From contig JAVLKG010000004.1 in assembly GCA_032128875.1 (NCBI GenBank), positions 96,001 through 160,000 on the forward strand: a stretch of DNA of 64,000 nucleotides. Reading direction: 5' to 3'. The notes below the pieces were generated by a model, which was given only the letters and a program-made list of their open reading frames with translations, did not search any database and was not told where the DNA came from. Source of the DNA: Candidatus Melainabacteria bacterium 17Bon1m. Lineage in GTDB: Bacteria > Cyanobacteriota > Vampirovibrionia > Obscuribacterales > Obscuribacteraceae. A program made the translations under genes and the position numbers. The stretch's first letter is position 1, and every line of letters starts with the position of its first letter. Positions 1 to 64,000 of the stretch are shown here, piece by piece.

Positions 1-1227
1 ATTGTTCAGCGAAACAGGCAGTTTCATCAATGCCGGTTCGATGAAATTGCGCCGCAGCGGACCCGGAACAGTCCGCCAGAGCGCTGCCATCCGGTGCGCC
101 TGGTAGGTCGGGTAACCGCCAAAAAGCTCGTCTCCGCCCTCTCCAGCCAACGCTACGGTGACATCTTGCTTTGTCATTTTCGAAAGGAAGAAAGTTGGGA
201 CTATGGAAGCGTCGGCGATTGGCTCGTCCAGATAATTCCAAAGCTCGGTCATGGTCTCGAAAGCAAGGTCAGGCTTGAAAGTGACGACTTTGTGGTCGCT
301 TACTATATGCTTAGACACTGCCAAAGCGTGCTCGGACTCATCGAAAGAGCGGTCGGCAAAGCCGATAGAAAACGTCTTGATCGGCCGCCCGGTAATTTTT
401 GTGGCGATTGCAGCAATGCCCGAAGAATCGATACCGCCCGAAAGGAAGATACCCAGCGGGACATCGGAGATCAGGCGCAATTCGATGGAGCGCTTGAGCA
501 GTTCCATTAAGCGCTCGGAAGCTTCTTGCTCATTGAGCTTTGTCGGCTCAGGCTTCGGATTCCAATAGTTTTTAATTGAAACTTGTCCGTTTTCAACAAT
601 CAGATAATGCGCCGGCATCAGCTTGTTGATGCCTTTAAAAATTGAACTCGGAGCCGGCACGTATTCCAGTGCCAGGTACTTCATAAGGGCTGCGGGATTG
701 AGTTCACGGCTCACCTTGGGGTGTGCGAGCAAGCCTTTGATTTCCGAGCCGAATACAAACTGTCCGTCGAAAATGCCCCAGTGAAGAGGTTTTTCGCCCA
801 TTCTGTCTCTAGCAATGAAGAGTCTTTGCTTGGCTCTGTCCCAAATTGCAAAGGCGAACATGCCCTCCAGGTGCTGCAAGCAGTCCACTCCGTACTCTTC
901 GTACAAATGGACAATCGACTCTGTATCACTGGAAGTTTTGAACTTGTGACCCTTGGCCAGCAAGTGTTCGCGGATTTCTTTGTAGTTGTAGATTTCGCCA
1001 TTAAAGACAATCCAGGCGCTTTCGTCTGAGTTTGGAATTGGCTGCTGGCCCGTCGAGAGGTCGATGATGCTCAATCTGGTCATGCCAAGAGCAGCAGAAT
1101 CAATGACTATCGAGCCTTGTTCGTCTGGTCCTCGATGGAATATCGAGTGGCACATGGCGCCGATTTGCTCTTTCGAGCCATCCAGCTTTTCGTTGTTGAG
1201 GTTGAGATAGCCTACGATTCCGCACAC
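1..1227 (-). CDS. asnB: Asparagine synthase (glutamine-hydrolysing), runs off the window edge
   Basis: Not in the ORF track because there is no stop in the window. Manual translation from GTG at 1227 gives MCGIVGYLN...HRGPD...RLSIIDL...FNGEIYN...SDTE...GMFAFAIWD...FLSGGIDSS...GEGGDELFGGY. An in-frame ATG lies at 1284 (see findings). Confidence 0.93.
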   Translation of the reverse strand, partial: MCGIVGYLNLNNEKLDGSKEQIGAMCHSIFHRGPDEQGSIVIDSAALGMTRLSIIDLSTGQQPIPNSDESAWIVFNGEIYNYKEIREHLLAKGHKFKTSSDTESIVHLYEEYGVDCLQHLEGMFAFAIWDRAKQRLFIARDRMGEKPLHWGIFDGQFVFGSEIKGLLAHPKVSRELNPAALMKYLALEYVPAPSSIFKGINKLMPAHYLIVENGQVSIKNYWNPKPEPTKLNEQEASERLMELLKRSIELRLISDVPLGIFLSGGIDSSGIAAIATKITGRPIKTFSIGFADRSFDESEHALAVSKHIVSDHKVVTFKPDLAFETMTELWNYLDEPIADASIVPTFFLSKMTKQDVTVALAGEGGDELFGGYPTYQAHRMAALWRTVPGPLRRNFIEPALMKLPVSLNN

Positions 1228-1538
1228 GTTTGTTTCCGCCCGTTTGTCTGGATTTGCCGTTAGTGGCTGTTTTGCCACCGCCATATTGTCCCTTGTGAGA
1301 GCAAATATGGCATTAGACGGGCTTTCAGCAACAAGTTTCGTTTATTAAATGTCTGAAAGCGCCAGAGTACTAGCATTTGCGAGAATGTGCCTATATCGGG
1401 TACATATGTATTATCGGCGCCGAGATTTAATCTTTTCTGGGCTCGAAATTTTGAACTTTTTTGTCACTGGATACGTATTCAAAGATATGACCCCCCTGAC
1501 GGGCATGTATCCCTTCCACATCTGGAGCCAGTCAGTTG

Positions 1539-2606
1539 ATGAAACGAAATCTCTTAAGCCTGGCTGCGTTGGCGCTTCTAGCGATACCGCAAGCTAATGC
1601 TGTGCCCTTGATTAAGGGCGATGAGGCCTCTTACCGAGTAAGAGAGCTCTCTACAGGAATGAATTGGTACACCAATCTGCCGATGGCGCTTCAAGAAGGC
1701 GCACGTACCGGCAAGCTTGTTGTTTGGATTCATATGTTGGGCAAAATCGACGGCGCCACTTGAAGTGCCGGAAATTCGCTGAGAGCCGTGTCGCTCTCGC
1801 AGGAACCAGCTTTCTCTTATTTGAAAGATAATTTTGTAGTCGGATACAAGGACATTACCGGTGCATCGTATGCAGGTGTGTCCGGGGTCCACATGCCCAC
1901 CGGCAATGCGGTGAGCACGACCAACGGTGCGGGTCCGCATAACTTGCAGACATTTGTTCTTGCACCTGATGGCACTGTTATGACTTGCCTGCCTGGCTAT
2001 TGGTCGCCACAGGATTTGGTCTCTGAGCTAAAACTCGGACAAGATATCTACAAAGTCTGGAATGACAGATATTTGTCGAAAGCTGAAAAGGACGCACGCT
2101 TCCGGCAGATGCAGCAAGATCATTTCCGCACCCATTCGCCTCAAGAGCAAAGAAGAAGCCGCATGCAAGGTTTTGACATGAAGTACGAAGCGAAAAATCG
2201 TTTGCAGACTTCAGATTGCATTCTTGATTCTCGAATGGCCAGCGTTGTTCTGCAAAAGGGCATGAAAGCACCACCGGGCGCATTCAAGACAACAGATCAA
2301 ATCATGCACGACCGCATGAGCCAAAGACCGTTTTTAAACTACCAAAATTTTGATGTGGTTGCATACACGGACTACGGCAGACCCTTCTACAACAAGAATG
2401 AGGACCAGCGCACTGCCAGTGGTGAGGTCAATAAAGATCTCGCAAGAGCGCAGCCTCTTATGGGGAATGTCAATGAATTGCCCGGAGCTGCCAAACGAGC
2501 ACGCAGACAGCAACGGCAACAAATGGCCGGCTCAAGGATGATGAATCGCGCCGGCGGCTATCTTGCAAGAAGAGGAGTTCAGACTTTCGTGCGCGCAATG
2601 CGCTAG
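1539..2606 (+). CDS. Putative exported selenoprotein, SelN-like thioredoxin fold, in-frame UGA at codon 75 (355 aa if read through)
   Basis: ORFs 1536-1763 and 1788-2606 share a frame, and the 8 codons between them are open (SAGNSLRA). Signal peptide MKRNLLSLAALALLAIPQANA. Motif LGKIDGAT*SAGNSLR. Hairpin directly downstream of the TGA. Confidence 0.75.
1764..1807 (+). promoter_or_regulatory. Candidate bacterial SECIS element
   Basis: GAGAGC(1781-86)/loop CGTGTC/GCTCTC(1793-98), extendable by CT/AG and TTC/GAA. The loop starts 23 nt after the UGA and has G at position 2, which fits the general bacterial SECIS geometry. Confidence 0.65.
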
Positions 2607-2613
2607 CTACACC

Positions 2614-2663
2614 GTAGGGTGGCATATATGCCGCCCTGTGCAGGGAGCCGCATGCGGCTCCCT
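2614..2663. repeat. REP doublet (REPIN-like)
   Basis: GTAG-GGTGGCATATATGCCGCCC followed by the perfect palindrome AGGGAGCCGCATGCGGCTCCCT. Near-identical units at 12814 and 30511. Confidence 0.85.
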
Positions 2664-2706
2664 TTCGCGTGCAACGAAATGCCGTCATTTGTTAGACTAT
2701 CTAGCT

Positions 2707-3288
2707 GTGAGCGTTCGTACGAAACTAACTAGAGATTTCTTTGCGCGGCCGACTGTTGAGGTGGCGCCGGAACTGCTCGGCATTACTTTGGTCAGGAAAA
2801 TGCCTGACGGAAGTGAAGTACGTGCGCCCATTGTTGAGGTCGAAGCATATACCGAAGACGACCCGGCCTGCCACGCTTATCGCGGGCTAACCGAACGGTG
2901 CAGAGTAATGTTTGGTCCTCCGGGATTTTCGTATGTTTACTTCATTTACGGCATGTATTTTTGCTTGAATGTTGTCACTGAGGTCGAAGGTACTCCCGGA
3001 GCAATTTTGATTAGAGCGCTGGGAGCCCCTGGTTGTGAGGGGCCGGGAAAGCTCTGCAGACAATGGGAAATAGACCGTTCTTTGAATGCGATTGATTTGC
3101 TTGATCCGAATTCTCCAATTTATTTAGAAGCCGGCACCAAATACAGTGCAAGACAAATTAGTGTTACTGAGCGCATTGGGCTTACCGTCGCGACAGAAAG
3201 GCTCTGGCGATTTTTTGTGACAGATCATCCCCACGTCTCTGGAAAGCGTAGTGGCACACGTTCGCGTAAATCGGTGGCGAAGCGATGA
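2707..3288 (+). CDS. mpg: DNA-3-methyladenine glycosylase (AAG/MPG family)
   Basis: FFARPTVEVAPELLG, IVEVEAY, DPACHAY, YVYFIYGMYFCLNVV, GPGKLC, RIG, LWRF. GTG start chosen because the longer ORF crosses the REP. Confidence 0.93.
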   Translation: MSVRTKLTRDFFARPTVEVAPELLGITLVRKMPDGSEVRAPIVEVEAYTEDDPACHAYRGLTERCRVMFGPPGFSYVYFIYGMYFCLNVVTEVEGTPGAILIRALGAPGCEGPGKLCRQWEIDRSLNAIDLLDPNSPIYLEAGTKYSARQISVTERIGLTVATERLWRFFVTDHPHVSGKRSGTRSRKSVAKR

Positions 3289-3710
3289 CAGCATTGCCAA
3301 CAACTAGTCTCCGCAAACCAGTGATTGCATGGGCCGCTGTTGCCGTCTGGATCATTGTGATTTTTCTTTTTTCGCATCAGGCCAATTCTGGCGCAATTAC
3401 TGAAACGTACCTGCATGATGCGAATGTTCCAATTCGCAAGCTTGCGCATCTTACAGAATATGCCGTTCTCTTCTGTCTGAGCCGTTTTGCTCTGTCACAA
3501 AGCGCTTTTTCTTCGACTTGGGGAAACACGCGCTTGAGCATTGGCGCTTACGTGTTTACGCTTGCCAATGCGCTATTTGATGAGTGGCATCAGTCGTTTG
3601 TACCAGGACGAAGTGCGACGCTGTCGGACGCCACCGTTGACATGTGCGGCGCAATGCTTGCGTGGGTTGCGATTTACATTCTTCTCAAAGTGAAGAGTTC
3701 TCGCCGCTAG
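3285..3710 (+). CDS. VanZ-family membrane protein
   Basis: RKLAHLTEYAVL, DEWHQSFVPGR, D...D in the last TM helix. ATGA overlap with mpg. Confidence 0.88.
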   Translation: MTALPTTSLRKPVIAWAAVAVWIIVIFLFSHQANSGAITETYLHDANVPIRKLAHLTEYAVLFCLSRFALSQSAFSSTWGNTRLSIGAYVFTLANALFDEWHQSFVPGRSATLSDATVDMCGAMLAWVAIYILLKVKSSRR

Positions 3711-3843
3711 CAAAAACACTCTCGGCAACAGCTTTCGCAAGTTTTGCAGGACTTGAAGCATTTCAACTAACACTAGTCTCATTGACGCATGTGAAATGAG
3801 AAAGCTAAACTATTGAACTGTTTTTGTGCGTGGGGACTGAAGT

Positions 3844-4785
3844 ATGGAATCAATGGAAGCCGGAAAGTTGGCGATCGTTTTTCCCGGGCATGGCGCTCAT
3901 GAACCAAACATGCTTGATGGGTTGATTCCGAACAAGAAGTTTGATGATTACTATGCCTGTATCGTTGATGCCATTGGATTTGCACCACTGGAAGCTATGC
4001 AGCGAGATCCTTGCCTGGTCAACAGTCATTCGTTAAGCACACTTTTGACTATGTTAGCGAGTGCGCTTTCTTATCTGAAATTCGTCGAAGTGCAAGGAAT
4101 GTTGCCCGATTACTTAGCCGGTTATAGCATCGGCGAATTCACTGCATTGCATGCTGCTGGATGCTTTGATTTTGCGCATCTTGTCTCACTTATTAAAGTC
4201 CGCTCTTCAATCATCGATGAGACATTACAGACGACACCCGGCTCGATGTTAGGCATTGTCGGGACAGGTCTTGCCGCAGTCGAGACGGTGGTCAACGAAC
4301 TCACATCCGAAGGGCACCAGATTTACATAAGTAATTACAATTGCGCAGGTCAGTATTCGCTGTCAGGCAGCCATGAAGGAATAAAGGAAGCTTTAGTCAG
4401 ATTGGCTGTTCTAAAGCCAAAGCGTTTGTTGGAACTGCCCGTCGCCGGGCCGTGGCACTGCCCACTATTGTCTGAAGCACAGTTGAAGATCGCTGAGCAT
4501 TTGCGCAGATGTGATTGGAAAGAGCCACAAATACCGGTAATCGATAATGTTACTGGTGAATTGCTGCCCAAGGATGTTGCGGGCATCAAAGAACAAGTCA
4601 TAAAGCAGGTTACCGCTCCTGTTAAGTGGGACACAGGCATCAAGACACTGGTCAAACTCGGATGCAATCGCTTCGTTGAAGTGGGATATGGAAATGTTTT
4701 GACTAAATTCGGATTTTTCATCGATCGAAATGCCGATTTCTCTCACTACTACGGAGACGATCGAGTGGAGACTGCCTCAGTCTAG
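3844..4785 (+). CDS. FabD-like ACP S-acyltransferase (divergent paralog)
   Basis: FPGHG, GYSIGE (GHSxGE elbow), SNYN...QYSLSG, LPVAGPWHCP, QVTAPVKW, FVEVGYG. Confidence 0.85.
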   Translation: MESMEAGKLAIVFPGHGAHEPNMLDGLIPNKKFDDYYACIVDAIGFAPLEAMQRDPCLVNSHSLSTLLTMLASALSYLKFVEVQGMLPDYLAGYSIGEFTALHAAGCFDFAHLVSLIKVRSSIIDETLQTTPGSMLGIVGTGLAAVETVVNELTSEGHQIYISNYNCAGQYSLSGSHEGIKEALVRLAVLKPKRLLELPVAGPWHCPLLSEAQLKIAEHLRRCDWKEPQIPVIDNVTGELLPKDVAGIKEQVIKQVTAPVKWDTGIKTLVKLGCNRFVEVGYGNVLTKFGFFIDRNADFSHYYGDDRVETASV

Positions 4786-4824
4786 GAATTCACTATCTTT
4801 TAGCTGCATTGGAGAGAAATAGCT

Positions 4825-5622
4825 GTGTCAGTCATTCAGACTTATTCAAAGTTGGCATCAAAGTATGAAAGTCGTGAAAATCTCACCTCTCTTTGGGGAA
4901 AGATCACCGAGCGGACATTTTGCGCATTGCAGCTCAAAGAAAAACCAACATTGGTGGTAGAGGTTGGCTGCGGACCGGGGCTGGAACTCGCGAGTTTGGT
5001 CGAGTCGAGCAACGTCGATGTTCAATTTATTGGTGTAGAGCCTGCAGAAAATTTGCGCATTAGCGCTAATGAAAAACTGAAAGCATTTAGTAATGCCGAA
5101 GTGCTGGATGGAAAGTTTGAAGAGCTACCCTTGAAGTCGGCTTCAGTAGACCATCTCTACAGCATCCTTGCTTTTCACTGGACCAAGGATTTGCATAAAT
5201 CCGTACAAGAACTCGCCAGAGTATTGAAGCCCGACGGCCACATGGATCTGCTCTTTATTGGCAAAGATGCCGGCAAAGATTTTTTGAAAAAGATATCTCC
5301 TATCTATTTCAAAAAACTTTCTGCCAGGCAAGTCTTGGACATGGCGTCCGAAAGGCAGCGCCTGACTGCAGAAGAAGTAGAAGAAGCGTTTCGTCCATTT
5401 TTCGCTGATCGGAAATTGGAGATAAAGGAGACGTTTGAGACCTTCTACGACACACTGGAAGGGCATTGGAGTTGGTGGTGTCGTATTGAAGGGCAGTTTG
5501 CCACCATGTCTGCTGAGACACGAAAAGAGTGTGATGATGCAGCTCGTGAGGCTCTCAAGTCGTTGGAAACAGTAGACGGAATTCCTTATACCGCACATCT
5601 TTTCCACGTCAGCGTTAGATAG
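4825..5622 (+). CDS. Class I SAM-dependent methyltransferase (BioC/Tam-like)
   Basis: VVEVGCGPG, GVEP, LPLKSASVD, AFHW, ARVLKPDG. Confidence 0.85.
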   Translation: MSVIQTYSKLASKYESRENLTSLWGKITERTFCALQLKEKPTLVVEVGCGPGLELASLVESSNVDVQFIGVEPAENLRISANEKLKAFSNAEVLDGKFEELPLKSASVDHLYSILAFHWTKDLHKSVQELARVLKPDGHMDLLFIGKDAGKDFLKKISPIYFKKLSARQVLDMASERQRLTAEEVEEAFRPFFADRKLEIKETFETFYDTLEGHWSWWCRIEGQFATMSAETRKECDDAAREALKSLETVDGIPYTAHLFHVSVR

Positions 5623-5662
5623 AAAGTCCAGCGACAGAAAGCGAAGCATTAGAATGCGGAGC

Positions 5663-5693
5663 GTTGGAGCGATGCTATGTATCGCTCGGTTTT
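5663..5693 (+). repeat. Hairpin: terminator or diverged REP
   Basis: GTTG + GAGCGATGC-TAT-GTATCGCTC + GGTTTT. Same foot + 9 bp stem + 3 nt loop layout as the REP at 22611. Confidence 0.45.
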
Positions 5694-5891
5694 AATCCGA
5701 CGGGTAATTGTCGATTATCTCTGTTCTAGGCCCCCTCGTATCGCCCGATCGGGTGATCTCTGCAGCATAAATGCCAGCTACAAACATTTCACTATTCAAG
5801 AGATATTCTGTCGTTTTTGCGAGGAACAAACCATTTAGGAACTACGAGAATCTTTCTGCCAATTTTTGAACGAAGGCGTTCAGGGGGGCGT

Positions 5892-6797
5892 ATGAATCAA
5901 GAACAGGGTGAAGTATTCAACCAGATCAGACGGCGTCAGACCGAAGATCTTAGCCGAAGAATTCTTTCTTCACTGAATACGTCATTTGTAGGCGACCAAA
6001 CTATGGCGTGGTTGAAGAATGTCAATGAAAACGTAGATTCCGCACCTTCTGCTACTGCGACGCTGGAAGATCCGCTTTGCCAGTTGAGCATGGTTATGTT
6101 GATGGATACTCTCTTTGATGACTTCAACAGATATGCCTATCAATATAATCAGACTGAAGAAAATCGCTCCTTTGTTGTTACTTGCATGCGCCCAACCGGA
6201 GACGGCATCAAGGATCCCAGCAATTTTTATCAAGGTTTTTTGCAAAACAGTGTCTGGGGAATGTGCGTTCGAGGCGACACGAAATCAGTTCTTTTCTCAT
6301 TCATACCGCCAAAGTTTCTCTATGAGGACGAGAAAAATCGCCCTGCAATTCCTGCTTTTGTCGAGCTTGCCATTCAGATGTTCAATGAAGGTCCTGGCTG
6401 GTCTGTTGATGGAAAGCCGCTTCGAAACTCGCAAATCTCAGCTCTGTCAAAAAAGATTTTCGCTCGTTTAGTGCGTGTTTCGCGTGGCGATGTTAGCGAG
6501 ACAGAACCGCTAAAGTTTGATGCTGTTGCTGAAAAAGCAGAAGAGCAGTCGATAGCTGGTGGTGTTGCTGCTCCAGTGCAGAGCCCTGCTGAGACGATCA
6601 CTTTTTCACTGCTTGCTGTGATGGATGCAATAGATGCAGAAATTGTCGGCTTGCAGCAAGAAGGCATGAAAAGTATGCGTTCTGGTGGCATGGACGCAGT
6701 CATGCCGATCATGAAACGAGCCGAGGCTATGAAAGCTTTGAGAGAAAGCACAGCCAGTGTTGCGCGTGATTGGGCAAAATTGCTGCAAGGTGGCTAA
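5892..6797 (+). CDS. Hypothetical protein
   Basis: Long ORF with AGGGGG before ATG 5892 and a helical C-terminus. No family recognised. Confidence 0.7.
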   Translation: MNQEQGEVFNQIRRRQTEDLSRRILSSLNTSFVGDQTMAWLKNVNENVDSAPSATATLEDPLCQLSMVMLMDTLFDDFNRYAYQYNQTEENRSFVVTCMRPTGDGIKDPSNFYQGFLQNSVWGMCVRGDTKSVLFSFIPPKFLYEDEKNRPAIPAFVELAIQMFNEGPGWSVDGKPLRNSQISALSKKIFARLVRVSRGDVSETEPLKFDAVAEKAEEQSIAGGVAAPVQSPAETITFSLLAVMDAIDAEIVGLQQEGMKSMRSGGMDAVMPIMKRAEAMKALRESTASVARDWAKLLQGG

Positions 6798-6819
6798 TGA
6801 CGAACATTTGCTTCGACTA

Positions 6820-7341
6820 TCATTTTGCTTGACGTTCTGGATAATAGGTCACGCTTACCAGCTGGACATCAGTGTTCTCGATGGCTTTACTGCCGGATGG
6901 CGCTTTCGCTTGCGATCGTATGTCATATGAGAATTTCGCGCTGGACAGTCTTCGCCCGCTGAGGCAACCCTGAGTAGTTCGCACTCTTGTTTCTTGCCAG
7001 TCTTCGTTTGAAATACTGATTGTCACAAGCTTTCCTGCGTCCCAAACAGACACCTTATTCCAACCCTCAATGTTGTTGCCGTTTTTTTCCGAGGGATTCT
7101 CAAAACTTAAAAAGCTCAGTCCGAAAAATCGTATACCACACGAGACATGCTCGGTAATTTTCTTCATTTCACTGCTTTTGAGTGAAATGCTCTCGGCATC
7201 AGCGTGTTGTCCAATTAGAACAATGCCGCCAACCAAGACTAAGTAACGGAATGCAGTCTTCGTAAGGTTCTTCGTTGTATTCATTAGTCGATATGATTTC
7301 GATATGTGATGTATGGCTGAAATATCTTTATTATCCAGCAA
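6820..7341 (-). CDS. Hypothetical exported protein
   Basis: Hydrophobic segment YLVLVGGIVLIGQHADA. Start uncertain and may be a downstream ATG. Confidence 0.55.
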   Translation of the reverse strand: MLDNKDISAIHHISKSYRLMNTTKNLTKTAFRYLVLVGGIVLIGQHADAESISLKSSEMKKITEHVSCGIRFFGLSFLSFENPSEKNGNNIEGWNKVSVWDAGKLVTISISNEDWQETRVRTTQGCLSGRRLSSAKFSYDIRSQAKAPSGSKAIENTDVQLVSVTYYPERQAK

Positions 7342-7521
7342 TCAGGGAGCCTGTAACCCCATTACATGTTGCACACTTTTCAGGCGAAATAACCGGCCAT
7401 TCTGACTGTTAAAATTAAGGTAGATAGTTTGTGGAAGTGCGCCTGTTTTAGGCTGAGTACCTAATAAATACGCGGCTATTTGCACTCGGTCTGGTTTTTA
7501 CCAGAATCAGAGGCTCAGCTT

Positions 7522-7767
7522 ATGAGTTTACATACAGATAAATTCGAGCAATCGGTGAGAGATGGGCGCTTCACCGATGCGGAAATTCAATGCAAAGGAT
7601 TCCTTCGAGCGAAGGAGCATAGTGACTACGACAACATCACGTTGATGTCTGTCTTGTATTGCCTGGCACAGGCTTTGGAAGGTCAAGGCAAAATCGGTGA
7701 GGCCTACGACACTCGCCTCAAAGTTCGGCAATTATTGACTGCGCAAGTGTCTCTTCAAACTTTTTGA
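7522..7767 (+). CDS. Small TPR-like protein
   Basis: GRFTDAE...LYCLAQALEGQGKIGEA. GAGG upstream of the ATG. Confidence 0.6.
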   Translation: MSLHTDKFEQSVRDGRFTDAEIQCKGFLRAKEHSDYDNITLMSVLYCLAQALEGQGKIGEAYDTRLKVRQLLTAQVSLQTF

Positions 7768-7768
7768 G

Positions 7769-8836
7769 TTATTCGTGTGTTCCGGCAGTCAAATCTTTCT
7801 GTTCGATCACTTGCAGATTGTTGTCGGCGGTTTGGGCCACTTTCAGCTTCAGGTGAACTGGGCTGCTCATCTTGTTGTCTGCACTCACGAGTTCGGCAAA
7901 AATGTCGACATCTTTTGTCGTCTCATTCACTCGTTCTTGCGAAACCTTGGTGATCAAAACAGTTTGATTCTGCGGCAGACTGGCTAACTGTTTTCTCGAC
8001 AGTGGGAAATTGGTTTCTTGCCAGTAGTTGTCCAGCAACTCAGGATTCATTACTGACATAGCTTGAACCTGTGACATTCGGTAGCTTGACGGCCCGAAGT
8101 CCAACATGTTGGATACGAATGTGCGGGCAAACTTGTCTACTTTGGTGTCGGATAACGGTGCTGCGGCGAGCACATCTGGCTTGGGCTCTGACTTTTCTGC
8201 CGGTTTGAATACGGCGAACAATGCTCCGCCCAGACCCACTACGACACAAGTTGCCACCATTGCTAGTGCCAGCTTCTTTGCACCAGGAGGAACTGCAATT
8301 GCTTTTGTCTTGCGCTGTTTTCTGGCGGCACGACGAGCTTCTGGAGTAGGCTCATCCATCATGAATTTATCCCAGCGGGATGATGGAGAAGGCTCCTGAG
8401 AGGGGTCGCCAGATTCGTATTGATCTAATTGATTATAGGCGTCCAGTTCGCTAGCCGAGGCTGCCGGCTCTGGTTTTGCTTCTGCCTTCGATGATGAAAG
8501 AGTGTTGATCCAGTTGTCTATGTCACGGGCAAAGCTCTTCTTGCGTCCATTGCCGTTGCCATTTCCTGCGCTGCTTTCGGCAGTGTCAGTTTGACCATCA
8601 GACAAAATGCGAGCCAGCTTGAGCGATTCGTCTTGTGTTAGAAGAATTGAACTGGATGGAGGAGTGCCAATGCGGCGCTTTACAGACAACGCCAGACGGG
8701 CTTCTAATCTTTTAATGACAACAAGGAAACCAGATTGTGTGTCAACGACACGTTCTGTCGTTACCGGCGAATCTGCTATCGCATCTTGAGCATCATTTTG
8801 TGTTGATGTCGTCGCGTAATCGTCAGAATAGCTCAC
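7769..8836 (-). CDS. Bitopic membrane protein with a possible VirB8/NTF2-like C-terminal domain
   Basis: Small N-terminal domain, acidic linker, TM helix (LALAMVATCVVVGLGGALFAVF), then KFARTFVSNMLDF...YW followed by beta strands. Confidence 0.7.
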   Translation of the reverse strand: MSYSDDYATTSTQNDAQDAIADSPVTTERVVDTQSGFLVVIKRLEARLALSVKRRIGTPPSSSILLTQDESLKLARILSDGQTDTAESSAGNGNGNGRKKSFARDIDNWINTLSSSKAEAKPEPAASASELDAYNQLDQYESGDPSQEPSPSSRWDKFMMDEPTPEARRAARKQRKTKAIAVPPGAKKLALAMVATCVVVGLGGALFAVFKPAEKSEPKPDVLAAAPLSDTKVDKFARTFVSNMLDFGPSSYRMSQVQAMSVMNPELLDNYWQETNFPLSRKQLASLPQNQTVLITKVSQERVNETTKDVDIFAELVSADNKMSSPVHLKLKVAQTADNNLQVIEQKDLTAGTHE

Positions 8837-8889
8837 AATCTTACCCCCATATTCTTTTTGGAACCCTGCTGGAACCCTATAAGTTGAGT

Positions 8890-8917
8890 GCGCCCGAGCT
8901 GTCTGTAGCTCGGGCGC
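8890..8917. terminator. Strong hairpin downstream of the sigma factor gene
   Basis: GCGCCCGAGCT-gtctgt-AGCTCGGGCGC (11 bp). The T-run is on the + side, so it is a weak intrinsic terminator for the - strand gene. Confidence 0.5.
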
Positions 8918-8928
8918 CTCGGTTTTTT

Positions 8929-9951
8929 TTACAGGTACTCTCTCAGTCTTGAGGAGCGACCCGGCTGTCTCAGTTTTCTGAGTGCCTTGAATTCAATCTG
9001 TCTGACACGCTCGCGGGTTACAGCGAACAGTTGTCCGACTTCTTCCAGAGTCCGTTGTCTGCCGTCATCGAGACCGAAACGCAGGCGGAGCACATCGCGC
9101 TCGCGAGGTGTCAGTTCGTTGAGCATCTTCGCCAAGTCTTGGCGCAGAAGTTCGTGGGTGACGGTGGTTTCTGGTCTGTCAGTTTCTGCGTCTTCAATGA
9201 AATCGCCAAGGCGGGAATCTTCTTCCTTACCAATTGGTGTTTCCAGTGAAATAGGCTCTTTAGCTGCTTTGATGATTTCGTGCAGTTTGACCAGAGAGAC
9301 ATCCATCGACTTAGCCAGTTCTTGTTCAGTCGGCTTGCGATTCAGTTCTTGAGCCAGTTGGCGCGTAACCTTCTTCAGCTTGTTGATTGTTTCAACCATG
9401 TGCACAGGCACACGGATTGTGCGCGACTTGTCTGCCAGAGCGCGGGTGATTGCTTGACGAATCCACCATGTGGCGTATGTCGAGAACTTGTAGCCGCGTT
9501 CGTGGTCGAATTTTTCTGACGCACGGATGAGACCGAGGTTGCCTTCTTGAATCAAATCAAGGAAGGAAAGTCCGCGTCCGATGTACTTCTTGGCGATGGA
9601 TACAACTAAGCGGAGGTTCGCTTGGACGAGTTTACGTTTCGCCATCATGTCGCCTTGCAGAATTCTGCGTGCGAGTTCAATTTCTTCGTCCGGCTTGAGC
9701 AGTTGAATACGACCGATCTCACGGAGATACAGTCTTACCGAATCTTCGGTTGCAATTTCTCTGCTGGAGGGAAGTTCTACTGGAGTGTCGTCATCATCCG
9801 CCAACGGATCTTCTTCGTCATCAATGATGGTGAATTGATCGCCATCATCCATAAGATCCAGGTCTTCCAGTTCATTTCTTTTTGCAATGTTCTCGTCTTC
9901 TACGAGTGCACCGCCCATAACTTTTTCGCTATCCGGGGACTTTTTCGCCAT
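8929..9951 (-). CDS. rpoD: RNA polymerase sigma-70 factor, RpoD/SigA family
   Basis: [77 protein letters not shown]. Group 1 versus group 2 not resolved. Confidence 0.92.
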
Positions 9952-10509
9952 AACTGCCTCTATATAAGGGTTTCGATTTCGAGCAGGTAAGCAACGCAAA
10001 CCAAAATCGACTGTTCGCCGCGATTAGAAAGCTCTTATTCCATCCGAATGGTTTTTTAAATGTCCCCGAAGCGGACCAATTGTTATGGATGGAGAGAATT
10101 CCTAAGCGAACTCCGTTTTTGCATCATAGGTGCGTCTTTTGTATTCAAGTGGTTTCTAAATAGTTCCCTAACAATTCCACGCAATCATGTTGTGACCGAC
10201 ATATATGTCACAGTGCTCAAAGGCAGGGCGGGTCAGTTAGGAAGAGTCATCCAGATTCCTTCTTATATGGTGCGGAGGGTTTCCGTACCATTTTTATTTC
10301 GTACGCGCAGCGCCAGACCGGGCGTACACAGGCGTTTGTTTGTGGCGTTCTGAACGGAGGACGTCAAGAGGTCGCCGGGCGCCAAGAAATAACGGTTGCT
10401 TGGCAACGCCTAACTGCAGTATAAGTGCGGAATTGAACTTGTGCGCGTCTTGTTAACGGAGTTTAAGGCATTCGAAACAAAACGCTCGAGTCTGAAAAGC
10501 GACAAAGGG

Positions 10510-12780
10510 TTACGGTTTTCGGTTTTTGAGCGAACGTTCCTGCAATACTTTTAACTGATCTCGCAGTTCAACAGCGCGCTCGAAATCCAGATTCTTGGCG
10601 GCTTGCTTCATTTCCTTCTCCAACTTCTTAATCAGACCAGGTATCGCTCTTTGCTTGCTACCGGCTGTTTCTCTGCGGGTTTCCCCACCCTCGAGGAAGA
10701 GCATCTCTCCAATTGAAAGTTCGTCTGATTCCTCTGGTCTGCCGCGCAGAGCTTCCAATATAGGATTCGACACATGTTTCATAATCGTTTGCGGAACGAT
10801 GCCGTGCTTGTCGTTGAACGCTTGCTGCAAGGCGCGGCGGCGTTCCGTTTCTCCAATTGCTTTAGACATGGAATCAGTCATGCGATCGGCATACATGATC
10901 ACCTGACCGGCTGCGTTTCTCGCTGCCCGTCCGATCGTCTGTACAAGCGATCGCTCAGCCCGCAAAAAACCCTCTTTGTCGGCTTCCATAATTACGACAA
11001 GGCTCACTTCAGGAAGGTCTAGCCCTTCTCTTAATAGGTTGACGCCTACAAGAACATCGAATTCACCAAGTCTCAAATCACGCAAAAGCTCGATGCGCTC
11101 AAGAGCTTTCACATCGCTGTGCAGCCAGCGTACTTTGATTCCCAGCTCTTGCAGGTATTCAGTGAGGTCCTCGGCCATGCGTTTGGTCAAGGTCGTAACA
11201 AGCACTCTTTCTTGTCTTGCTGTGCGCGTCTTGATCTCACTAATGAGGTCATCAATCTGACCTTCGATTGGTCGAACGTGAATTTCAGGGTCTACAAGTC
11301 CGGTTGGACGAATAATCTGCTCAACGACCTGACTGCTGATTTTCAGTTCGTTGTCACCGGGTGTTGCAGAAACGAATACGACTTTTCCGACTTTTGAGAA
11401 GAACTCATCGTATGTTAAAGGACGATTGTCGCGCGCGCAGGGCAGGCGGAAACCATACTCAATCAGCGTGTCTTTACGCGAACGATCGCCACCGTACATT
11501 CCCTGCAGCTGCGGCAAGGTGACATGCGATTCATCTATAAAGGTTAGAAAACCATCTCGACCGAACTTCCGTACGAAATAATCCACTAACGTCTGAGGCG
11601 GCATACCAGGAGCTCTTCCTTCCAGTACACGTGAATAGTTTTCGATACCGTTGCAATATCCAACTTCTTTGAGCATCTCGATGTCGAAACGCGTGCGCTG
11701 TTTCAATCTTTGCGCTTCCAGAAGTTTGCCTTGCGAACCCAGCTCTTCAAGCCGGTCGGCAAGTTCTTGTTCAATCTGTTCGATCGATCTTTCCAACTCT
11801 TGCTCATCGGCAACATAGTGTTTTGCAGGATAAATCCTGGCGATATCTGCCAGCTCCTCAATTTCACCAGTGACTGGATTCACGATGGCGAGCCGTTCTA
11901 TCTCATCGCCGAAAAGTTCGACGCGCAAGATGCGCTCTTCATATGATGGGTAGATTTCTATGACGTCGCCGCGTGCGCGAAAACGCGAGCGTTCGACAAC
12001 CATGTCGTTGCGAGCATAGTGAATATTCACAAGCGCGGTCAAAAGCTCGTGTCTATCAATGATTTGACCGATCTTCAATTCAATTGCAGCCGACAAATAT
12101 CGCTCAGGAACACCAAGACCATATATGCAGCTGACAGAACCAACGACGACTACGTCATTACGCTCCCATAGTGACCGCGTGGTGGAGTGGCGCAGACGAT
12201 CGATTTCATCGTTGATGCTGGCTTCCTTCTCAATGAAAGTATCGGTAGAAGGAATGTACGATTCAGGCTGATAGTAGTCGTAATAACTGATGAAGTACTC
12301 GACCGCGTTGTTTGGGAAAAACTCGCGCATTTCGTTAGTTAGCTGGGCGGCAAGCGTTTTGTTGTGCGCAAGGACCAACGCAGGCATCTGCGTTTCCTTA
12401 ATCACTTGCGCCATTGTCATTGTCTTACCGGAGCCGGTCACACCCAAAAGGGTCTGAAATCGCTCGTTTCGCTCGATGCCGGCCTTAAGCGCTTCAATCG
12501 CCTTTGGCTGGTCGCCTGCCGGTGTGAAGCTGGATACTACTTCGAATTGAATTCTCGGGTTGTCCGGCGCCTTGGGCAGCTCTTTCTGGTACTGCACGCG
12601 AAACTCGCCTTCTTTGGCGATGCGCGACTCCATATTTTTGCCTGCTCCCGAGCCTGCCCCGGCTTCGGTCGGCTCTGCGACTGTGACGCTTTCAACGCCA
12701 CTTTTCTTAGCCTTTTTAGGACGACTGTCTTTCGTACCGTCCTCGGGTCCGTTGTTGGTGTTTGCTTGTTTTCTAGGCAT
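10510..12780 (-). CDS. uvrB: Excinuclease ABC subunit B
   Basis: [58 protein letters not shown]-terminal UVR domain. Has a low-complexity N-terminal extension. Confidence 0.98.
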
Positions 12781-12813
12781 TAGGTTTCACGTTGCGATCT
12801 TGCTCTACGCATC

Positions 12814-12867
12814 GTAGGGGCGACATACATGCCGCCCTGAATATGGAGCCGCATGCGGCTCCCCTAC
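12814..12867. repeat. REP doublet (REPIN-like)
   Basis: GTAG-GGGCGACATACATGCCGCCC...GGAGCCGCATGCGGCTCCC-CTAC, with inverted GTAG feet. Confidence 0.88.
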
Positions 12868-12880
12868 ACAGACACGAATA

Positions 12881-13096
12881 TCAGGCTTGCGGCTTAGCGC
12901 TGTCTTCCTGAGTAGACTGCTTTTCTTCGACTTCCAAGGCCGTCTTCAATTCAGACTGAGCATCGGTCAAACTCTTCTTGAAATTGCCCAGTCCCTGTCC
13001 AAGCGCCTTGCCGAGCTCCGGCAGCTTCTTGGGGCCAAACAGCACGAGTGCCAGAACTCCGACAATCATAATTTCGCCGGGACCTACGTTGAACAT
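12881..13096 (-). CDS. tatA: Twin-arginine translocase TatA/TatE subunit
   Basis: [37 protein letters not shown]. Confidence 0.95.
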
Positions 13097-13171
13097 TGGC
13101 TGTCCTCTTTGCTCGTGATTAACTGCATCCTAATCCTAACATGAATATGCGGCGCCTTCCGCGCTAGCCGT

Positions 13172-15187
13172 CTAAGGTGACGCCTTAGAGCCTGTCTTGC
13201 TTTCAGTCGCGGGCTTCTCTGTTCCCGACTTCTCGGCTCCGGATTTTTCGCTACCTGCCTCCTTCGTGCTGCCGCCCTGACTGCCTTCGGCGGATTTAGT
13301 CTCCGGCTTTGGCTCTACTTTTCGGGGATCAGGTATCGGCGTGTAGTCGGAAAGCATTGTGGCAAGCGGTGATTTGAAGTTGCCCGATTTTGCGCGGTCG
13401 GATAGTTCGGCTACGAGCGCGTCCATATATGCATATTCCGGAACCAAACCGAGGGGCGCCAGGTGCTCAACAATGTTTGCGGCATCGAGCGATGAGTTGG
13501 GTTTGTTTGAAGAGAAATTGTTGATGTTCATCTTGCAAATCGTAGAAACGTAAACAGGCTCAGGATTCAAGCGCAACCATTTGGGCTTGCACTCGAAAAG
13601 CTTATTGTAGAGGTAGGCTATATGCGGGTGATCCGGCTGCCTCTGAGTGTGTGCGACGCGAGCACCGAAAAGACCGAACAGCATTTTCGGATAACCAGCG
13701 ACCACGTCTTTGATGTAGATAGCGCCGTCTCTGGCCTCAAAATAGGCTTTGCTGGTCGGCATTTTGGCGATAGTGGTCGGCCATTTTGTTCTGTCGACTT
13801 TCCAGTTGTTGATTACTTGCTGAGCTTCTTCGAAGGTTTTGCAGGTCGCAAGGCGGTTTTTGATTTTCTCGGAGAGAATCTTTTTCTCTTCGTCTTGCAC
13901 TCCAAAGAGTTTTTCCGTGAGCATTTTGGCAATCGCGGCGTCCTGCTCCTTTTGCGAAAGAGGCTTCTTTGGCTTTTTATCTGCTTCTGCGTCGGCGGTC
14001 GCCTGGGGCTCGGATTTCTTTGCGTCCGGTTTTGCAAAGAACCTTTTGATTGGTGAGCCTTTTGCTGTTACCGATTTTTGCTCTTCGCCTTTTGCTCCGT
14101 CAGACCTTTGCCCGTCTGGCTTTTGCCCATCTGGCTTTTGCCCATCACCTTTTTGCCCATCACCTTTTTGATTAGCCGCGGCTGCTGGTTTTGCACCTGC
14201 TCCGCCCATCGTTCTTTCAAAAACTTTGTGTCTGATCAAGGCTTCTACAATGGGTGGCGCGTAAATCTGTTTATCCAATCCGACTTCGCTGGCAAAATTT
14301 AGAGCGAATTCTGAAGCTTCATCCCAGGTTTTGTTGTTGTTCTCATCGAAGTAGAGAACCCCTTTCAATTCTGTCTCTCCGCGCTTTTTCGCAACGCCTG
14401 GGTGTCTGCGAGCGTTTTGCACATACATGAGTTTGCGATAGTCGACCAGAATTTGACCGGCAGCGGCGCTGCCTTCTCTGTAATGTCGGTTCAAAAACAT
14501 ATCTTTGACGGTGCCCAGATTGTCTGGTGCAAACATGCAGCCGGCGGCGCCTTCAAAGAAAGCGAGATACGACACGAATGGTATTTTTTCTTGATGCTTT
14601 GCCAGCGTGACGAGTGCAAGGTTGGCGCCGGTCTCCCAGGCTACTAAGCCAAGGACGCTCTGGTCGAGTTTTACAGGAATTAGATCTTTGACCGAGCGAC
14701 CTTTGTAATCGTTAGTCTCACCTCTCATAAAGAGGATGACATCCTTGAGAGCTGTGCTGCAGCTCTCGCCAAAATTGTCGAATATTCCGTCGGAATGGAA
14801 TTGGCGAATTCCACAGCCCGGATAAGCAAAGCGTACTTCCGCGATACCGCAATTGGCTGCGTGCATGGACATGGACAAACTTGTTGATTCGTTGCCGCTG
14901 ACGACAATCGCAATCGGTGCGCCGGCTTTATATCTCACTTTCTCAGGAAAGATGATATTGACGGCAATGCCGTTGCCGGGCGCGACAGACGAAGGCACAT
15001 AAGTGCTCACGGAATCCTCGACAACGGGCACCGGTTTTTTAAGAACTGCCTCAGGCAACAACGTCCGCGCTTCGGCAGGCGAGCCTGTCGACAAATTTGC
15101 GGAGATGCTGGACAAAACCATTAAGAGCGAAATCGCAAGAACCATAGCCGTTTTGCGTGTTTCTTTCTTCTTTCGGTTGCTTACCAT
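13172..15187 (-). CDS. Exported protein, degenerate alpha/beta-hydrolase-like with a low-complexity insertion
   Basis: Signal peptide, GAPIAIVV, LKDVILFMRG, LGLVAWETGANLA at the elbow position, QKxDG repeats. Confidence 0.7.
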   Translation of the reverse strand: MVSNRKKKETRKTAMVLAISLLMVLSSISANLSTGSPAEARTLLPEAVLKKPVPVVEDSVSTYVPSSVAPGNGIAVNIIFPEKVRYKAGAPIAIVVSGNESTSLSMSMHAANCGIAEVRFAYPGCGIRQFHSDGIFDNFGESCSTALKDVILFMRGETNDYKGRSVKDLIPVKLDQSVLGLVAWETGANLALVTLAKHQEKIPFVSYLAFFEGAAGCMFAPDNLGTVKDMFLNRHYREGSAAAGQILVDYRKLMYVQNARRHPGVAKKRGETELKGVLYFDENNNKTWDEASEFALNFASEVGLDKQIYAPPIVEALIRHKVFERTMGGAGAKPAAAANQKGDGQKGDGQKPDGQKPDGQRSDGAKGEEQKSVTAKGSPIKRFFAKPDAKKSEPQATADAEADKKPKKPLSQKEQDAAIAKMLTEKLFGVQDEEKKILSEKIKNRLATCKTFEEAQQVINNWKVDRTKWPTTIAKMPTSKAYFEARDGAIYIKDVVAGYPKMLFGLFGARVAHTQRQPDHPHIAYLYNKLFECKPKWLRLNPEPVYVSTICKMNINNFSSNKPNSSLDAANIVEHLAPLGLVPEYAYMDALVAELSDRAKSGNFKSPLATMLSDYTPIPDPRKVEPKPETKSAEGSQGGSTKEAGSEKSGAEKSGTEKPATESKTGSKASP
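14096..14170 (-). repeat. Coding 15-bp tandem repeat, 5 copies
   Basis: Encodes QKGDG QKGDG QKPDG QKPDG QRSDG. Confidence 0.85.
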
Positions 15188-15272
15188 CTAAACCATTCCT
15201 GATTGCTGTCGATTTCCATTCAATCCGAATTGAAAATTGTTTGCCATTTTTTTTGCGAAACAATTTTGCCAG

Positions 15273-17423
15273 TCAACTTTCTAGGTTAACCTTGTCACCC
15301 GGAATTATTGGTTGCAGTTTTGGAAAGTCTGCGACCGCTGCGAAGTGCTTGTAAATCCGGTTGAGGAGCGCTCTTCGATTAGCTCGCTTCTTCTCGTCCT
15401 CATCATTCACCATGACTTTTTCGAAGAATCCGTCAATTTCTGGTGTCACTTTTGCCAGCAGTTTTAACGCCTTCTCGTTGTCTGCAATTTTTTCTTTAGC
15501 GATTACTTCTTCGACTTCCTTTGAAAACTTCGCCCACAATTTCTTCTCGGCATCTTCGCTGAAGAGTGATTCAGAAACCTCATCACCAGCCGGTCCTTGC
15601 AAGATACGACCAATGCGATTTCCAACTCTGAACAGCGCCAGGCCCTCTTCGGTTTTTGCCAGCGATTCGATCAGTGCCAGGCGCTTCAAAACATCGCTCA
15701 CATCAACAAGCGGATCTTTTATTGAAAGCACAGCATCGATAATCTCTCTGCTTCTGCCGCCTTCGAGCAATCTTGCCTTCAATCTTTGAACAATGAAATC
15801 GTTGACTTCAGCACGAATCTCTTCGCGTTTGAACCCACGCTTGGAGTTTTTCAGTTTAGGTTCAAACTCATCGAGCAACTTTTCAACAAGTGCGGATACC
15901 GAGAGTGCTTTCTCGGAAAGTCCATGCACAAGGATATCTACGAGGCCCTGAGCTTGTCTTCGCAACGCATACGGATCGCTTGAACCGGACGGTTTCTTTC
16001 CGAGTGCAAACAACCCAACAACGTTGTCCAATTTATCGATTGCCGAAACGAGCTGTCCGACTGAATCTTTTGGAATGCCATCGTCAGTGTGTCTTGGAGC
16101 GTAATGCGAAGAGATGGCGGTGACGATTTCCGGCGGTTCGCCTTCTTTTTTCGCGTACCAAGATCCGACATAACCTTGCAACTCCGGCAACTCGCGAACA
16201 AGGTTACTGACCAGGTCAAGCTTGCACAATTTGGCGGTCCGCTCCAGGCACATCTTAACGTTGCTATCCAGAGCAAGCGTGTCTACGATCTGTCCGGCTA
16301 GCATTATCAGGCGATCGACCTTTTCACCGTAGCTTCCCAGACCTTCCTGGAAAGTGAGCTGGTCGAGAGCTTCTTTGCGATCGGACAGTTTTGTCTTTTG
16401 ATCATCGAAGTAAAAGAATTTGCCGTCTGCCAGACGTGCTTTGATAACGCGCTCGTTGCCTTGCTTAATCGAGGCTTGAGCTTCTTTTCTGTCATTGTTG
16501 GAGATTGTTATGAAGTACGGCAGCAAATTGTTGTCGTCGCCGTTTTTCGTTTTCTTCTCAATGGGGAAGTATCGCTGATGGTGCACCATGATCGTCTCGA
16601 TCAAAGTGTCCGGTAGCTCCAAATACTCTTTTCCAAATTCACCGACCACAGGATGCGGCCATTCGGTCAAATTGACGACTTCATCCAAAAGCGAGCCGCC
16701 CAACTGGCGCGCATCACCACCCAATTCTTTGGCTCGATCGAGCACTCCGGCTTCAATTGCCTTGCGGCGCTCGGCTGGATCGACGATTACCTTGGCGTTT
16801 TTCAGCTTATCGCTGTACTCCGAGGGGTTCTTCAAGTTGATGTCGCCGGGCGATAGGATGCGATGTCCTTGCGTAATACGTCCGGACTTGAGCCCTTCCA
16901 GTTGAAACTCGACTACTTCATCGTCCAACAACGACACGATCCACCTGATCGGTCTTGAGAACTTCATTGTGTTAGAACCCCAGACCATCGGTCGCTCAAA
17001 CGGCAATTGCCCGACCAAGCCCGGCGCTATTTCTTGAAACACTGCTTGTGCAGTCTTTCCTACAACCGTCACATTGGCAAAAAGGTGTTCGGCGCCCCCA
17101 ACTTCCTCTCGCTCCAACTGTTCCACTGTTAAGCCGTGCTTGCCTGCAAAACCAGTGGCTTGAGGCGTCGGTTTGCCATCTGCACCGAAAGCTTGCTGAA
17201 CTTTTGGACCTTTGACGCGATTGGTGGTCGTTTCCTGCTTGGCTTGAACGTTCTTGACCATGACGACCAGCCGCCGGGGGGTCGACATTGCTTTGACGCT
17301 GTCAAAAGCCAAATTGTGGGACTTAAGCGAGTCCCCCATCAGCTGTTCCAGCTTTGCCTGCGCCTCATTGATTTGGCCGGCGGGCAGTTCTTCAGTTCCA
17401 ATTTCCAGCAGGTAGTCAGGCAT
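15273..17423 (-). CDS. glyS: Glycine--tRNA ligase beta subunit
   Basis: LLEIGTEELPA, TPRRL, FSRPIRW, HQRYFP, GNERVIKARLADGKFF, ELQG, GSSDPYALRR, C-terminal DALR domain. Confidence 0.97.
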   Translation of the reverse strand: MPDYLLEIGTEELPAGQINEAQAKLEQLMGDSLKSHNLAFDSVKAMSTPRRLVVMVKNVQAKQETTTNRVKGPKVQQAFGADGKPTPQATGFAGKHGLTVEQLEREEVGGAEHLFANVTVVGKTAQAVFQEIAPGLVGQLPFERPMVWGSNTMKFSRPIRWIVSLLDDEVVEFQLEGLKSGRITQGHRILSPGDINLKNPSEYSDKLKNAKVIVDPAERRKAIEAGVLDRAKELGGDARQLGGSLLDEVVNLTEWPHPVVGEFGKEYLELPDTLIETIMVHHQRYFPIEKKTKNGDDNNLLPYFITISNNDRKEAQASIKQGNERVIKARLADGKFFYFDDQKTKLSDRKEALDQLTFQEGLGSYGEKVDRLIMLAGQIVDTLALDSNVKMCLERTAKLCKLDLVSNLVRELPELQGYVGSWYAKKEGEPPEIVTAISSHYAPRHTDDGIPKDSVGQLVSAIDKLDNVVGLFALGKKPSGSSDPYALRRQAQGLVDILVHGLSEKALSVSALVEKLLDEFEPKLKNSKRGFKREEIRAEVNDFIVQRLKARLLEGGRSREIIDAVLSIKDPLVDVSDVLKRLALIESLAKTEEGLALFRVGNRIGRILQGPAGDEVSESLFSEDAEKKLWAKFSKEVEEVIAKEKIADNEKALKLLAKVTPEIDGFFEKVMVNDEDEKKRANRRALLNRIYKHFAAVADFPKLQPIIPGDKVNLES

Positions 17424-17575
17424 AATTCATTTCTTTATAGGACGACAACGAAGGTCCAATTATAGAGAACGAGCCTGCTTAGCGTCTTCAAGTGTAAAGG
17501 GTATATTGTATGGGCGATGGAGGGTGACGCCCTTACCAGGCTACTGGCGCGTTTTCGGCGAATAATCTAGTTTTT

Positions 17576-18007
17576 ATGGACCCCACGCTTTTACTCGGAA
17601 TCGCAATAGCCGTTGTCATATCGCTGGCGCTCGTCGCTCGCAATGTTCTCTATGGCGAAGAAGGCGTCATAACCAAGAAAAGGCGCCTGGAAACCGGCGA
17701 CCTTGAGGTGTCTGTGCGCACCTCGGGCAACGAGTACGTGCTCGACGACCTGATGGCGCTGATGAAAAACTATTCTTTGTCAGGCAGAAACGACGAGGCA
17801 ATCGCGGCGGCAAGAAAAGCTTTGAATATCGCCGAGCAAGAATTCGGGAAGTCTGACGATGCGATTATCCCGATTTTGGAAGCATATGCAGACGTTATGC
17901 AACGCGCAAAACGCAATGTCGAGGCAAAGAATTTGAAGGAGCGAATAAGAGCGATTCGTGAGAAAAAACCTTATGAAGAGCGTTCGTTCAAACGTTCGAG
18001 ACGGTAA
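17576..18007 (+). CDS. Membrane-anchored TPR protein
   Basis: N-terminal TM helix. GRNDEAIAAARKALNIAEQEFG...ILEAYA. Confidence 0.75.
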   Translation: MDPTLLLGIAIAVVISLALVARNVLYGEEGVITKKRRLETGDLEVSVRTSGNEYVLDDLMALMKNYSLSGRNDEAIAAARKALNIAEQEFGKSDDAIIPILEAYADVMQRAKRNVEAKNLKERIRAIREKKPYEERSFKRSRR

Positions 18008-18022
18008 CAGGAGAGGGCACCA

Positions 18023-19042
18023 TTGGTGGTGAAACTTAATTCAAAATTTTATGCACTTTCTTTTGCGTGTCTTAGTTTTTCTTTGTTCTTCAACACGCTA
18101 ACGGCGCATGGCTACAACGAGAGCGGCGCCTATGCAGGTTTGGAGTTTTATGGTTCGCCGCAAATGTCGAGAGAGGAAGTCGAGAAATTTCTCGGCTTGC
18201 ACAATGGTTCGTCATATAAATCAGCAGTCTCGGGGGTGGCGCGTCTAAAGCGCGAATTGAAGGCGCGACGCATGGACGCGAATGTTCAAATTGTCACCGG
18301 TGATGGTTCAGATATTTATGTCTCCGTTGATATTTTAGGTGACGAAAACGAGATGCCTTGTCGTATTCTGCAAGAGCCGCATCAAGTTAACTTTCGCAGT
18401 GAAGAGCCCGTTATGCTTTTGCAAAAACTGCATGAGAGGATGGATTCTCTTGAAGCAGAAGGGCGCCCTGTGAGCGAAGAATTTCGTGACGGGGTCAAAT
18501 ATTATTCAGACGAGCCTTGCAATCAGATTGTGCGGGAGCTGATTCGGCATTGCGAGCCGATGCGTGACGAGTTGATCTACCTGATTGATCATGACCCTAA
18601 TAATGTTCGGCGCCTATGCGCGGCCGAACTTTTAAGCTGGGCTGGTAATGTTCCAGATACGGCTGCGCGCTTGCTTCCAGCCGTGGACGACGTTGACTTG
18701 AAAGTGCGCACTACTGTCACGCGTTATCTTTTTAAGAGTTTGCCTTTATTGCCTGATGACTTTCCATTTGCCGATATGGTGGATGTTTATAGCCGTGACC
18801 TGGCGCGCCCGTCACATGAGGATCGCTCGAAGTCTCTGTACATGTTACTGGCCATATTGAAGAGGCGCCCGGAGCTGGTCAGGCAAGTCCGGTCGCTGGA
18901 TGAAAAGAGGATTCAACAATTGAAAGCTCGGTCGCTGGTACCCTCGATAAAATTGGCGTGCGCTCAATTCGATAAGGTGTTTACCCGCGCAAACGTAGGC
19001 CTGACGGACGTCATACCAAATTTGGATTTTTTGCAGCCATAA
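18023..19042 (+). CDS. Exported protein, POTRA-like N-terminus plus HEAT-like repeats
   Basis: Signal peptide, LEFYGSPQMSREEVEKFLGL, HDPNNVRRLCAAELL, DDVDLKVR. Confidence 0.65.
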   Translation: MVVKLNSKFYALSFACLSFSLFFNTLTAHGYNESGAYAGLEFYGSPQMSREEVEKFLGLHNGSSYKSAVSGVARLKRELKARRMDANVQIVTGDGSDIYVSVDILGDENEMPCRILQEPHQVNFRSEEPVMLLQKLHERMDSLEAEGRPVSEEFRDGVKYYSDEPCNQIVRELIRHCEPMRDELIYLIDHDPNNVRRLCAAELLSWAGNVPDTAARLLPAVDDVDLKVRTTVTRYLFKSLPLLPDDFPFADMVDVYSRDLARPSHEDRSKSLYMLLAILKRRPELVRQVRSLDEKRIQQLKARSLVPSIKLACAQFDKVFTRANVGLTDVIPNLDFLQP

Positions 19043-19168
19043 CAGTTTGAAACGTGATTACTGGGGTATTATCAAGTTAGTCGGTGGGAGTGGCTTGCAG
19101 CCTCGTTTAGACTATCTGTCATGAGGGCGCCTCCCATCGGCTCTTTTATATGTCACCGAATAATCGAA

Positions 19169-19477
19169 TCAGACTATACGCCCGGAGCCGTCGTATAGGA
19201 GGCGTTCTACGGGCTGCCCTCCGATTAGGTGTGACTCAACGATTTCTTTTACATCGTCTGGTGTGACGTGTGCGTACCAGACAGACTCGGGATAGACGAC
19301 CATCACTGCGCCATGTCCGCACTGGTCGAAACAGCCTGCTTTATTAATGCGGATTTGCTTTTTTAGCCCGCGCTCGGAGATTTCCTTTCTCAATAAATCG
19401 CAAACTTCAATTGAGCCGGAGCCGGGACAGGTTTTGCCCGAAACGCATACAAAAACGTGTTTTTCGAAAACTTGCAT
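19169..19477 (-). CDS. Thioredoxin-like [2Fe-2S] ferredoxin
   Basis: HVFVC..GKTC, RINKAGCFDQCGHG, VVYPESVWY, IVESHLIGGQPVERL. Confidence 0.93.
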   Translation of the reverse strand: MQVFEKHVFVCVSGKTCPGSGSIEVCDLLRKEISERGLKKQIRINKAGCFDQCGHGAVMVVYPESVWYAHVTPDDVKEIVESHLIGGQPVERLLYDGSGRIV

Positions 19478-19534
19478 AGTTGCCTCAATCTATTAAGAAA
19501 CACTTACAGTTTGGCTCATTGAGCGGCAGAACGC

Positions 19535-19563
19535 TTGACCAATAACCATATTATTGGAAGAAT
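19535..19563 (+). promoter_or_regulatory. Candidate sigma70 promoter of rplJL with an overlapping palindrome
   Basis: TTGACC-17nt-AAGAAT with TG upstream of the -10. CCAATAA-N5-TTATTGG at 19539-19557. Confidence 0.5.
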
Positions 19564-19584
19564 CTACCTTCGCACTTTGCGATT

Positions 19585-19766
19585 AGACCGCAGACAGCAC
19601 GGTGCCCTTGCGTGAGCGGGGCTTAATCACTGGATATTAGCGTATCTAGAGCCGGCTTGAGGTCACAATTCGACATAGCGCACGGTTAGCCCCGAGCGTT
19701 TTTCGATACAGGGGGAATACCCTCTGCTTGTGATCCCGCGGAAATATCCCTGGGATTTTTTCTTTT
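19585..19766 (+). ncRNA. Ribosomal protein L10 leader with downstream attenuator hairpin
   Basis: AGACCGCAGACAGC...CTTAAT...GCTTGAGGTC matches the L10-leader pattern and lies upstream of rplJ. Hairpin ATCCC...GGGAT + T-run at 19733-19766. Confidence 0.8.
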
Positions 19767-19845
19767 CTGGGGAGTTTCAAGAAGTTGCGTTGCACTTGTC
19801 CTTCTGGTTCTTAGCAGACCAGATGGATCGAATAAGGAGGCGCTA

Positions 19846-20373
19846 ATGGCCACCAAGGCACGCAAGCAGGAAATCGTCGGAGAACTCAAAGAGTTCTTCA
19901 AAGACGGCAAAGTCGCGATTGTCACCGACTTGAGCGGTTTGACAGTTGCAGAAATCACCGCATTTCGCAGAAAGCTCGATTCGAGCAACGCCAAGTGCCG
20001 TATTGCTAAGAACACCCTCATTAAGATCGCAACCGATACTAGTGAGTTCGCAGCAATCGAGAAATTGGCAAAGGGTCCGTCCGCAATCATTATTGGTTAC
20101 GACGATCCGGCTGCACCTGCGAAAACAGTTGTCGACTATCTCAAAGCCCTCAAAAAGGGTGAGGTACGCGGCGGCGTGATTGAAGGCAATGCTCTTACTT
20201 CTGACGAAGTTAAGGGTCTCGCTGATTTGCCCAGCAAAGAACAATTGTTGTCATCGATTATGGGTGGACTCGATTCCGGCGCCAGAGGCATTGCCGGACT
20301 CCTCGAAGCCGTTATTCGCGACATCGCTGTTTTGGCTGAAGAAGTCGCTAAGAAGAATAACAACGCCGCATAG
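19846..20373 (+). CDS. rplJ: 50S ribosomal protein L10
   Basis: KQEIVGELKE, GLTVAEITAFRRKL, KNTLIKIA, LADLPSKEQL. SD AAGGAGG. Confidence 0.97.
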   Translation: MATKARKQEIVGELKEFFKDGKVAIVTDLSGLTVAEITAFRRKLDSSNAKCRIAKNTLIKIATDTSEFAAIEKLAKGPSAIIIGYDDPAAPAKTVVDYLKALKKGEVRGGVIEGNALTSDEVKGLADLPSKEQLLSSIMGGLDSGARGIAGLLEAVIRDIAVLAEEVAKKNNNAA

Positions 20374-20430
20374 GCATTGGGTTCTGAACTATTCACTGCT
20401 GAAGACATAAGTTAGAGGAGTAATTTAAAA

Positions 20431-20820
20431 ATGGCTACGAAACTTTCCGTAGACGATCTGTTGGAACAAATCGGATCGCTCACACTTTTGGAAGCTGCTG
20501 ATCTGAAGAAGAAAATGGAAGAGAAGTTCGGCGTAACTGCTGCTGCTCCCGTTGCTTTCGCTGCTGCCGGTCCGGCTGCTGGCGGTGGCGCTGCTGCTGC
20601 AGAAGAGAAGACCGAATTTGACGTTGTTCTTACTTCCGTCGGCGACAAGAAGATCGAAGTTCTCAAGCTCGTACGCGAACTCACCGGCCTCGGCTTGAAA
20701 GAAGCTAAGGACCTCGTTGATGCCGCTCCGAAGCCTTTGAAGGAAAAGGTCAAGAAGGAAGAAGCAGACCAGATGAAAGAAAAGCTGGAAGCTGCTGGCG
20801 CCAAGATAGAAATCAAGTAG
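20431..20820 (+). CDS. rplL: 50S ribosomal protein L7/L12
   Basis: [15 protein letters not shown], Ala hinge, [21 protein letters not shown]. Confidence 0.98.
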
Positions 20821-20974
20821 ACCTGACATGCGCTAATCTGGGAGTAGCATCTCCCTAACGAGGCATGCAAGTCATTTGCACCTATTCACTAGTTAAGACT
20901 GCGCGGATGCGTTTGATTGTGTACAGCGCAAGCTGACAATTGACCTCCGCGCAGTTTTTCTATGGAACCAAACT

Positions 20975-22609
20975 ATGAAGTGTCCCGGCTGCGGTCTTTA
21001 TCACCCAAATCAATATGAGCGTTGCGTCTCTTGTGGAGCGTCTTTCAAAGAAGGCGGCAACGATAACTTCGGCGACGATGCGGTTGCTGGTGCCGCCGTC
21101 AATACGATGGAACATCCACGTAATCGTGCTAATTCTGAACCGGATGAGCTGGCGTATGAAGAGGCTAAACACCCTCATCAAAGACGCTCGAAGAAGCTTG
21201 GAATCAGTATTCAAAGCCGCTTGCCTACGATGGTCGGTGCACTCACGGCAGTCACTGTTCTTCTCGTTTCTGCCGGCGCGACAATTTTCTTTTTGACAAA
21301 AACGCCCGATGACGAAAGGCTTTTCACTAAAGGCAAGAAGGAGCTTGCGAATGGGCAGTATGCTTTTGCAGTGAGCACTTTGGAGCAAGCTGCTGCGTTG
21401 CGCACTAAAGATCCGCGTGTTTTTCTTGCCCTTGCCCGCGCTTATGTTGGTGTCGATCAGGTCGACAAAGCGCACGATGCGATCAGTCAGGCTCAACAAT
21501 TAGGTTCGGGCGTTGTTGAAGAACCGCAGTTGGCCTCCGATCTCGCTAATTATTATCGTCAGCGCGGCAAGTACGAAAAGGCGCTGGATCTGCTTCGTCC
21601 GCTTGCGAAGAATAATATTCCAGGAAAGAAAGCTGAACTTGCTGATCTTGATGCGATGTATGGTGATGAGGCATTACGGACCGGCAAGTTGGATCTGGCA
21701 CTGCGTTGCTGGGAAGAAGTTCGCGACTTGCGTGAAGGTTCGCGCTTTAGCGAATCCGAAGCGCGTCTGGCAACCATTTATCAGAAGATGGCATCAAGTT
21801 TCGCTTCTAAAAATGACGATCAAAAAGCACTTAGCTATTTGAGCAAACTCAATGCAATCGCGCAGAACGCGAAGAATTACGAGATGGCATCGGACCTCTA
21901 TGAAAAGAACGAGAAACTTGATCTGGCAATTGATCAAATGCGATTGGCGATCAAATATTCGACGCACAATCCGGTTTATGAACGTAAGCTTGCCGCGCTT
22001 CTGACGCGCCGTGGCAAAGAATTGCTCGATGCCGGAGACACAGATGCTGGTTATGGATATTTGCAGCAAGCGAAGAACATGGACCCTTCCAATGCTCTTC
22101 CGTCAGTCACTTTGCGTGGAGTGAACGTCGGTTTGGAAGGCGGCTTGCCTAAAATCAGTGGTGAAATTTGGAATCCCGGAGACGAACCAATCAACTCGCT
22201 CAACGTTAAAGTTGAGCTTGTAGACACCGTTTCCAAACGCGTGCTCTGGACTCGCGATCAGAAAGTCGTCGACGAGTTTGTGCAGCCACTTCAGGGACGC
22301 GATTCGAAGAGCATCGACTTTGTTGCCGGAACATCAGTGAGGATGAACGGCACCAACGAGTTTAAGGTCTATCTCGACGGCAAACTCTACAAGTCGTATC
22401 GCCTCGGTGAGAAAACGAAATCTACGCCTGATTCTTCCGATGATAATGGCGCAAGCACCTTGAGCCGTGTACGTCCAAAACCAGAACCATCGCCTGCTCC
22501 GGCTCCCGCGCCTGCGACGTCTTTACCGCAGGTTTCTCCTGATCCCGTAGAACAACCTACGAGACCGAAAGAATCTGCCGAAGACAAAACGATGAAAGAC
22601 CTCGAATAA
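20975..22609 (+). CDS. Zinc-ribbon + TM + TPR protein with a C-terminal Ig-like domain
   Basis: CPGC..CVSC, a single TM helix, multiple TPRs, ISGEIWNPGD beta domain, Pro-rich tail. Confidence 0.8.
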   Translation: MKCPGCGLYHPNQYERCVSCGASFKEGGNDNFGDDAVAGAAVNTMEHPRNRANSEPDELAYEEAKHPHQRRSKKLGISIQSRLPTMVGALTAVTVLLVSAGATIFFLTKTPDDERLFTKGKKELANGQYAFAVSTLEQAAALRTKDPRVFLALARAYVGVDQVDKAHDAISQAQQLGSGVVEEPQLASDLANYYRQRGKYEKALDLLRPLAKNNIPGKKAELADLDAMYGDEALRTGKLDLALRCWEEVRDLREGSRFSESEARLATIYQKMASSFASKNDDQKALSYLSKLNAIAQNAKNYEMASDLYEKNEKLDLAIDQMRLAIKYSTHNPVYERKLAALLTRRGKELLDAGDTDAGYGYLQQAKNMDPSNALPSVTLRGVNVGLEGGLPKISGEIWNPGDEPINSLNVKVELVDTVSKRVLWTRDQKVVDEFVQPLQGRDSKSIDFVAGTSVRMNGTNEFKVYLDGKLYKSYRLGEKTKSTPDSSDDNGASTLSRVRPKPEPSPAPAPAPATSLPQVSPDPVEQPTRPKESAEDKTMKDLE

Positions 22610-22610
22610 G

Positions 22611-22702
22611 GTAGGGTCTACGCCATGCGTAGACCGCTTTATGGCGTGGGGCGCATTGCATGCGCCCAGTTCTTGTGTCGTGGGGGCGTGTTGCACACGC
22701 CC
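22611..22702 (+). repeat. Three tandem REPs in the same orientation
   Basis: GTAG-GGTCTACGCCATGCGTAGACC; GTGG-GGCGCATTGCATGCGCCC; GTGG-GGGCGTGTTGCACACGCCC, which is the exact reverse complement of 28931-28953. Confidence 0.88.
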
Positions 22703-22800
22703 TTTTAATTGCGTGGAGGCTTTTTGCACGCGTTCTCTTTGTGCTTTTCCTGCACTTCTGGGCATAACTAACCTAGAAGAAATAGTCAGAGGCGATCGCT

Positions 22801-24444
22801 ATGACCCTGCGCTTTTTAAAGACCCTTAAGAAGTCGTCGTTTGTTCTCGCAACATTTTTTGTGTGTGCTTCTGGTGATTTGGGTGCTGTAAACCAGACGC
22901 AGAGTTCATTGAGTTTGACTCAAAAACTTGAGGTCGGAGATTGGCGAGATGTTGATTTTGAATGTTATGAACGAATGCGAAAGCATACAACCGATGTCGA
23001 AGCAATTGTTGTTCAGGCGCGTTTGGAATCGTATAAAGGCAGAGTTGAAAACGCAATTACATTCTGCAACTGGGCCCTTTTGTTTCGTCCAAACTATGCT
23101 CTGGCTCTGTATTTAAGAGGCGTCCTTCTGAGCGACATTGGCAAGGTCGAATCTGGAAAAATGGACCTCAAACTCTTCTTAAGGCTGACGGAATTCGCAA
23201 AAACTCCATATGTTCTATACCTTAGAGCACGTGCTTTTTCATATCTGGATGATTACACTGGCGCCAAACGACAGGAAGACTTGGTTCTGAAAACCACTGA
23301 ATTGGAAACAGCTGAGATTGATTTGCTAAGTCGAGCATATGTTCTTTTAAATCGTGAAAATTGGAAAGACGCTGAAGCCATACTTACAAAACTAAGTAAA
23401 AACAATCAACACTCCCCTTTAATCCTTGGGCATCTCGCCTACTGTCACAGTCGGACAGGCAAAGTGGAGCTTGCACTTAAAGAGTTTGAATCGGTCGCAA
23501 CGATTGCACCAAGTTTCACTGCAAATTTTGCGGCTTGGGGAACAGCGTTTGAACTACAACAAAAATATGGGGAAGCAATTTCAAAGTACAGCACTGCGCT
23601 GGAGTTCGATGAATCAAATGTTTATGCGCTTCGGCGACGTGGAGTATGCTATTCAGAGATAGAAGAGTACTCGGCAGGCATTCGTGATCTAAACAAGGCA
23701 GTAAAACTTGCTCCGAACTCAAATATTGTGCTTTTGGATCGAGCATTCGTTTATAAACAAAATGGTTTTTTCAAAGAAGCAATAGCAGACTGCAATCAAG
23801 TGCTCACGAAAAATCCAAAAAATGCCACGGCTTGGTATCAGCTTGCGTGCGCTAAGGCAAGCATGAAAGATTTGAATGGAGCCAAATTAGCAAGTGAGAA
23901 GGCTTTGAAACTGTCACCTAAGTATTTAGCTGCTTTGTGCAAACATGCGTCGATTGTCAGCGAAATGGGTGACCACAAGGCTGCGCTTGCTGAGTATGAC
24001 ATGGCCGTTAAAATTAATCCGAAGTGTCCAGATGTATATTTTTCGCGCGGGCTATTGTTCCGAGATGAGAAACAGTATGCGAAGTCCATCATCGACCTGT
24101 CTAAGGCCGTTGAGCTAGAACCGAAAGATGCGCTCAATTTCTGTGCTCTTGGATGTGCAGAAGTGCGCAACCAAGATTACAAGAAAGCGATAGCCGACTG
24201 TACCAAATCAATCCAGCTAAACTCGAAAAGAGGACATCCCTATTTTTCTCGAGGTGAGGCATACTTGGCGCTCGGAAAATACGAACTGGCTTTAACTGAC
24301 TTCACCTCAGCAATTGGTACATATGCGAGTTACACAGAGGCTTTTGAGAAGCGCGCAGAAACATATAACAAGCTGAAGAAGCCCGACTTAGCTAAGCGTG
24401 ATCTTGAAAAAGCGAAACAGCTAAGACTCGCTGAAAAAGATTGA
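22801..24444 (+). CDS. TPR-repeat protein, probably exported, lower GC
   Basis: Many canonical TPRs, e.g. ALRRRGVCYSEIEEYSAGIRDLNKAVKLAP and YFSRGEAYLALGKYELALTDFTSAI. Confidence 0.88.
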   Translation: MTLRFLKTLKKSSFVLATFFVCASGDLGAVNQTQSSLSLTQKLEVGDWRDVDFECYERMRKHTTDVEAIVVQARLESYKGRVENAITFCNWALLFRPNYALALYLRGVLLSDIGKVESGKMDLKLFLRLTEFAKTPYVLYLRARAFSYLDDYTGAKRQEDLVLKTTELETAEIDLLSRAYVLLNRENWKDAEAILTKLSKNNQHSPLILGHLAYCHSRTGKVELALKEFESVATIAPSFTANFAAWGTAFELQQKYGEAISKYSTALEFDESNVYALRRRGVCYSEIEEYSAGIRDLNKAVKLAPNSNIVLLDRAFVYKQNGFFKEAIADCNQVLTKNPKNATAWYQLACAKASMKDLNGAKLASEKALKLSPKYLAALCKHASIVSEMGDHKAALAEYDMAVKINPKCPDVYFSRGLLFRDEKQYAKSIIDLSKAVELEPKDALNFCALGCAEVRNQDYKKAIADCTKSIQLNSKRGHPYFSRGEAYLALGKYELALTDFTSAIGTYASYTEAFEKRAETYNKLKKPDLAKRDLEKAKQLRLAEKD

Positions 24445-24449
24445 GGACC

Positions 24450-24474
24450 GGGCGACGCCATGCGTCGTCCCTAC
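24450..24474 (-). repeat. REP
   Basis: Minus strand GTAG-GGACGACGCATGGCGTCGCCC. The TAG of its foot is the stop codon of 24471-25739. Confidence 0.85.
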
Positions 24475-25739
24475 AGAGACAAGGTTTTCGCTGACGAAAC
24501 CATAAGGTCTTGGACCTTCTTGCCGCCTTGCGCGTTGACGTGTGCGGAGTCGTAGAAGTCGCTAAGTTGAAATGCACCACTGCCATCGAGATCTAGCATC
24601 TCGTCGCCGTATTGCGCAGGCATAGTGCATACTTCGTTCTGATAACGTTCGAAAAGTTTTCTCGGAATGATCTCTTTGTTTTCGTTTGTGATCGGCATGT
24701 TCACTACGATCATGCGAATGCCTTTCTTCTTGCAAGTATCTAGCATCTTTTGAAAACTTGCTTTTTCTTTTTCAAATCGATCAACATTCGCCGGTAAATA
24801 TCGCTCTCTCCATTCCGGAAGATCGGCAAATTGAGCGCGTTTCTGTTCTGTAGAACTTTGATCGTTTTCTTGATCAATCTTGCACACTTCTCTGGTTTTA
24901 ATTTCAGATGCCGCTGTTTGATCCTGTGCTGGGCTCGCAGCAACAGCAATTCCTTTTTCTTCAGCAGCCTTTTTACTCAGTTTTGCAAGCTGATTTGATT
25001 CGTATAAATCTGCAGGATGCGCCAACAAATCACATGCCCAGCCGGTTAGCATGGTTTTGTAATCGGTGCGAACTTTGTACAAATAAACTAGTTGTCCCAG
25101 CAAGAGATCGCGGGTTTCATCCAGAGTGCGCACCTCCGAAAAGATCTCCGGCAATGTGGTGCGATTGCTGAGAAGCTGGCAAACAGGGCTCTTACCTGTC
25201 GGTGGTGCTACGTTGTCGATGAAGTCTCTAGGACCCATTCCGAAGATAACGATCTTAGGTGAGCGCCCTGCATCGATGGCGCGGCGCAAAATCAATTCAG
25301 CATCTGACGCCATGCACGCGACGCAAGTCAAATTGAAAGCAGAGAGTTTTGTACCGTTTTTTTGCTCAATCAAATGCTCGAGATACTTTGCGCCAGTGTA
25401 TTGGCGGACTTCGTTGAGGCTTTTCTCGTTGAAGCTACCGGTGTATTCCGCGTCATAGCGTGCAATCGCTTCCATCGGAAGGGATGAGCCCAGGACGAGC
25501 AATTCCGGGCGCTCTTTTGCATCGAAAAATGCCGGAAGCTTGCTCACCAAAGGGTTTTGCTCCAGCGGAACATAGCGCGTGGTCTTTATATATTGAAGCG
25601 GCTTGACGGATTGTATGACCCAGTTAAGACCGACAATGCTTACCACCAGCCAGCACGTGAAGCTGGAAAGCACTAGAAGAAAGATGCCTTTCTTTTGCTT
25701 ATCGGAAGTATTCGCGTCTGTAGACGCGGAGTCCTGCAT
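24471..25739 (-). CDS. SGNH-like / DUF1574-type membrane-anchored protein
   Basis: N-terminal TM helix, LLVLGSS, AFNL, IVVNMP, DFYDSAHVNAQGG (DxxH). Confidence 0.8.
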   Translation of the reverse strand: MQDSASTDANTSDKQKKGIFLLVLSSFTCWLVVSIVGLNWVIQSVKPLQYIKTTRYVPLEQNPLVSKLPAFFDAKERPELLVLGSSLPMEAIARYDAEYTGSFNEKSLNEVRQYTGAKYLEHLIEQKNGTKLSAFNLTCVACMASDAELILRRAIDAGRSPKIVIFGMGPRDFIDNVAPPTGKSPVCQLLSNRTTLPEIFSEVRTLDETRDLLLGQLVYLYKVRTDYKTMLTGWACDLLAHPADLYESNQLAKLSKKAAEEKGIAVAASPAQDQTAASEIKTREVCKIDQENDQSSTEQKRAQFADLPEWRERYLPANVDRFEKEKASFQKMLDTCKKKGIRMIVVNMPITNENKEIIPRKLFERYQNEVCTMPAQYGDEMLDLDGSGAFQLSDFYDSAHVNAQGGKKVQDLMVSSAKTLSL

Positions 25740-25951
25740 TTACGTGTCCCTAACCAACTTTGTGAAGCCATTACAATAGCCAGTCAAGAGTTTAGTGGAT
25801 AGCCCGATATTTCGAATTAAGTACTCGTAGTTTTCCCAGTGAAGGCGGGAAATGGGAGAAAAACCAGATTGTGTTTTTCTCAGAAAGCCTGTACTACTAG
25901 CTAATTAGATCTGCTTGGCAACCCTGCTGGACTACCAAGAGAGGAAAGTTA

Positions 25952-27451
25952 GTGACCTCAACGATTTCGAAAAGCCCCCGTACCCACAAATCCGGTACGG
26001 AGAGGACGAAACTGGCGGCATCTCCAAAAACTCAAGCCAAGCCTTTAGACCCACACGACGAACACGAGCATCCTTTTTCTGCGATTCCGCAGAGCGAAAG
26101 GCGTGGACCAGTAACGATGGGTTTGCTGTGGATCACTATGGTCACAGCGTTTCCGGCTGTGCTGGTTGGATTTGAATGGTGCAAACAAGGATTCACCTTT
26201 ACACAGGTCCTTCTGTGCACTGTGCTGAGTTGCGCAATTCTGATGGCGTATGCGATTCCTGCGAGCCAGTTGGGCGCCGTTAGTGGACTGAGCTACGCCG
26301 CATTGAGCCGCAGCATATTCGGGCGGTGGGGTTCCAAAATTGTGGCGTTCAACCTGGTTGCGATTTTCGTTGCCTGGTACGGATTGGCAGCGCTCTTTCT
26401 AGCGGATGGGCTCGAGGGTCTCTTCCATTGGAAGGCCCCGTTGATGGTTTTGTCAGTCGCGTTCGCCTTTCTCATGGCGGCGAACAACTTCTTTGGCTTC
26501 AAAGGTGTAGCTAACTTTGCGCGATTCTTTGCAGCACCAGTGCTCATTCTTTGGGTCACCTACACGTGTATCAAAACCGTGCCGGCTTGCCCGCCAAGCC
26601 TTTTCGCGGATGTGACGCACAAGTCTTTTGCTTGTGCGCTGACAACGATTTCCACATTCATCATCGGCTTTGCAGTATGGGGCAACGAAGCAGACTATTG
26701 GAGGTTTAGCAAACCAAAGGTAAGAAACTGCGCGATACCATTTGTAGTGGCTCTGGGCATTGGTCAAGTTATTTTTCCATGCACAGGCTTCATCCTCGCG
26801 AAGCTCACTGGCATCTCGGATTATGGCGCAGCGACAAGCTATATGAATGATTATTCGTTCGGCGGCTTGGCAATTCTTGGAGCTATCGTAATCGGAGCGT
26901 CCTACTTTGCCGCCAATGATTCAAACTTGTTTGGCTCGGTAAGTGCTTGTGAGAATCTAAAGCGCTGGAATCACAAAGGTTGGGTTGCTGTGCTCGCCAC
27001 GCTCGGCGCTGCAATGGCTGCCTGGCTGTCAATTTCCGGCGCTGCGAAATCGCTAGAATCCATTGCTTCCCTTAACTGCGTCATCGTTCCAACTCCCACC
27101 TTGGTCGTTTTGGCGGAATGGTTTTTGATGCGTAGAGTGTTTTCGAGAGATCCTGATTGCTTTGGCCGTGTGCCCGAATTGGACGAGCTGCCAAAATTCA
27201 AATGGGCTGCGACGATTGCGATGTTCTGTGGCATTACGGTTGGCGTGATGACGTCAGGCGCGATTCCTGGCACAGAGTCATTGCACGTAGGAATTTGCGC
27301 GTTACAGGCATGGGCGACAGCCTTCTTTGTCTATATTCCGCTGCGAATTATCGAATACAGGCGTGAGTCCATTTCTCGCTCCGTAGCTCTGGAAGCGCTG
27401 ATTGCAATTCCATGCACTGTTGAGCCTACTGAGATCACGTTGAAGCGCTAG
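25952..27451 (+). CDS. Purine-cytosine permease (NCS1/CodB-like)
   Basis: IPQSERR, LSRSIFGRWGS, ADYWRF, about 12 TM helices. Confidence 0.87.
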   Translation: MTSTISKSPRTHKSGTERTKLAASPKTQAKPLDPHDEHEHPFSAIPQSERRGPVTMGLLWITMVTAFPAVLVGFEWCKQGFTFTQVLLCTVLSCAILMAYAIPASQLGAVSGLSYAALSRSIFGRWGSKIVAFNLVAIFVAWYGLAALFLADGLEGLFHWKAPLMVLSVAFAFLMAANNFFGFKGVANFARFFAAPVLILWVTYTCIKTVPACPPSLFADVTHKSFACALTTISTFIIGFAVWGNEADYWRFSKPKVRNCAIPFVVALGIGQVIFPCTGFILAKLTGISDYGAATSYMNDYSFGGLAILGAIVIGASYFAANDSNLFGSVSACENLKRWNHKGWVAVLATLGAAMAAWLSISGAAKSLESIASLNCVIVPTPTLVVLAEWFLMRRVFSRDPDCFGRVPELDELPKFKWAATIAMFCGITVGVMTSGAIPGTESLHVGICALQAWATAFFVYIPLRIIEYRRESISRSVALEALIAIPCTVEPTEITLKR

Positions 27452-27483
27452 GAGAAAGATCCGCCCTCTGATATCCTAAGCAC

Positions 27484-28164
27484 ATGGCGAGAATACTTCT
27501 GGTTGAAGACGATAAGGATCAAGCGACCACAATTGAAGAGTGGTTGTCGTCCGAACATCACAACATCGTCGTATCCCACGATGGCGAAGAAGGACAATAT
27601 CGCGTTGAAAACGACGCGTTCGATGTCATCATTCTCGACTGGGATTTGCCGAAAGTTTCTGGCATTGAAATTCTCAAGCGATATCGCATGAAGAAAGGCT
27701 CCACGCCTATTATCATGCTGACAGGTCGAGGCACGATTAGCGAGCGCGAGAGCGGTCTTGATGGTGGTGCGGATGATTACCTGACAAAACCTTTTAGCTT
27801 GCGCGAATTGTCCGCTCGCATTCGCGCAGTAATGCGCCGACCGGGTGAAGTGAAGTCTAATGTTTTGACTGTTGGAAAGCTCGTGCTCGATCCTGTGAAG
27901 TATAGAGTGACGAAAAACGGCGAGGAAGTGCAGCTTTTGCCGCGAGACTTTGCACTGCTCGAATTTTTTATGCGAAATGTTGATGTTGTTTTTAGTACCG
28001 ATGCGCTGTTGCAGCGCGTGTGGGAAGACGATACTGACGCCACTTCAGACGCGTTAAGGACAGCTATAAAACGGTTGCGCAAGCGTTTGGATGATGGCGA
28101 TGATGAGTCCAAATCTGTGATTGAAAACATCCCGCGCGTCGGCTATCGCATGCGCGAAGAATGA
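27484..28164 (+). CDS. OmpR/PhoB-family response regulator
   Basis: ILLVEDD, ILDWDLP, GADDYLTKPF, winged helix with IKRLRKRL and RVGY. Confidence 0.94.
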   Translation: MARILLVEDDKDQATTIEEWLSSEHHNIVVSHDGEEGQYRVENDAFDVIILDWDLPKVSGIEILKRYRMKKGSTPIIMLTGRGTISERESGLDGGADDYLTKPFSLRELSARIRAVMRRPGEVKSNVLTVGKLVLDPVKYRVTKNGEEVQLLPRDFALLEFFMRNVDVVFSTDALLQRVWEDDTDATSDALRTAIKRLRKRLDDGDDESKSVIENIPRVGYRMREE

Positions 28165-28166
28165 TC

Positions 28167-28189
28167 GTGGGGGCGCGTTGCACGCGCCC
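28167..28189 (+). repeat. REP, left flank of RAYT
   Basis: GTGG-GGGCGCGTTGCACGCGCCC followed by a T-run. Confidence 0.88.
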
Positions 28190-28313
28190 TTTTTTGTTTT
28201 TGAGTTTAGTTTCCGTTGTATTTTCTGAGGACCTTGACTTGAAGTTTTGATTGAACTTTTTTGCCCTTAGATCCGTATCTAGAAATGTAGGTCGGCTTTT
28301 GAGGCAATGAACA

Positions 28314-28865
28314 ATGACAAGACGTCCGCCAAGATTGGTTGGTTTTGACTATGCGAGCCCTGGTGCTTACTTTATAACCATATGCACTGAAGAAAGGTCT
28401 TGTTTCTTCAGTTCGCTCAATGCGTATCAGATTGAGAAAAATGAAATTGGAGAAGCTGTGTCGGAATGCTGGTTAGCGATTCCGCAGTTTTATAGCTTTG
28501 TTGTTTTAGACGTCTGGGTGCTTATGCCTAATCACCTACATGGAATCCTTTGGATAACCGAAGGCAACAACAGCAAAAAGTCGCTCGGGCAGATTGTTGG
28601 TTCTTTTAAGGCTCGGTCTGCATCTCAAATATCAAAAAGAGGCTTGACGGATCGTAAGATTTGGCAGTCCGATTTTTATGAACACATAATCCGGAGCGAG
28701 GTGGAATTGTTTCGCATTCGTGAGTACATTGCGAACAACCCCGAGAATTGGGTCATTGATCATAACAATCCAAATTACAAAGGGGGCTACGTTCCGCCGT
28801 TTGATAAATATGAGAACGTGCAGCCAAGTACTTGGCTTAAGCCAATGCCATATCCAAAACCGTAG
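28314..28865 (+). mobile_element. REP-associated tyrosine transposase (RAYT/TnpA-REP, HUH Y1 family)
   Basis: RLVGFDY..PGAYFITICT, VLMPNHLHGIL (HUH), IVGSFK, IWQSDFYEHIIR, IREYIANNP (catalytic Tyr). Flanked by inverted REPs. Confidence 0.9.
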
Positions 28866-28901
28866 CCAAAACAGTAGCTAAAACCGTAGCCAAACCCGTA
28901 G
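28854..28901 (+). repeat. 12-bp tandem repeat, 4 copies, each ending in GTAG
   Basis: CCAAAACCGTAG CCAAAACAGTAG CTAAAACCGTAG CCAAACCCGTAG. Confidence 0.9.
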
Positions 28902-28930
28902 TGTTCTAACTAATTGTTCTGAAAAAAATT

Positions 28931-28953
28931 GGGCGTGTGCAACACGCCCCCAC
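28931..28953 (-). repeat. REP, right flank of RAYT
   Basis: Minus strand GTGG-GGGCGTGTTGCACACGCCC. Differs from the left REP by compensatory stem changes. Confidence 0.9.
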
Positions 28954-28967
28954 GAAAATGCAAATAA

Positions 28968-30461
28968 CTAAAAGCGAATTTCAACCGTGTAGGTGACTTT
29001 GACTTCGCCGTTGGCTGGGACGTCGATGGGAAATTCGAATGTGTGCGAATCTTTTTTGGTCGAAGGGTGGCTTTGCGCTGTCAGCTTCCAGTCGCCGTAA
29101 GCGTGTTCGATGACTTGCACACGTACGTTTTCCTTCTTGTGATTACGCAGCACAACTTCGTAAGACATTCTTTGTAAGTGGTTGTTCGGCTGTTCCATAT
29201 TGGTCTGGCGACGCTCGCCTACCACGTCGAAAGCGTCACCAAGATAAATGCGGACTTTCTCATCGCGTGGTGTGTGGTCGATTTCGTCTTCGCCGACGAA
29301 TTGTAGTGCGCCATCAGCATCTTTCTTATAGACACGCACCTTGCCCTTCGGCATTGGCATGCCGAGATGATTAGCCTCGCTGTTCATCATCTCCAATTTA
29401 ATGGCTATTTTGCGCTTATCGCCATCTCCGCCATCGCTTGCATAAATACGGTTATCTCCTGATTCCAGAACGAACAATTTCTTCACCGGAACCGCTGCGG
29501 CGTTAAACAAACTAAGTTGTTTCGTCTCATTGTTATTAACGTCAGTCTTTCCTGCCAACGTATATAAGTGATACTCGGCAAAAGATTGTTCGCTGAATTG
29601 AGGAGGCGCCGGCATCGCAGCTGGTGCCGCTGCATCCATTGCTTCCATCTGCATTACCTGTCTTTCCGGCTGGATTTTGTGCACGTCACCGGCGATGAGT
29701 TTAAGTGCCGAGTTCTTGTATGTTCCACCCGACTTGTTGTCGAGAGTCACCCAACTTGTGATGTCGCATTTAGTGTCATCTTGATTGGCGACGGCGACAT
29801 AATCGCACTTCCAATTGATGTCGGCAGTTTGATAAGCAATTTCAACATCGTGCGTTCCGGCTTTGTCCGTCTCTAATTTCCAATCGAGTGATGGTGTTGA
29901 GACCAGCCCAGAAGGCAGTTCTGCGAGCTCTACTTGACCTTGCGGATTGAGAATGATGCCATTGCTTGTTTTCAAAACAAGACCGGTCGAAACTTCCGAG
30001 CTGCCACCATCGGCGGAGCCAACAGTCGCAGTGGGTCCGTTGAGCAACGTACCGTTCAGCTCAACAATCGAGCCACCGGCGGTGTACTGTTTGAACTTTG
30101 CTGGCTTGCCGATTGACTTGTTTAAAATTGTATTGGGGTCAATCAAGTCGTATTTGTAGTTCTGCTCCCGCACTACGACCTGGTTTGGCGCAGTCAGTGA
30201 GGTAAAGCTAACAGACGTAGGATCAATTTTCGCCGCTACATCTTCGCAGCTTACGTAATTGATTCCATTCTTCAATTCCATCTGCCGCGAGTCGCGGACC
30301 AGTCCAAAGTTTTGGTTGTAGATGGTCAAAGAGATGCCTTTGGTCTGCGAAATCTTGCCGTCTTGCGCATAGGCAGTCAAGTTTTGCGGCGTTGCAATTG
30401 CTGCTGTGAAAGCCAGACAAATTCCAAGACCACGTCTGATTTTTTGATTCGCTGTGACCAT
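28968..30461 (-). CDS. DUF4139-domain exported protein
   Basis: LTIYNQNFGLVRD, EQNYKYD, FAEYHLY, ETKQL, LGMPMPKGKVRVY, GEDEIDHTP. Confidence 0.85.
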   Translation of the reverse strand: MVTANQKIRRGLGICLAFTAAIATPQNLTAYAQDGKISQTKGISLTIYNQNFGLVRDSRQMELKNGINYVSCEDVAAKIDPTSVSFTSLTAPNQVVVREQNYKYDLIDPNTILNKSIGKPAKFKQYTAGGSIVELNGTLLNGPTATVGSADGGSSEVSTGLVLKTSNGIILNPQGQVELAELPSGLVSTPSLDWKLETDKAGTHDVEIAYQTADINWKCDYVAVANQDDTKCDITSWVTLDNKSGGTYKNSALKLIAGDVHKIQPERQVMQMEAMDAAAPAAMPAPPQFSEQSFAEYHLYTLAGKTDVNNNETKQLSLFNAAAVPVKKLFVLESGDNRIYASDGGDGDKRKIAIKLEMMNSEANHLGMPMPKGKVRVYKKDADGALQFVGEDEIDHTPRDEKVRIYLGDAFDVVGERRQTNMEQPNNHLQRMSYEVVLRNHKKENVRVQVIEHAYGDWKLTAQSHPSTKKDSHTFEFPIDVPANGEVKVTYTVEIRF

Positions 30462-30510
30462 AATTGAATCTTTTGATCCTTGATAATAGAAGAGATGAGC
30501 GTTAAGCACT

Positions 30511-30562
30511 GTAGGGGCGTCGCAGTGACGCCCTGGTCGGGAGCCGCATGCGGCTTCCCTAC
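30511..30562. repeat. REP doublet (REPIN-like)
   Basis: GTAG-GGGCGTCGCAGTGACGCCC...GGGAGCCGCATGCGGCTTCC-CTAC. Confidence 0.88.
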
Positions 30563-30574
30563 GATTGAGCAAAC

Positions 30575-31270
30575 TCAGCCATTATAGACCTTGTCGCCAC
30601 CCTCTGACTGCGCCTTCTCCATGAAATCAAGAGCAATTTGCATCAAGTCGTGCTCGTTGCGGGCGTGTGTCGGGAATGACACAACGCCGATAGAAGCAGT
30701 CACGCGAATATGTCTCAATTCGTCAGTGATTGGCATGCTCTTGAGTTTTTCACGAATTCTCTCTCCGACTACAATCGCGCGAGAAGAGTAAGTCTCTGGG
30801 AAGACAACGCCGAGCTGGTTGTTTTCGCAGCGAGCCGGAACATCAACGTCGCGAATTGCACCACGGATGATATTGGCTGCCGCTTTGAGTGTATCGTCGA
30901 TAAACATTTGACCATGGACTTGTCCGAGGTCATGCAGCTTGTCGACAGACATAATGAGCAGCGAAAGCGGGCGCTTATAGCGTTTGGCGCGGCGCAGCTC
31001 GTATTCTAATTTCTTCAAGAACGTACGCGGGTTGTACAGTTCGGTCAAAGAATCGATAAGAGTCATCTTTTCGATTTCGTCGAGCTTCTCGTCGCTGAGA
31101 GTCTCACGAGTCTTGTCAAGCATTGCTTGCTGCTTGGTTTCTTTAAACTTCTGGCGGCTGACGCGCATCTCGACAAGCATGTCGGTGAATTTGGAATCGC
31201 GCGCCTGGGCCCAACCGCCCTGTTTGCTACCGATCCGCTCTTTGTCGTTTTTCTTACTACCCTTCGACAT
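30575..31270 (-). CDS. Degenerate GGDEF-domain protein
   Basis: DSLTELYN, ELRRAKRY, RDVD I-site, active site RCENNQL, VTASIGV. Confidence 0.87.
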   Translation of the reverse strand: MSKGSKKNDKERIGSKQGGWAQARDSKFTDMLVEMRVSRQKFKETKQQAMLDKTRETLSDEKLDEIEKMTLIDSLTELYNPRTFLKKLEYELRRAKRYKRPLSLLIMSVDKLHDLGQVHGQMFIDDTLKAAANIIRGAIRDVDVPARCENNQLGVVFPETYSSRAIVVGERIREKLKSMPITDELRHIRVTASIGVVSFPTHARNEHDLMQIALDFMEKAQSEGGDKVYNG

Positions 31271-31644
31271 TTACTCTTTCCTCGATTCTTGCAAGGAGGT
31301 CAAACCTTTTGAATCCTCTGACTCAGCCATATGAAGTTTAGCCTGATCGCGAGTACTTCATCTCATGCCAAGCTCTAATTCAGTCAATTCCCTAAAAAGG
31401 TTACCTTAAATCAAAGGCCTGTAGGTAGTCTGCCCGCGAAAGGGTAAGTAGAAAAGGCGTCAAAATTTCTTGTACCTTGTCTTGCCGGATTCCGAACAAA
31501 GCGAACCTTGGGTTGTTTTGGGTATCGCGGCGGCAGTCGAACTGGCAGACGTTAGCTCTGGATGGGATTTTGCTGTACAGTAGATTTATAAGGAGACTCG
31601 GATTAGCTGACGGAGAGCCAGTTTTGGGCTCGGGAGCAAAACGA

Positions 31645-32028
31645 ATGGAAACGCAGAAGGATGTCCAGCAAGAGTATCGAGAGACGCTCGAGTATTACAA
31701 AAGCCAGCATACGACTCTTGGATGCAAGATAACCCACATGATTGGTGTGCCGATGATTGCCTTGTCTGTTCCGATGTTGTTTTTCAGTCCGAGGCGTGCC
31801 GCCAATTTGCTTGCCGGCGGCTGGGCGCTGCAATTCATCGGGCACTACGTTTTTGAAAAGAACAGTCCCGTGGTGCTGACGGACTACCGTAACCCCATGG
31901 TCATCCTTGCTGCACTGGATTACGTCTCTGAAGGATGGATTCGTCTTTTCAAAGGCATGCCGTTGGTTGAGCACAAAGGTCCAGAGCTGATTACTATGCA
32001 ACCTGACGGCAACGGCAAAGGCACCTAA
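31645..32028 (+). CDS. DUF962/Mpo1-like membrane protein
   Basis: YYKSQH, THMIGVP, GWALQFIGHYVFEKNSP. Confidence 0.87.
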   Translation: METQKDVQQEYRETLEYYKSQHTTLGCKITHMIGVPMIALSVPMLFFSPRRAANLLAGGWALQFIGHYVFEKNSPVVLTDYRNPMVILAALDYVSEGWIRLFKGMPLVEHKGPELITMQPDGNGKGT

Positions 32029-32031
32029 TAG

Positions 32032-32062
32032 AAAAGGAGGCGGATTCAATAACCCGCCTCCT
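32032..32062. terminator. Intrinsic terminator between convergent genes
   Basis: AGGAGGCGG-loop-CCGCCTCCT with an A-run on the left (U-tract for the - strand). Confidence 0.75.
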
Positions 32063-32090
32063 CTAAAAGTTTCAGTTGTCCGAATTCGTC

Positions 32091-32366
32091 CTAGCGTCTG
32101 AAACCGCTTCCAGCGCCTTCTCTCGGGCGCGATTCATTGACGACAATTTGTCTGCCCTCAATTGTCTGTCCGTTGAATTCCGAGATTGCAGCTTGTGCTG
32201 CGTCAGCGGATTCCATTTCGACAAAAGCAAAACCACGCTTGCGGCCAGTTTCTCTGTCGACTGGCATCGCGACGGAGGCGACCGTTCCGGAGCGCGAGAA
32301 CAGGTCTTGCAGCTCTTGTTCGGTCATTTTGAATGAGAGGTTTCCGACAAATAATTTCGTGTTCAT
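32091..32366 (-). CDS. RRM RNA-binding protein (Rbp type)
   Basis: RNP2 LFVGNL, RNP1 RGFAFVEM, VNESRPRE. Confidence 0.95.
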   Translation of the reverse strand: MNTKLFVGNLSFKMTEQELQDLFSRSGTVASVAMPVDRETGRKRGFAFVEMESADAAQAAISEFNGQTIEGRQIVVNESRPREGAGSGFRR

Positions 32367-32527
32367 AACTGTCTATCCTTGAAATACAGAACGAATGCGG
32401 ACGCTTTTGGCGTTTTGCATTAGACCTTTAGGGCCCGCAACAGTATCTCATGACTTGTCCCGAATGTCTCAAAAAAACGGGAGGTTCGGGAATTATTTTA
32501 GCTGCGTACCGGCTGCCGAGGGGTAAT

Positions 32528-35500
32528 TTATGGGGTTGGCGTCGCCGGCTTGGGATCCCCGGAAGCCTTGTCCTGTTTGAGCCAACCGGCTATTGCGGTG
32601 ACGCATTTGTCGAGCTGGAAGTACTTGCGTATGGCTGCATTAACTGAGCTTTGGGTCTGCGAATTTACACTTTGGGTGAAATTCTCAAGAAAGTCTAATG
32701 GCAAGCCCATAATCGCTGAATAGCCCAACTGGCTGGCAATTGTGCGCGGCGAACGGCTCTCGACTACGTAGACACCGGTGAGGTGCCCCTTCTCGCGGGC
32801 CAATTCGGCGGTCGAGATCCCTTCCTTGACGTACTGTTTGACGATTTGAGTGATTAGCCCTTGCGCTTTCTCTAAATTCTCCGGCGCCACTGAGTACGAA
32901 ATCGCCCATATAGAATCCGGGTAAGACGCCTCGGTCAGGGAGGAAGTAATTGAATATGTAAGCCCGTACTTGTCACGCAAAGGCGCCAAGCGGCATGCGA
33001 AGCTGTCGTAGCCGAGGGCGGCGCTGGCAAGCGACTCCGCAAAATAGTCTTTGGACTTTATGGAAACCGGCGCTGAGCATCCAATCACTACGTCCATATT
33101 TGTTTTGTCGGGCAGATTGGACATAATGCGACGCCCAGCAAACGCGTTGTTTACCAGCGCAGGGTCTATCGAAATTGTTTCTTCCTTGCTTCCCTTGTAC
33201 GATGCGAACTCTTTGGCGATCAATTCAGCAACTTCGTCCGTCTTTATGTCTCCAACGAAGGTGAAGACTGTGTTGGCAGGCGTGAACTGGTTCTTATGAA
33301 AACTAACCAGGTCGTCTCTTGTGACTGTCTTTAGATGTTCGAGCTGATCCTCGAACGTGTTGGCATAATAAATGCTTTCCGGCTTGTAGAGCGCATGACG
33401 CAGTGACATCCAGGCAACAGATGTAGTGTTTGCTTTACGCTCTTCGATGTTTGATTCCAAAATCTTTCGCGACTTGTCAAACTCTTCTTGCTCGAAGAGT
33501 GGCTTCTGTATTACGTCGGCGATGAGTGGAACGATTAATTTCGCATCGGAAGCAACAACGTCAACATTGAAGCCTGCGAAGAAACTATCGGCACTGAAGT
33601 CTAGACTCGTGCCCATTGATTCGAGAATTTCTGAAATCTTGAATTTGGAATATTTGCAGGAACCCTTGGTTAACAGCTCTGCTGTTAAACCAGGAACTTT
33701 TGACTTCGTGTTCGGCAAGAAGTAACGTCCTGCCTTGATTTTTCCTGAAATCGTCACAGTGCCTGAACCCGGCATAGGCAAGACAATGACTGTGAGCCCA
33801 TTGTCGAATTTGAGGGTTTCAGTGCGAGAGCCGAGTTTTCCAATGCCGCGCTTGCGGGAAACAATCTTCAGCGGTTCTGCCTGCGCGTCACCGTCGCAAG
33901 CAGAGCTTCCTGGTAGCGCCTGCGGCTCGCCGGCTTCAGTGTTTATAGCAAGGTTTTTTTTCTCAGGTACAGATTGAATATTCAAACTGTTCTGTGCGCC
34001 GGTCAATGGAACTCTATTGTGAGCACCGCGGGCAGTGGCGGCAGTTTCATCCGATGGATTTACCGACTCACTTTCAGTTAAGCCTTCAGCCTCATTCTTC
34101 GCTGCCATTCCCAACTTGCCGTCTTGGTCCGTCTTGGGGCGGTAATAACCAACGGTCAAATTGTTCGAGTTTAAATATTTTTTCGCCGCAGCTTGCACCT
34201 GCAATGGTGTCACTTTGCTTATCTTGTCGCAATAAGTAGTCCACCACTTCCAGTCTGCGACACCTATTGCATCTCCAATTTGTTCTGCTCGTCCCTGACA
34301 ATCAACAGCATCAAGACGATATCGCTTTGTAATTTCCAGTTTGGCGCGATTTACTTCCGCCTCAGATGGTTCTTTGTTCGCTAGGTCTTCCACCGCTGCT
34401 CTAACCGCGGTCTCCAGCTTGTCTAACGCGATCTCTTTTGCAGGCGTTGCACCGACAACAAACAAGCCTGGATCTTTCATTACATTGTTGAATGCGTATG
34501 CATCTACAGCCAGACCATTATCGACAAGTGCGCGGTAGAGACGGCTAGAAGTCTTTCCTTTGTCTCCGAGAATGGATTGCAATACTTCTAATGGATAGGT
34601 GTCTTTATCCGTTGCTTTGACTGTGTGAAAACCAAGCAAAAGTCGCGGTACATCTTGTCCTCTCACGACGGTAAAACGCCTTTCTCCTTCTTGGGGCGGT
34701 TCTTTCGTATAGACGGTGGGAAGTTTTTTCTGCGCTCTTGGTATGCGACCAAACTTATTCAAAATGTCAGCGAGGACGGCTTCTTTTTTTATGTCGCCGA
34801 CGACTATCAAAGACGCGTTTTCCGGCCAATAGAAGTCATGGTAAAACTTCCTGAGCCGCTCGGTGGGTACGTTCTCAACGTCAGACCGCCAGCCTATTGT
34901 CGGATGATGATATGGGTGTTCACGAAATGCGGTCGCATATACACCACTCATCAAAAGTTCGTCGGGATCGTCTTCTCCTCTTTCCAGTTCGTTCCGCACC
35001 ACAGTCATTTCGCTGCTGCGGTCATCTTCTCGGAGCAAAAGATTACGCATGCGATCCGCTTCGAGATCGAGCAGCAGTCCTACATGTTGCGAAGGTGCAA
35101 CCTCATAGTAATTAGTGCGGTCTTGCGAAGTGGTGGCATTATTGATACCGCCAATTGGCTTTAGCGTGTCATCAATCCCGGTGCCTAGCATCGGGTCATA
35201 TTTTTTCGTGCCCTTGAACATCAAGTGCTCGAGGAAGTGGGTCGAACCTGTGTAACCGACCGCTTCATTGCGGGAGCCGATTCCATACACCATCATCACC
35301 GAAACAACCGGCGCGAGGTTTTGCTCTTGAATGAGAACGGTCAAGCCGTTCGATTTCATTCGATATACATTGAGTCCGTTGACCGGCTGCTTTGTCAGTT
35401 GATCGAAAGCTGTAAGAACTGACGCCTGGGCGTTTTTGGAGCTGCCTGATTTAGGGACTGTAGCCTTGGTGCCGGCAGCGTTTGCCATGCAGCTAGAGAC

Positions 35501-35569
35501 GGGGCAAAAGAAAATCGCCGCCGTCAATAGCCCGGTTAGAGTGCGCATTGGCAAGCGGCGATTTTTCAT
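32528..35569 (-). CDS. M16 (pitrilysin-family) zinc peptidase, fused, with signal peptide
   Basis: HFLEH, NATT..DRTNY, LEADRM, HPYHHP. Second half has LRDKYGLTY. Confidence 0.92.
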   Translation of the reverse strand: MKNRRLPMRTLTGLLTAAIFFCPVSSCMANAAGTKATVPKSGSSKNAQASVLTAFDQLTKQPVNGLNVYRMKSNGLTVLIQEQNLAPVVSVMMVYGIGSRNEAVGYTGSTHFLEHLMFKGTKKYDPMLGTGIDDTLKPIGGINNATTSQDRTNYYEVAPSQHVGLLLDLEADRMRNLLLREDDRSSEMTVVRNELERGEDDPDELLMSGVYATAFREHPYHHPTIGWRSDVENVPTERLRKFYHDFYWPENASLIVVGDIKKEAVLADILNKFGRIPRAQKKLPTVYTKEPPQEGERRFTVVRGQDVPRLLLGFHTVKATDKDTYPLEVLQSILGDKGKTSSRLYRALVDNGLAVDAYAFNNVMKDPGLFVVGATPAKEIALDKLETAVRAAVEDLANKEPSEAEVNRAKLEITKRYRLDAVDCQGRAEQIGDAIGVADWKWWTTYCDKISKVTPLQVQAAAKKYLNSNNLTVGYYRPKTDQDGKLGMAAKNEAEGLTESESVNPSDETAATARGAHNRVPLTGAQNSLNIQSVPEKKNLAINTEAGEPQALPGSSACDGDAQAEPLKIVSRKRGIGKLGSRTETLKFDNGLTVIVLPMPGSGTVTISGKIKAGRYFLPNTKSKVPGLTAELLTKGSCKYSKFKISEILESMGTSLDFSADSFFAGFNVDVVASDAKLIVPLIADVIQKPLFEQEEFDKSRKILESNIEERKANTTSVAWMSLRHALYKPESIYYANTFEDQLEHLKTVTRDDLVSFHKNQFTPANTVFTFVGDIKTDEVAELIAKEFASYKGSKEETISIDPALVNNAFAGRRIMSNLPDKTNMDVVIGCSAPVSIKSKDYFAESLASAALGYDSFACRLAPLRDKYGLTYSITSSLTEASYPDSIWAISYSVAPENLEKAQGLITQIVKQYVKEGISTAELAREKGHLTGVYVVESRSPRTIASQLGYSAIMGLPLDFLENFTQSVNSQTQSSVNAAIRKYFQLDKCVTAIAGWLKQDKASGDPKPATPTP

Positions 35570-35599
35570 TTGTTGGATGCCTTCAATTGTGCTGGACGA

Positions 35600-36142
35600 C
35601 TATTTCTTGTCTTTTCCAGTGGCTGCTTTCCCTACGTTTTCAGCGCCTTTCACTACACCTTTGCCGACAGCAGTGGTGTCTTTGACGGCAGCTTTGCCAA
35701 CCGATTCGGTTGTCTTGATAGTGCCTTTGCCAAGAGCCTCAGTGTTTTTGACAGCAGCGGTGCCCAGGGCTTCGGTGCCTTTGACGGTAGCTTTGCTGAC
35801 GCCTGTGGTTGTCTTGATTGCGCCTTTACCGACAGCTTCTGTTCCTTCTACTGACGCTTTTACACCTTCTTTGGTGCCTCTGACAGCACCTTTGGTGATA
35901 TTTTCGGTGCCCTTGACGGCGCCTTTGCCGACGGCTTCGGTGCCTTTGACAACAGCCTTGCCGCCCTTTTCGATGTCTTTGCCAACGGCTTTGACGTCTT
36001 TTTCAATTGTTTTGATAATGCCGCCACCTTTTTTCTTGGTGGTTCCTGCCGCATCTGTCGATGCTGCATCTTCCGCCATGACTGCCGTTACGGCGGCGGA
36101 ACTAACAACGCAAAGCGCGATTAGTTTGTTACGAAATTGCAT
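35600..36142 (-). CDS. Exported protein built of 11-residue amphipathic repeats
   Basis: Signal peptide, then 10 contiguous units resembling KGAVKGTEAVG. SD AAGGAG upstream. Confidence 0.85.
   Translation of the reverse strand: MQFRNKLIALCVVSSAAVTAVMAEDAASTDAAGTTKKKGGGIIKTIEKDVKAVGKDIEKGGKAVVKGTEAVGKGAVKGTENITKGAVRGTKEGVKASVEGTEAVGKGAIKTTTGVSKATVKGTEALGTAAVKNTEALGKGTIKTTESVGKAAVKDTTAVGKGVVKGAENVGKAATGKDKK
35630..35959 (-). repeat. Coding 33-bp tandem repeat, 10 copies
   Basis: Residues 62-171 of the 180-aa ORF. Confidence 0.85.
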
Positions 36143-36277
36143 GTTGAAACTCCTTCACGAGAGACATCAGAATTCTGGCAAATTTTTCAATTTCTCGCCA
36201 GTAATCACTAAGTTGTTAACAAGGGGGTAACCTAGATATTCGCCGGTTACAACGATCTCGAGGCTGACATAGTTGAC

Positions 36278-37717
36278 ATGAAGATACGCGGTTCAATTCT
36301 TTCTACATTGGCGATGGCGGTTGTTTTTGCTGCCGCAGCAAGTGCCACGGTTCACGTTCAGCACTTGGGCTCACCCGCCAAAGGTGGTGCGGTTGATTTT
36401 GAGAAGGCTGCACAAGAAGCAACCAAGATGCTCTGTGAGTATTTGAAAATAGATACTACTGTTCCTCCCGGCAACGAAAAGCTCGGAGCAGAATATCTGG
36501 CTTCTGTCTTGAAACAAAACGGTATCGAAGCGCAGTTGTTTGAAACAGCGCCGAATCGTTCTTGTGTATACGCTCGCCTCAAAGGCACAGGAAAAAAGAA
36601 AGCTATTGTTCTGCTTAACCACATCGACGTAGTGCCGGCAGTCGCTGCTGATTGGAAACACCCGCCATTCTCCGGCGAAATTTTCGACAATGAGATTTGG
36701 GGGCGTGGCGCGCTCGATATGAAGGGCTTCGGCATCATTGAACTGGAAGCGATGCTAATGCTCAAGCGTCAAGGCGTCACTCTCGATCGTGACATCATTT
36801 TCCTTGGCACTCCCGATGAAGAAGTTGGCGGAGATTTTGGTGCCAGATGGTTTTCAGAGAAACATCCGGAACTTTTGAAAGATGCGGAATTTCTTATCAA
36901 TGAAGGTTCACACATCATTACCGGAAGTGATGGAAAACCGAAATTCTGGGGCGTAAATTTCTCTGAGAAGAATGTTCTTTGGTTGAAACTCACATCAACC
37001 GGTCAAGCCGGACACGCGTCGATGCCAATCAAAGACTCGGCAACCAACCGCCTTGCACGTGCCCTGGAAAAACTCGTTGCCGTATATCCGATGACGGTGC
37101 GTTCACCACAAGTGGTGCCTGATCTGAAGAAAATCAGCGAGACAAAACCTGAACCACTTAAAGGTTATTATTCACAAGTTGTAGAAGACATGAAGGACAA
37201 CGACTATATCGCCGGCATCGAAAACGATCGAATGCTTTCGTCAATGCTTGTGAATACCGCGTCTTTGACTGTTCTTAAAGCGGGGTATAAAACCAACGTG
37301 ATTCCTGGCGAGGCAAGCGCAGAAATCGATTGCCGCTTGTTGCCTGGAGTTGAAAAGGACGAGTTCATTGCTATCGTTCAGAAAATCATTGCAGATCCGA
37401 CAATCAAACTTTCCGTTCTTGAATGGAACGTTGCCGGCGCATCGGATATTCAAACTGATCTGATGAATTCAATTAAAAAGGTCGCTGCGGAAGAGTCTCC
37501 TGGAACTCCCGTCAGACCGGTAGTGGTGCCCTGGTTTACTGATTCTCATTGGTTTCGCAAACTCAACATCACCTGCTATGGATTTGAACCGTTTGAGGTA
37601 AAACCAGAATTGCTGGCCAGCATGCACGGCATCGACGAACGTATTCCAGTCAGCGTTTACTCGACCGGCTTGCGCCGTTTTTACAAAATCCTTCACGACG
37701 TAGCTGCCGCGAAGTAA
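36278..37717 (+). CDS. M20/M25/M40 metallo-hydrolase, exported
   Basis: NHIDVVP, GRGALDMKG, DEEVGG, NEG, GHAS, TNVIP, TDS, HGIDERI. Confidence 0.92.
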   Translation: MKIRGSILSTLAMAVVFAAAASATVHVQHLGSPAKGGAVDFEKAAQEATKMLCEYLKIDTTVPPGNEKLGAEYLASVLKQNGIEAQLFETAPNRSCVYARLKGTGKKKAIVLLNHIDVVPAVAADWKHPPFSGEIFDNEIWGRGALDMKGFGIIELEAMLMLKRQGVTLDRDIIFLGTPDEEVGGDFGARWFSEKHPELLKDAEFLINEGSHIITGSDGKPKFWGVNFSEKNVLWLKLTSTGQAGHASMPIKDSATNRLARALEKLVAVYPMTVRSPQVVPDLKKISETKPEPLKGYYSQVVEDMKDNDYIAGIENDRMLSSMLVNTASLTVLKAGYKTNVIPGEASAEIDCRLLPGVEKDEFIAIVQKIIADPTIKLSVLEWNVAGASDIQTDLMNSIKKVAAEESPGTPVRPVVVPWFTDSHWFRKLNITCYGFEPFEVKPELLASMHGIDERIPVSVYSTGLRRFYKILHDVAAAK

Positions 37718-37726
37718 CCATTCAGG

Positions 37727-40700
37727 TCAGGGAGCGGCGTGCGGCTCTGCGACTTTGTCCGATTCAGTGTCTGCTACGGTTACCAATCCGTCCAGTAACA
37801 ACTTCACTGAGTCGATAAGCTCTTGCTCTGACGTTTTCGATTTGATCAAATGTTTCGTCAAACCGAGGGTCAGATTGTTCATGTCGTCTTTTGTAAGGTC
37901 TTGGCTCGTATAAACAATGAGAGGTGTCTCTCGCGATTCACCTTTGCGCAGGTTTTCCACAATGTCGAAACCGTTTGGCGCAGGAATTCCTATATCTAGA
38001 ATGATCAAGTCTGGATTTTCCGACTTTACCAATTTCAAAGCTTTACCGCCTTCGGACGCTTCGATTATTTCAACTGGAAAGCTGGAAACATGGTGCTTGA
38101 TCAACTCTCTTGTTGCGTTGTCGTCCTCAACGATCAGCACTTTCGCTTTATCATTGCCCTTATTGCGAACTGCAAATCGCAATGCGCGCTCGAGCTTCTT
38201 GGTTTCGACGGGCTTTAAAACCCAATCGAAAATTATCGCGGTTCCAAACAACTCAGCATTCTTATCAACGCCACTCAATACAACCGTAGGTACAGTGAAT
38301 GGCTTGTCCCCTGTCTGTTTCTTTTTCAGCCACTGAAGCCCGTTTCCATCAGGCAGATTGATGTCCAAAATCATTGCTTTCGGCGTGAATTCGTTCAGCA
38401 ATTCGTCTGCTTCTTCTAAATTTCGCGCCACTTCAATATCAAATCCTTCTTTTTTAAGCACGCTGCGAACAAGCTTGGTAAGCTGCTCATCGTCTTCCAC
38501 CATCAACACACGTGCGAGTGCAAATGACTTCAAATCCTGGCTTGTGGTTCTCGGGCTCTTCGCGGTGCATGGCAATTCTGCCCAAAAGGTGGTTCCCTTG
38601 CCTACTGTTGATGCGACACCAACCGTTCCGCCATGTTGCTCTGCAAGTCCTTTTGTAATAGCCAATCCCAGTCCGGTGCCGCCTTTTTGTCTGGTATCAC
38701 TGGAGTCGAGTTGCTGGAATTTGCCCCATAATTTGTGCTGCTCACTCTCAGGTATGCCTGCTCCTTTATCACTGACTGAAAAGCGCACCATGTCGTTATG
38801 CTTCTCAACATCCAAGATGACACTTTCACCTTCGGGAGAAAACTTTATTGCGTTTGAAAGAAAGTTGGCGAGAATTTGAATGACTCGATCCTGGTCACAT
38901 TTTAAAGTGCCGTTGTACATGATTTGATGCTTGAGTGTGACCTTTGCCTCGTTTGCTATACCTTGTGTTGCAGCAAACGCACCAATGACAAGGTCTTCTA
39001 CTTTCCTGTCGCCAAGTTTCAACTCAAGCCGGCCTGCTTCCAATTTACGAATATCGAGAATGTCATTTATAAGGCGAATCAAGCGATCCGACTCGTTGCG
39101 CGCGATAGTCACAAGGCGCGTGACTTTGTCTGATACTGGCCCGGCAAGTCCGCCTTCAATCAGCCGCAGGCTTGCGTGAATCGATGTGAGCGGGGTGCGC
39201 AATTCGTGCGACACGGTTGAGTAAAATTCACTGACACGCTTTTCTGCTTCTTTGCGTTCTGTAATGTCGTGACCGATACTGTAAATCGCTTCGATTTCGC
39301 CGTCGTCGCCGATCTGCGGGAATGTTCTTGCCCATATCCAGCGCATGGTGCCATCTGGTCGCACTACACGGTGTTCGATTTCTTGAGGGGTTTTCTCTTC
39401 TATAGTTTTTTTTGTGAAATTTATGACGGCTTCGACGTCGTCCGGATGTACACCTTTGAAAATCTCAGATGCACTCTCATAGATAGGTTCTCTCGAGCGT
39501 CCCCATATCTCTTCGTATGCGGGGCTCACGTATACAAAGGTGTCATTAGGTTTGGCAACGATAAAAACTTCTTGTATCTGTTCTGTAAGTGTTCTGAAAA
39601 GATGTTCTCGTTCTTCTAACAAGGTTTCTGATTGGCTGCGCTTGATACCGAGCGCGATACCATTGCAAACCCCTGAGAGTGTTTCTTGTAACTGTCGGCT
39701 TACTCCCCTTCTGCTGTACATTGCAAGTACGCCCAACAGCTCTTTGCCGAAAACCAGAGGATACGCTGCCAGCGAAGTCAGACCATCGGCAGTCACCCAC
39801 TCCTTGCTTTCCGGCTGAGCTGTTTTGTCCAATTCGTTTGTAAGCAATGGTCGCATCTGTTCTGCGACGATACCAATCTCACCTTCTCCAATATTGATTA
39901 GTTTTTGTCCTGGATCCGCAGTAGAGGAGTTGGCAGAACTTGCTCTGAGCAACAACTGCTTACTCCCGTCTTCTTCTACTGTCCAAATGCGAGCAACATT
40001 CGCTTTCAAGTGACGTGCCATCAAGCTTGTGCACTGCTTGAGAGTTTCATCCAAATTGGTTTGCTGGCTCAGTACATACGCTGTTTCTGCAACAAAGCTA
40101 GAGAGTTCGGCTCGCTCTACCAACTCTTCTTTGGCTCGAACAGCTTCGACAAATTGCCCTATCTCCTGCCCGAAGGCCGAAAGCGTGCTTAGCTGATCCT
40201 CGTCGCTCGCATCTAATTTGTCGGAGAAAAACTCGATCATTCCAAGCAACTGCTTTTGTCCCAAAATGGGAAATCCAAGACCATACTTGAGACCATCTGC
40301 AAGCGCAGCCTTCTTGCGAGGGAAATTCTCTTCAGCAAGAGTAGTAAGGTCTACAAATTGGGGAGCTCCGGTCGACCAAACCTGACCAGGCAACCCGTCT
40401 CCAAGTTTGAAAGTGCGTTCGAGCGTTGTTTTTTTGAAGTTGGGAAGCTCTTTTGCCTCGTCATTCCAAAATGCGATACCTTTGAGTTCGGCTTCCTCGT
40501 CTTCTTTGTTGACCAGCCAGGCAGTTCCAAACCGGAAGTTATTGAGCTTGCCCAATACCTCGAGCAGGCGCTCGAGCGCGCTGGGTATGTCCCGAGAGTC
40601 ACTGAGCACATGCGTGACAGCCAATTGAATCGCCAGCCTCCTGGCGACATTGTTCTTTTCCTTCAGAAAATAGCCGACCATAAGTAGGCAGATTGCCAGC

Positions 40701-41293
40701 GCGGATGCCGCCAGGGCCAACAGCGTGGATGAAAGCTCACCGGTGCGCTTAGTCTCTTTTGCAAGCTTTTCCGAACGAAATTTCAGCAAATCCTTTTCCG
40801 AAGAAATGATTTCGTGAAGGATTTCGTCCGCTTGAATCTCGACGTTCTCGTGGCCTCTTGAGCTTACGAACTTCTTCGCCCCTTCAAGACCTTCCTTCTT
40901 TGCCGCCGATAAGGCGTCGCGCAGATAGGCAGCGCGGCGCTCTAGCGTGTGTCTAAGAAATTCGACTCGCTGCACCTGAGTCGGATTGTCTGCGACCAAT
41001 TTGTTGAGCCTTTTGATCGCTGATTCGATAGCCTTGTTCGACTTTTCGAAATCGTTGATATACGACTCTTCTTGTTTAATGATGTAGCCGCGTTCGCTAG
41101 ATAACAACTCTTCCAGGGCAACGTCGACTTCCTCCAATTCCAAAAGCACGTCATAGGTATGAATTAGCCATGAGCGGTGGGTGATCATTACCTCTTGCTG
41201 TTTCATGCTGGCAAAAGTGGCATATCCGGCCGCAGCAAGCATCAGGAACAGCGTTCCAGCTATGCCAACAAGGATTGTCCATCTGTGGCGCAT
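37727..41293 (-). CDS. Hybrid histidine kinase CHASE3-GAF-GAF-PAS-HisKA-HATPase-REC-REC
   Basis: ERGYII/DNPTQ, GLPGQVW, YVSPAYEEIWG, SHELRTPL, NAIKFS, GGTGLGL, two receiver domains. Confidence 0.93.
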   Translation of the reverse strand: MRHRWTILVGIAGTLFLMLAAAGYATFASMKQQEVMITHRSWLIHTYDVLLELEEVDVALEELLSSERGYIIKQEESYINDFEKSNKAIESAIKRLNKLVADNPTQVQRVEFLRHTLERRAAYLRDALSAAKKEGLEGAKKFVSSRGHENVEIQADEILHEIISSEKDLLKFRSEKLAKETKRTGELSSTLLALAASALAICLLMVGYFLKEKNNVARRLAIQLAVTHVLSDSRDIPSALERLLEVLGKLNNFRFGTAWLVNKEDEEAELKGIAFWNDEAKELPNFKKTTLERTFKLGDGLPGQVWSTGAPQFVDLTTLAEENFPRKKAALADGLKYGLGFPILGQKQLLGMIEFFSDKLDASDEDQLSTLSAFGQEIGQFVEAVRAKEELVERAELSSFVAETAYVLSQQTNLDETLKQCTSLMARHLKANVARIWTVEEDGSKQLLLRASSANSSTADPGQKLINIGEGEIGIVAEQMRPLLTNELDKTAQPESKEWVTADGLTSLAAYPLVFGKELLGVLAMYSRRGVSRQLQETLSGVCNGIALGIKRSQSETLLEEREHLFRTLTEQIQEVFIVAKPNDTFVYVSPAYEEIWGRSREPIYESASEIFKGVHPDDVEAVINFTKKTIEEKTPQEIEHRVVRPDGTMRWIWARTFPQIGDDGEIEAIYSIGHDITERKEAEKRVSEFYSTVSHELRTPLTSIHASLRLIEGGLAGPVSDKVTRLVTIARNESDRLIRLINDILDIRKLEAGRLELKLGDRKVEDLVIGAFAATQGIANEAKVTLKHQIMYNGTLKCDQDRVIQILANFLSNAIKFSPEGESVILDVEKHNDMVRFSVSDKGAGIPESEQHKLWGKFQQLDSSDTRQKGGTGLGLAITKGLAEQHGGTVGVASTVGKGTTFWAELPCTAKSPRTTSQDLKSFALARVLMVEDDEQLTKLVRSVLKKEGFDIEVARNLEEADELLNEFTPKAMILDINLPDGNGLQWLKKKQTGDKPFTVPTVVLSGVDKNAELFGTAIIFDWVLKPVETKKLERALRFAVRNKGNDKAKVLIVEDDNATRELIKHHVSSFPVEIIEASEGGKALKLVKSENPDLIILDIGIPAPNGFDIVENLRKGESRETPLIVYTSQDLTKDDMNNLTLGLTKHLIKSKTSEQELIDSVKLLLDGLVTVADTESDKVAEPHAAP

Positions 41294-41319
41294 TAATCTA
41301 ACGGCTTCAGACCAGGGAG

Positions 41320-41709
41320 CTAACTCTTGGTCAATATTCCCTGTATGTCATCTGGTAAGGTCATCGGATCAAAAGGTTTTGTAATAATGCCTTTAGCTCC
41401 CATCTTCTGATAAAGCTCAACCTCATGAGTCTGAGCCTTAGCGGTCATGAAAATCACGGGAATCGAGTTCAGGCTATCGACTTTGCGCAGTTCGCTCAAA
41501 GTTGTAGGACCGTCCATGCCGGGCATCATAACGTCCAAAATTATCAAATCAGGTTGAAGCTCCGTCGCCTTGCTGATGGCTTCGGCTCCCGAAGCCGCCA
41601 GGTCGACCTTCCAATCGGTCAGACCCTCAAGACCCATTTGCGCGAGGGTGCGAATATTCTGATCGTCGTCGACCAGGAGAACTTGCTTGATATGGGCTGC
41701 GCTCGTCAT
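41320..41709 (-). CDS. Single-domain response regulator
   Basis: LLVDDD, LDVMMPGMDG, FMTA, KPF. Confidence 0.93.
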   Translation of the reverse strand: MTSAAHIKQVLLVDDDQNIRTLAQMGLEGLTDWKVDLAASGAEAISKATELQPDLIILDVMMPGMDGPTTLSELRKVDSLNSIPVIFMTAKAQTHEVELYQKMGAKGIITKPFDPMTLPDDIQGILTKS

Positions 41710-41740
41710 TTTACTCTCATTTGTGGCGTGCTTTTTGTAC

Positions 41741-43876
41741 TCATGAGAGTACAGAACGGTTTTTCAAACCCCTTAAAGCATAATCTCTGAGCTTCTCAAA
41801 ATTATCCCCTTCCAGAGGGAATTCTGCGGTGCTGAAAGTCAGCGCGGTTTGGAATTCATTGCCGCGTGCGCTGGGAAACCACATTTTCTGCCAGTCTTCT
41901 TTCAACAGCTCGAATACTTGATTTACTGTGTCGACTGGTTCGCCGGCAAGAATAATGGCGAATTTGCCGTCCTCTAGCCGACCGCGCAAATCTTCCGCTC
42001 TAAAACGTTCTTTTAAAAGCTCGCCGAGTTTGCCGACCACGTGCTCAGCCGAAAACGAACCGTACAAGGTGTCTAGCTCTTCAAAATCGACAATTGAGAC
42101 AATGCCCATGGAGAGGCTCTGAGACTGTTGTCCGCAAAGATTTATCAGTTGCTCGCACTCAGTTGCCAGAGCCTGGTGGGTTAAAACTTTGCTCTGGGGA
42201 TCGACGCGAGTGGAAACCTCGCTCAGTGTTTTCGACATGTGCGCCTTGACGCGTGAGAGTAGTTCGTCAACAAGAACAGGTTTGCTCAAAAAATCGGTAC
42301 CACCGGCGGTGAAAGCCGCGCGTTTGCCTTCCGAATCGCTTTTCGATGTGAGGAAGATAACTGGTACTTGTTTCCACTCGTCATGCGATTTGAGGAGTCT
42401 GCAGACTTCATAACCGGTAAGACCCGGCATGATTACATCAAGGAGCAAAAGATCTGGTTGAAACTCATTCATAACGTCAAGAATGACGATTGGTTCGTTG
42501 AGAGAACGAACTTTTATCCCGGCAGGGATCAACACTGACTCCACAAAACCAGACAGCAACGGATCATCGTCAACGCACAGTACGCGTGGTCTGCGCATCT
42601 GTCCTGCGACTGTCATAATCTGCATCGCTTCGCTCAAATTTCCGCGAGTCACGTCGCCGTCCAGGAAAACTGAAGCGCCACCATATACGATATCAGCCTG
42701 TGTGTAACTTTCTTCCTTTGAATTCACAAAGCACAGAGGAATGCTTCTTTTGGCAGCCTGGCGCAACTCGCGGGCAAGCTGAAATCTGCCCGACGTTGTG
42801 TCTAGCGCCAAATCAATCAGTGCCGAATCATATTCTTGCTTTCCGAATTTTACGATTGCACCGACTGAGCTGCCGACCATGTCCAGTTCGCAATTGGCGT
42901 CTTGAGCCGCGCCCTTCAAAGGGCCAGGATATGCGCCTTCCGGGGTGACAGCAAGGCATGAAATCGAGGGCAATTTGTGCGTGTCTTCTGCTGTGCCTTG
43001 CTCTCTTGCTATTGATTCGACTATCTGTGTGCCTTCCACGACACAGCGAATCACTTCCGCCCAGATAACCTCTTGTTCGGTCTCTGTGTGCGGATCTACG
43101 GTAATCAAAAAGTCTTCGATGCGCTCGGCAAATTGACCGACTTTTGTAAATCCGTAGGATCCAGCGGTGCCTTTTACTTTGTGCGCAACACCCATTGCAT
43201 CTTGCAACAAGCGCAGATTTCTAGGATTCTCCCTTGCCCTTTTAACAGCGATTGTCACTTCTCCCCAAGCATCGGGGAGAGTTTTTATGAATGTTTCTCT
43301 TGCTTTCTTAATAGCGTTTTGAGTCTCGATTCGACGTTTGAGCTTCTTCAAGCGCTCGATTTCTTCAGGGTATGTGCTTTCATCCGCCAGCATCTTTTCT
43401 ATTTGCTCGAGCGATTCTTCTACCTGCGCAGAATCAAGTACCGGCTGAATTTTGAAACTGCCTGTATCTTCTTCGATTGGGCTAGGCGGAGCATCCGCAG
43501 GCGGCGGGATGATGTTTTCCAGTGTGTGGAGGAAAAGTTCAGGAACTATAGGTTTTTGAATAACTTGCGAAACTTTGAGGATGTTTCTCAGCCAATTGAA
43601 GGTCTTTTGGTCGCACCAATTACCCGTGCACAAAACGATCGGCAGAGTATCGTCCTGCTCTCGCACTTTGGTAATCCAGGTCATGCCATCGACCTCGGGC
43701 AGCCTGTAGTCGACGACTGCCAGCCCTGGTCTCTTTGCTTCCATAGCAGCGGTCGCTTCCTTGGCGCTGCGGGCAAGAACAACTTCGTAACCTCTGCTTT
43801 TCAACAGGTCGCCGACCAGGTCTCGAAATCCCTTGTCATCGTCGATAACGAGAATGTAAGTATTTTGCTCAGACAT
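41741..43876 (-). CDS. REC-HPt-pseudoREC-REC-degenerate GGDEF protein
   Basis: ILVIDDD/DYRLP, HPt AHKVKGTAGSYG, VDDD/DVIMP, RAEDLRGRLEDGKF. Confidence 0.87.
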   Translation of the reverse strand: MSEQNTYILVIDDDKGFRDLVGDLLKSRGYEVVLARSAKEATAAMEAKRPGLAVVDYRLPEVDGMTWITKVREQDDTLPIVLCTGNWCDQKTFNWLRNILKVSQVIQKPIVPELFLHTLENIIPPPADAPPSPIEEDTGSFKIQPVLDSAQVEESLEQIEKMLADESTYPEEIERLKKLKRRIETQNAIKKARETFIKTLPDAWGEVTIAVKRARENPRNLRLLQDAMGVAHKVKGTAGSYGFTKVGQFAERIEDFLITVDPHTETEQEVIWAEVIRCVVEGTQIVESIAREQGTAEDTHKLPSISCLAVTPEGAYPGPLKGAAQDANCELDMVGSSVGAIVKFGKQEYDSALIDLALDTTSGRFQLARELRQAAKRSIPLCFVNSKEESYTQADIVYGGASVFLDGDVTRGNLSEAMQIMTVAGQMRRPRVLCVDDDPLLSGFVESVLIPAGIKVRSLNEPIVILDVMNEFQPDLLLLDVIMPGLTGYEVCRLLKSHDEWKQVPVIFLTSKSDSEGKRAAFTAGGTDFLSKPVLVDELLSRVKAHMSKTLSEVSTRVDPQSKVLTHQALATECEQLINLCGQQSQSLSMGIVSIVDFEELDTLYGSFSAEHVVGKLGELLKERFRAEDLRGRLEDGKFAIILAGEPVDTVNQVFELLKEDWQKMWFPSARGNEFQTALTFSTAEFPLEGDNFEKLRDYALRGLKNRSVLS

Positions 43877-43971
43877 GGTTTGCCCCAGAGTTATTAATTG
43901 ACAGAGGTTTTCGGCGTTTTGGTAAGACCAGGCTTCGCCGAGCAAGTTCCCTATTTTACTAACTTGGAAAT

Positions 43972-45213
43972 TTAGGTCCCACCTAATTTTAGGTCGCGCT
44001 GAAAATCGTTGTCCGATATTTGTTCTAAATAGTTTGATTTAGTCGAGTAGACGATAGAGGTATCGTTGTTTACAGTGAGTGTTGAGCGCATCTCTTCGGC
44101 TTCCTCAAGCCTCTGTGAAAGTTCTGCTGTTGGGTTGCCGAGCTGACTCTCGAACTCTCGTATACTTTGATTTTTCTTTCGTACTTGGCGATTTTTCTCA
44201 AACGTGTAGAGCAGCCGCACTGCAGGAAATATGAGGAAGAGCGTGGCGTAAAACAAGAGAAAGAGAAACAGGTATCCCGCCGAATTCAGGTGTGTAGGGC
44301 GTACGAGAAATATGCAAGCCGTCAGCGCCATTATGAAATTGACTGCGCCCATGGTGATGACCTTTTTTAACTCCTCCCTTTTCAGATTGCTGAACGTCCA
44401 CTGCTTCTGCTCCAGAAGCGGCGGCAGCAGTGCGTAGGACGTTACTTCACTTCTCTTCTGCATGTCCGGAAAGACATATACGATGCCGCCGGTGCTGGTT
44501 ACTTGTGGCATGCCGTTGAATTTCGCGAGAATGGCGAATAGAGTCTGCTCGTCTTCGGGCTCTTCTCCGGTGTAGGGGCTTAAATGCTCCGGTAGTACGA
44601 CGCCCTCGTTGAGTCTGATTACCTGAGCAAGCAGCTTCCACTTTTCCTGCTCCAGCTGTTTATTGGGATCGCCTTCTCCAAAAAGAAATGAATAGCAGTC
44701 GAGCAAAAATCCTTGTCGGGCACCACCATTGGTGCTGCCAGGTTTAAGCTTTTCCTTGCCCCAGTGGACTAAATCTTTTAGCGCAAGGCGTTGGACTAGT
44801 CCGAAGAAATCGCGCCACATGCCTGACACTGACTCGGTAGAGCCTGATACACCAGCCAGGAGCGTTTGAATTATCAACGCTATGCCGAATAAGCAAATCA
44901 ATGAGAAGAGAAGAGTGAGTCCGAAAGACAGACGAAAGAGAAAGGACGCGACTGCAAAGGCGTGACCGCCAATTTGATTGATTACACGACTGATTCCGTG
45001 TCTGAAATAGGTGTAGGAGTAATGTTCGCCAAAGCAGTAATAAATTTCGCCATCCTGTGCGACTTCCAGGTTTGCATCAGTATCGGATGCAATATGGTTG
45101 AGTTCGCCGGAAACCTCGGCGAGCGGCATGCCAGTCTTTGCTACTACGTCAGCAACCGTGACCCTTTTGCCCAGGTCGTTTATCGCATGGATTATCTTTG
45201 ACCGGTTTGACAT
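43972..45213 (-). CDS. Conserved membrane protein, At5g03900-like
   Basis: RVTVADVVAKTG, LEVAQDGEIYYCF, SFLFGEGDPN, IRLNEGVV..E.L.PY, FNGMPQV..GGIVYVFP. Family recognised from memory. Confidence 0.78.
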   Translation of the reverse strand: MSNRSKIIHAINDLGKRVTVADVVAKTGMPLAEVSGELNHIASDTDANLEVAQDGEIYYCFGEHYSYTYFRHGISRVINQIGGHAFAVASFLFRLSFGLTLLFSLICLFGIALIIQTLLAGVSGSTESVSGMWRDFFGLVQRLALKDLVHWGKEKLKPGSTNGGARQGFLLDCYSFLFGEGDPNKQLEQEKWKLLAQVIRLNEGVVLPEHLSPYTGEEPEDEQTLFAILAKFNGMPQVTSTGGIVYVFPDMQKRSEVTSYALLPPLLEQKQWTFSNLKREELKKVITMGAVNFIMALTACIFLVRPTHLNSAGYLFLFLLFYATLFLIFPAVRLLYTFEKNRQVRKKNQSIREFESQLGNPTAELSQRLEEAEEMRSTLTVNNDTSIVYSTKSNYLEQISDNDFQRDLKLGGT

Positions 45214-45354
45214 TGCGACTACTAATTCGGATCACTACCCTGCGGATACAACCAAAAAGAACCTTTCGCTATAAGTCTATGAGCTTTAATAAGGCGCTCA
45301 CTTCTAATCTGCCAAGCTGCAGTCCGAATTAAGCGTTGAGGTTAACTTATGCTT

Positions 45355-47520
45355 TTAGCTGCCGGACGGTATAAACATCGAAGGCGCCTGACCGGCCAGA
45401 AATTTCATATAGAGGGAGTGTCTGCCGCCGCCCGACAGTGGTTCGATCCAGAAGGGGGCCATGTACAGATGATCGACGTGGGAGGTCGTCGGGTCTTTGC
45501 GAGTGACTTCGACAAAGTAGGCGCCACCTTTCTTGCCAATATTGTGGTTGATTTTGTCGAAAGTAAATTGGTTGCCCATGCCGCTCAATTCGTCGCCGCT
45601 TACTTTCACTTCTTGCATGACCTCAGCCAGGGTGCGATCGCCTATTTTTTGGTCGCCCCAGAGTTTTAAGGTGTACTGAGCGTCCGGTTCGATCTTGCCG
45701 CCGATCTTTGTTGTGAGCGTTAGCTCGTTTGTGACTGCTTGGTCGACGATTTGACCCATTTGATAGCGGTCGTTGGCGACCACTCTGCCGTTTAATCTGT
45801 CCATGTGTGTGGTGGCAAATGTGCGGCGTGATCTCAAACCTTCCAGGACTCCGGCTTTGTCTATTGAGCTTACCCAGATGCCTGTTTCTGCCGGAATCAT
45901 TCCGGGATCGCCAAAGTGAGCATCGCGCCCGACCACCGGTGACATGTGGAATCCGTCATTGATGTAGCCTCTCAAGCTGGTCAAGTCAGCATCTTTGGCT
46001 CCGATCTCATCGACCGGTACACGCCTCATTGCTCCGCCTTTGATGACTTCGATATTGGAGAAATATTTGCCTGAGCGCTGCACCCACTCTTCTTTTGTTT
46101 TAAAAGAATAGCGACCGTAGTCGGCGCCTCTGGTTCCGGAAGGCAGGCTAGGAGAATGATCTTCTGAAAAGCGCGGGTGAGCGGCGATGAATACTGGGTC
46201 GTTGCCCGTGCTGTCTTTAAGTTTGTTTTTCTCTATGTATGTAATTAGACCATTCATGTCGCCGTCGTTGTATTTGACGACATCGGGCATTACCATCGCG
46301 GGCTTTTCTTTCAAACCCAGCGCGCGTCTGATTGGTGCCGTAGATTCGTCCCAGAGAGTGCGTGGCTTTCTGATTGCCTCGAAGAATTGAGGCATTTCCA
46401 CCATGATGAAGTGGTTTTTGCCACCGGATTTAGGGTTGCCTACTTTTCCTATAGTCCCCATTTCGGAGCCGATGATTACAACGTGTTCGCCGTTGACCGT
46501 TGCTTTTGCAGCTTCTTTGTATTGTTCGGCATACCATTGTGGTGCCTCGGCAATGACCGGGCCATTTTGCTCGGGAATGCGCGGGTCGCCCGGTTTGACA
46601 CCATCACGGGCAGCAAGGTGATTGTGGTCGGAAACAAGAATAACGTTCTGTCCTTGCTCTTTTGCTTTGGCGGAAAGCGAAGTGACTGTGCCCATACCGT
46701 CCGACTGTTTGGTGTGGAGGTGCAGACTACCTTGAGCGAGAACATAATCGTCTTCGACTCTGGCAGCGCGCGCCGTCATTCCATCGCTCATGACGTCGCG
46801 GTTGTCGAATTCGCGAACGCGCTGCAAAATGCTTGAGAATGGGCGTTTAACCCAGCTTGTGTGTTCTGGCAAAACTGTCGGTGAGTCGAAGCGGCTGATG
46901 CCGGCGATTTCGCCAGCCTCGCCTTGCATGGTATGGATTTTGCCCATCGGCAATTTTGGATTGGGGCCGCTCTCTGTGACGCCGCGCACGTATTTGTTGT
47001 TGACGATGCCTGAGAGAAACTTGTTTTCCGTCTCGACAATGCTTTTCTGCGTACTTTGTCCCAAGCGGCTTATAGCCTTCGGGCTCTCTTTCATGGCATA
47101 ACCGGCTTCCGTGCCGGCGATGCCGCCTGCCAGATTGAGCACCAACTCGGTTGTGCCACTGACTGTGTGTCGTGCCAAAGTATGCGCCACGGCGTCAACA
47201 TCGGCGCCAGGCTTTTGGGCCTCGTCCGCCGCATTTGTCAGCGACTTATAGCCTTGATAGAGCATCGGCGCTGTGAGAATCGCCCCGACTGCCCAGGCTG
47301 CGGGCCCTTTGGCGGGGAGGAAGTAACCCATCGCAGTACCGATGCCGGCTGACATAACGAATGTCTTGCCGGCGTGAGCAATTGAAGTGGATGGTCGCTC
47401 CCATGCCTCTTGAGCCAGCTCGGTCGTCGCCGAAGGCAATTCCTTCAGGGCTTTGCCATAGACATCCATGGCAGAGACTGCGTTTTCGTTTTGGGCTTGG
47501 GCTTCTGTAGGTTCTGGCAT
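45355..47520 (-). CDS. PHP-family (CehA/McbA-like) metallohydrolase with a long hydrophobic Gly/Ala N-terminal region
   Basis: GSLHLHT..SDG, SDHNH, GSE, NH, AHP, IEV, DAH, GLRSRRTFAT. Confidence 0.82.
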   Translation of the reverse strand: MPEPTEAQAQNENAVSAMDVYGKALKELPSATTELAQEAWERPSTSIAHAGKTFVMSAGIGTAMGYFLPAKGPAAWAVGAILTAPMLYQGYKSLTNAADEAQKPGADVDAVAHTLARHTVSGTTELVLNLAGGIAGTEAGYAMKESPKAISRLGQSTQKSIVETENKFLSGIVNNKYVRGVTESGPNPKLPMGKIHTMQGEAGEIAGISRFDSPTVLPEHTSWVKRPFSSILQRVREFDNRDVMSDGMTARAARVEDDYVLAQGSLHLHTKQSDGMGTVTSLSAKAKEQGQNVILVSDHNHLAARDGVKPGDPRIPEQNGPVIAEAPQWYAEQYKEAAKATVNGEHVVIIGSEMGTIGKVGNPKSGGKNHFIMVEMPQFFEAIRKPRTLWDESTAPIRRALGLKEKPAMVMPDVVKYNDGDMNGLITYIEKNKLKDSTGNDPVFIAAHPRFSEDHSPSLPSGTRGADYGRYSFKTKEEWVQRSGKYFSNIEVIKGGAMRRVPVDEIGAKDADLTSLRGYINDGFHMSPVVGRDAHFGDPGMIPAETGIWVSSIDKAGVLEGLRSRRTFATTHMDRLNGRVVANDRYQMGQIVDQAVTNELTLTTKIGGKIEPDAQYTLKLWGDQKIGDRTLAEVMQEVKVSGDELSGMGNQFTFDKINHNIGKKGGAYFVEVTRKDPTTSHVDHLYMAPFWIEPLSGGGRHSLYMKFLAGQAPSMFIPSGS

Positions 47521-47764
47521 TTTGGGAGCTTGAACTTGAGAGGGTAACAGCGAGTTTATTCTTCTGCCCGCCCGTCTCCAATGGGGAAGGTACGCAAAAC
47601 GTTTTTGCGAAGCTAAAAACCGGGAGTTTTTCAAACGAAAACGAAAGGCGTTGGTTTGCCGATTGTTTATCGGCTGTATGCAAAGCAGGATAACCCTTGA
47701 CGGCGTGTTGCATATGAACTATTGTATAAAATACTAATAATTGGATATTTCGCCTCGATCCCCT

Positions 47765-48637
47765 ATGCCCAGGCTGAAAAAGACCATCGCAAATAAAACA
47801 AGGAAGCCCTCGCATGCAAGGGGTGGGCGAAAGCGCTCATCGGCAAATTTTGTCGAGCCGGTGCGGGAGCTTTTGATGCGCCGAGTCTCACGCGAAATTG
47901 ATCGGCGCGACTGGACTCAAGCGCAGGCTGCTGAATTTCTTGGCGTGACACAACCGCGCATCTCCGACTTGACTCGCGGTTTGACTGAAAACTTCACGAT
48001 CGATGCTCTGGTGCAATGGATTGGTTTGCTAGGGATGGAATTGCAGATTGACACTAAAAGCGGTGGCAATCAGTCAAGCATTTCAACGTGGTTTGATGTC
48101 AGTGAAGACACTATTCCGTTCTACACAAAATTGATTGCTGTCAGTCCTCAAAACACTGATAGTTACAGCAAAAGAGCCCAGGCTTATCATCAACTGGGGC
48201 AATACGATCTTGCTATCGGCGATTACACACGCGCCATGGAGCTTTCTGCTAATTTACAGCACCTGCGGATTAACCGAGCGCAGGCATATATTTGCCTCGG
48301 TCAATACGGTGCGGCTTTTATAGACTGCGATCAGTTGATTGCTCAGAAGCCTGATGATGAAACTTGCGCATGGGCTTACATTACTCGCGCCTCTGCTCAG
48401 CAGGCTCAATTAGATGATTCAGCTGCGCTGAGTGAATATGCAAAAGCAATTGAAGTGCTTCCAAATTTTGCAGCAGCGTATTTACATCGCGCAGCTTTGC
48501 ACGAACGCATCAACAACTATAAGGCAGCAATCAAAGACTTCTCGAAAGTATTAGAACTCGAGCCGAGCAATACTCAGGCTCGGCAACATCTGGAACATAT
48601 TCGCAAAAAGAGCGGGGAACACGGCGATGATGAATAG
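47765..48637 (+). CDS. XRE-type HTH fused to TPR repeats
   Basis: WTQAQAAEFLGVTQPRISDL..G...FTIDAL, followed by about 4 TPRs. Confidence 0.87.
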   Translation: MPRLKKTIANKTRKPSHARGGRKRSSANFVEPVRELLMRRVSREIDRRDWTQAQAAEFLGVTQPRISDLTRGLTENFTIDALVQWIGLLGMELQIDTKSGGNQSSISTWFDVSEDTIPFYTKLIAVSPQNTDSYSKRAQAYHQLGQYDLAIGDYTRAMELSANLQHLRINRAQAYICLGQYGAAFIDCDQLIAQKPDDETCAWAYITRASAQQAQLDDSAALSEYAKAIEVLPNFAAAYLHRAALHERINNYKAAIKDFSKVLELEPSNTQARQHLEHIRKKSGEHGDDE

Positions 48638-49049
48638 CTACAACATCGAAAGAATTTGCACCTCCAGCGCTGAAAAAGCGTTGTTGTTTGCGAAAGAAGA
48701 GGCGAAGAATTCCGGTCTTGATGTCGATGCAAGGCACTTGATGCTCGGTTTGCTTCGCGAAGGCAGGGGCATTGGTGCTAAGCACTTAAATCAAATGCGA
48801 GTAAGCGCTGATTCGGTCAGACAACTGGTGCATGAAGCACCAGCTGCCACCACATATTTTAGAGTCGGAGTTGAGAATCATCTGGAGCGTGCATTTGAAG
48901 AATGCACCAGATTAGGACACGACTTTATCGGGTCGGAACACTTGCTTTTAGCCATTCTTGAAGATGGTGACAACTGCGAGATTTTTAGAAAGCTGAATGT
49001 GAATGCGTCCGCAGAACGCAGCAATTTGCTGAACTTACTAGGTTCGTGA
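48627..49049 (+). CDS. Stand-alone Clp N-terminal (Clp_N) domain protein
   Basis: HLMLGLLREGRGIGAKHL and LGHDFIGSEHLLLAIL. Overlaps the upstream stop. Confidence 0.85.
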   Translation: MMNSYNIERICTSSAEKALLFAKEEAKNSGLDVDARHLMLGLLREGRGIGAKHLNQMRVSADSVRQLVHEAPAATTYFRVGVENHLERAFEECTRLGHDFIGSEHLLLAILEDGDNCEIFRKLNVNASAERSNLLNLLGS

Positions 49050-49064
49050 AACCGAAAGAAGCTT

Positions 49065-50243
49065 TTAGCCGCGAATTTCTTTTGCCCTGGATGAGACGCG
49101 TTTTGCTTCTGATTGCCTATTCGAGCGGTTCAATGCACCCGCATAACAATCGAGAAGCGCAGACAATGAAGCGTGACGTGGTCCGTTGATTTTCTCGGAA
49201 ATTTTGACTGCATCACCGTAATATTGTGCTGCCTGTCCACTGTTTCCTTGCTTGATGCAAATATGTCCAAGCTGGACTTCGCAATCCATCACGTACTTGC
49301 TGCCTTTTCCATAGCCTGATTCAAAGCTTGTAAGAGCTTCTTGGTAAAGTGATTTTGCTTCTGCGAGTTTTCCTAGATTGAGAAGGCACTGTCCAAGTCC
49401 GTCGATTTTTGCGAAGGTCTCAGGTTTGCAGCCACCCAAAGTCGTTTTGCTGATCTCCATGGCGCGACGATAAAGCGGTTCTGCCATGTGATATCTGCCT
49501 TCGTCGCAATAGAGTTTTGCGAGATTCTCCATGCTGGATGCGATCGCCATATGGTCTTTCGGCAGCACACCATGCCTCAGTGCCAGAGAGCGTTTGTAGA
49601 GTTGTTCTGACTGCTGAAATTTCTTCACGTCTTTGCATGAGCCGGCCAGACCATCAACCAGGACAGCCAATTCCAAGTAACTACCTGTGGTGACTTTTGA
49701 TGTTTGCCCCTGCGCTTGTTTTACAAAAATCTCGGCTTCTTCCAGCTCTTTATGATGTTTGTAGAACTTGTCCAAGGTTTCAAAAGCAAGCGCGACTTCG
49801 CGTTTTTCTTTGAGCTTTTGATCGACATAGCCGACTACGCGATTGCAGATCGGTTCGGCTTTAGCCGGATTGTTTTTGAGATGAAATTGGCAAAGTTTTG
49901 CTACTGCGGCAACAGTGTCGTAATTGTCCGGACCAAGTGCTTTTTGTTTGATGCGCACAGCTTGCTCGAAAAGCGGACCGGCTTTGGCGTTTTGCCCCCG
50001 GAAGCTATAAAGCACGCCTAAATTCGTCAACGACGTAGCCAGTCGCATATCATTTGGTCCGAATTTCTTAGCTTCTGCCAGCGATGCTTCGAAGTTGCGT
50101 TGGGCTACGCCGAAGTTGCCGCCTTCGTACGCTTTCGCACCATCCATCGTGTATTTGTTCCAGGCTGCTTCATCTGCAAGCGCCGGACTAGATAGGCAGG
50201 CCGCGAGCAGCGCCAGAGGCGTCAGTTTAATAAGAACTTTCAT
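49065..50243 (-). CDS. Exported TPR protein (kinesin-light-chain-like repeats)
   Basis: Signal peptide, LATSLTNLGVLY, AEPLYRRAMEI..LG. Confidence 0.87.
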   Translation of the reverse strand: MKVLIKLTPLALLAACLSSPALADEAAWNKYTMDGAKAYEGGNFGVAQRNFEASLAEAKKFGPNDMRLATSLTNLGVLYSFRGQNAKAGPLFEQAVRIKQKALGPDNYDTVAAVAKLCQFHLKNNPAKAEPICNRVVGYVDQKLKEKREVALAFETLDKFYKHHKELEEAEIFVKQAQGQTSKVTTGSYLELAVLVDGLAGSCKDVKKFQQSEQLYKRSLALRHGVLPKDHMAIASSMENLAKLYCDEGRYHMAEPLYRRAMEISKTTLGGCKPETFAKIDGLGQCLLNLGKLAEAKSLYQEALTSFESGYGKGSKYVMDCEVQLGHICIKQGNSGQAAQYYGDAVKISEKINGPRHASLSALLDCYAGALNRSNRQSEAKRVSSRAKEIRG

Positions 50244-50299
50244 TAACCGGGTCTGAGATTATTATGGGTCGCTTAGCAACCTCAGATTGTAACCCAGAC

Positions 50300-51202
50300 T
50301 TAGCCTAGAGCCCTAATGATCTGCTCGTCATTAAATAAACTCTTGGGAGTCAGATCTCCTGGCAACTGGTCGCAAGGCTCGACTGGCGCTTGATTCCCGT
50401 CAGCAATCATGCGGACCAGGGTGCGGGTGAGAATTGCTTCCTTTGATGAGTGCTCCTGTTCTTGTGCTTTGGAAAATTGGGCCATAACCAGTGACGGGAC
50501 CATCACGCAAGACCTTTTTAGCACTTTGGCCGTGCGCTTGCATGCTTCTGCATATGTAATTGCTTCCGGACCTTGAACATTCACGGTTTGTCTTTCCATT
50601 TGCTCGTCCAAAAGGGCGGCAAGCAGGACATTGACGAGATCGTCGACAGCTACAGGATTGATTTTCTTTTCGACTAAACCCACGGTCGGAATCATCGAAC
50701 CACGGTCCAGATGCTGCTTGATGGACGTCAGGAAGCGGTCGTTTTTGCCGTACACAATGGTCGGTTTAAGGATGGTGTAGTCGATTTCGCTGTTGCGAAT
50801 CAGTTGTTCGGCTTCCCACTTTGATTCGTAATACTTGTTGTAGCACTTCGGTCTGGCTCTCTGGCAGCTCACCATGACGATTTTCGACACTCCCGCTTTG
50901 CGTGCCGAGTGGATTAAATTGACCGTCGATTCAATATGATTTTTGTAAAAGTCGCCGGAATGCGGCTCATAGTTGATGCCTGCAAGGTGGGCGACTACGT
51001 CGCAGCCTTGTATAGCAAGGAAAAGCTTGTTGGCATCGGAAAGTGAAACGGGCGTGTACGGGGCATTGGTGAGGCTGCGGATGGAATCATCACGGTGATT
51101 CAATCCCCTTGCCAAAATCCGCGGGTGATGCCCTTTGGAAACCAACGCGCGTGCCAAGTGTGAGCCTATGAACCCTGTGCCGCCGGTAATCGCTACGTTC
51201 AC
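50300..51202 (-). CDS. NAD(P)-binding SDR, NDUFA9/epimerase-like
   Basis: ITGGTGFIG, HLAGI, YYESKWEAE, LKPTIVYG. Confidence 0.88.
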   Translation of the reverse strand: MNVAITGGTGFIGSHLARALVSKGHHPRILARGLNHRDDSIRSLTNAPYTPVSLSDANKLFLAIQGCDVVAHLAGINYEPHSGDFYKNHIESTVNLIHSARKAGVSKIVMVSCQRARPKCYNKYYESKWEAEQLIRNSEIDYTILKPTIVYGKNDRFLTSIKQHLDRGSMIPTVGLVEKKINPVAVDDLVNVLLAALLDEQMERQTVNVQGPEAITYAEACKRTAKVLKRSCVMVPSLVMAQFSKAQEQEHSSKEAILTRTLVRMIADGNQAPVEPCDQLPGDLTPKSLFNDEQIIRALG

Positions 51203-51417
51203 GCTTCCCTCTCTTGCAACGAGACTTGAGTATTCATAGGTGCAGCCGTCAAAGACTTTAGCAGTTAATCGCCATACCAAACATACCCTTCAATTATCGC
51301 TCTGCAGAACTTACTGGAAATTGCCGTCGGATGCCACTTTTTACGTTTTTGCTGTATCTTTAGTAATTCTTCTATAGTAAATTTCCCGGCGACACGTAAA
51401 AAGGCTGAGGCTCATTA

Positions 51418-54186
51418 ATGGTGAACACCCTAGATTCAGTTGACAAGGTAGAGCAAACGATTAAGGAGCTGGGCATTCGCCGAGTCACTGAATCGAAGAA
51501 CGTAGTTGAGTATGCGCTCGACAACGGGTTGAAGGTTCTCTTCTTGGAGAATCACACCTCGCCGGTTATCACTCTTCTAGTGGTTTACAAGGTCGGCAGT
51601 CGTAACGAAGCCGTCGGTTACACCGGCTCCACTCACTTCCTGGAGCACATGCTCTTCAAAGGAACCAAGAAGCACAATGCCGAGAAAGGAAATGGCATTG
51701 ATGACCTGCTGACGCAAATCGGCGCTTATTGGAACGCCACCACCTGGTTCGACCGCACTAGTTATTTCGAGGTTGTGCCGTCTGAGTATTTGGAATTGTG
51801 CGTCGAGCTGGAAGCTGACCGTATGCGCAACTTGCTTCTGAGACAGGAAGACCACGATTCAGAAATGTCTGTAGTGCGCAACGAAATGGAGCGCGGTGAG
51901 AATTATCCGGAAGAAGCAATTGAGAAAGAGCTCTACGCAATTGCATTCCGCGAACATCCTTATCACCATCCGACTATCGGCTGGCGCTCAGACGTTGAAG
52001 GCGTCGACATGGATCGCTTGAGAGAGTTTTACAACACCTTCTATTGGCCCAACAATGCCACCGTCATTCTGGTCGGCGACTTCGAGCCATCCAAGGCGTT
52101 GGGTCATATGCACAAGTATTTCGGCAAAATTCCGAAGTCACCACACCCGATACCGCAGGTTTATACGACCGAACCGCCGCAAGAAGGCGAACGTCGGTTT
52201 GAAATCCATCGCGCCGGTGATTTGCCAAAGGTGTGGATGGGCTATCACGTGCCGGAAGCAAGTCACGCAGACAATTATCCTCTGGCTGTAATTCGCCACA
52301 TCCTCGGTTCGACCTACGAGCGCTCAAGTCGCTTGTATAAGAAGCTCATTGACTCGAGTATCGCTGCTGAGGTTTTTGCGCGTCATGATGACTTGAGAGA
52401 TCCCGCGCTCTTTATTCTGGGTGCGACACTCAATCCTGATGTTGATATTGAGAAAGCCGAGACGGCCATCTTCGAAGAACTGGAGCGTCTTGCCAAAGAG
52501 CCGGTCAACGATGATGAATTGGAGCGCGCCCGCAGCGCAAATCGTAAGGGCACCATTCTTTCTAAAGCTGATCCTTCGAGCCTCGCATTCATGCTTGGCG
52601 AAGCTGAGTCGAAAGCAGACTGGCATTGGCTCATGGACTATGATGACAAATTCGATGCAGTCACAAAAGACGACATCATGAAGACAGCAGCTAAGTACTT
52701 CGTGAAGTCGAATAGAACTGTCGGTCGCTTTTTCCCGAAAGCACTGGAAGACGGATTGACCGACTTTTCTGCGGACGAATCGGATGAAGAAGGCGATGAG
52801 ATGCCGGTAGAAGCTGCCAAATCCCATGGTAAACCGGAAGAGATTAATGTCGCTGAGTTTTTGAACAGCAGACCGCCGGTAGCAAAAGTAAAAGCTGCCA
52901 AGTCATCGACCAAGACTCCTTCTTTCGAAAGCCGTGTCGTCAAAGAAGTTTTGCCGAATGGACTGACACTTCTCTTGTTGAGAAATCCGGGCACTGAATC
53001 TATCGGCATTACCTCCACCACCAAGGCCGGGAAATTCTTCTCGTATAAAGAACCAGGCGCATTGCCTGATTTCACTGCAGATTTGATGACCAAGGGTTCG
53101 AAGAACTACGGCAAGATCGAGATTGCCGAAATTCTGGAAAACATGGGCATCTCCGGAAGCCTCGAGTTTTCTGTCGATAACTATCGCATGAGCTTTGGCT
53201 CTCACTTGGTCGCGAGCGATTTGCCGCAATTCACCGATTTGCTCGCTGACGTTATGCGCAATCCACTCTTCTTAGAAGAGGAGCTTGCGAAAACCAAAAT
53301 TGAATGGCGTGCCAGATTGACGGAAGCAATGAGCAATACCAGGCTAATGGCCTGGAATGCGGTTCGCCGTTCGCTCTATCATCCAGACCATCCTTTCTAT
53401 GAGCAAACCTATGAGGAACAGCTCCAGGAAATTGACAGCATTCACTCCGGCGATCTCAGCAAACTTCATTCGAGATTGTTCGGGCCGAAAGGCACGATTT
53501 TGACCCTTGTCGGCGATATGGATGTAGATAAGACAATCGCGTTGATGCGAGACAAATTCGGTGATTGGCAAGGCAACGATCCACTTTCGATTGAAATTCC
53601 ATCTGTCAAATTGCCTGCTAAGGGACAGCGTATCGATATTCAGTTGAAAGACAAGCGCTCAACCGATTTGATCATGGCTCATACCACAGAGCTGCAGCGC
53701 AATTCGAAAGACTTCTATGCCGCCAAGCTGGCTAACGCCGCTCTTGGCCAAGACACGATTACCTCCAGACTCGGTCAAGTGGTGCGCGACAAAGCCGGTC
53801 TGACTTATGGCATCTACTCGAGTTTCTCCGATACTGCATACGGTGCAGCTCCCTGGTCCATATCTCTGAGCGTCAATCCAGCCAACTTGGATCGCTCTCT
53901 GGCACTGGTATCGGAAGTGGTGCAAGACTATCTGAAGAACGGCATCTCAAAAGACGAGCTGGCAAAAGAGACAGGTCGTGCTCTGGGCACTTTCAAGGTC
54001 GGTTTAAGTTCGTCTCTGGGAATTGCCAGAGCTCTCACCGAGTTTGAGTTCCTGGGATTAGGTGCAAAAGAATTGGATCGAATCACCGATCACTATCTCT
54101 CTTTGACAAAAGAGAAAGTAGACGCAGCCGCGCGCAATTACTTCCACCCGGACAAGGCGGTAACCGTAGCGAGCGGTACCTTCTAA
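51418..54186 (+). CDS. M16 zinc peptidase, fused, no signal peptide
   Basis: HFLEH, NATTWFDRT, LEADRM, HPYHHP, SRL...VRDKAGLTYGI. Confidence 0.93.
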   Translation: MVNTLDSVDKVEQTIKELGIRRVTESKNVVEYALDNGLKVLFLENHTSPVITLLVVYKVGSRNEAVGYTGSTHFLEHMLFKGTKKHNAEKGNGIDDLLTQIGAYWNATTWFDRTSYFEVVPSEYLELCVELEADRMRNLLLRQEDHDSEMSVVRNEMERGENYPEEAIEKELYAIAFREHPYHHPTIGWRSDVEGVDMDRLREFYNTFYWPNNATVILVGDFEPSKALGHMHKYFGKIPKSPHPIPQVYTTEPPQEGERRFEIHRAGDLPKVWMGYHVPEASHADNYPLAVIRHILGSTYERSSRLYKKLIDSSIAAEVFARHDDLRDPALFILGATLNPDVDIEKAETAIFEELERLAKEPVNDDELERARSANRKGTILSKADPSSLAFMLGEAESKADWHWLMDYDDKFDAVTKDDIMKTAAKYFVKSNRTVGRFFPKALEDGLTDFSADESDEEGDEMPVEAAKSHGKPEEINVAEFLNSRPPVAKVKAAKSSTKTPSFESRVVKEVLPNGLTLLLLRNPGTESIGITSTTKAGKFFSYKEPGALPDFTADLMTKGSKNYGKIEIAEILENMGISGSLEFSVDNYRMSFGSHLVASDLPQFTDLLADVMRNPLFLEEELAKTKIEWRARLTEAMSNTRLMAWNAVRRSLYHPDHPFYEQTYEEQLQEIDSIHSGDLSKLHSRLFGPKGTILTLVGDMDVDKTIALMRDKFGDWQGNDPLSIEIPSVKLPAKGQRIDIQLKDKRSTDLIMAHTTELQRNSKDFYAAKLANAALGQDTITSRLGQVVRDKAGLTYGIYSSFSDTAYGAAPWSISLSVNPANLDRSLALVSEVVQDYLKNGISKDELAKETGRALGTFKVGLSSSLGIARALTEFEFLGLGAKELDRITDHYLSLTKEKVDAAARNYFHPDKAVTVASGTF

Positions 54187-54349
54187 TAGAACTAAAGCCT
54201 ACCAGTAGAACCGAAGCCCAACTAAAAGTTCGACGGTCGATTGTAATTCGACTGATAACTTCATTTGAGCGACCTAAGATAAAAAAACATATCCAAGCGG
54301 TACTGTATGAGATACCATGGTGGCACTAGTCTAGAAAGCGAGTGCGCAG

Positions 54350-54973
54350 ATGACATTTACCAATCAGACCACGAGTTTTGAACCTACGAGCTTTGATCCC
54401 GCCAGTTTGGAGGGTCTTGAGCCTTTGCTGGACAAGGTTTTTTCAGCAGATCCAACTGTGCGTCTAGAGCATCCCGATGTCAGACCTTTTATGTCACCGG
54501 TGGCGAAGCTTCCCACCCGCACCACAGACAGTGGCGACATTCTAGGCGCGGATGATGACGAGATCATTTCAGGCACTTCCAGATCCTCTGAGAGCGCCGA
54601 TGCCTCGCTGGTGATCAACGAGCTGTGCGCCACAATTGATCTGTTGCGTGCCCAGTTGGCTTTTTCGAGCTCCGAACTGCGTTTTGCTAATGACAGAAAT
54701 CGATGGCTTGAAATGCAGATGGCCACCAAGGACGATCAATTGAGATTGATGCCCGATTTGATGACTCGTGCCTCGCAAGTAACCATCGCCGAGCGCGAAT
54801 TGAAAGACATTCAGCTGGATGCGGATCGCCTCCTTGAAGAGACCAGAGAAATCAGAGAAATCGCCGAGCAGCTCTCAGCCAGCCTGAACGAATCGCTCAA
54901 AGATTTGGAAGAGATTAATAAGCCAATATGGCAAAAAATCTGGGAATTCTTGATGCGTCCGATCTGGCAATAA
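54350..54973 (+). CDS. Coiled-coil protein
   Basis: Heptad-rich C-terminal half. Terminal KPIWQKIWEFL. Confidence 0.72.
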   Translation: MTFTNQTTSFEPTSFDPASLEGLEPLLDKVFSADPTVRLEHPDVRPFMSPVAKLPTRTTDSGDILGADDDEIISGTSRSSESADASLVINELCATIDLLRAQLAFSSSELRFANDRNRWLEMQMATKDDQLRLMPDLMTRASQVTIAERELKDIQLDADRLLEETREIREIAEQLSASLNESLKDLEEINKPIWQKIWEFLMRPIWQ

Positions 54974-54993
54974 GCTGAGCGTAGCTATTTCGA

Positions 54994-55704
54994 ATGAAGC
55001 TGCTAGCCTCGACTTTTGCTGTGTTAATGGCTTGCTGTTTAGCTTCCGCAGCTGAGAGTAAAGGACAAAATTCCGTCCTGATCGACAGAAAAAGCAGAAG
55101 CCTATCCATAGTCAATCAGGCAGGAAGAATTTTGCTTTCGTGTCCGATAGGAATAGGCCGGGGTCCGCTGAAAGAGAAATCCAGCATGCAAGATTGCATT
55201 ACTCCCACAGGCGCATTCACGGTTGATGTTGTTCTTACCGACACGCCGGCACTCAATCAAATTGATAAAAGCACGAAGGAGCGAATCGAAAGAGATGCTC
55301 GTTTTCGGCAATTTGTGAAAGATGGGGATGGGCTTGCAAAAGTTTTCCGCACCATGAACGAGCAAGATTTCAATCGTGACGGCGCGCCGGACAAAGCATA
55401 CGGTCTTGCCTTTTTAGGCTTGCAGGGAAAAAACACAGGACCCAAGCTTATTGCCGCAGGTAAATCTGCCAGATGGTATTCAATTGCTCTACACGGAACA
55501 CCAAATGAAGCGAGAGCGATCGGTGGCGCCACCTCCGAAGGATGCATCCATCTTTCCAGAGAGTCGCTTAAGACGATCTTGGATGCGCATTTTGTTGGTG
55601 TTGGAACATCTGTATATATAAATGATGGTGTTAAAGACGTTGTTCTTGTAAAGAGAAAGTCATTCGCTGATGACAACCAAGAGCAAGTCAGGATGCGGAA
55701 TTAA
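54994..55704 (+). CDS. L,D-transpeptidase (YkuD family)
   Basis: TPTGAF, IALHGT...TSEGCIHL. Confidence 0.87.
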   Translation: MKLLASTFAVLMACCLASAAESKGQNSVLIDRKSRSLSIVNQAGRILLSCPIGIGRGPLKEKSSMQDCITPTGAFTVDVVLTDTPALNQIDKSTKERIERDARFRQFVKDGDGLAKVFRTMNEQDFNRDGAPDKAYGLAFLGLQGKNTGPKLIAAGKSARWYSIALHGTPNEARAIGGATSEGCIHLSRESLKTILDAHFVGVGTSVYINDGVKDVVLVKRKSFADDNQEQVRMRN

Positions 55705-55830
55705 GGTACACAAACAGAAATACCCAGCCGTTTTGTGAATTGTCAAGAGATGCAAGCATATCGAATCATGGTAATTTGTCAGCCGCCCACGAGAGTAGTC
55801 TCAATAAGTCAGAAGGGCTAAGGAGAGGTT

Positions 55831-56418
55831 ATGCGAAAAGTAGTTGCTCAGAGTGTAATGATGTCCTTGTTGACCGTTTGTCTCGGAAGCCAAAGTTTGG
55901 CTCAACATTGGACGAAGAAGCCTTTTGACGCAACATACGATGTTCAGTCCGCAGCTGGAAAGTCTTCTTTGCGCATGGTGACTGACGGACAAGGTCGTGT
56001 TCGCAATGAGATGAGCACTGCCGCAGGCAAGATGATCTCTATTCTCGACCAGCCGAACAAAGTTATGTATTCGATCATGGAATCTCAGCGCATGGTCATG
56101 AAGATGCCCTATCAAGAAACTGGTGCGGGCATTACTGACGAACAATCCGCCAAGGCGATGAATGCTAAGTCTCTTGGCACCAAAGTGATTGATGGACACC
56201 CATGCCACGGTTGGCAGACTGTATCGAAAGGTGCCACCACCGACAGTTGGACTGGTGATGATATCGGTTGCGTCGTTCTTTCGACCACCAAAGGTCCGGG
56301 ATATGACAGCAGTATGAAGCTGCTCAAATACTCTGCTGCTAAGCCGAGCCCATCGGATTTTGCGGTTCCATCAGGCTACAAAGTAATGGATATGCCGGGC
56401 TCAGCCGCGGTACGTTGA
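55831..56418 (+). CDS. Exported DUF4412/LolA-like protein
   Basis: Signal peptide, RVRNEM, SLGTKVIDGHPC, FAVPSGY. Confidence 0.75.
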   Translation: MRKVVAQSVMMSLLTVCLGSQSLAQHWTKKPFDATYDVQSAAGKSSLRMVTDGQGRVRNEMSTAAGKMISILDQPNKVMYSIMESQRMVMKMPYQETGAGITDEQSAKAMNAKSLGTKVIDGHPCHGWQTVSKGATTDSWTGDDIGCVVLSTTKGPGYDSSMKLLKYSAAKPSPSDFAVPSGYKVMDMPGSAAVR

Positions 56419-56434
56419 TCGTCAGGGAAAAGTA

Positions 56435-56761
56435 ATGCAAAAACAATTAGTAGTCAGAGGCTGCGCCGCATTTTTGATCACATGCGCTTCGCTGGCTTCT
56501 GGGCTCTTTTTTTCTGCCTCTGTAGCACAGCCTACGGAGCCCGAAATGCAGGTTGTTGTTGTGCCCAGACTTGATTTGGAAAAAGGCAGCACGCCGACAG
56601 AGAGCAGCCTGGAAGAGAAGAAATTAGAAAAACGTCTGGCGCCGGTTAATGCAGTTGCTGGAATATCTGAGGTTGTCGGTCGCACTCTCAAGCGCAAGAA
56701 GATGAAAGGCTCAATCATTATGATTGAAGACCTGGCGAGACCCGGCGATAAACTCGACTAG
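56435..56761 (+). CDS. Exported SAF-domain protein
   Basis: VVVVPRLDLEKG...VVGRTLKR...GSIIMIEDL. Confidence 0.7.
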   Translation: MQKQLVVRGCAAFLITCASLASGLFFSASVAQPTEPEMQVVVVPRLDLEKGSTPTESSLEEKKLEKRLAPVNAVAGISEVVGRTLKRKKMKGSIIMIEDLARPGDKLD

Positions 56762-56781
56762 AAAAACAGTGTGGTAGCGGT

Positions 56782-57501
56782 ATGTTTCCCGAAGACATTG
56801 TCACTCGCATGCTTCAAAAGTATGCATCGTGTTCTTCGTATGAGGACAGCGGCTATCTCGAGAGTTTTCTCGAAGGAGAAGAGAGAACGCACGGTTTTTA
56901 TTTGAAGTTTCGCACCTGGTACAAACGTCCGTTCCATTTTCGCTTTGAATGGATCTCGCGGGATTTTCTCGATGCTTCCTGGAAAGAATATGTAGTAGGA
57001 TGCGACGGCTCTGTCGCGTTTTCCAAAGATTTAGAAAACGGCATCAAAATACAGTCCAGTTTGAAATATGCCATTGCCGAAGCAAACACGCCTTCACGCA
57101 ACTCCATCACGCAAATTACCCAACACTTCCCTGATCTTGATTTGCTTCCGATTGCCTGGCTAGATCGTCACAAAGACCTGACCTTAATAGGCAAAGAATC
57201 CGCAAATGATATTGAGTGTTATTGTGTGGCAAGCACTGTGAAAAACCCGCATGACAAAATCATTTGGGTGTCTTGCGAAGACTACTCTCTGCGGCGCGTA
57301 AAAACTTATACTAAAGTGTCTTCGAATATTTCCAATGAAGTGTTGGACCTCGCTAAAAAGATCGCACTCAAAGAAGTAGACTCTATGGCTTTGTCTCCTA
57401 CCCAAAGACCAGAGAAGCGCTGTTATATCGAGACGAATTACGAAGAAGTGTCATTCGACAAAGAATTGCCGGATGATTTTTTCACTTTGCCTTCGGAATA
57501 A
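56782..57501 (+). CDS. LolA-like fold hypothetical protein
   Basis: RPFHFRFEW, ECYCV, IWVSCEDYSLRR, FDKELPDDFF. Confidence 0.65.
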   Translation: MFPEDIVTRMLQKYASCSSYEDSGYLESFLEGEERTHGFYLKFRTWYKRPFHFRFEWISRDFLDASWKEYVVGCDGSVAFSKDLENGIKIQSSLKYAIAEANTPSRNSITQITQHFPDLDLLPIAWLDRHKDLTLIGKESANDIECYCVASTVKNPHDKIIWVSCEDYSLRRVKTYTKVSSNISNEVLDLAKKIALKEVDSMALSPTQRPEKRCYIETNYEEVSFDKELPDDFFTLPSE

Positions 57502-57507
57502 ACTTCG

Positions 57508-57954
57508 ATGTTTCGTAAAGCTTTGGAGGCGGACTTGCCTCACGTTCAAGAACTTGTCGATGTTTTATATCAGTCAGATCCGAACACTCAGGATGTGACC
57601 ACCAACGTCAGACGAACATTCTTGGAGTTTGAATCGAAGCCGGACAAGGGACAGTTGATTGTCTTTGAAGACAATAGCGAGATTGTCGGCTATTGCATTA
57701 TCATCTTCTTCTGGAGCAACGAGTATGGTGGCAATGTAATCGACATTGATGAAATTTGTATTGCTCAAGACAAACGCCGCTCGTCAATTGCGACCGATTT
57801 GATCAATTGGTTGGAGACAACTTTCGCAGACGATGCTGTTGGTTTTAGTTTGGAAATTGCGCATCACAACAGCCCCGCGCAAAACTTGGCTATGAAAATG
57901 GGTTTTTCACCCGTGCGAAATCAACACATGATCAAAATTACTAAGACGAAATGA
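57508..57954 (+). CDS. GNAT N-acetyltransferase
   Basis: IVGY, IDEICIAQDKRRSSIA, N.PAQNL..KMGF. Confidence 0.85.
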   Translation: MFRKALEADLPHVQELVDVLYQSDPNTQDVTTNVRRTFLEFESKPDKGQLIVFEDNSEIVGYCIIIFFWSNEYGGNVIDIDEICIAQDKRRSSIATDLINWLETTFADDAVGFSLEIAHHNSPAQNLAMKMGFSPVRNQHMIKITKTK

Positions 57955-58044
57955 GGAAATAGGGAACCTGAAAGTACCGCTGCTCGGGTTGCTTTGTGGA
58001 GGGCGCTGCATGGTTTTTCCAAAGTCGTGGCAACAACCTAGCGT

Positions 58045-59460
58045 TTACTGCTGCGCGCTCATGAGCGGTTGATAGTTTTGATAAATCATAAAGACTGTTG
58101 CTTTGTCTCTTTTTGAGAGAACCGGCCAATTAGTATTAGACATCGAGAAAAACATTATGTCGTGATTGTTGGTCGAATGCCCCTGAAGTCCCATGGAATG
58201 ACCAAGTTCGTGTAGACACGTTTTCTTCATCTCTTCATCGGAAAGTGGCTCTTGAGTTTGTCTGTCGATTGTCAAAATACGAATGTCGGCACGATCGATT
58301 TCGATGCAATCTTTTCCTCTGTCCACGGTAGACAACAGGCAGACTCCCTGCTCGACGTTGTGTCCTGTTGGTTTGACAGAGTGTGGATCACCTGTCCATT
58401 CCGCGGTGAGATCAGCTTGCTCTTTTGAATTGACAAGCACATATTGAAGACGCCCTTGTCCTGCTTTCATCCATGCATTGAGTGCATCGAAAAATCCAAG
58501 GCGAAATTCAGGTTTATAACCTGGCACTCCGTCGCCCATTGAAACCCAGACTTTAATCGGCAAGCGATTAGGCGGCCAGCGGTAAAAGCGTCCATTGTCG
58601 CTGATGGCACCACCGTAATCGAGCGCTTGCGGATCTGATCTTTGCTCCGAGCTTTTTTCAGTCAGTGCTTGAATCATGTTGTGAATTTGATCGATGTCCG
58701 GCGCGTTTGGATTGTTGGAAGCATATTTTTTCAGCCAGCTGACAGCCTTCATCAATTGGCCGCTTGTCTGATAGCACTCCGCCATGTTCAAAAGAGCTGA
58801 CGAGTGACGCGGGTTGACTTGTAATAGATCTTCGTATGCCCGGATTGCACCTTGTGTATCTCCGAGTTCTGATTTCGCGCGAGCCAGAGCGAATAAAACT
58901 ATTTCCGAGTTGGGAGAGATTTGCAGAGCGCGCTCAAGAGTTTGCTTTGCGTCGAAATTGCGCTTCTCCTTCATTTGAGCCTTGGCGTGGGCCACGAGCA
59001 ATTCTGCTTCTACCTCCTTGGCATTGGATGCGTTGGGATTCTCCCTAAGATACTTGTGAAACCAGGGTATCGCCTGCAGTTCCATGCCCGCATCTATGCA
59101 TGCGTATGCGGCATTCAAACATGCTTCAGGAAATGGGTTCCGCAAGCGCACAGCTTGCTGATAACACTCTATAGCTCTCGTGTATTCTCGAGACCGCAAA
59201 TGGGCATTGCCCAGCTCGAAATGCAAAATCGCCGAACGCGGCATTGCTGCCAACTCGCCGTTGAGAAAGAAAATCGCATCCTGTAATTTACCGGAGTGCA
59301 TCATACTTTCCGCTTTTTTCGCCGAGCGGTTTTCAGCATTCACTTCCTCTTGTGTCTTTTGTCCTTGTGCAAGTGACTGATTCGACAAGTTAAGGAGAGT
59401 ACATGCCGAGAAGAGCATGAGCATGCATGTATGAATCGACTTTCTTGATTGCCTGTACAT
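58045..59460 (-). CDS. TPR + matrixin (M10 metzincin) protease, exported
   Basis: Signal peptide, TPRs, RWP..PIKV, HELGHSMGLQGHS, Met-turn DIMF. Confidence 0.9.
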   Translation of the reverse strand: MYRQSRKSIHTCMLMLFSACTLLNLSNQSLAQGQKTQEEVNAENRSAKKAESMMHSGKLQDAIFFLNGELAAMPRSAILHFELGNAHLRSREYTRAIECYQQAVRLRNPFPEACLNAAYACIDAGMELQAIPWFHKYLRENPNASNAKEVEAELLVAHAKAQMKEKRNFDAKQTLERALQISPNSEIVLFALARAKSELGDTQGAIRAYEDLLQVNPRHSSALLNMAECYQTSGQLMKAVSWLKKYASNNPNAPDIDQIHNMIQALTEKSSEQRSDPQALDYGGAISDNGRFYRWPPNRLPIKVWVSMGDGVPGYKPEFRLGFFDALNAWMKAGQGRLQYVLVNSKEQADLTAEWTGDPHSVKPTGHNVEQGVCLLSTVDRGKDCIEIDRADIRILTIDRQTQEPLSDEEMKKTCLHELGHSMGLQGHSTNNHDIMFFSMSNTNWPVLSKRDKATVFMIYQNYQPLMSAQQ

Positions 59461-59571
59461 AGAAGCTTAAATACCGACGATTCTGAATACTTACCCGTGG
59501 CGAAAGCCTTGTAATCGACCTTATGGGACTTCCGGGGCGCTCATTCGGTAGAATCAATACGGAGGTGTCCT

Positions 59572-60141
59572 GTGCTTTACGCGACGGCAACTATAAGCTG
59601 GATTTTTACGCTAATTGTGTCGGCAGGCTGGCGAGATTTGGATGCCGGTGCCCGTGCGGCAATGCGTGAAGGTCGTTTGGCTGAAGCCGAGTCGCAGTGG
59701 AAGGACGCTATTGCTCGCGCAGAGAGTGATAAAGAGATAAATCCCGGCGTCGTTGATTGTTTGATCGGTCTTGCCTGGCTATACGACAAACGTGGAGACA
59801 CGGCCGAATCGGAGCGATTGTACGAATTGGCGATGCGAACAGTTGAGGGCGTTAAAGGCGGTGACAGTGCTGCATATGCCGATCGGTTGCCGGATCTGGC
59901 GGCGCTTTACCGTCGGCACGGCAAAAGCTGGCATTCTGATTTGCTGTTTCAGCGCCTCATAAAAATCCGCGAGAATACAAGCGGCAAAATTTCTCCTCAA
60001 GCTGCTTCTGCTCTTGAGATGTATAGCCGTTTTTTGCAATCAGAAGGTCGCCAGGCAGAAGCAACGAAAATGGCAGAGAAGGCGCATACAATTAGGGATT
60101 CGCTTAGAGATTCGCAGTCTGATACGCCACCAGTGCAGTAG
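59572..60141 (+). CDS. TPR protein
   Basis: LAWLYDKRG...SERLYELA, LAALYRRHG. Confidence 0.78.
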   Translation: MLYATATISWIFTLIVSAGWRDLDAGARAAMREGRLAEAESQWKDAIARAESDKEINPGVVDCLIGLAWLYDKRGDTAESERLYELAMRTVEGVKGGDSAAYADRLPDLAALYRRHGKSWHSDLLFQRLIKIRENTSGKISPQAASALEMYSRFLQSEGRQAEATKMAEKAHTIRDSLRDSQSDTPPVQ

Positions 60142-60212
60142 TTCACTGGATAAAACGGTAAAAGGCAGACTGTCTTATGTTTCTTTATCGAACTTCAACG
60201 GGGGATATTCGG

Positions 60213-61001
60213 ATGAAGACGGACGAAGTTGCTGCCTATTGGGAGAAAAACGCAACCGCCTGGACGACTATGGCTCGACAGGGTTTTGATGTTTGTCGAA
60301 ACCATTTGAACGCGCCTGGTTTTCTTAAAATGCTCCCTGATGTGAATGGGCTTAAAGGGCTGGACGTTGGCTGCGGTGAAGGTTTTAACACGCGCATGGT
60401 GGCTGCTCGTGGTGCGCAAATGACGGGGATAGACATCCGCCAGAAGTTTCTCGATTACGCTAAAGAGAATGAAAAGACTGAATCTCACGGCATCACCTTT
60501 CAGCACGCCAGCGCTCAAGCATTACCTTTCGCAGATGATAGTTTTGATTTTGTTATGTCCACGATGGCGATGATGGACATGCCTGATATTCCGCGCGCGG
60601 CACGCGAGGTTTTTCGTGTTTTGAAACCGGGTGGCTTTTTTCAGTTTTCCATCTGCCATCCGTGTTTTCAAACTTCTCTATTCGAGTGGACTCGCGATGA
60701 AAATGGTGACCCCACTGGGCTTATCTGCGGAGACTATTTCCACGAAGAAATGGAAAAGATTTTGGAATGGACGTTTACGAACGCTCCTGAAGAGATGAAA
60801 AACGAATTTGGCAATTTTGTGATTCCCACCTATTACAAAACCTTGAGCGGTTGGCTGAACATGCTTCTCGACATCGGTTTTGTGTTGGAAAGATTTTTGG
60901 AGCCTTGTCCTGACGCGCAAACGCTGGAAAAGTATCCTGCTTTGAAAGGCGCTGCAAAGGTTGCTCTATTTCTCCATATTCGTTGTCGCAAACCGTTTTG
61001 A
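60213..61001 (+). CDS. Class I SAM-dependent methyltransferase
   Basis: LDVGCGEG, GIDI, LPFADDSFD, RVLKPGG, HPCF. Confidence 0.92.
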   Translation: MKTDEVAAYWEKNATAWTTMARQGFDVCRNHLNAPGFLKMLPDVNGLKGLDVGCGEGFNTRMVAARGAQMTGIDIRQKFLDYAKENEKTESHGITFQHASAQALPFADDSFDFVMSTMAMMDMPDIPRAAREVFRVLKPGGFFQFSICHPCFQTSLFEWTRDENGDPTGLICGDYFHEEMEKILEWTFTNAPEEMKNEFGNFVIPTYYKTLSGWLNMLLDIGFVLERFLEPCPDAQTLEKYPALKGAAKVALFLHIRCRKPF

Positions 61002-61077
61002 GCTGTGGATCTGCTATCTTTCTTACACTTAGTCTTTGTATTGTCAGTAGAATATGACTACGTATCGCTACTGAGTT

Positions 61078-62286
61078 ATGCCTGGGGGCAAGGTGTCTAA
61101 GCGGCCGATTCCGGTATTGATTGGTGACCTTTTGGTTAAGTCTGACTTGATCAGTCTTGGTCAGCTCGCCGACGCATTGCCGATTTCGCAGAAGACAGGA
61201 TTGCCGGTCGGTCGCGTACTTGTTTCTTCCGGGTTCATCACTGAAGACCGGCTGCATTCTGCGCTCATGGCTCAAAGTTTGATCCGTGACAAGCTGCTGA
61301 ATGTTGAATACGCTGTCCTGGCATTGCGTAAGACAGGCGAGAAAGACATCAATCTCGATGATGCTTTGCGTGAGGTCGGCTGGCGATCGGAGTATTTTGA
61401 GTTTACGAACAAGCTGGGACAGTTGCTTGTAGAAGCAGAGCTTGTCAACACGGACCAGTTAGAAGACGCGCTTCAAACATGCTTTAACACCGGGCTGCCG
61501 CTCGGTCGAATTCTTGTTCTCAAAGGCGTCATGAACGACATGACGGCGTATGCTGCACTGACGGCGCAGCAACTGATTCGCCAGGGAAAAATTACACGCC
61601 AGCAGGCAATGGAAGCGCTTGCAGTCTCAGCAGAAAAGAACACTTCATTGGAAGAGTCTTTGGCTTTGCATGGTCATTACCAAGTTCAGCAAAACAATGC
61701 AGTCAGACTTGGTGAGCTTCTTGTTCTTGCCGAATTGGTAAGCGAAATTGATTTGCTTACTGCCGTAGAACGCGGCATTGTTGATGAACTGCCAATTGGG
61801 CAGGTTCTTACTCAAGCAAAATTGATCAGTTATTCAACTCTGGTCGACGCGCTCAAAGTGCAAGAACTTGTTTGCGCTCGGGTTTTGAACCCGCTGGAAG
61901 CTGCCGAAGTTTTGAAATTGACCAAGGCTCGTGGTATTGCCATTCCGCAAGCTGTCTCTGAGGTGACCAAGCGAACTCAGACCGAGAAGAGTCGCGGCTT
62001 GACCATGCTGGAGCTTTTGAAGATGGTGCGCTTGATTCCGGATACCGACATGGAAATGGTGCTGCAGCAGAGCAGCCGTACGGGCACTCCTGTGGAGAAT
62101 ATCCTTCTCACTACCGGTCTTATCGATTCAGCTACGCTGCAGGTTGCACTGCGCTGCCACCAGTTGATGAGCGACGGTTATTTGACGCACGAACAAGCAA
62201 TCTTCGCGTTGCACCACTACGTCTGGAGCAAAGAAGATTTTCAGTTGATTATGGAAAAACTGGGCTGGGTTTCGCCTCAGCGTTAG
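61078..62286 (+). CDS. Protein of four tandem MshEN-like modules
   Basis: IGDLLV/VGRVLV, KLGQLLV/LGRILV, RLGELLV/IGQVL, and a degenerate fourth module. Confidence 0.78.
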   Translation: MPGGKVSKRPIPVLIGDLLVKSDLISLGQLADALPISQKTGLPVGRVLVSSGFITEDRLHSALMAQSLIRDKLLNVEYAVLALRKTGEKDINLDDALREVGWRSEYFEFTNKLGQLLVEAELVNTDQLEDALQTCFNTGLPLGRILVLKGVMNDMTAYAALTAQQLIRQGKITRQQAMEALAVSAEKNTSLEESLALHGHYQVQQNNAVRLGELLVLAELVSEIDLLTAVERGIVDELPIGQVLTQAKLISYSTLVDALKVQELVCARVLNPLEAAEVLKLTKARGIAIPQAVSEVTKRTQTEKSRGLTMLELLKMVRLIPDTDMEMVLQQSSRTGTPVENILLTTGLIDSATLQVALRCHQLMSDGYLTHEQAIFALHHYVWSKEDFQLIMEKLGWVSPQR

Positions 62287-62335
62287 TTCTTACGCGTGAG
62301 CGCAAGTCTTTTGCGTGAAGACTCTGTCTTTCGCT

Positions 62336-63034
62336 TTATTCAGCGACCCAAACTTTATCTCCGCCCTGCATTTTAGCCATGGTGCAGGCCTGATATGCCT
62401 TTTGAATCAACTCGTCCGGTGAAGGTGAATGATCTGGGAAAGCGGAGACTCCGATACTGACGGTAACGCTCCAGTTTTGACCCATTTCGGAGATGCGTTC
62501 ATAGCTGACTTTGGAGCGAATGCGCTCTGCCAAAACCAGTGTTCCTTTGAGGTCAGTGTTGGGCAGCACGACTGCGAAGTGGTCGGCATCGTAGCGAGCC
62601 GGAATGTCCACGTCGCGGATCATCTTCATGATGAAGTTGGAGAGTCCTTTTAGGATTGAGTCGGAAACAAGTTTTCCGTGTGATTGCTCAACTTGTTCGA
62701 GTTGATCGACTCTGATGATCAAAAGCGCTTCGTTTTGCTTGTAGCGGCGCGAGCGCTTCAATTCATCTTTGAAGATTCGCATGATCGAATCATGGTTGTA
62801 GAGTTCAGTCAGGCTGTCGAGCAAAGCCAGCTTCTGTATATCTGCTGACGAATTGCTGGAGACAAAGGCTTGTGCGCCGGAAAGCAACTGGCTTTGCTCG
62901 AGTTCTCTTACGCGCGCCATCGGATCGATTTGTTGTTTTCTCTTGATCTCACCTGTGGTGCGGAGTTGATCAAGCTTTTGTCTGAACAAGCTTTCTCTGC
63001 CGAAAAGTGCGTCTTCTTTGCCACCGCGTGTCAT
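62336..63034 (-). CDS. Degenerate GGDEF-domain protein
   Basis: DSLTELYN, ELKRSRRY, RDVD I-site, active site RYDADHF, VTVSIGV. Confidence 0.87.
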   Translation of the reverse strand: MTRGGKEDALFGRESLFRQKLDQLRTTGEIKRKQQIDPMARVRELEQSQLLSGAQAFVSSNSSADIQKLALLDSLTELYNHDSIMRIFKDELKRSRRYKQNEALLIIRVDQLEQVEQSHGKLVSDSILKGLSNFIMKMIRDVDIPARYDADHFAVVLPNTDLKGTLVLAERIRSKVSYERISEMGQNWSVTVSIGVSAFPDHSPSPDELIQKAYQACTMAKMQGGDKVWVAE

Positions 63035-63504
63035 CCGTACACCCCAAAACACTGAGTAGATCTATAACTGCTGAATTATACTGCAAGGTCCCTTTGGGCA
63101 GGACCGATTGCAACACCGATGCAAATTACATTGGCATGTTCTCAATGAGAAAAAGTCCAGAAATCCTTGATTGCCAAGGGGTTTGGTTGTCATTAAACGT
63201 AGTACTATTTAGATATTGGTCAAATATCTTTTGACACATAACATGTTTTTTCACTTCTAGTTATCAAGCCCCCGCGCACCCCGGAACAAAAGCGTCCCTC
63301 GTGATGTCAGTGGCTTTACTGGAACTCCCCGGTCTAATGAAAGGGACAGTTAGCTCTTGATAAACTTATTCCTACCGGAAATACCGGGAAAAATCGGCTG
63401 CTGTCAAGGTAAAGTCATAGCTTCCGATGGAGACCTGAAAAAAACATACTGGCCACATCTAAACAAATTGACTTCACTTCGTACTTCCAAGGTTCTATAA
63501 GCCG

Positions 63505-64000
63505 ATGAATTCAACAGCCAAGCGGCGCGTGTCGCTCCACAAGAGCTTTACGTTACTGACATTGTTTTTTGTCATTTCAACGTTCATGCCAAACAATGCA
63601 GCACTTGCAGGTTCTGCGCTCTCTGATGCCGAAAAGCTCGCCAAAGGTGAAGTTGTTGTCGGTGTGAAAAATGTTGGCAGCACCAAGTATGTAACCGGCA
63701 CAATTTTGCTAGACCAGTCGCCAGAGCAAGTCTGGCCTGTCATGGTCAATCCCTTCGAGTTTCAAGGCAAGATTTCTCCACGTATGAAGACCGTGGATGT
63801 AATGCTCGACAAAGAAGATCAGTCGATTATGAAGGTGACGCTCGATCTCGGCGTTTTCATTCCGAATTTCAGTTATACAGTTGATTCCCACTACACACGC
63901 AAAGAGGGTCTCATCTCATTTAAGCGTCTAGGTGGAACTCTCAAGGATTTCAGCGGTACGTGGGAAATGAAGCCTGCTGATAATGGCAAAACCGAATTGA
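63505..64000 (+). CDS. SRPBCC/polyketide cyclase-family protein, runs off the window edge
   Basis: Manual translation: MNSTAKRR...signal-like segment...GTILLDQSPEQVWPVM...ISFKRLGGTLKDFSGTWEM. Confidence 0.78.
   Translation, partial: MNSTAKRRVSLHKSFTLLTLFFVISTFMPNNAALAGSALSDAEKLAKGEVVVGVKNVGSTKYVTGTILLDQSPEQVWPVMVNPFEFQGKISPRMKTVDVMLDKEDQSIMKVTLDLGVFIPNFSYTVDSHYTRKEGLISFKRLGGTLKDFSGTWEMKPADNGKTEL

Follow-up and report, generated by a model that had tools for sequence, protein, structure and literature searches.

Recoding of UGA as selenocysteine (Sec) by SelB and a SECIS element is an established mechanism. Bacterial SECIS elements, such as that of E. coli fdhF, are in-frame hairpins that follow soon after the UGA, carry G and U in the apical loop and are read by SelB. 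In thioredoxins, the attacking Cys of the CxxC motif sits between a strand and the active-site helix. Table 1 of a 2026 review lists 119 prokaryotic selenoprotein families and subfamilies, and families common with eukaryotes include, as examples given there, SelD, GPX, deiodinase-like and SelW-like proteins and MsrA (PMC13188914). Selenoprotein N (SELENON, encoded by SEPN1) is neither among those shared examples nor in Table 1 (PMC13188914).

SELENON is described as having one Sec, which lies in a thioredoxin-type domain exposed to a non-cytoplasmic compartment (PMC12839072, PMC8967691, PMC8584023, PMC1440920). The residue, Sec462 (PMC8967691), lies in an SCUG motif within the thioredoxin domain (PMC12839072, PMC8584023), and Arg466 of the human protein is reported as a site of pathogenic changes (PMC8967691). 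A conserved coding hairpin less than 10 nt past the UGA of SEPN1 aids read-through, according to two of these papers (PMC1440920, PMC8584023). For the Melainabacteria, one annotated Sec protein has been noted in one proteome (PMC9529120).

The locus described here lies in a 64,000-nucleotide stretch of Melainabacteria DNA, the whole of which we refer to as the window. An ORF begun at ATG 1539 (a TTG is present at 1536), with the N-terminal sequence MKRNLLSLAALALLAIPQANA, is ended by a TGA at 1761-1763. Past this TGA the frame is uninterrupted up to the TAG at 2604-2606. The read-through product is 355 amino acids long and contains ...LGKIDGAT-U-SAGNSLRAVSLSQEPAFSYLKDNFVVGY, with the UGA as codon 75. 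We conclude that positions 1539-2606 very probably constitute one gene for a predicted periplasmic selenoprotein with a thioredoxin fold, in which UGA is used as a Sec codon, because the TGA column is conserved, a homologue has Cys at this column, dN/dS is equal on both sides, a hairpin follows the UGA, the Sec machinery is encoded in the genome and TGA is otherwise a stop codon. The features of the locus are:

1539..2606, + strand: entire selenoprotein gene, 355 codons plus TAG, with UGA as codon 75; homologues cross the TGA
1539..1601, + strand: predicted Sec-type signal peptide (MKRN, hydrophobic core, A-N-A; read by eye)
1761..1763, + strand: UGA putatively decoded as selenocysteine, residue 75 (invariant column in alignment A1; read-through frames)
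1780..1799, + strand: SECIS-like hairpin, stem 1780-1786/1793-1799, loop CGUGUC 1787-1792 (RNAalifold, frozen synonymous sites)
1632..2063, + strand: thioredoxin-fold domain, residues ~32-175 (AlphaFold2 model, VIA-align, Foldseek)
1986..1988, + strand: Cys150, candidate resolving cysteine (nearly invariant in A1)
2064..2528, + strand: helical C-terminal domain, residues 176-330 (conserved, with invariant His, Asp and Glu; high pLDDT)
2529..2603, + strand: basic C-terminal tail with a conserved R-G-x-x-x-F-x-R motif at its end (pLDDT below 50 for residues 331-355; alignment A1)

Cleavage of the signal peptide would fall after residue 21, and the signal-peptide pattern is also found in orthologues. 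The signal region has a pLDDT below 50 for residues 1-20 and a dN/dS of 0.295, higher than that of the rest of the protein. The original prediction, of a signal-peptide ORF that ends at the TGA at 1761-1763 in a frame open to 2606, was reproduced in both coordinates and protein sequence. Its placement of GTG 1788 in a hairpin loop was likewise borne out: the GTG at 1788-1790, which gene callers take as a start, sits inside the loop at 1787-1792.

The read-through protein was searched against 61 related genomes and match rows were counted by hand. Matches were identified in 34 of the 61 genomes, including 30 of 36 from the taxonomic family of the window's organism and all three from a second family of the same order; none was found in the 21 genomes searched from other families of the class. 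Of the 106 match rows, 101 contain exactly one in-frame TGA, three of them together with a TAG; such a pattern is not due to chance. The remaining five rows span only query residues 83-296, 1-58, 219-293, 235-295 and 231-295, and are without a TGA because these alignments never reach residue 75. A script applied to 34 loci yielded 32 read-through frames whose TGA falls in one and the same column of the motif; with a broader pattern, a further 17 loci, one of which duplicates locus L042, and L042 itself were included. The column is invariant in alignment A1 (23 sequences, 22 with TGA and one with Cys), which is conserved on both flanks, and the Sec column is likewise invariant in alignment A3. 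A public protein of 344 amino acids, P0045, is continuous over the column and has Cys there (...IDGPA-C-SAVHS...). Some family members terminate at a second TGA. Among nine orthologues (36 pairs), codons 22-74 have a dN/dS of 0.060 and codons 76-330 one of 0.051, and the two halves are therefore under equal purifying selection.

Public databases present a different picture of these proteins. We found 380 relatives at E <= 1e-3 among 6356 candidates and inspected the best 120 of the 380. In 119 of these 120 the protein begins just past the TGA, as VSLSQE or MSLSQE, and only P0045 spans the column. The rival reading is thus of a pseudogene or of two genes, the first for a short secreted peptide that runs to the TGA and the second for an unrelated protein of 272 amino acids from GTG 1788, as gene callers have it. 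We regard this reading as extremely improbable, given that the halves are always adjacent and in frame, with one TGA between them in the 101 rows noted above, that P0045 is continuous with Cys at the column, that the stretches before and after the TGA are under equal purifying selection, and that the halves jointly form one thioredoxin fold in the structural model, where the break falls between a strand and the active-site helix. The GTG "start" is merely part of the conserved hairpin loop. The public annotation is systematically wrong for this family, with proteins cut at the UGA in 119 of the best 120 records.

An origin of the TGA in faulty sequencing or assembly of the record is refuted, and we give this explanation practically no weight: the same TGA and surrounding letters are present in contigs of four runs from three studies, and 33 other genomes, assembled independently, likewise have the TGA. 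Strong matches to the window's own protein family were found only within its order, where the family has 2-6 copies per genome (Obscuribacterales, Melainabacteria). When 300 genomes were sampled evenly from the phylum, strong matches were limited to the window's genome; 13 others had weak matches without a stop codon.

The hairpin (GAGAGC-CGUGUC-GCUCUC) has a stem of 6-7 bp and a hexaloop, and starts 17 nt past the UGA. Alignment A2 covers the TGA to position +66 in 27 sequences, 22 from the window's family and five from a distant paralogous family. When run unaided on A2, RNAalifold identified a single helix (columns 20-26 with 33-39) closed by a six-base loop. Standard pairs occupy 95.8% of the 189 helix cells, compared to 33.9-60.3% after displacement of the 3' strand by 1-3 columns, and none of 500 shuffles attained the observed level of pairing. 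Covariation is thin because the stem is nearly invariant; a compensatory change, G-C to A-U, is seen at a single pair, in four sequences. The 71-nt stretch folded singly is no more stable than its shuffles (z = -0.33), and no Rfam family was matched around the UGA.

Codon choice under the hairpin was examined in 71 loci of the paralogous family, which come from several phyla and have a locus GC content of 41-74%. The hairpin codons are nearly fixed: Ala is GCG in 70 of 71 loci, Arg at U+7 (seven residues after the Sec) is AGA or AGG in 69 of 71, Thr is ACC in 60 of 60, Val is GTG in 70 of 70 and Phe is TTC in 68 of 71. Outside the hairpin, codon choice is free: the Arg at U+4, three codons upstream of that at U+7, is AGA or AGG in only 9 of 71 loci; over the next 200 codons downstream, AGR accounts for 175 of 983 Arg codons (18%). 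The invariance of the stem reaches synonymous sites and is itself informative. A search of the 7.55-Mb genome for TGA, spacer and this hairpin gives exactly three matches, one in each of the three paralogous genes. The 23-nt spacing from UGA to loop and the G and U of the loop agree with the general features of bacterial SECIS elements. Like the SECIS of E. coli fdhF, the window's hairpin is in frame, lies shortly past the UGA and has G and U in its loop. It differs from bacterial SECIS elements in its short stem and hexaloop and in a sequence that is near-invariant across phyla in the wider superfamily.

The genome that contains the window (93% complete) encodes a tRNA-Sec (67.5 bits; anticodon TCA by ARAGORN), SelA (430 bits), SelB, found as a 671-amino-acid frame, and SelD (370 bits). 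The SelD is without an in-frame stop, and no Sec-type formate dehydrogenase was identified in this genome. TGA terminates 901 of 3546 stop-to-stop frames of at least 300 amino acids; thus, the genetic code is not reassigned. Among the relatives, SelA is above the cut-off in 29 of 33 genomes with the family and in 3 of 27 without it. The four family-bearing genomes without a SelA match have completeness values of 64-93% and belong to one genus; 12 relatives from this genus were searched, and SelA was found in the remaining eight. Related genomes are non-independent, so this co-occurrence is taken as supporting evidence and not as a statistical test.

These data bear on whether the UGA could instead be read through by way of a suppressor tRNA, near-cognate decoding or a changed genetic code, with Trp, Cys or Gly inserted. 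One representative of the paralogous family, P0159, does have C-W at the Sec position. We nevertheless consider non-Sec read-through very unlikely, since TGA is the terminator of those 901 long frames, the full Sec machinery is present and co-occurs with the family, the hairpin lies at SECIS distance and is kept at synonymous sites, and the sense replacement of the TGA is nearly always Cys (P0045, and the C-C and S-C forms described below).

Returning to the protein itself, an AlphaFold2 model built on A1 (pLDDT 86.9, pTM 0.81) has Sec75 between the strand of residues 60-66 and the helix of residues 76-85 of a thioredoxin fold. The active site is U-S-A-G, with Gly at +3 and no second Cys, and the dithiol motif (CxxC or UxxC) is thus absent. 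VIA-align comparison to 48,161 chains gave only thioredoxin folds among the top rows, led by 3f9u_B (Z 10.0, rmsd 2.5, 110 aligned) and including 2lst (Z 8.8), 3ira (Z 8.2), 4fyb (Z 8.2), AGR3 (3ph9, Z 7.8), DsbH (Z 7.7), the DsbD gamma domain (1vrs, Z 7.3) and the UAS domain of FAF1 (2ec4, Z 7.2). The best Foldseek match is also AGR3 (3ph9_B, E 9e-3). The nearest structural neighbors are single-cysteine or Thioredoxin_7-type folds: AGR2/AGR3, the DsbD gamma domain, DsbH/DUF255 and UAS domains. Such neighbors are exported or luminal redox or redox-like domains. Unlike these folds, in which the motif is C-x-x-C or C-x-x-S, the window protein has U-x-x-G, and it adds a helical domain of about 155 residues that is without a structural match.

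No Pfam family was identified for the window protein, and its relatives score 15-21 bits against a Pfam cut-off of 27. Searches of PDB sequences with two profiles and one protein returned chance-level rows only. The C-terminal domain modelled alone (pLDDT 79.1) had a best VIA-align Z of 3.4 and a best Foldseek E of 2.1, i.e., no resembling structure was found among those solved. Cys150 lies two residues ahead of the conserved Pro in a C-L-P-G-Y-W loop. The Cys columns 101 and 150 are both readable in 104 public family members: 80 have Cys at both, 17 at 101 alone, seven at 150 alone (the pattern of the window protein) and none at neither. The constant presence of Cys at 101, 150 or both would fit a need for one resolving cysteine.

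We predict the following route from gene to active protein. The hairpin 17 nt past the UGA at 1761-1763 would act as a SECIS and, by analogy with the SelB/SECIS mechanism, recruit SelB with Sec-tRNA(Sec) to the ribosome. This recoding mechanism is classical. The signal peptide is expected to direct export of the 355-amino-acid precursor. In the model, the mature protein has Sec75 at the N-terminal end of the active-site helix of its thioredoxin-type domain, in the place of the attacking Cys of CxxC. Sec75 could attack a disulfide, sulfenate or peroxide-type substrate. Cys150, next to the conserved Pro loop, could then resolve the selenenylsulfide that results, a role that Cys101 could have in relatives. 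Specificity for a substrate or partner probably comes from the helical C-terminal domain, in which His, Asp and Glu residues are invariant.

Flanking genes are common only to orthologues within the genus (an asparagine synthase-like gene upstream; a glycosylase-like gene and a further ORF downstream). Among distant members, the 1.5-kb flanks contain no conserved partner gene that would point to a substrate. A promoter and terminator scan identified no promoter-like site and nothing informative near the gene. The locus was found in three runs labelled RNA-Seq. The two that were examined have contigs of 31-34 kb with flat depth, and therefore provide no evidence of transcription.

The original prediction had described a single exported selenoprotein of 355 amino acids with a T-U-S-A-G motif and no adjacent Cys, and this description is well supported, with export as a prediction, by the TGA column, the Cys homologue, the hairpin, the machinery and the equal selection. 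It had also located the stop in the middle of a thioredoxin-like fold at the start of the active-site helix, which is where AlphaFold2 puts residue 75. Three of the checks proposed with it came out in its favor. Homologues proved to be continuous with TGA or Cys at the column and conserved on both sides (22 TGA and one Cys in A1), the identical letters in contigs of four runs from three studies rule against a sequencing error, and tRNA-Sec, SelA, SelB and SelD are all present in the genome.

Two paralogues are encoded in the same genome, on contigs that we refer to as C11 and C6. The C11 paralogue has 45% identity to the window protein, a T-U-S-A-A motif and an extra C-terminal region. The more distant C6 paralogue reads ...LDDRF-C-U-TNARLARTVLFS, with the motif F-C-U-T. 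Profiles of the T-U and C-U families align over 154 columns with a probability of 98.3% and an E-value of 2.3e-14 (hhalign). The hhalign alignment shifts the Sec columns by one residue; in the DNA alignment A2, the spacing from TGA to hairpin is equal in both families, and on this basis we align the two Sec residues with each other and interpret the additional Cys of the C-U family as an insertion.

The C-U family profile matches 2605 cluster representatives at E <= 1e-3 and 1079 at E <= 1e-30. Among the best 150 of the 2605 matches, all are close relatives and most begin directly after the Sec column. Full-length matches are mostly Cys forms, with S-C in 129 of the 135 relatives in which the pattern could be located away from the N-terminus. 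Of 80 loci taken from species-representative genomes, 74 were resolved, 71 with TGA and three with C-C. By motif, the 71 TGA loci comprise 52 C-U, 17 T-U, one S-U and one A-U. The records of the resolved loci are labelled as Melainabacteria/Obscuribacterales, Planctomycetota (Gemmataceae, Pirellulaceae and others), Myxococcota and a few others. The Cys forms, from Pirellulales, Verrucomicrobiae, Blastocatellia and Anatilimnocola, are named only "hypothetical protein" or "thioredoxin family protein". Protein-atlas clusters are without names, their commonest phyla being Acidobacteriota and Planctomycetota, and cluster look-ups returned only the name "hypothetical protein". A thioredoxin-like superfamily of far greater size, with members of both the Sec and the Cys form, includes the window's family as one of its branches.

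We compared these proteins to described selenoprotein families. Scans with Pfam and NCBIfam release 20 covered the window protein, both paralogues and seven relatives of the Cys form, and no model reached its cut-off. The only selenoprotein model with any signal is that of the VPGUxxT family (NF041382/NF041383), which a paralogue matches at 19.4 bits (E 5e-4) against a cut-off of 350; the window protein has no match to it. Like the window's family, the VPGUxxT family is a bacterial thioredoxin-fold selenoprotein family whose function is not known, but its motif is VPGU-x-x-T rather than T-U-S-A-G. Table 1 of the 2026 review has no row with the motif of the window protein (PMC13188914). The rows of that table with a Pfam, TIGR or NF model are covered by the model scans, and the few cd or PTHR rows have other motifs (PMC13188914). 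Searches of the literature for selenoproteins of Melainabacteria or Obscuribacter, for bacterial SELENON homologues and for SelenoN with UAS or thioredoxin domains found no description of the family. This thioredoxin-fold selenoprotein family appears to be new to the literature, and its lineage is one for which there is barely any mention of selenoproteins.

Like SELENON, the window protein has a Sec in a thioredoxin fold; export is predicted from its N-terminus, and a hairpin lies close to the UGA, here 17 nt past it. Several features set it apart, among them its length of 355 amino acids. It has T-U-S-A-G and no Cys beside the Sec, unlike the SCUG motif reported for SELENON, and Asn79 at U+4, unlike the Arg that lies four residues after the Sec of SELENON (Sec462/Arg466). 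In addition, no EF-hand or membrane anchor is present (no Pfam family was found, and the N-terminus resembles, by eye, a cleavable signal peptide). The window's hairpin is of the bacterial SECIS type, whereas that of SELENON is an accessory element beside a SECIS in the 3'UTR. The C6 paralogue has Cys-Sec and an Arg at U+4, like the SCUG motif and Arg466 of the human protein, and Arg occupies U+4 in all 71 loci of the paralogous family. The C-U paralogue is thus a better fit than the window protein to SELENON as the cited papers describe it.

The original prediction included an unverified SELENON string. Against this string, the window protein has 9 of 38 ungapped identities by eye and the C-U paralogue has 11 of 38, including G-x-L-D-D-x-x-C-U and the Arg at +4 and +7. 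In A3, seven of the 11 positions matched by the C-U paralogue are invariant, namely G, L, D, C, U and the two Arg. We treat this apparent resemblance as a lead, not a test. Word-based sequence searches returned only rows that are unnamed or labelled "hypothetical" or "thioredoxin family protein". We tentatively suggest that the bacterial superfamily, with its T-U forms, its C-U forms of Melainabacteria, Planctomycetota and Myxococcota and its S-C forms, might be the prokaryotic counterpart, and possibly the source, of the Sec-thioredoxin domain of SELENON, a suggestion that has somewhat less going for it than against it. If true, the Sec position was inherited, and the "selenocysteine redefinition" hairpin of SELENON would be a remnant of a bacterial in-frame SECIS. 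A human disease protein with poorly understood chemistry would then gain bacterial relatives that are tractable at the bench.

The analysis adds a selenoprotein family, and a superfamily that spans multiple phyla, missing from Pfam, from NCBIfam release 20 and from Table 1 of the 2026 review (PMC13188914). Because the family has 2-6 copies per genome in Obscuribacterales, and the window's genome has no Sec-type formate dehydrogenase and a SelD without an in-frame stop, it may be a main reason that this non-photosynthetic sister group of the Cyanobacteria retains the Sec machinery.

The following features lie within or around the selenoprotein gene predicted in the window, the flanking genes being named from their translations alone:

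Window 1-1284, minus strand: asparagine synthase-like ORF, upstream of the predicted gene and on the opposite strand
Window 1578-1940, minus strand: antisense ORF of 120 aa overlapping the gene
Window 2529-2603, plus strand: basic, low-confidence C-terminal tail of the encoded protein, with the terminal motif R-G-x-x-x-F-x-R
Window 2563-3710, plus strand: downstream 3-methyladenine glycosylase-like ORF and small membrane-protein ORF
Window 2643-2662: perfect 20-base palindrome, GGGAGCCGCATGCGGCTCCC, 37 nt past the stop codon of the gene

Antisense frames resembling the one at 1578-1940 recur in relatives, and we read all of them as shadows cast by conservation of the coding strand. The flanking genes are common to relatives within the genus only. 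The palindrome was not called as a terminator in the terminator scan. It is a dispersed repeat with 40 exact copies in the source genome (59 of its 16-base core, one of them at window 12846), and contigs branch at 2643-2662 in several of the sequencing runs that contain the locus.

The tail motif recurs among distant members of the family, often with G-x-R-A directly after it. Possible roles for the tail are anchoring, sorting or the binding of a partner.

We identified two paralogues of the gene on other contigs of the same genome:

Locus L035, 613-1905, plus strand (contig C11, near 87755): second member of the gene's own family, 431 aa, with a T-U-S-A-A motif
Locus L036, 296-1636, plus strand (contig C6, near 273341): distant Cys-Sec paralogue, 447 aa by read-through

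The C11 paralogue carries an additional C-terminal region of about 100 residues, in which NCBIfam models detect a weak TPR-like signal at E 0.052. The motif of the C6 paralogue, …LDDRF-C-U-TNARLARTVLFS, places Cys directly before Sec, and the hairpin that follows the UGA of the window gene is also present there, differing by one compensatory change. The family of the C6 paralogue comprises 2605 cluster representatives at E <= 1e-3. Sec forms make up 71 of its 74 resolved loci, and the phyla in which they occur include Planctomycetota and Myxococcota.

A search of the source genome found no Sec-type formate dehydrogenase (the best match scores 82 bits, where the cut-off is 814, and contains no in-frame stops), and its SelD is encoded without an in-frame stop. 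Thus, the window gene and its two paralogues may account for much of the use made of the selenocysteine machinery in this organism.
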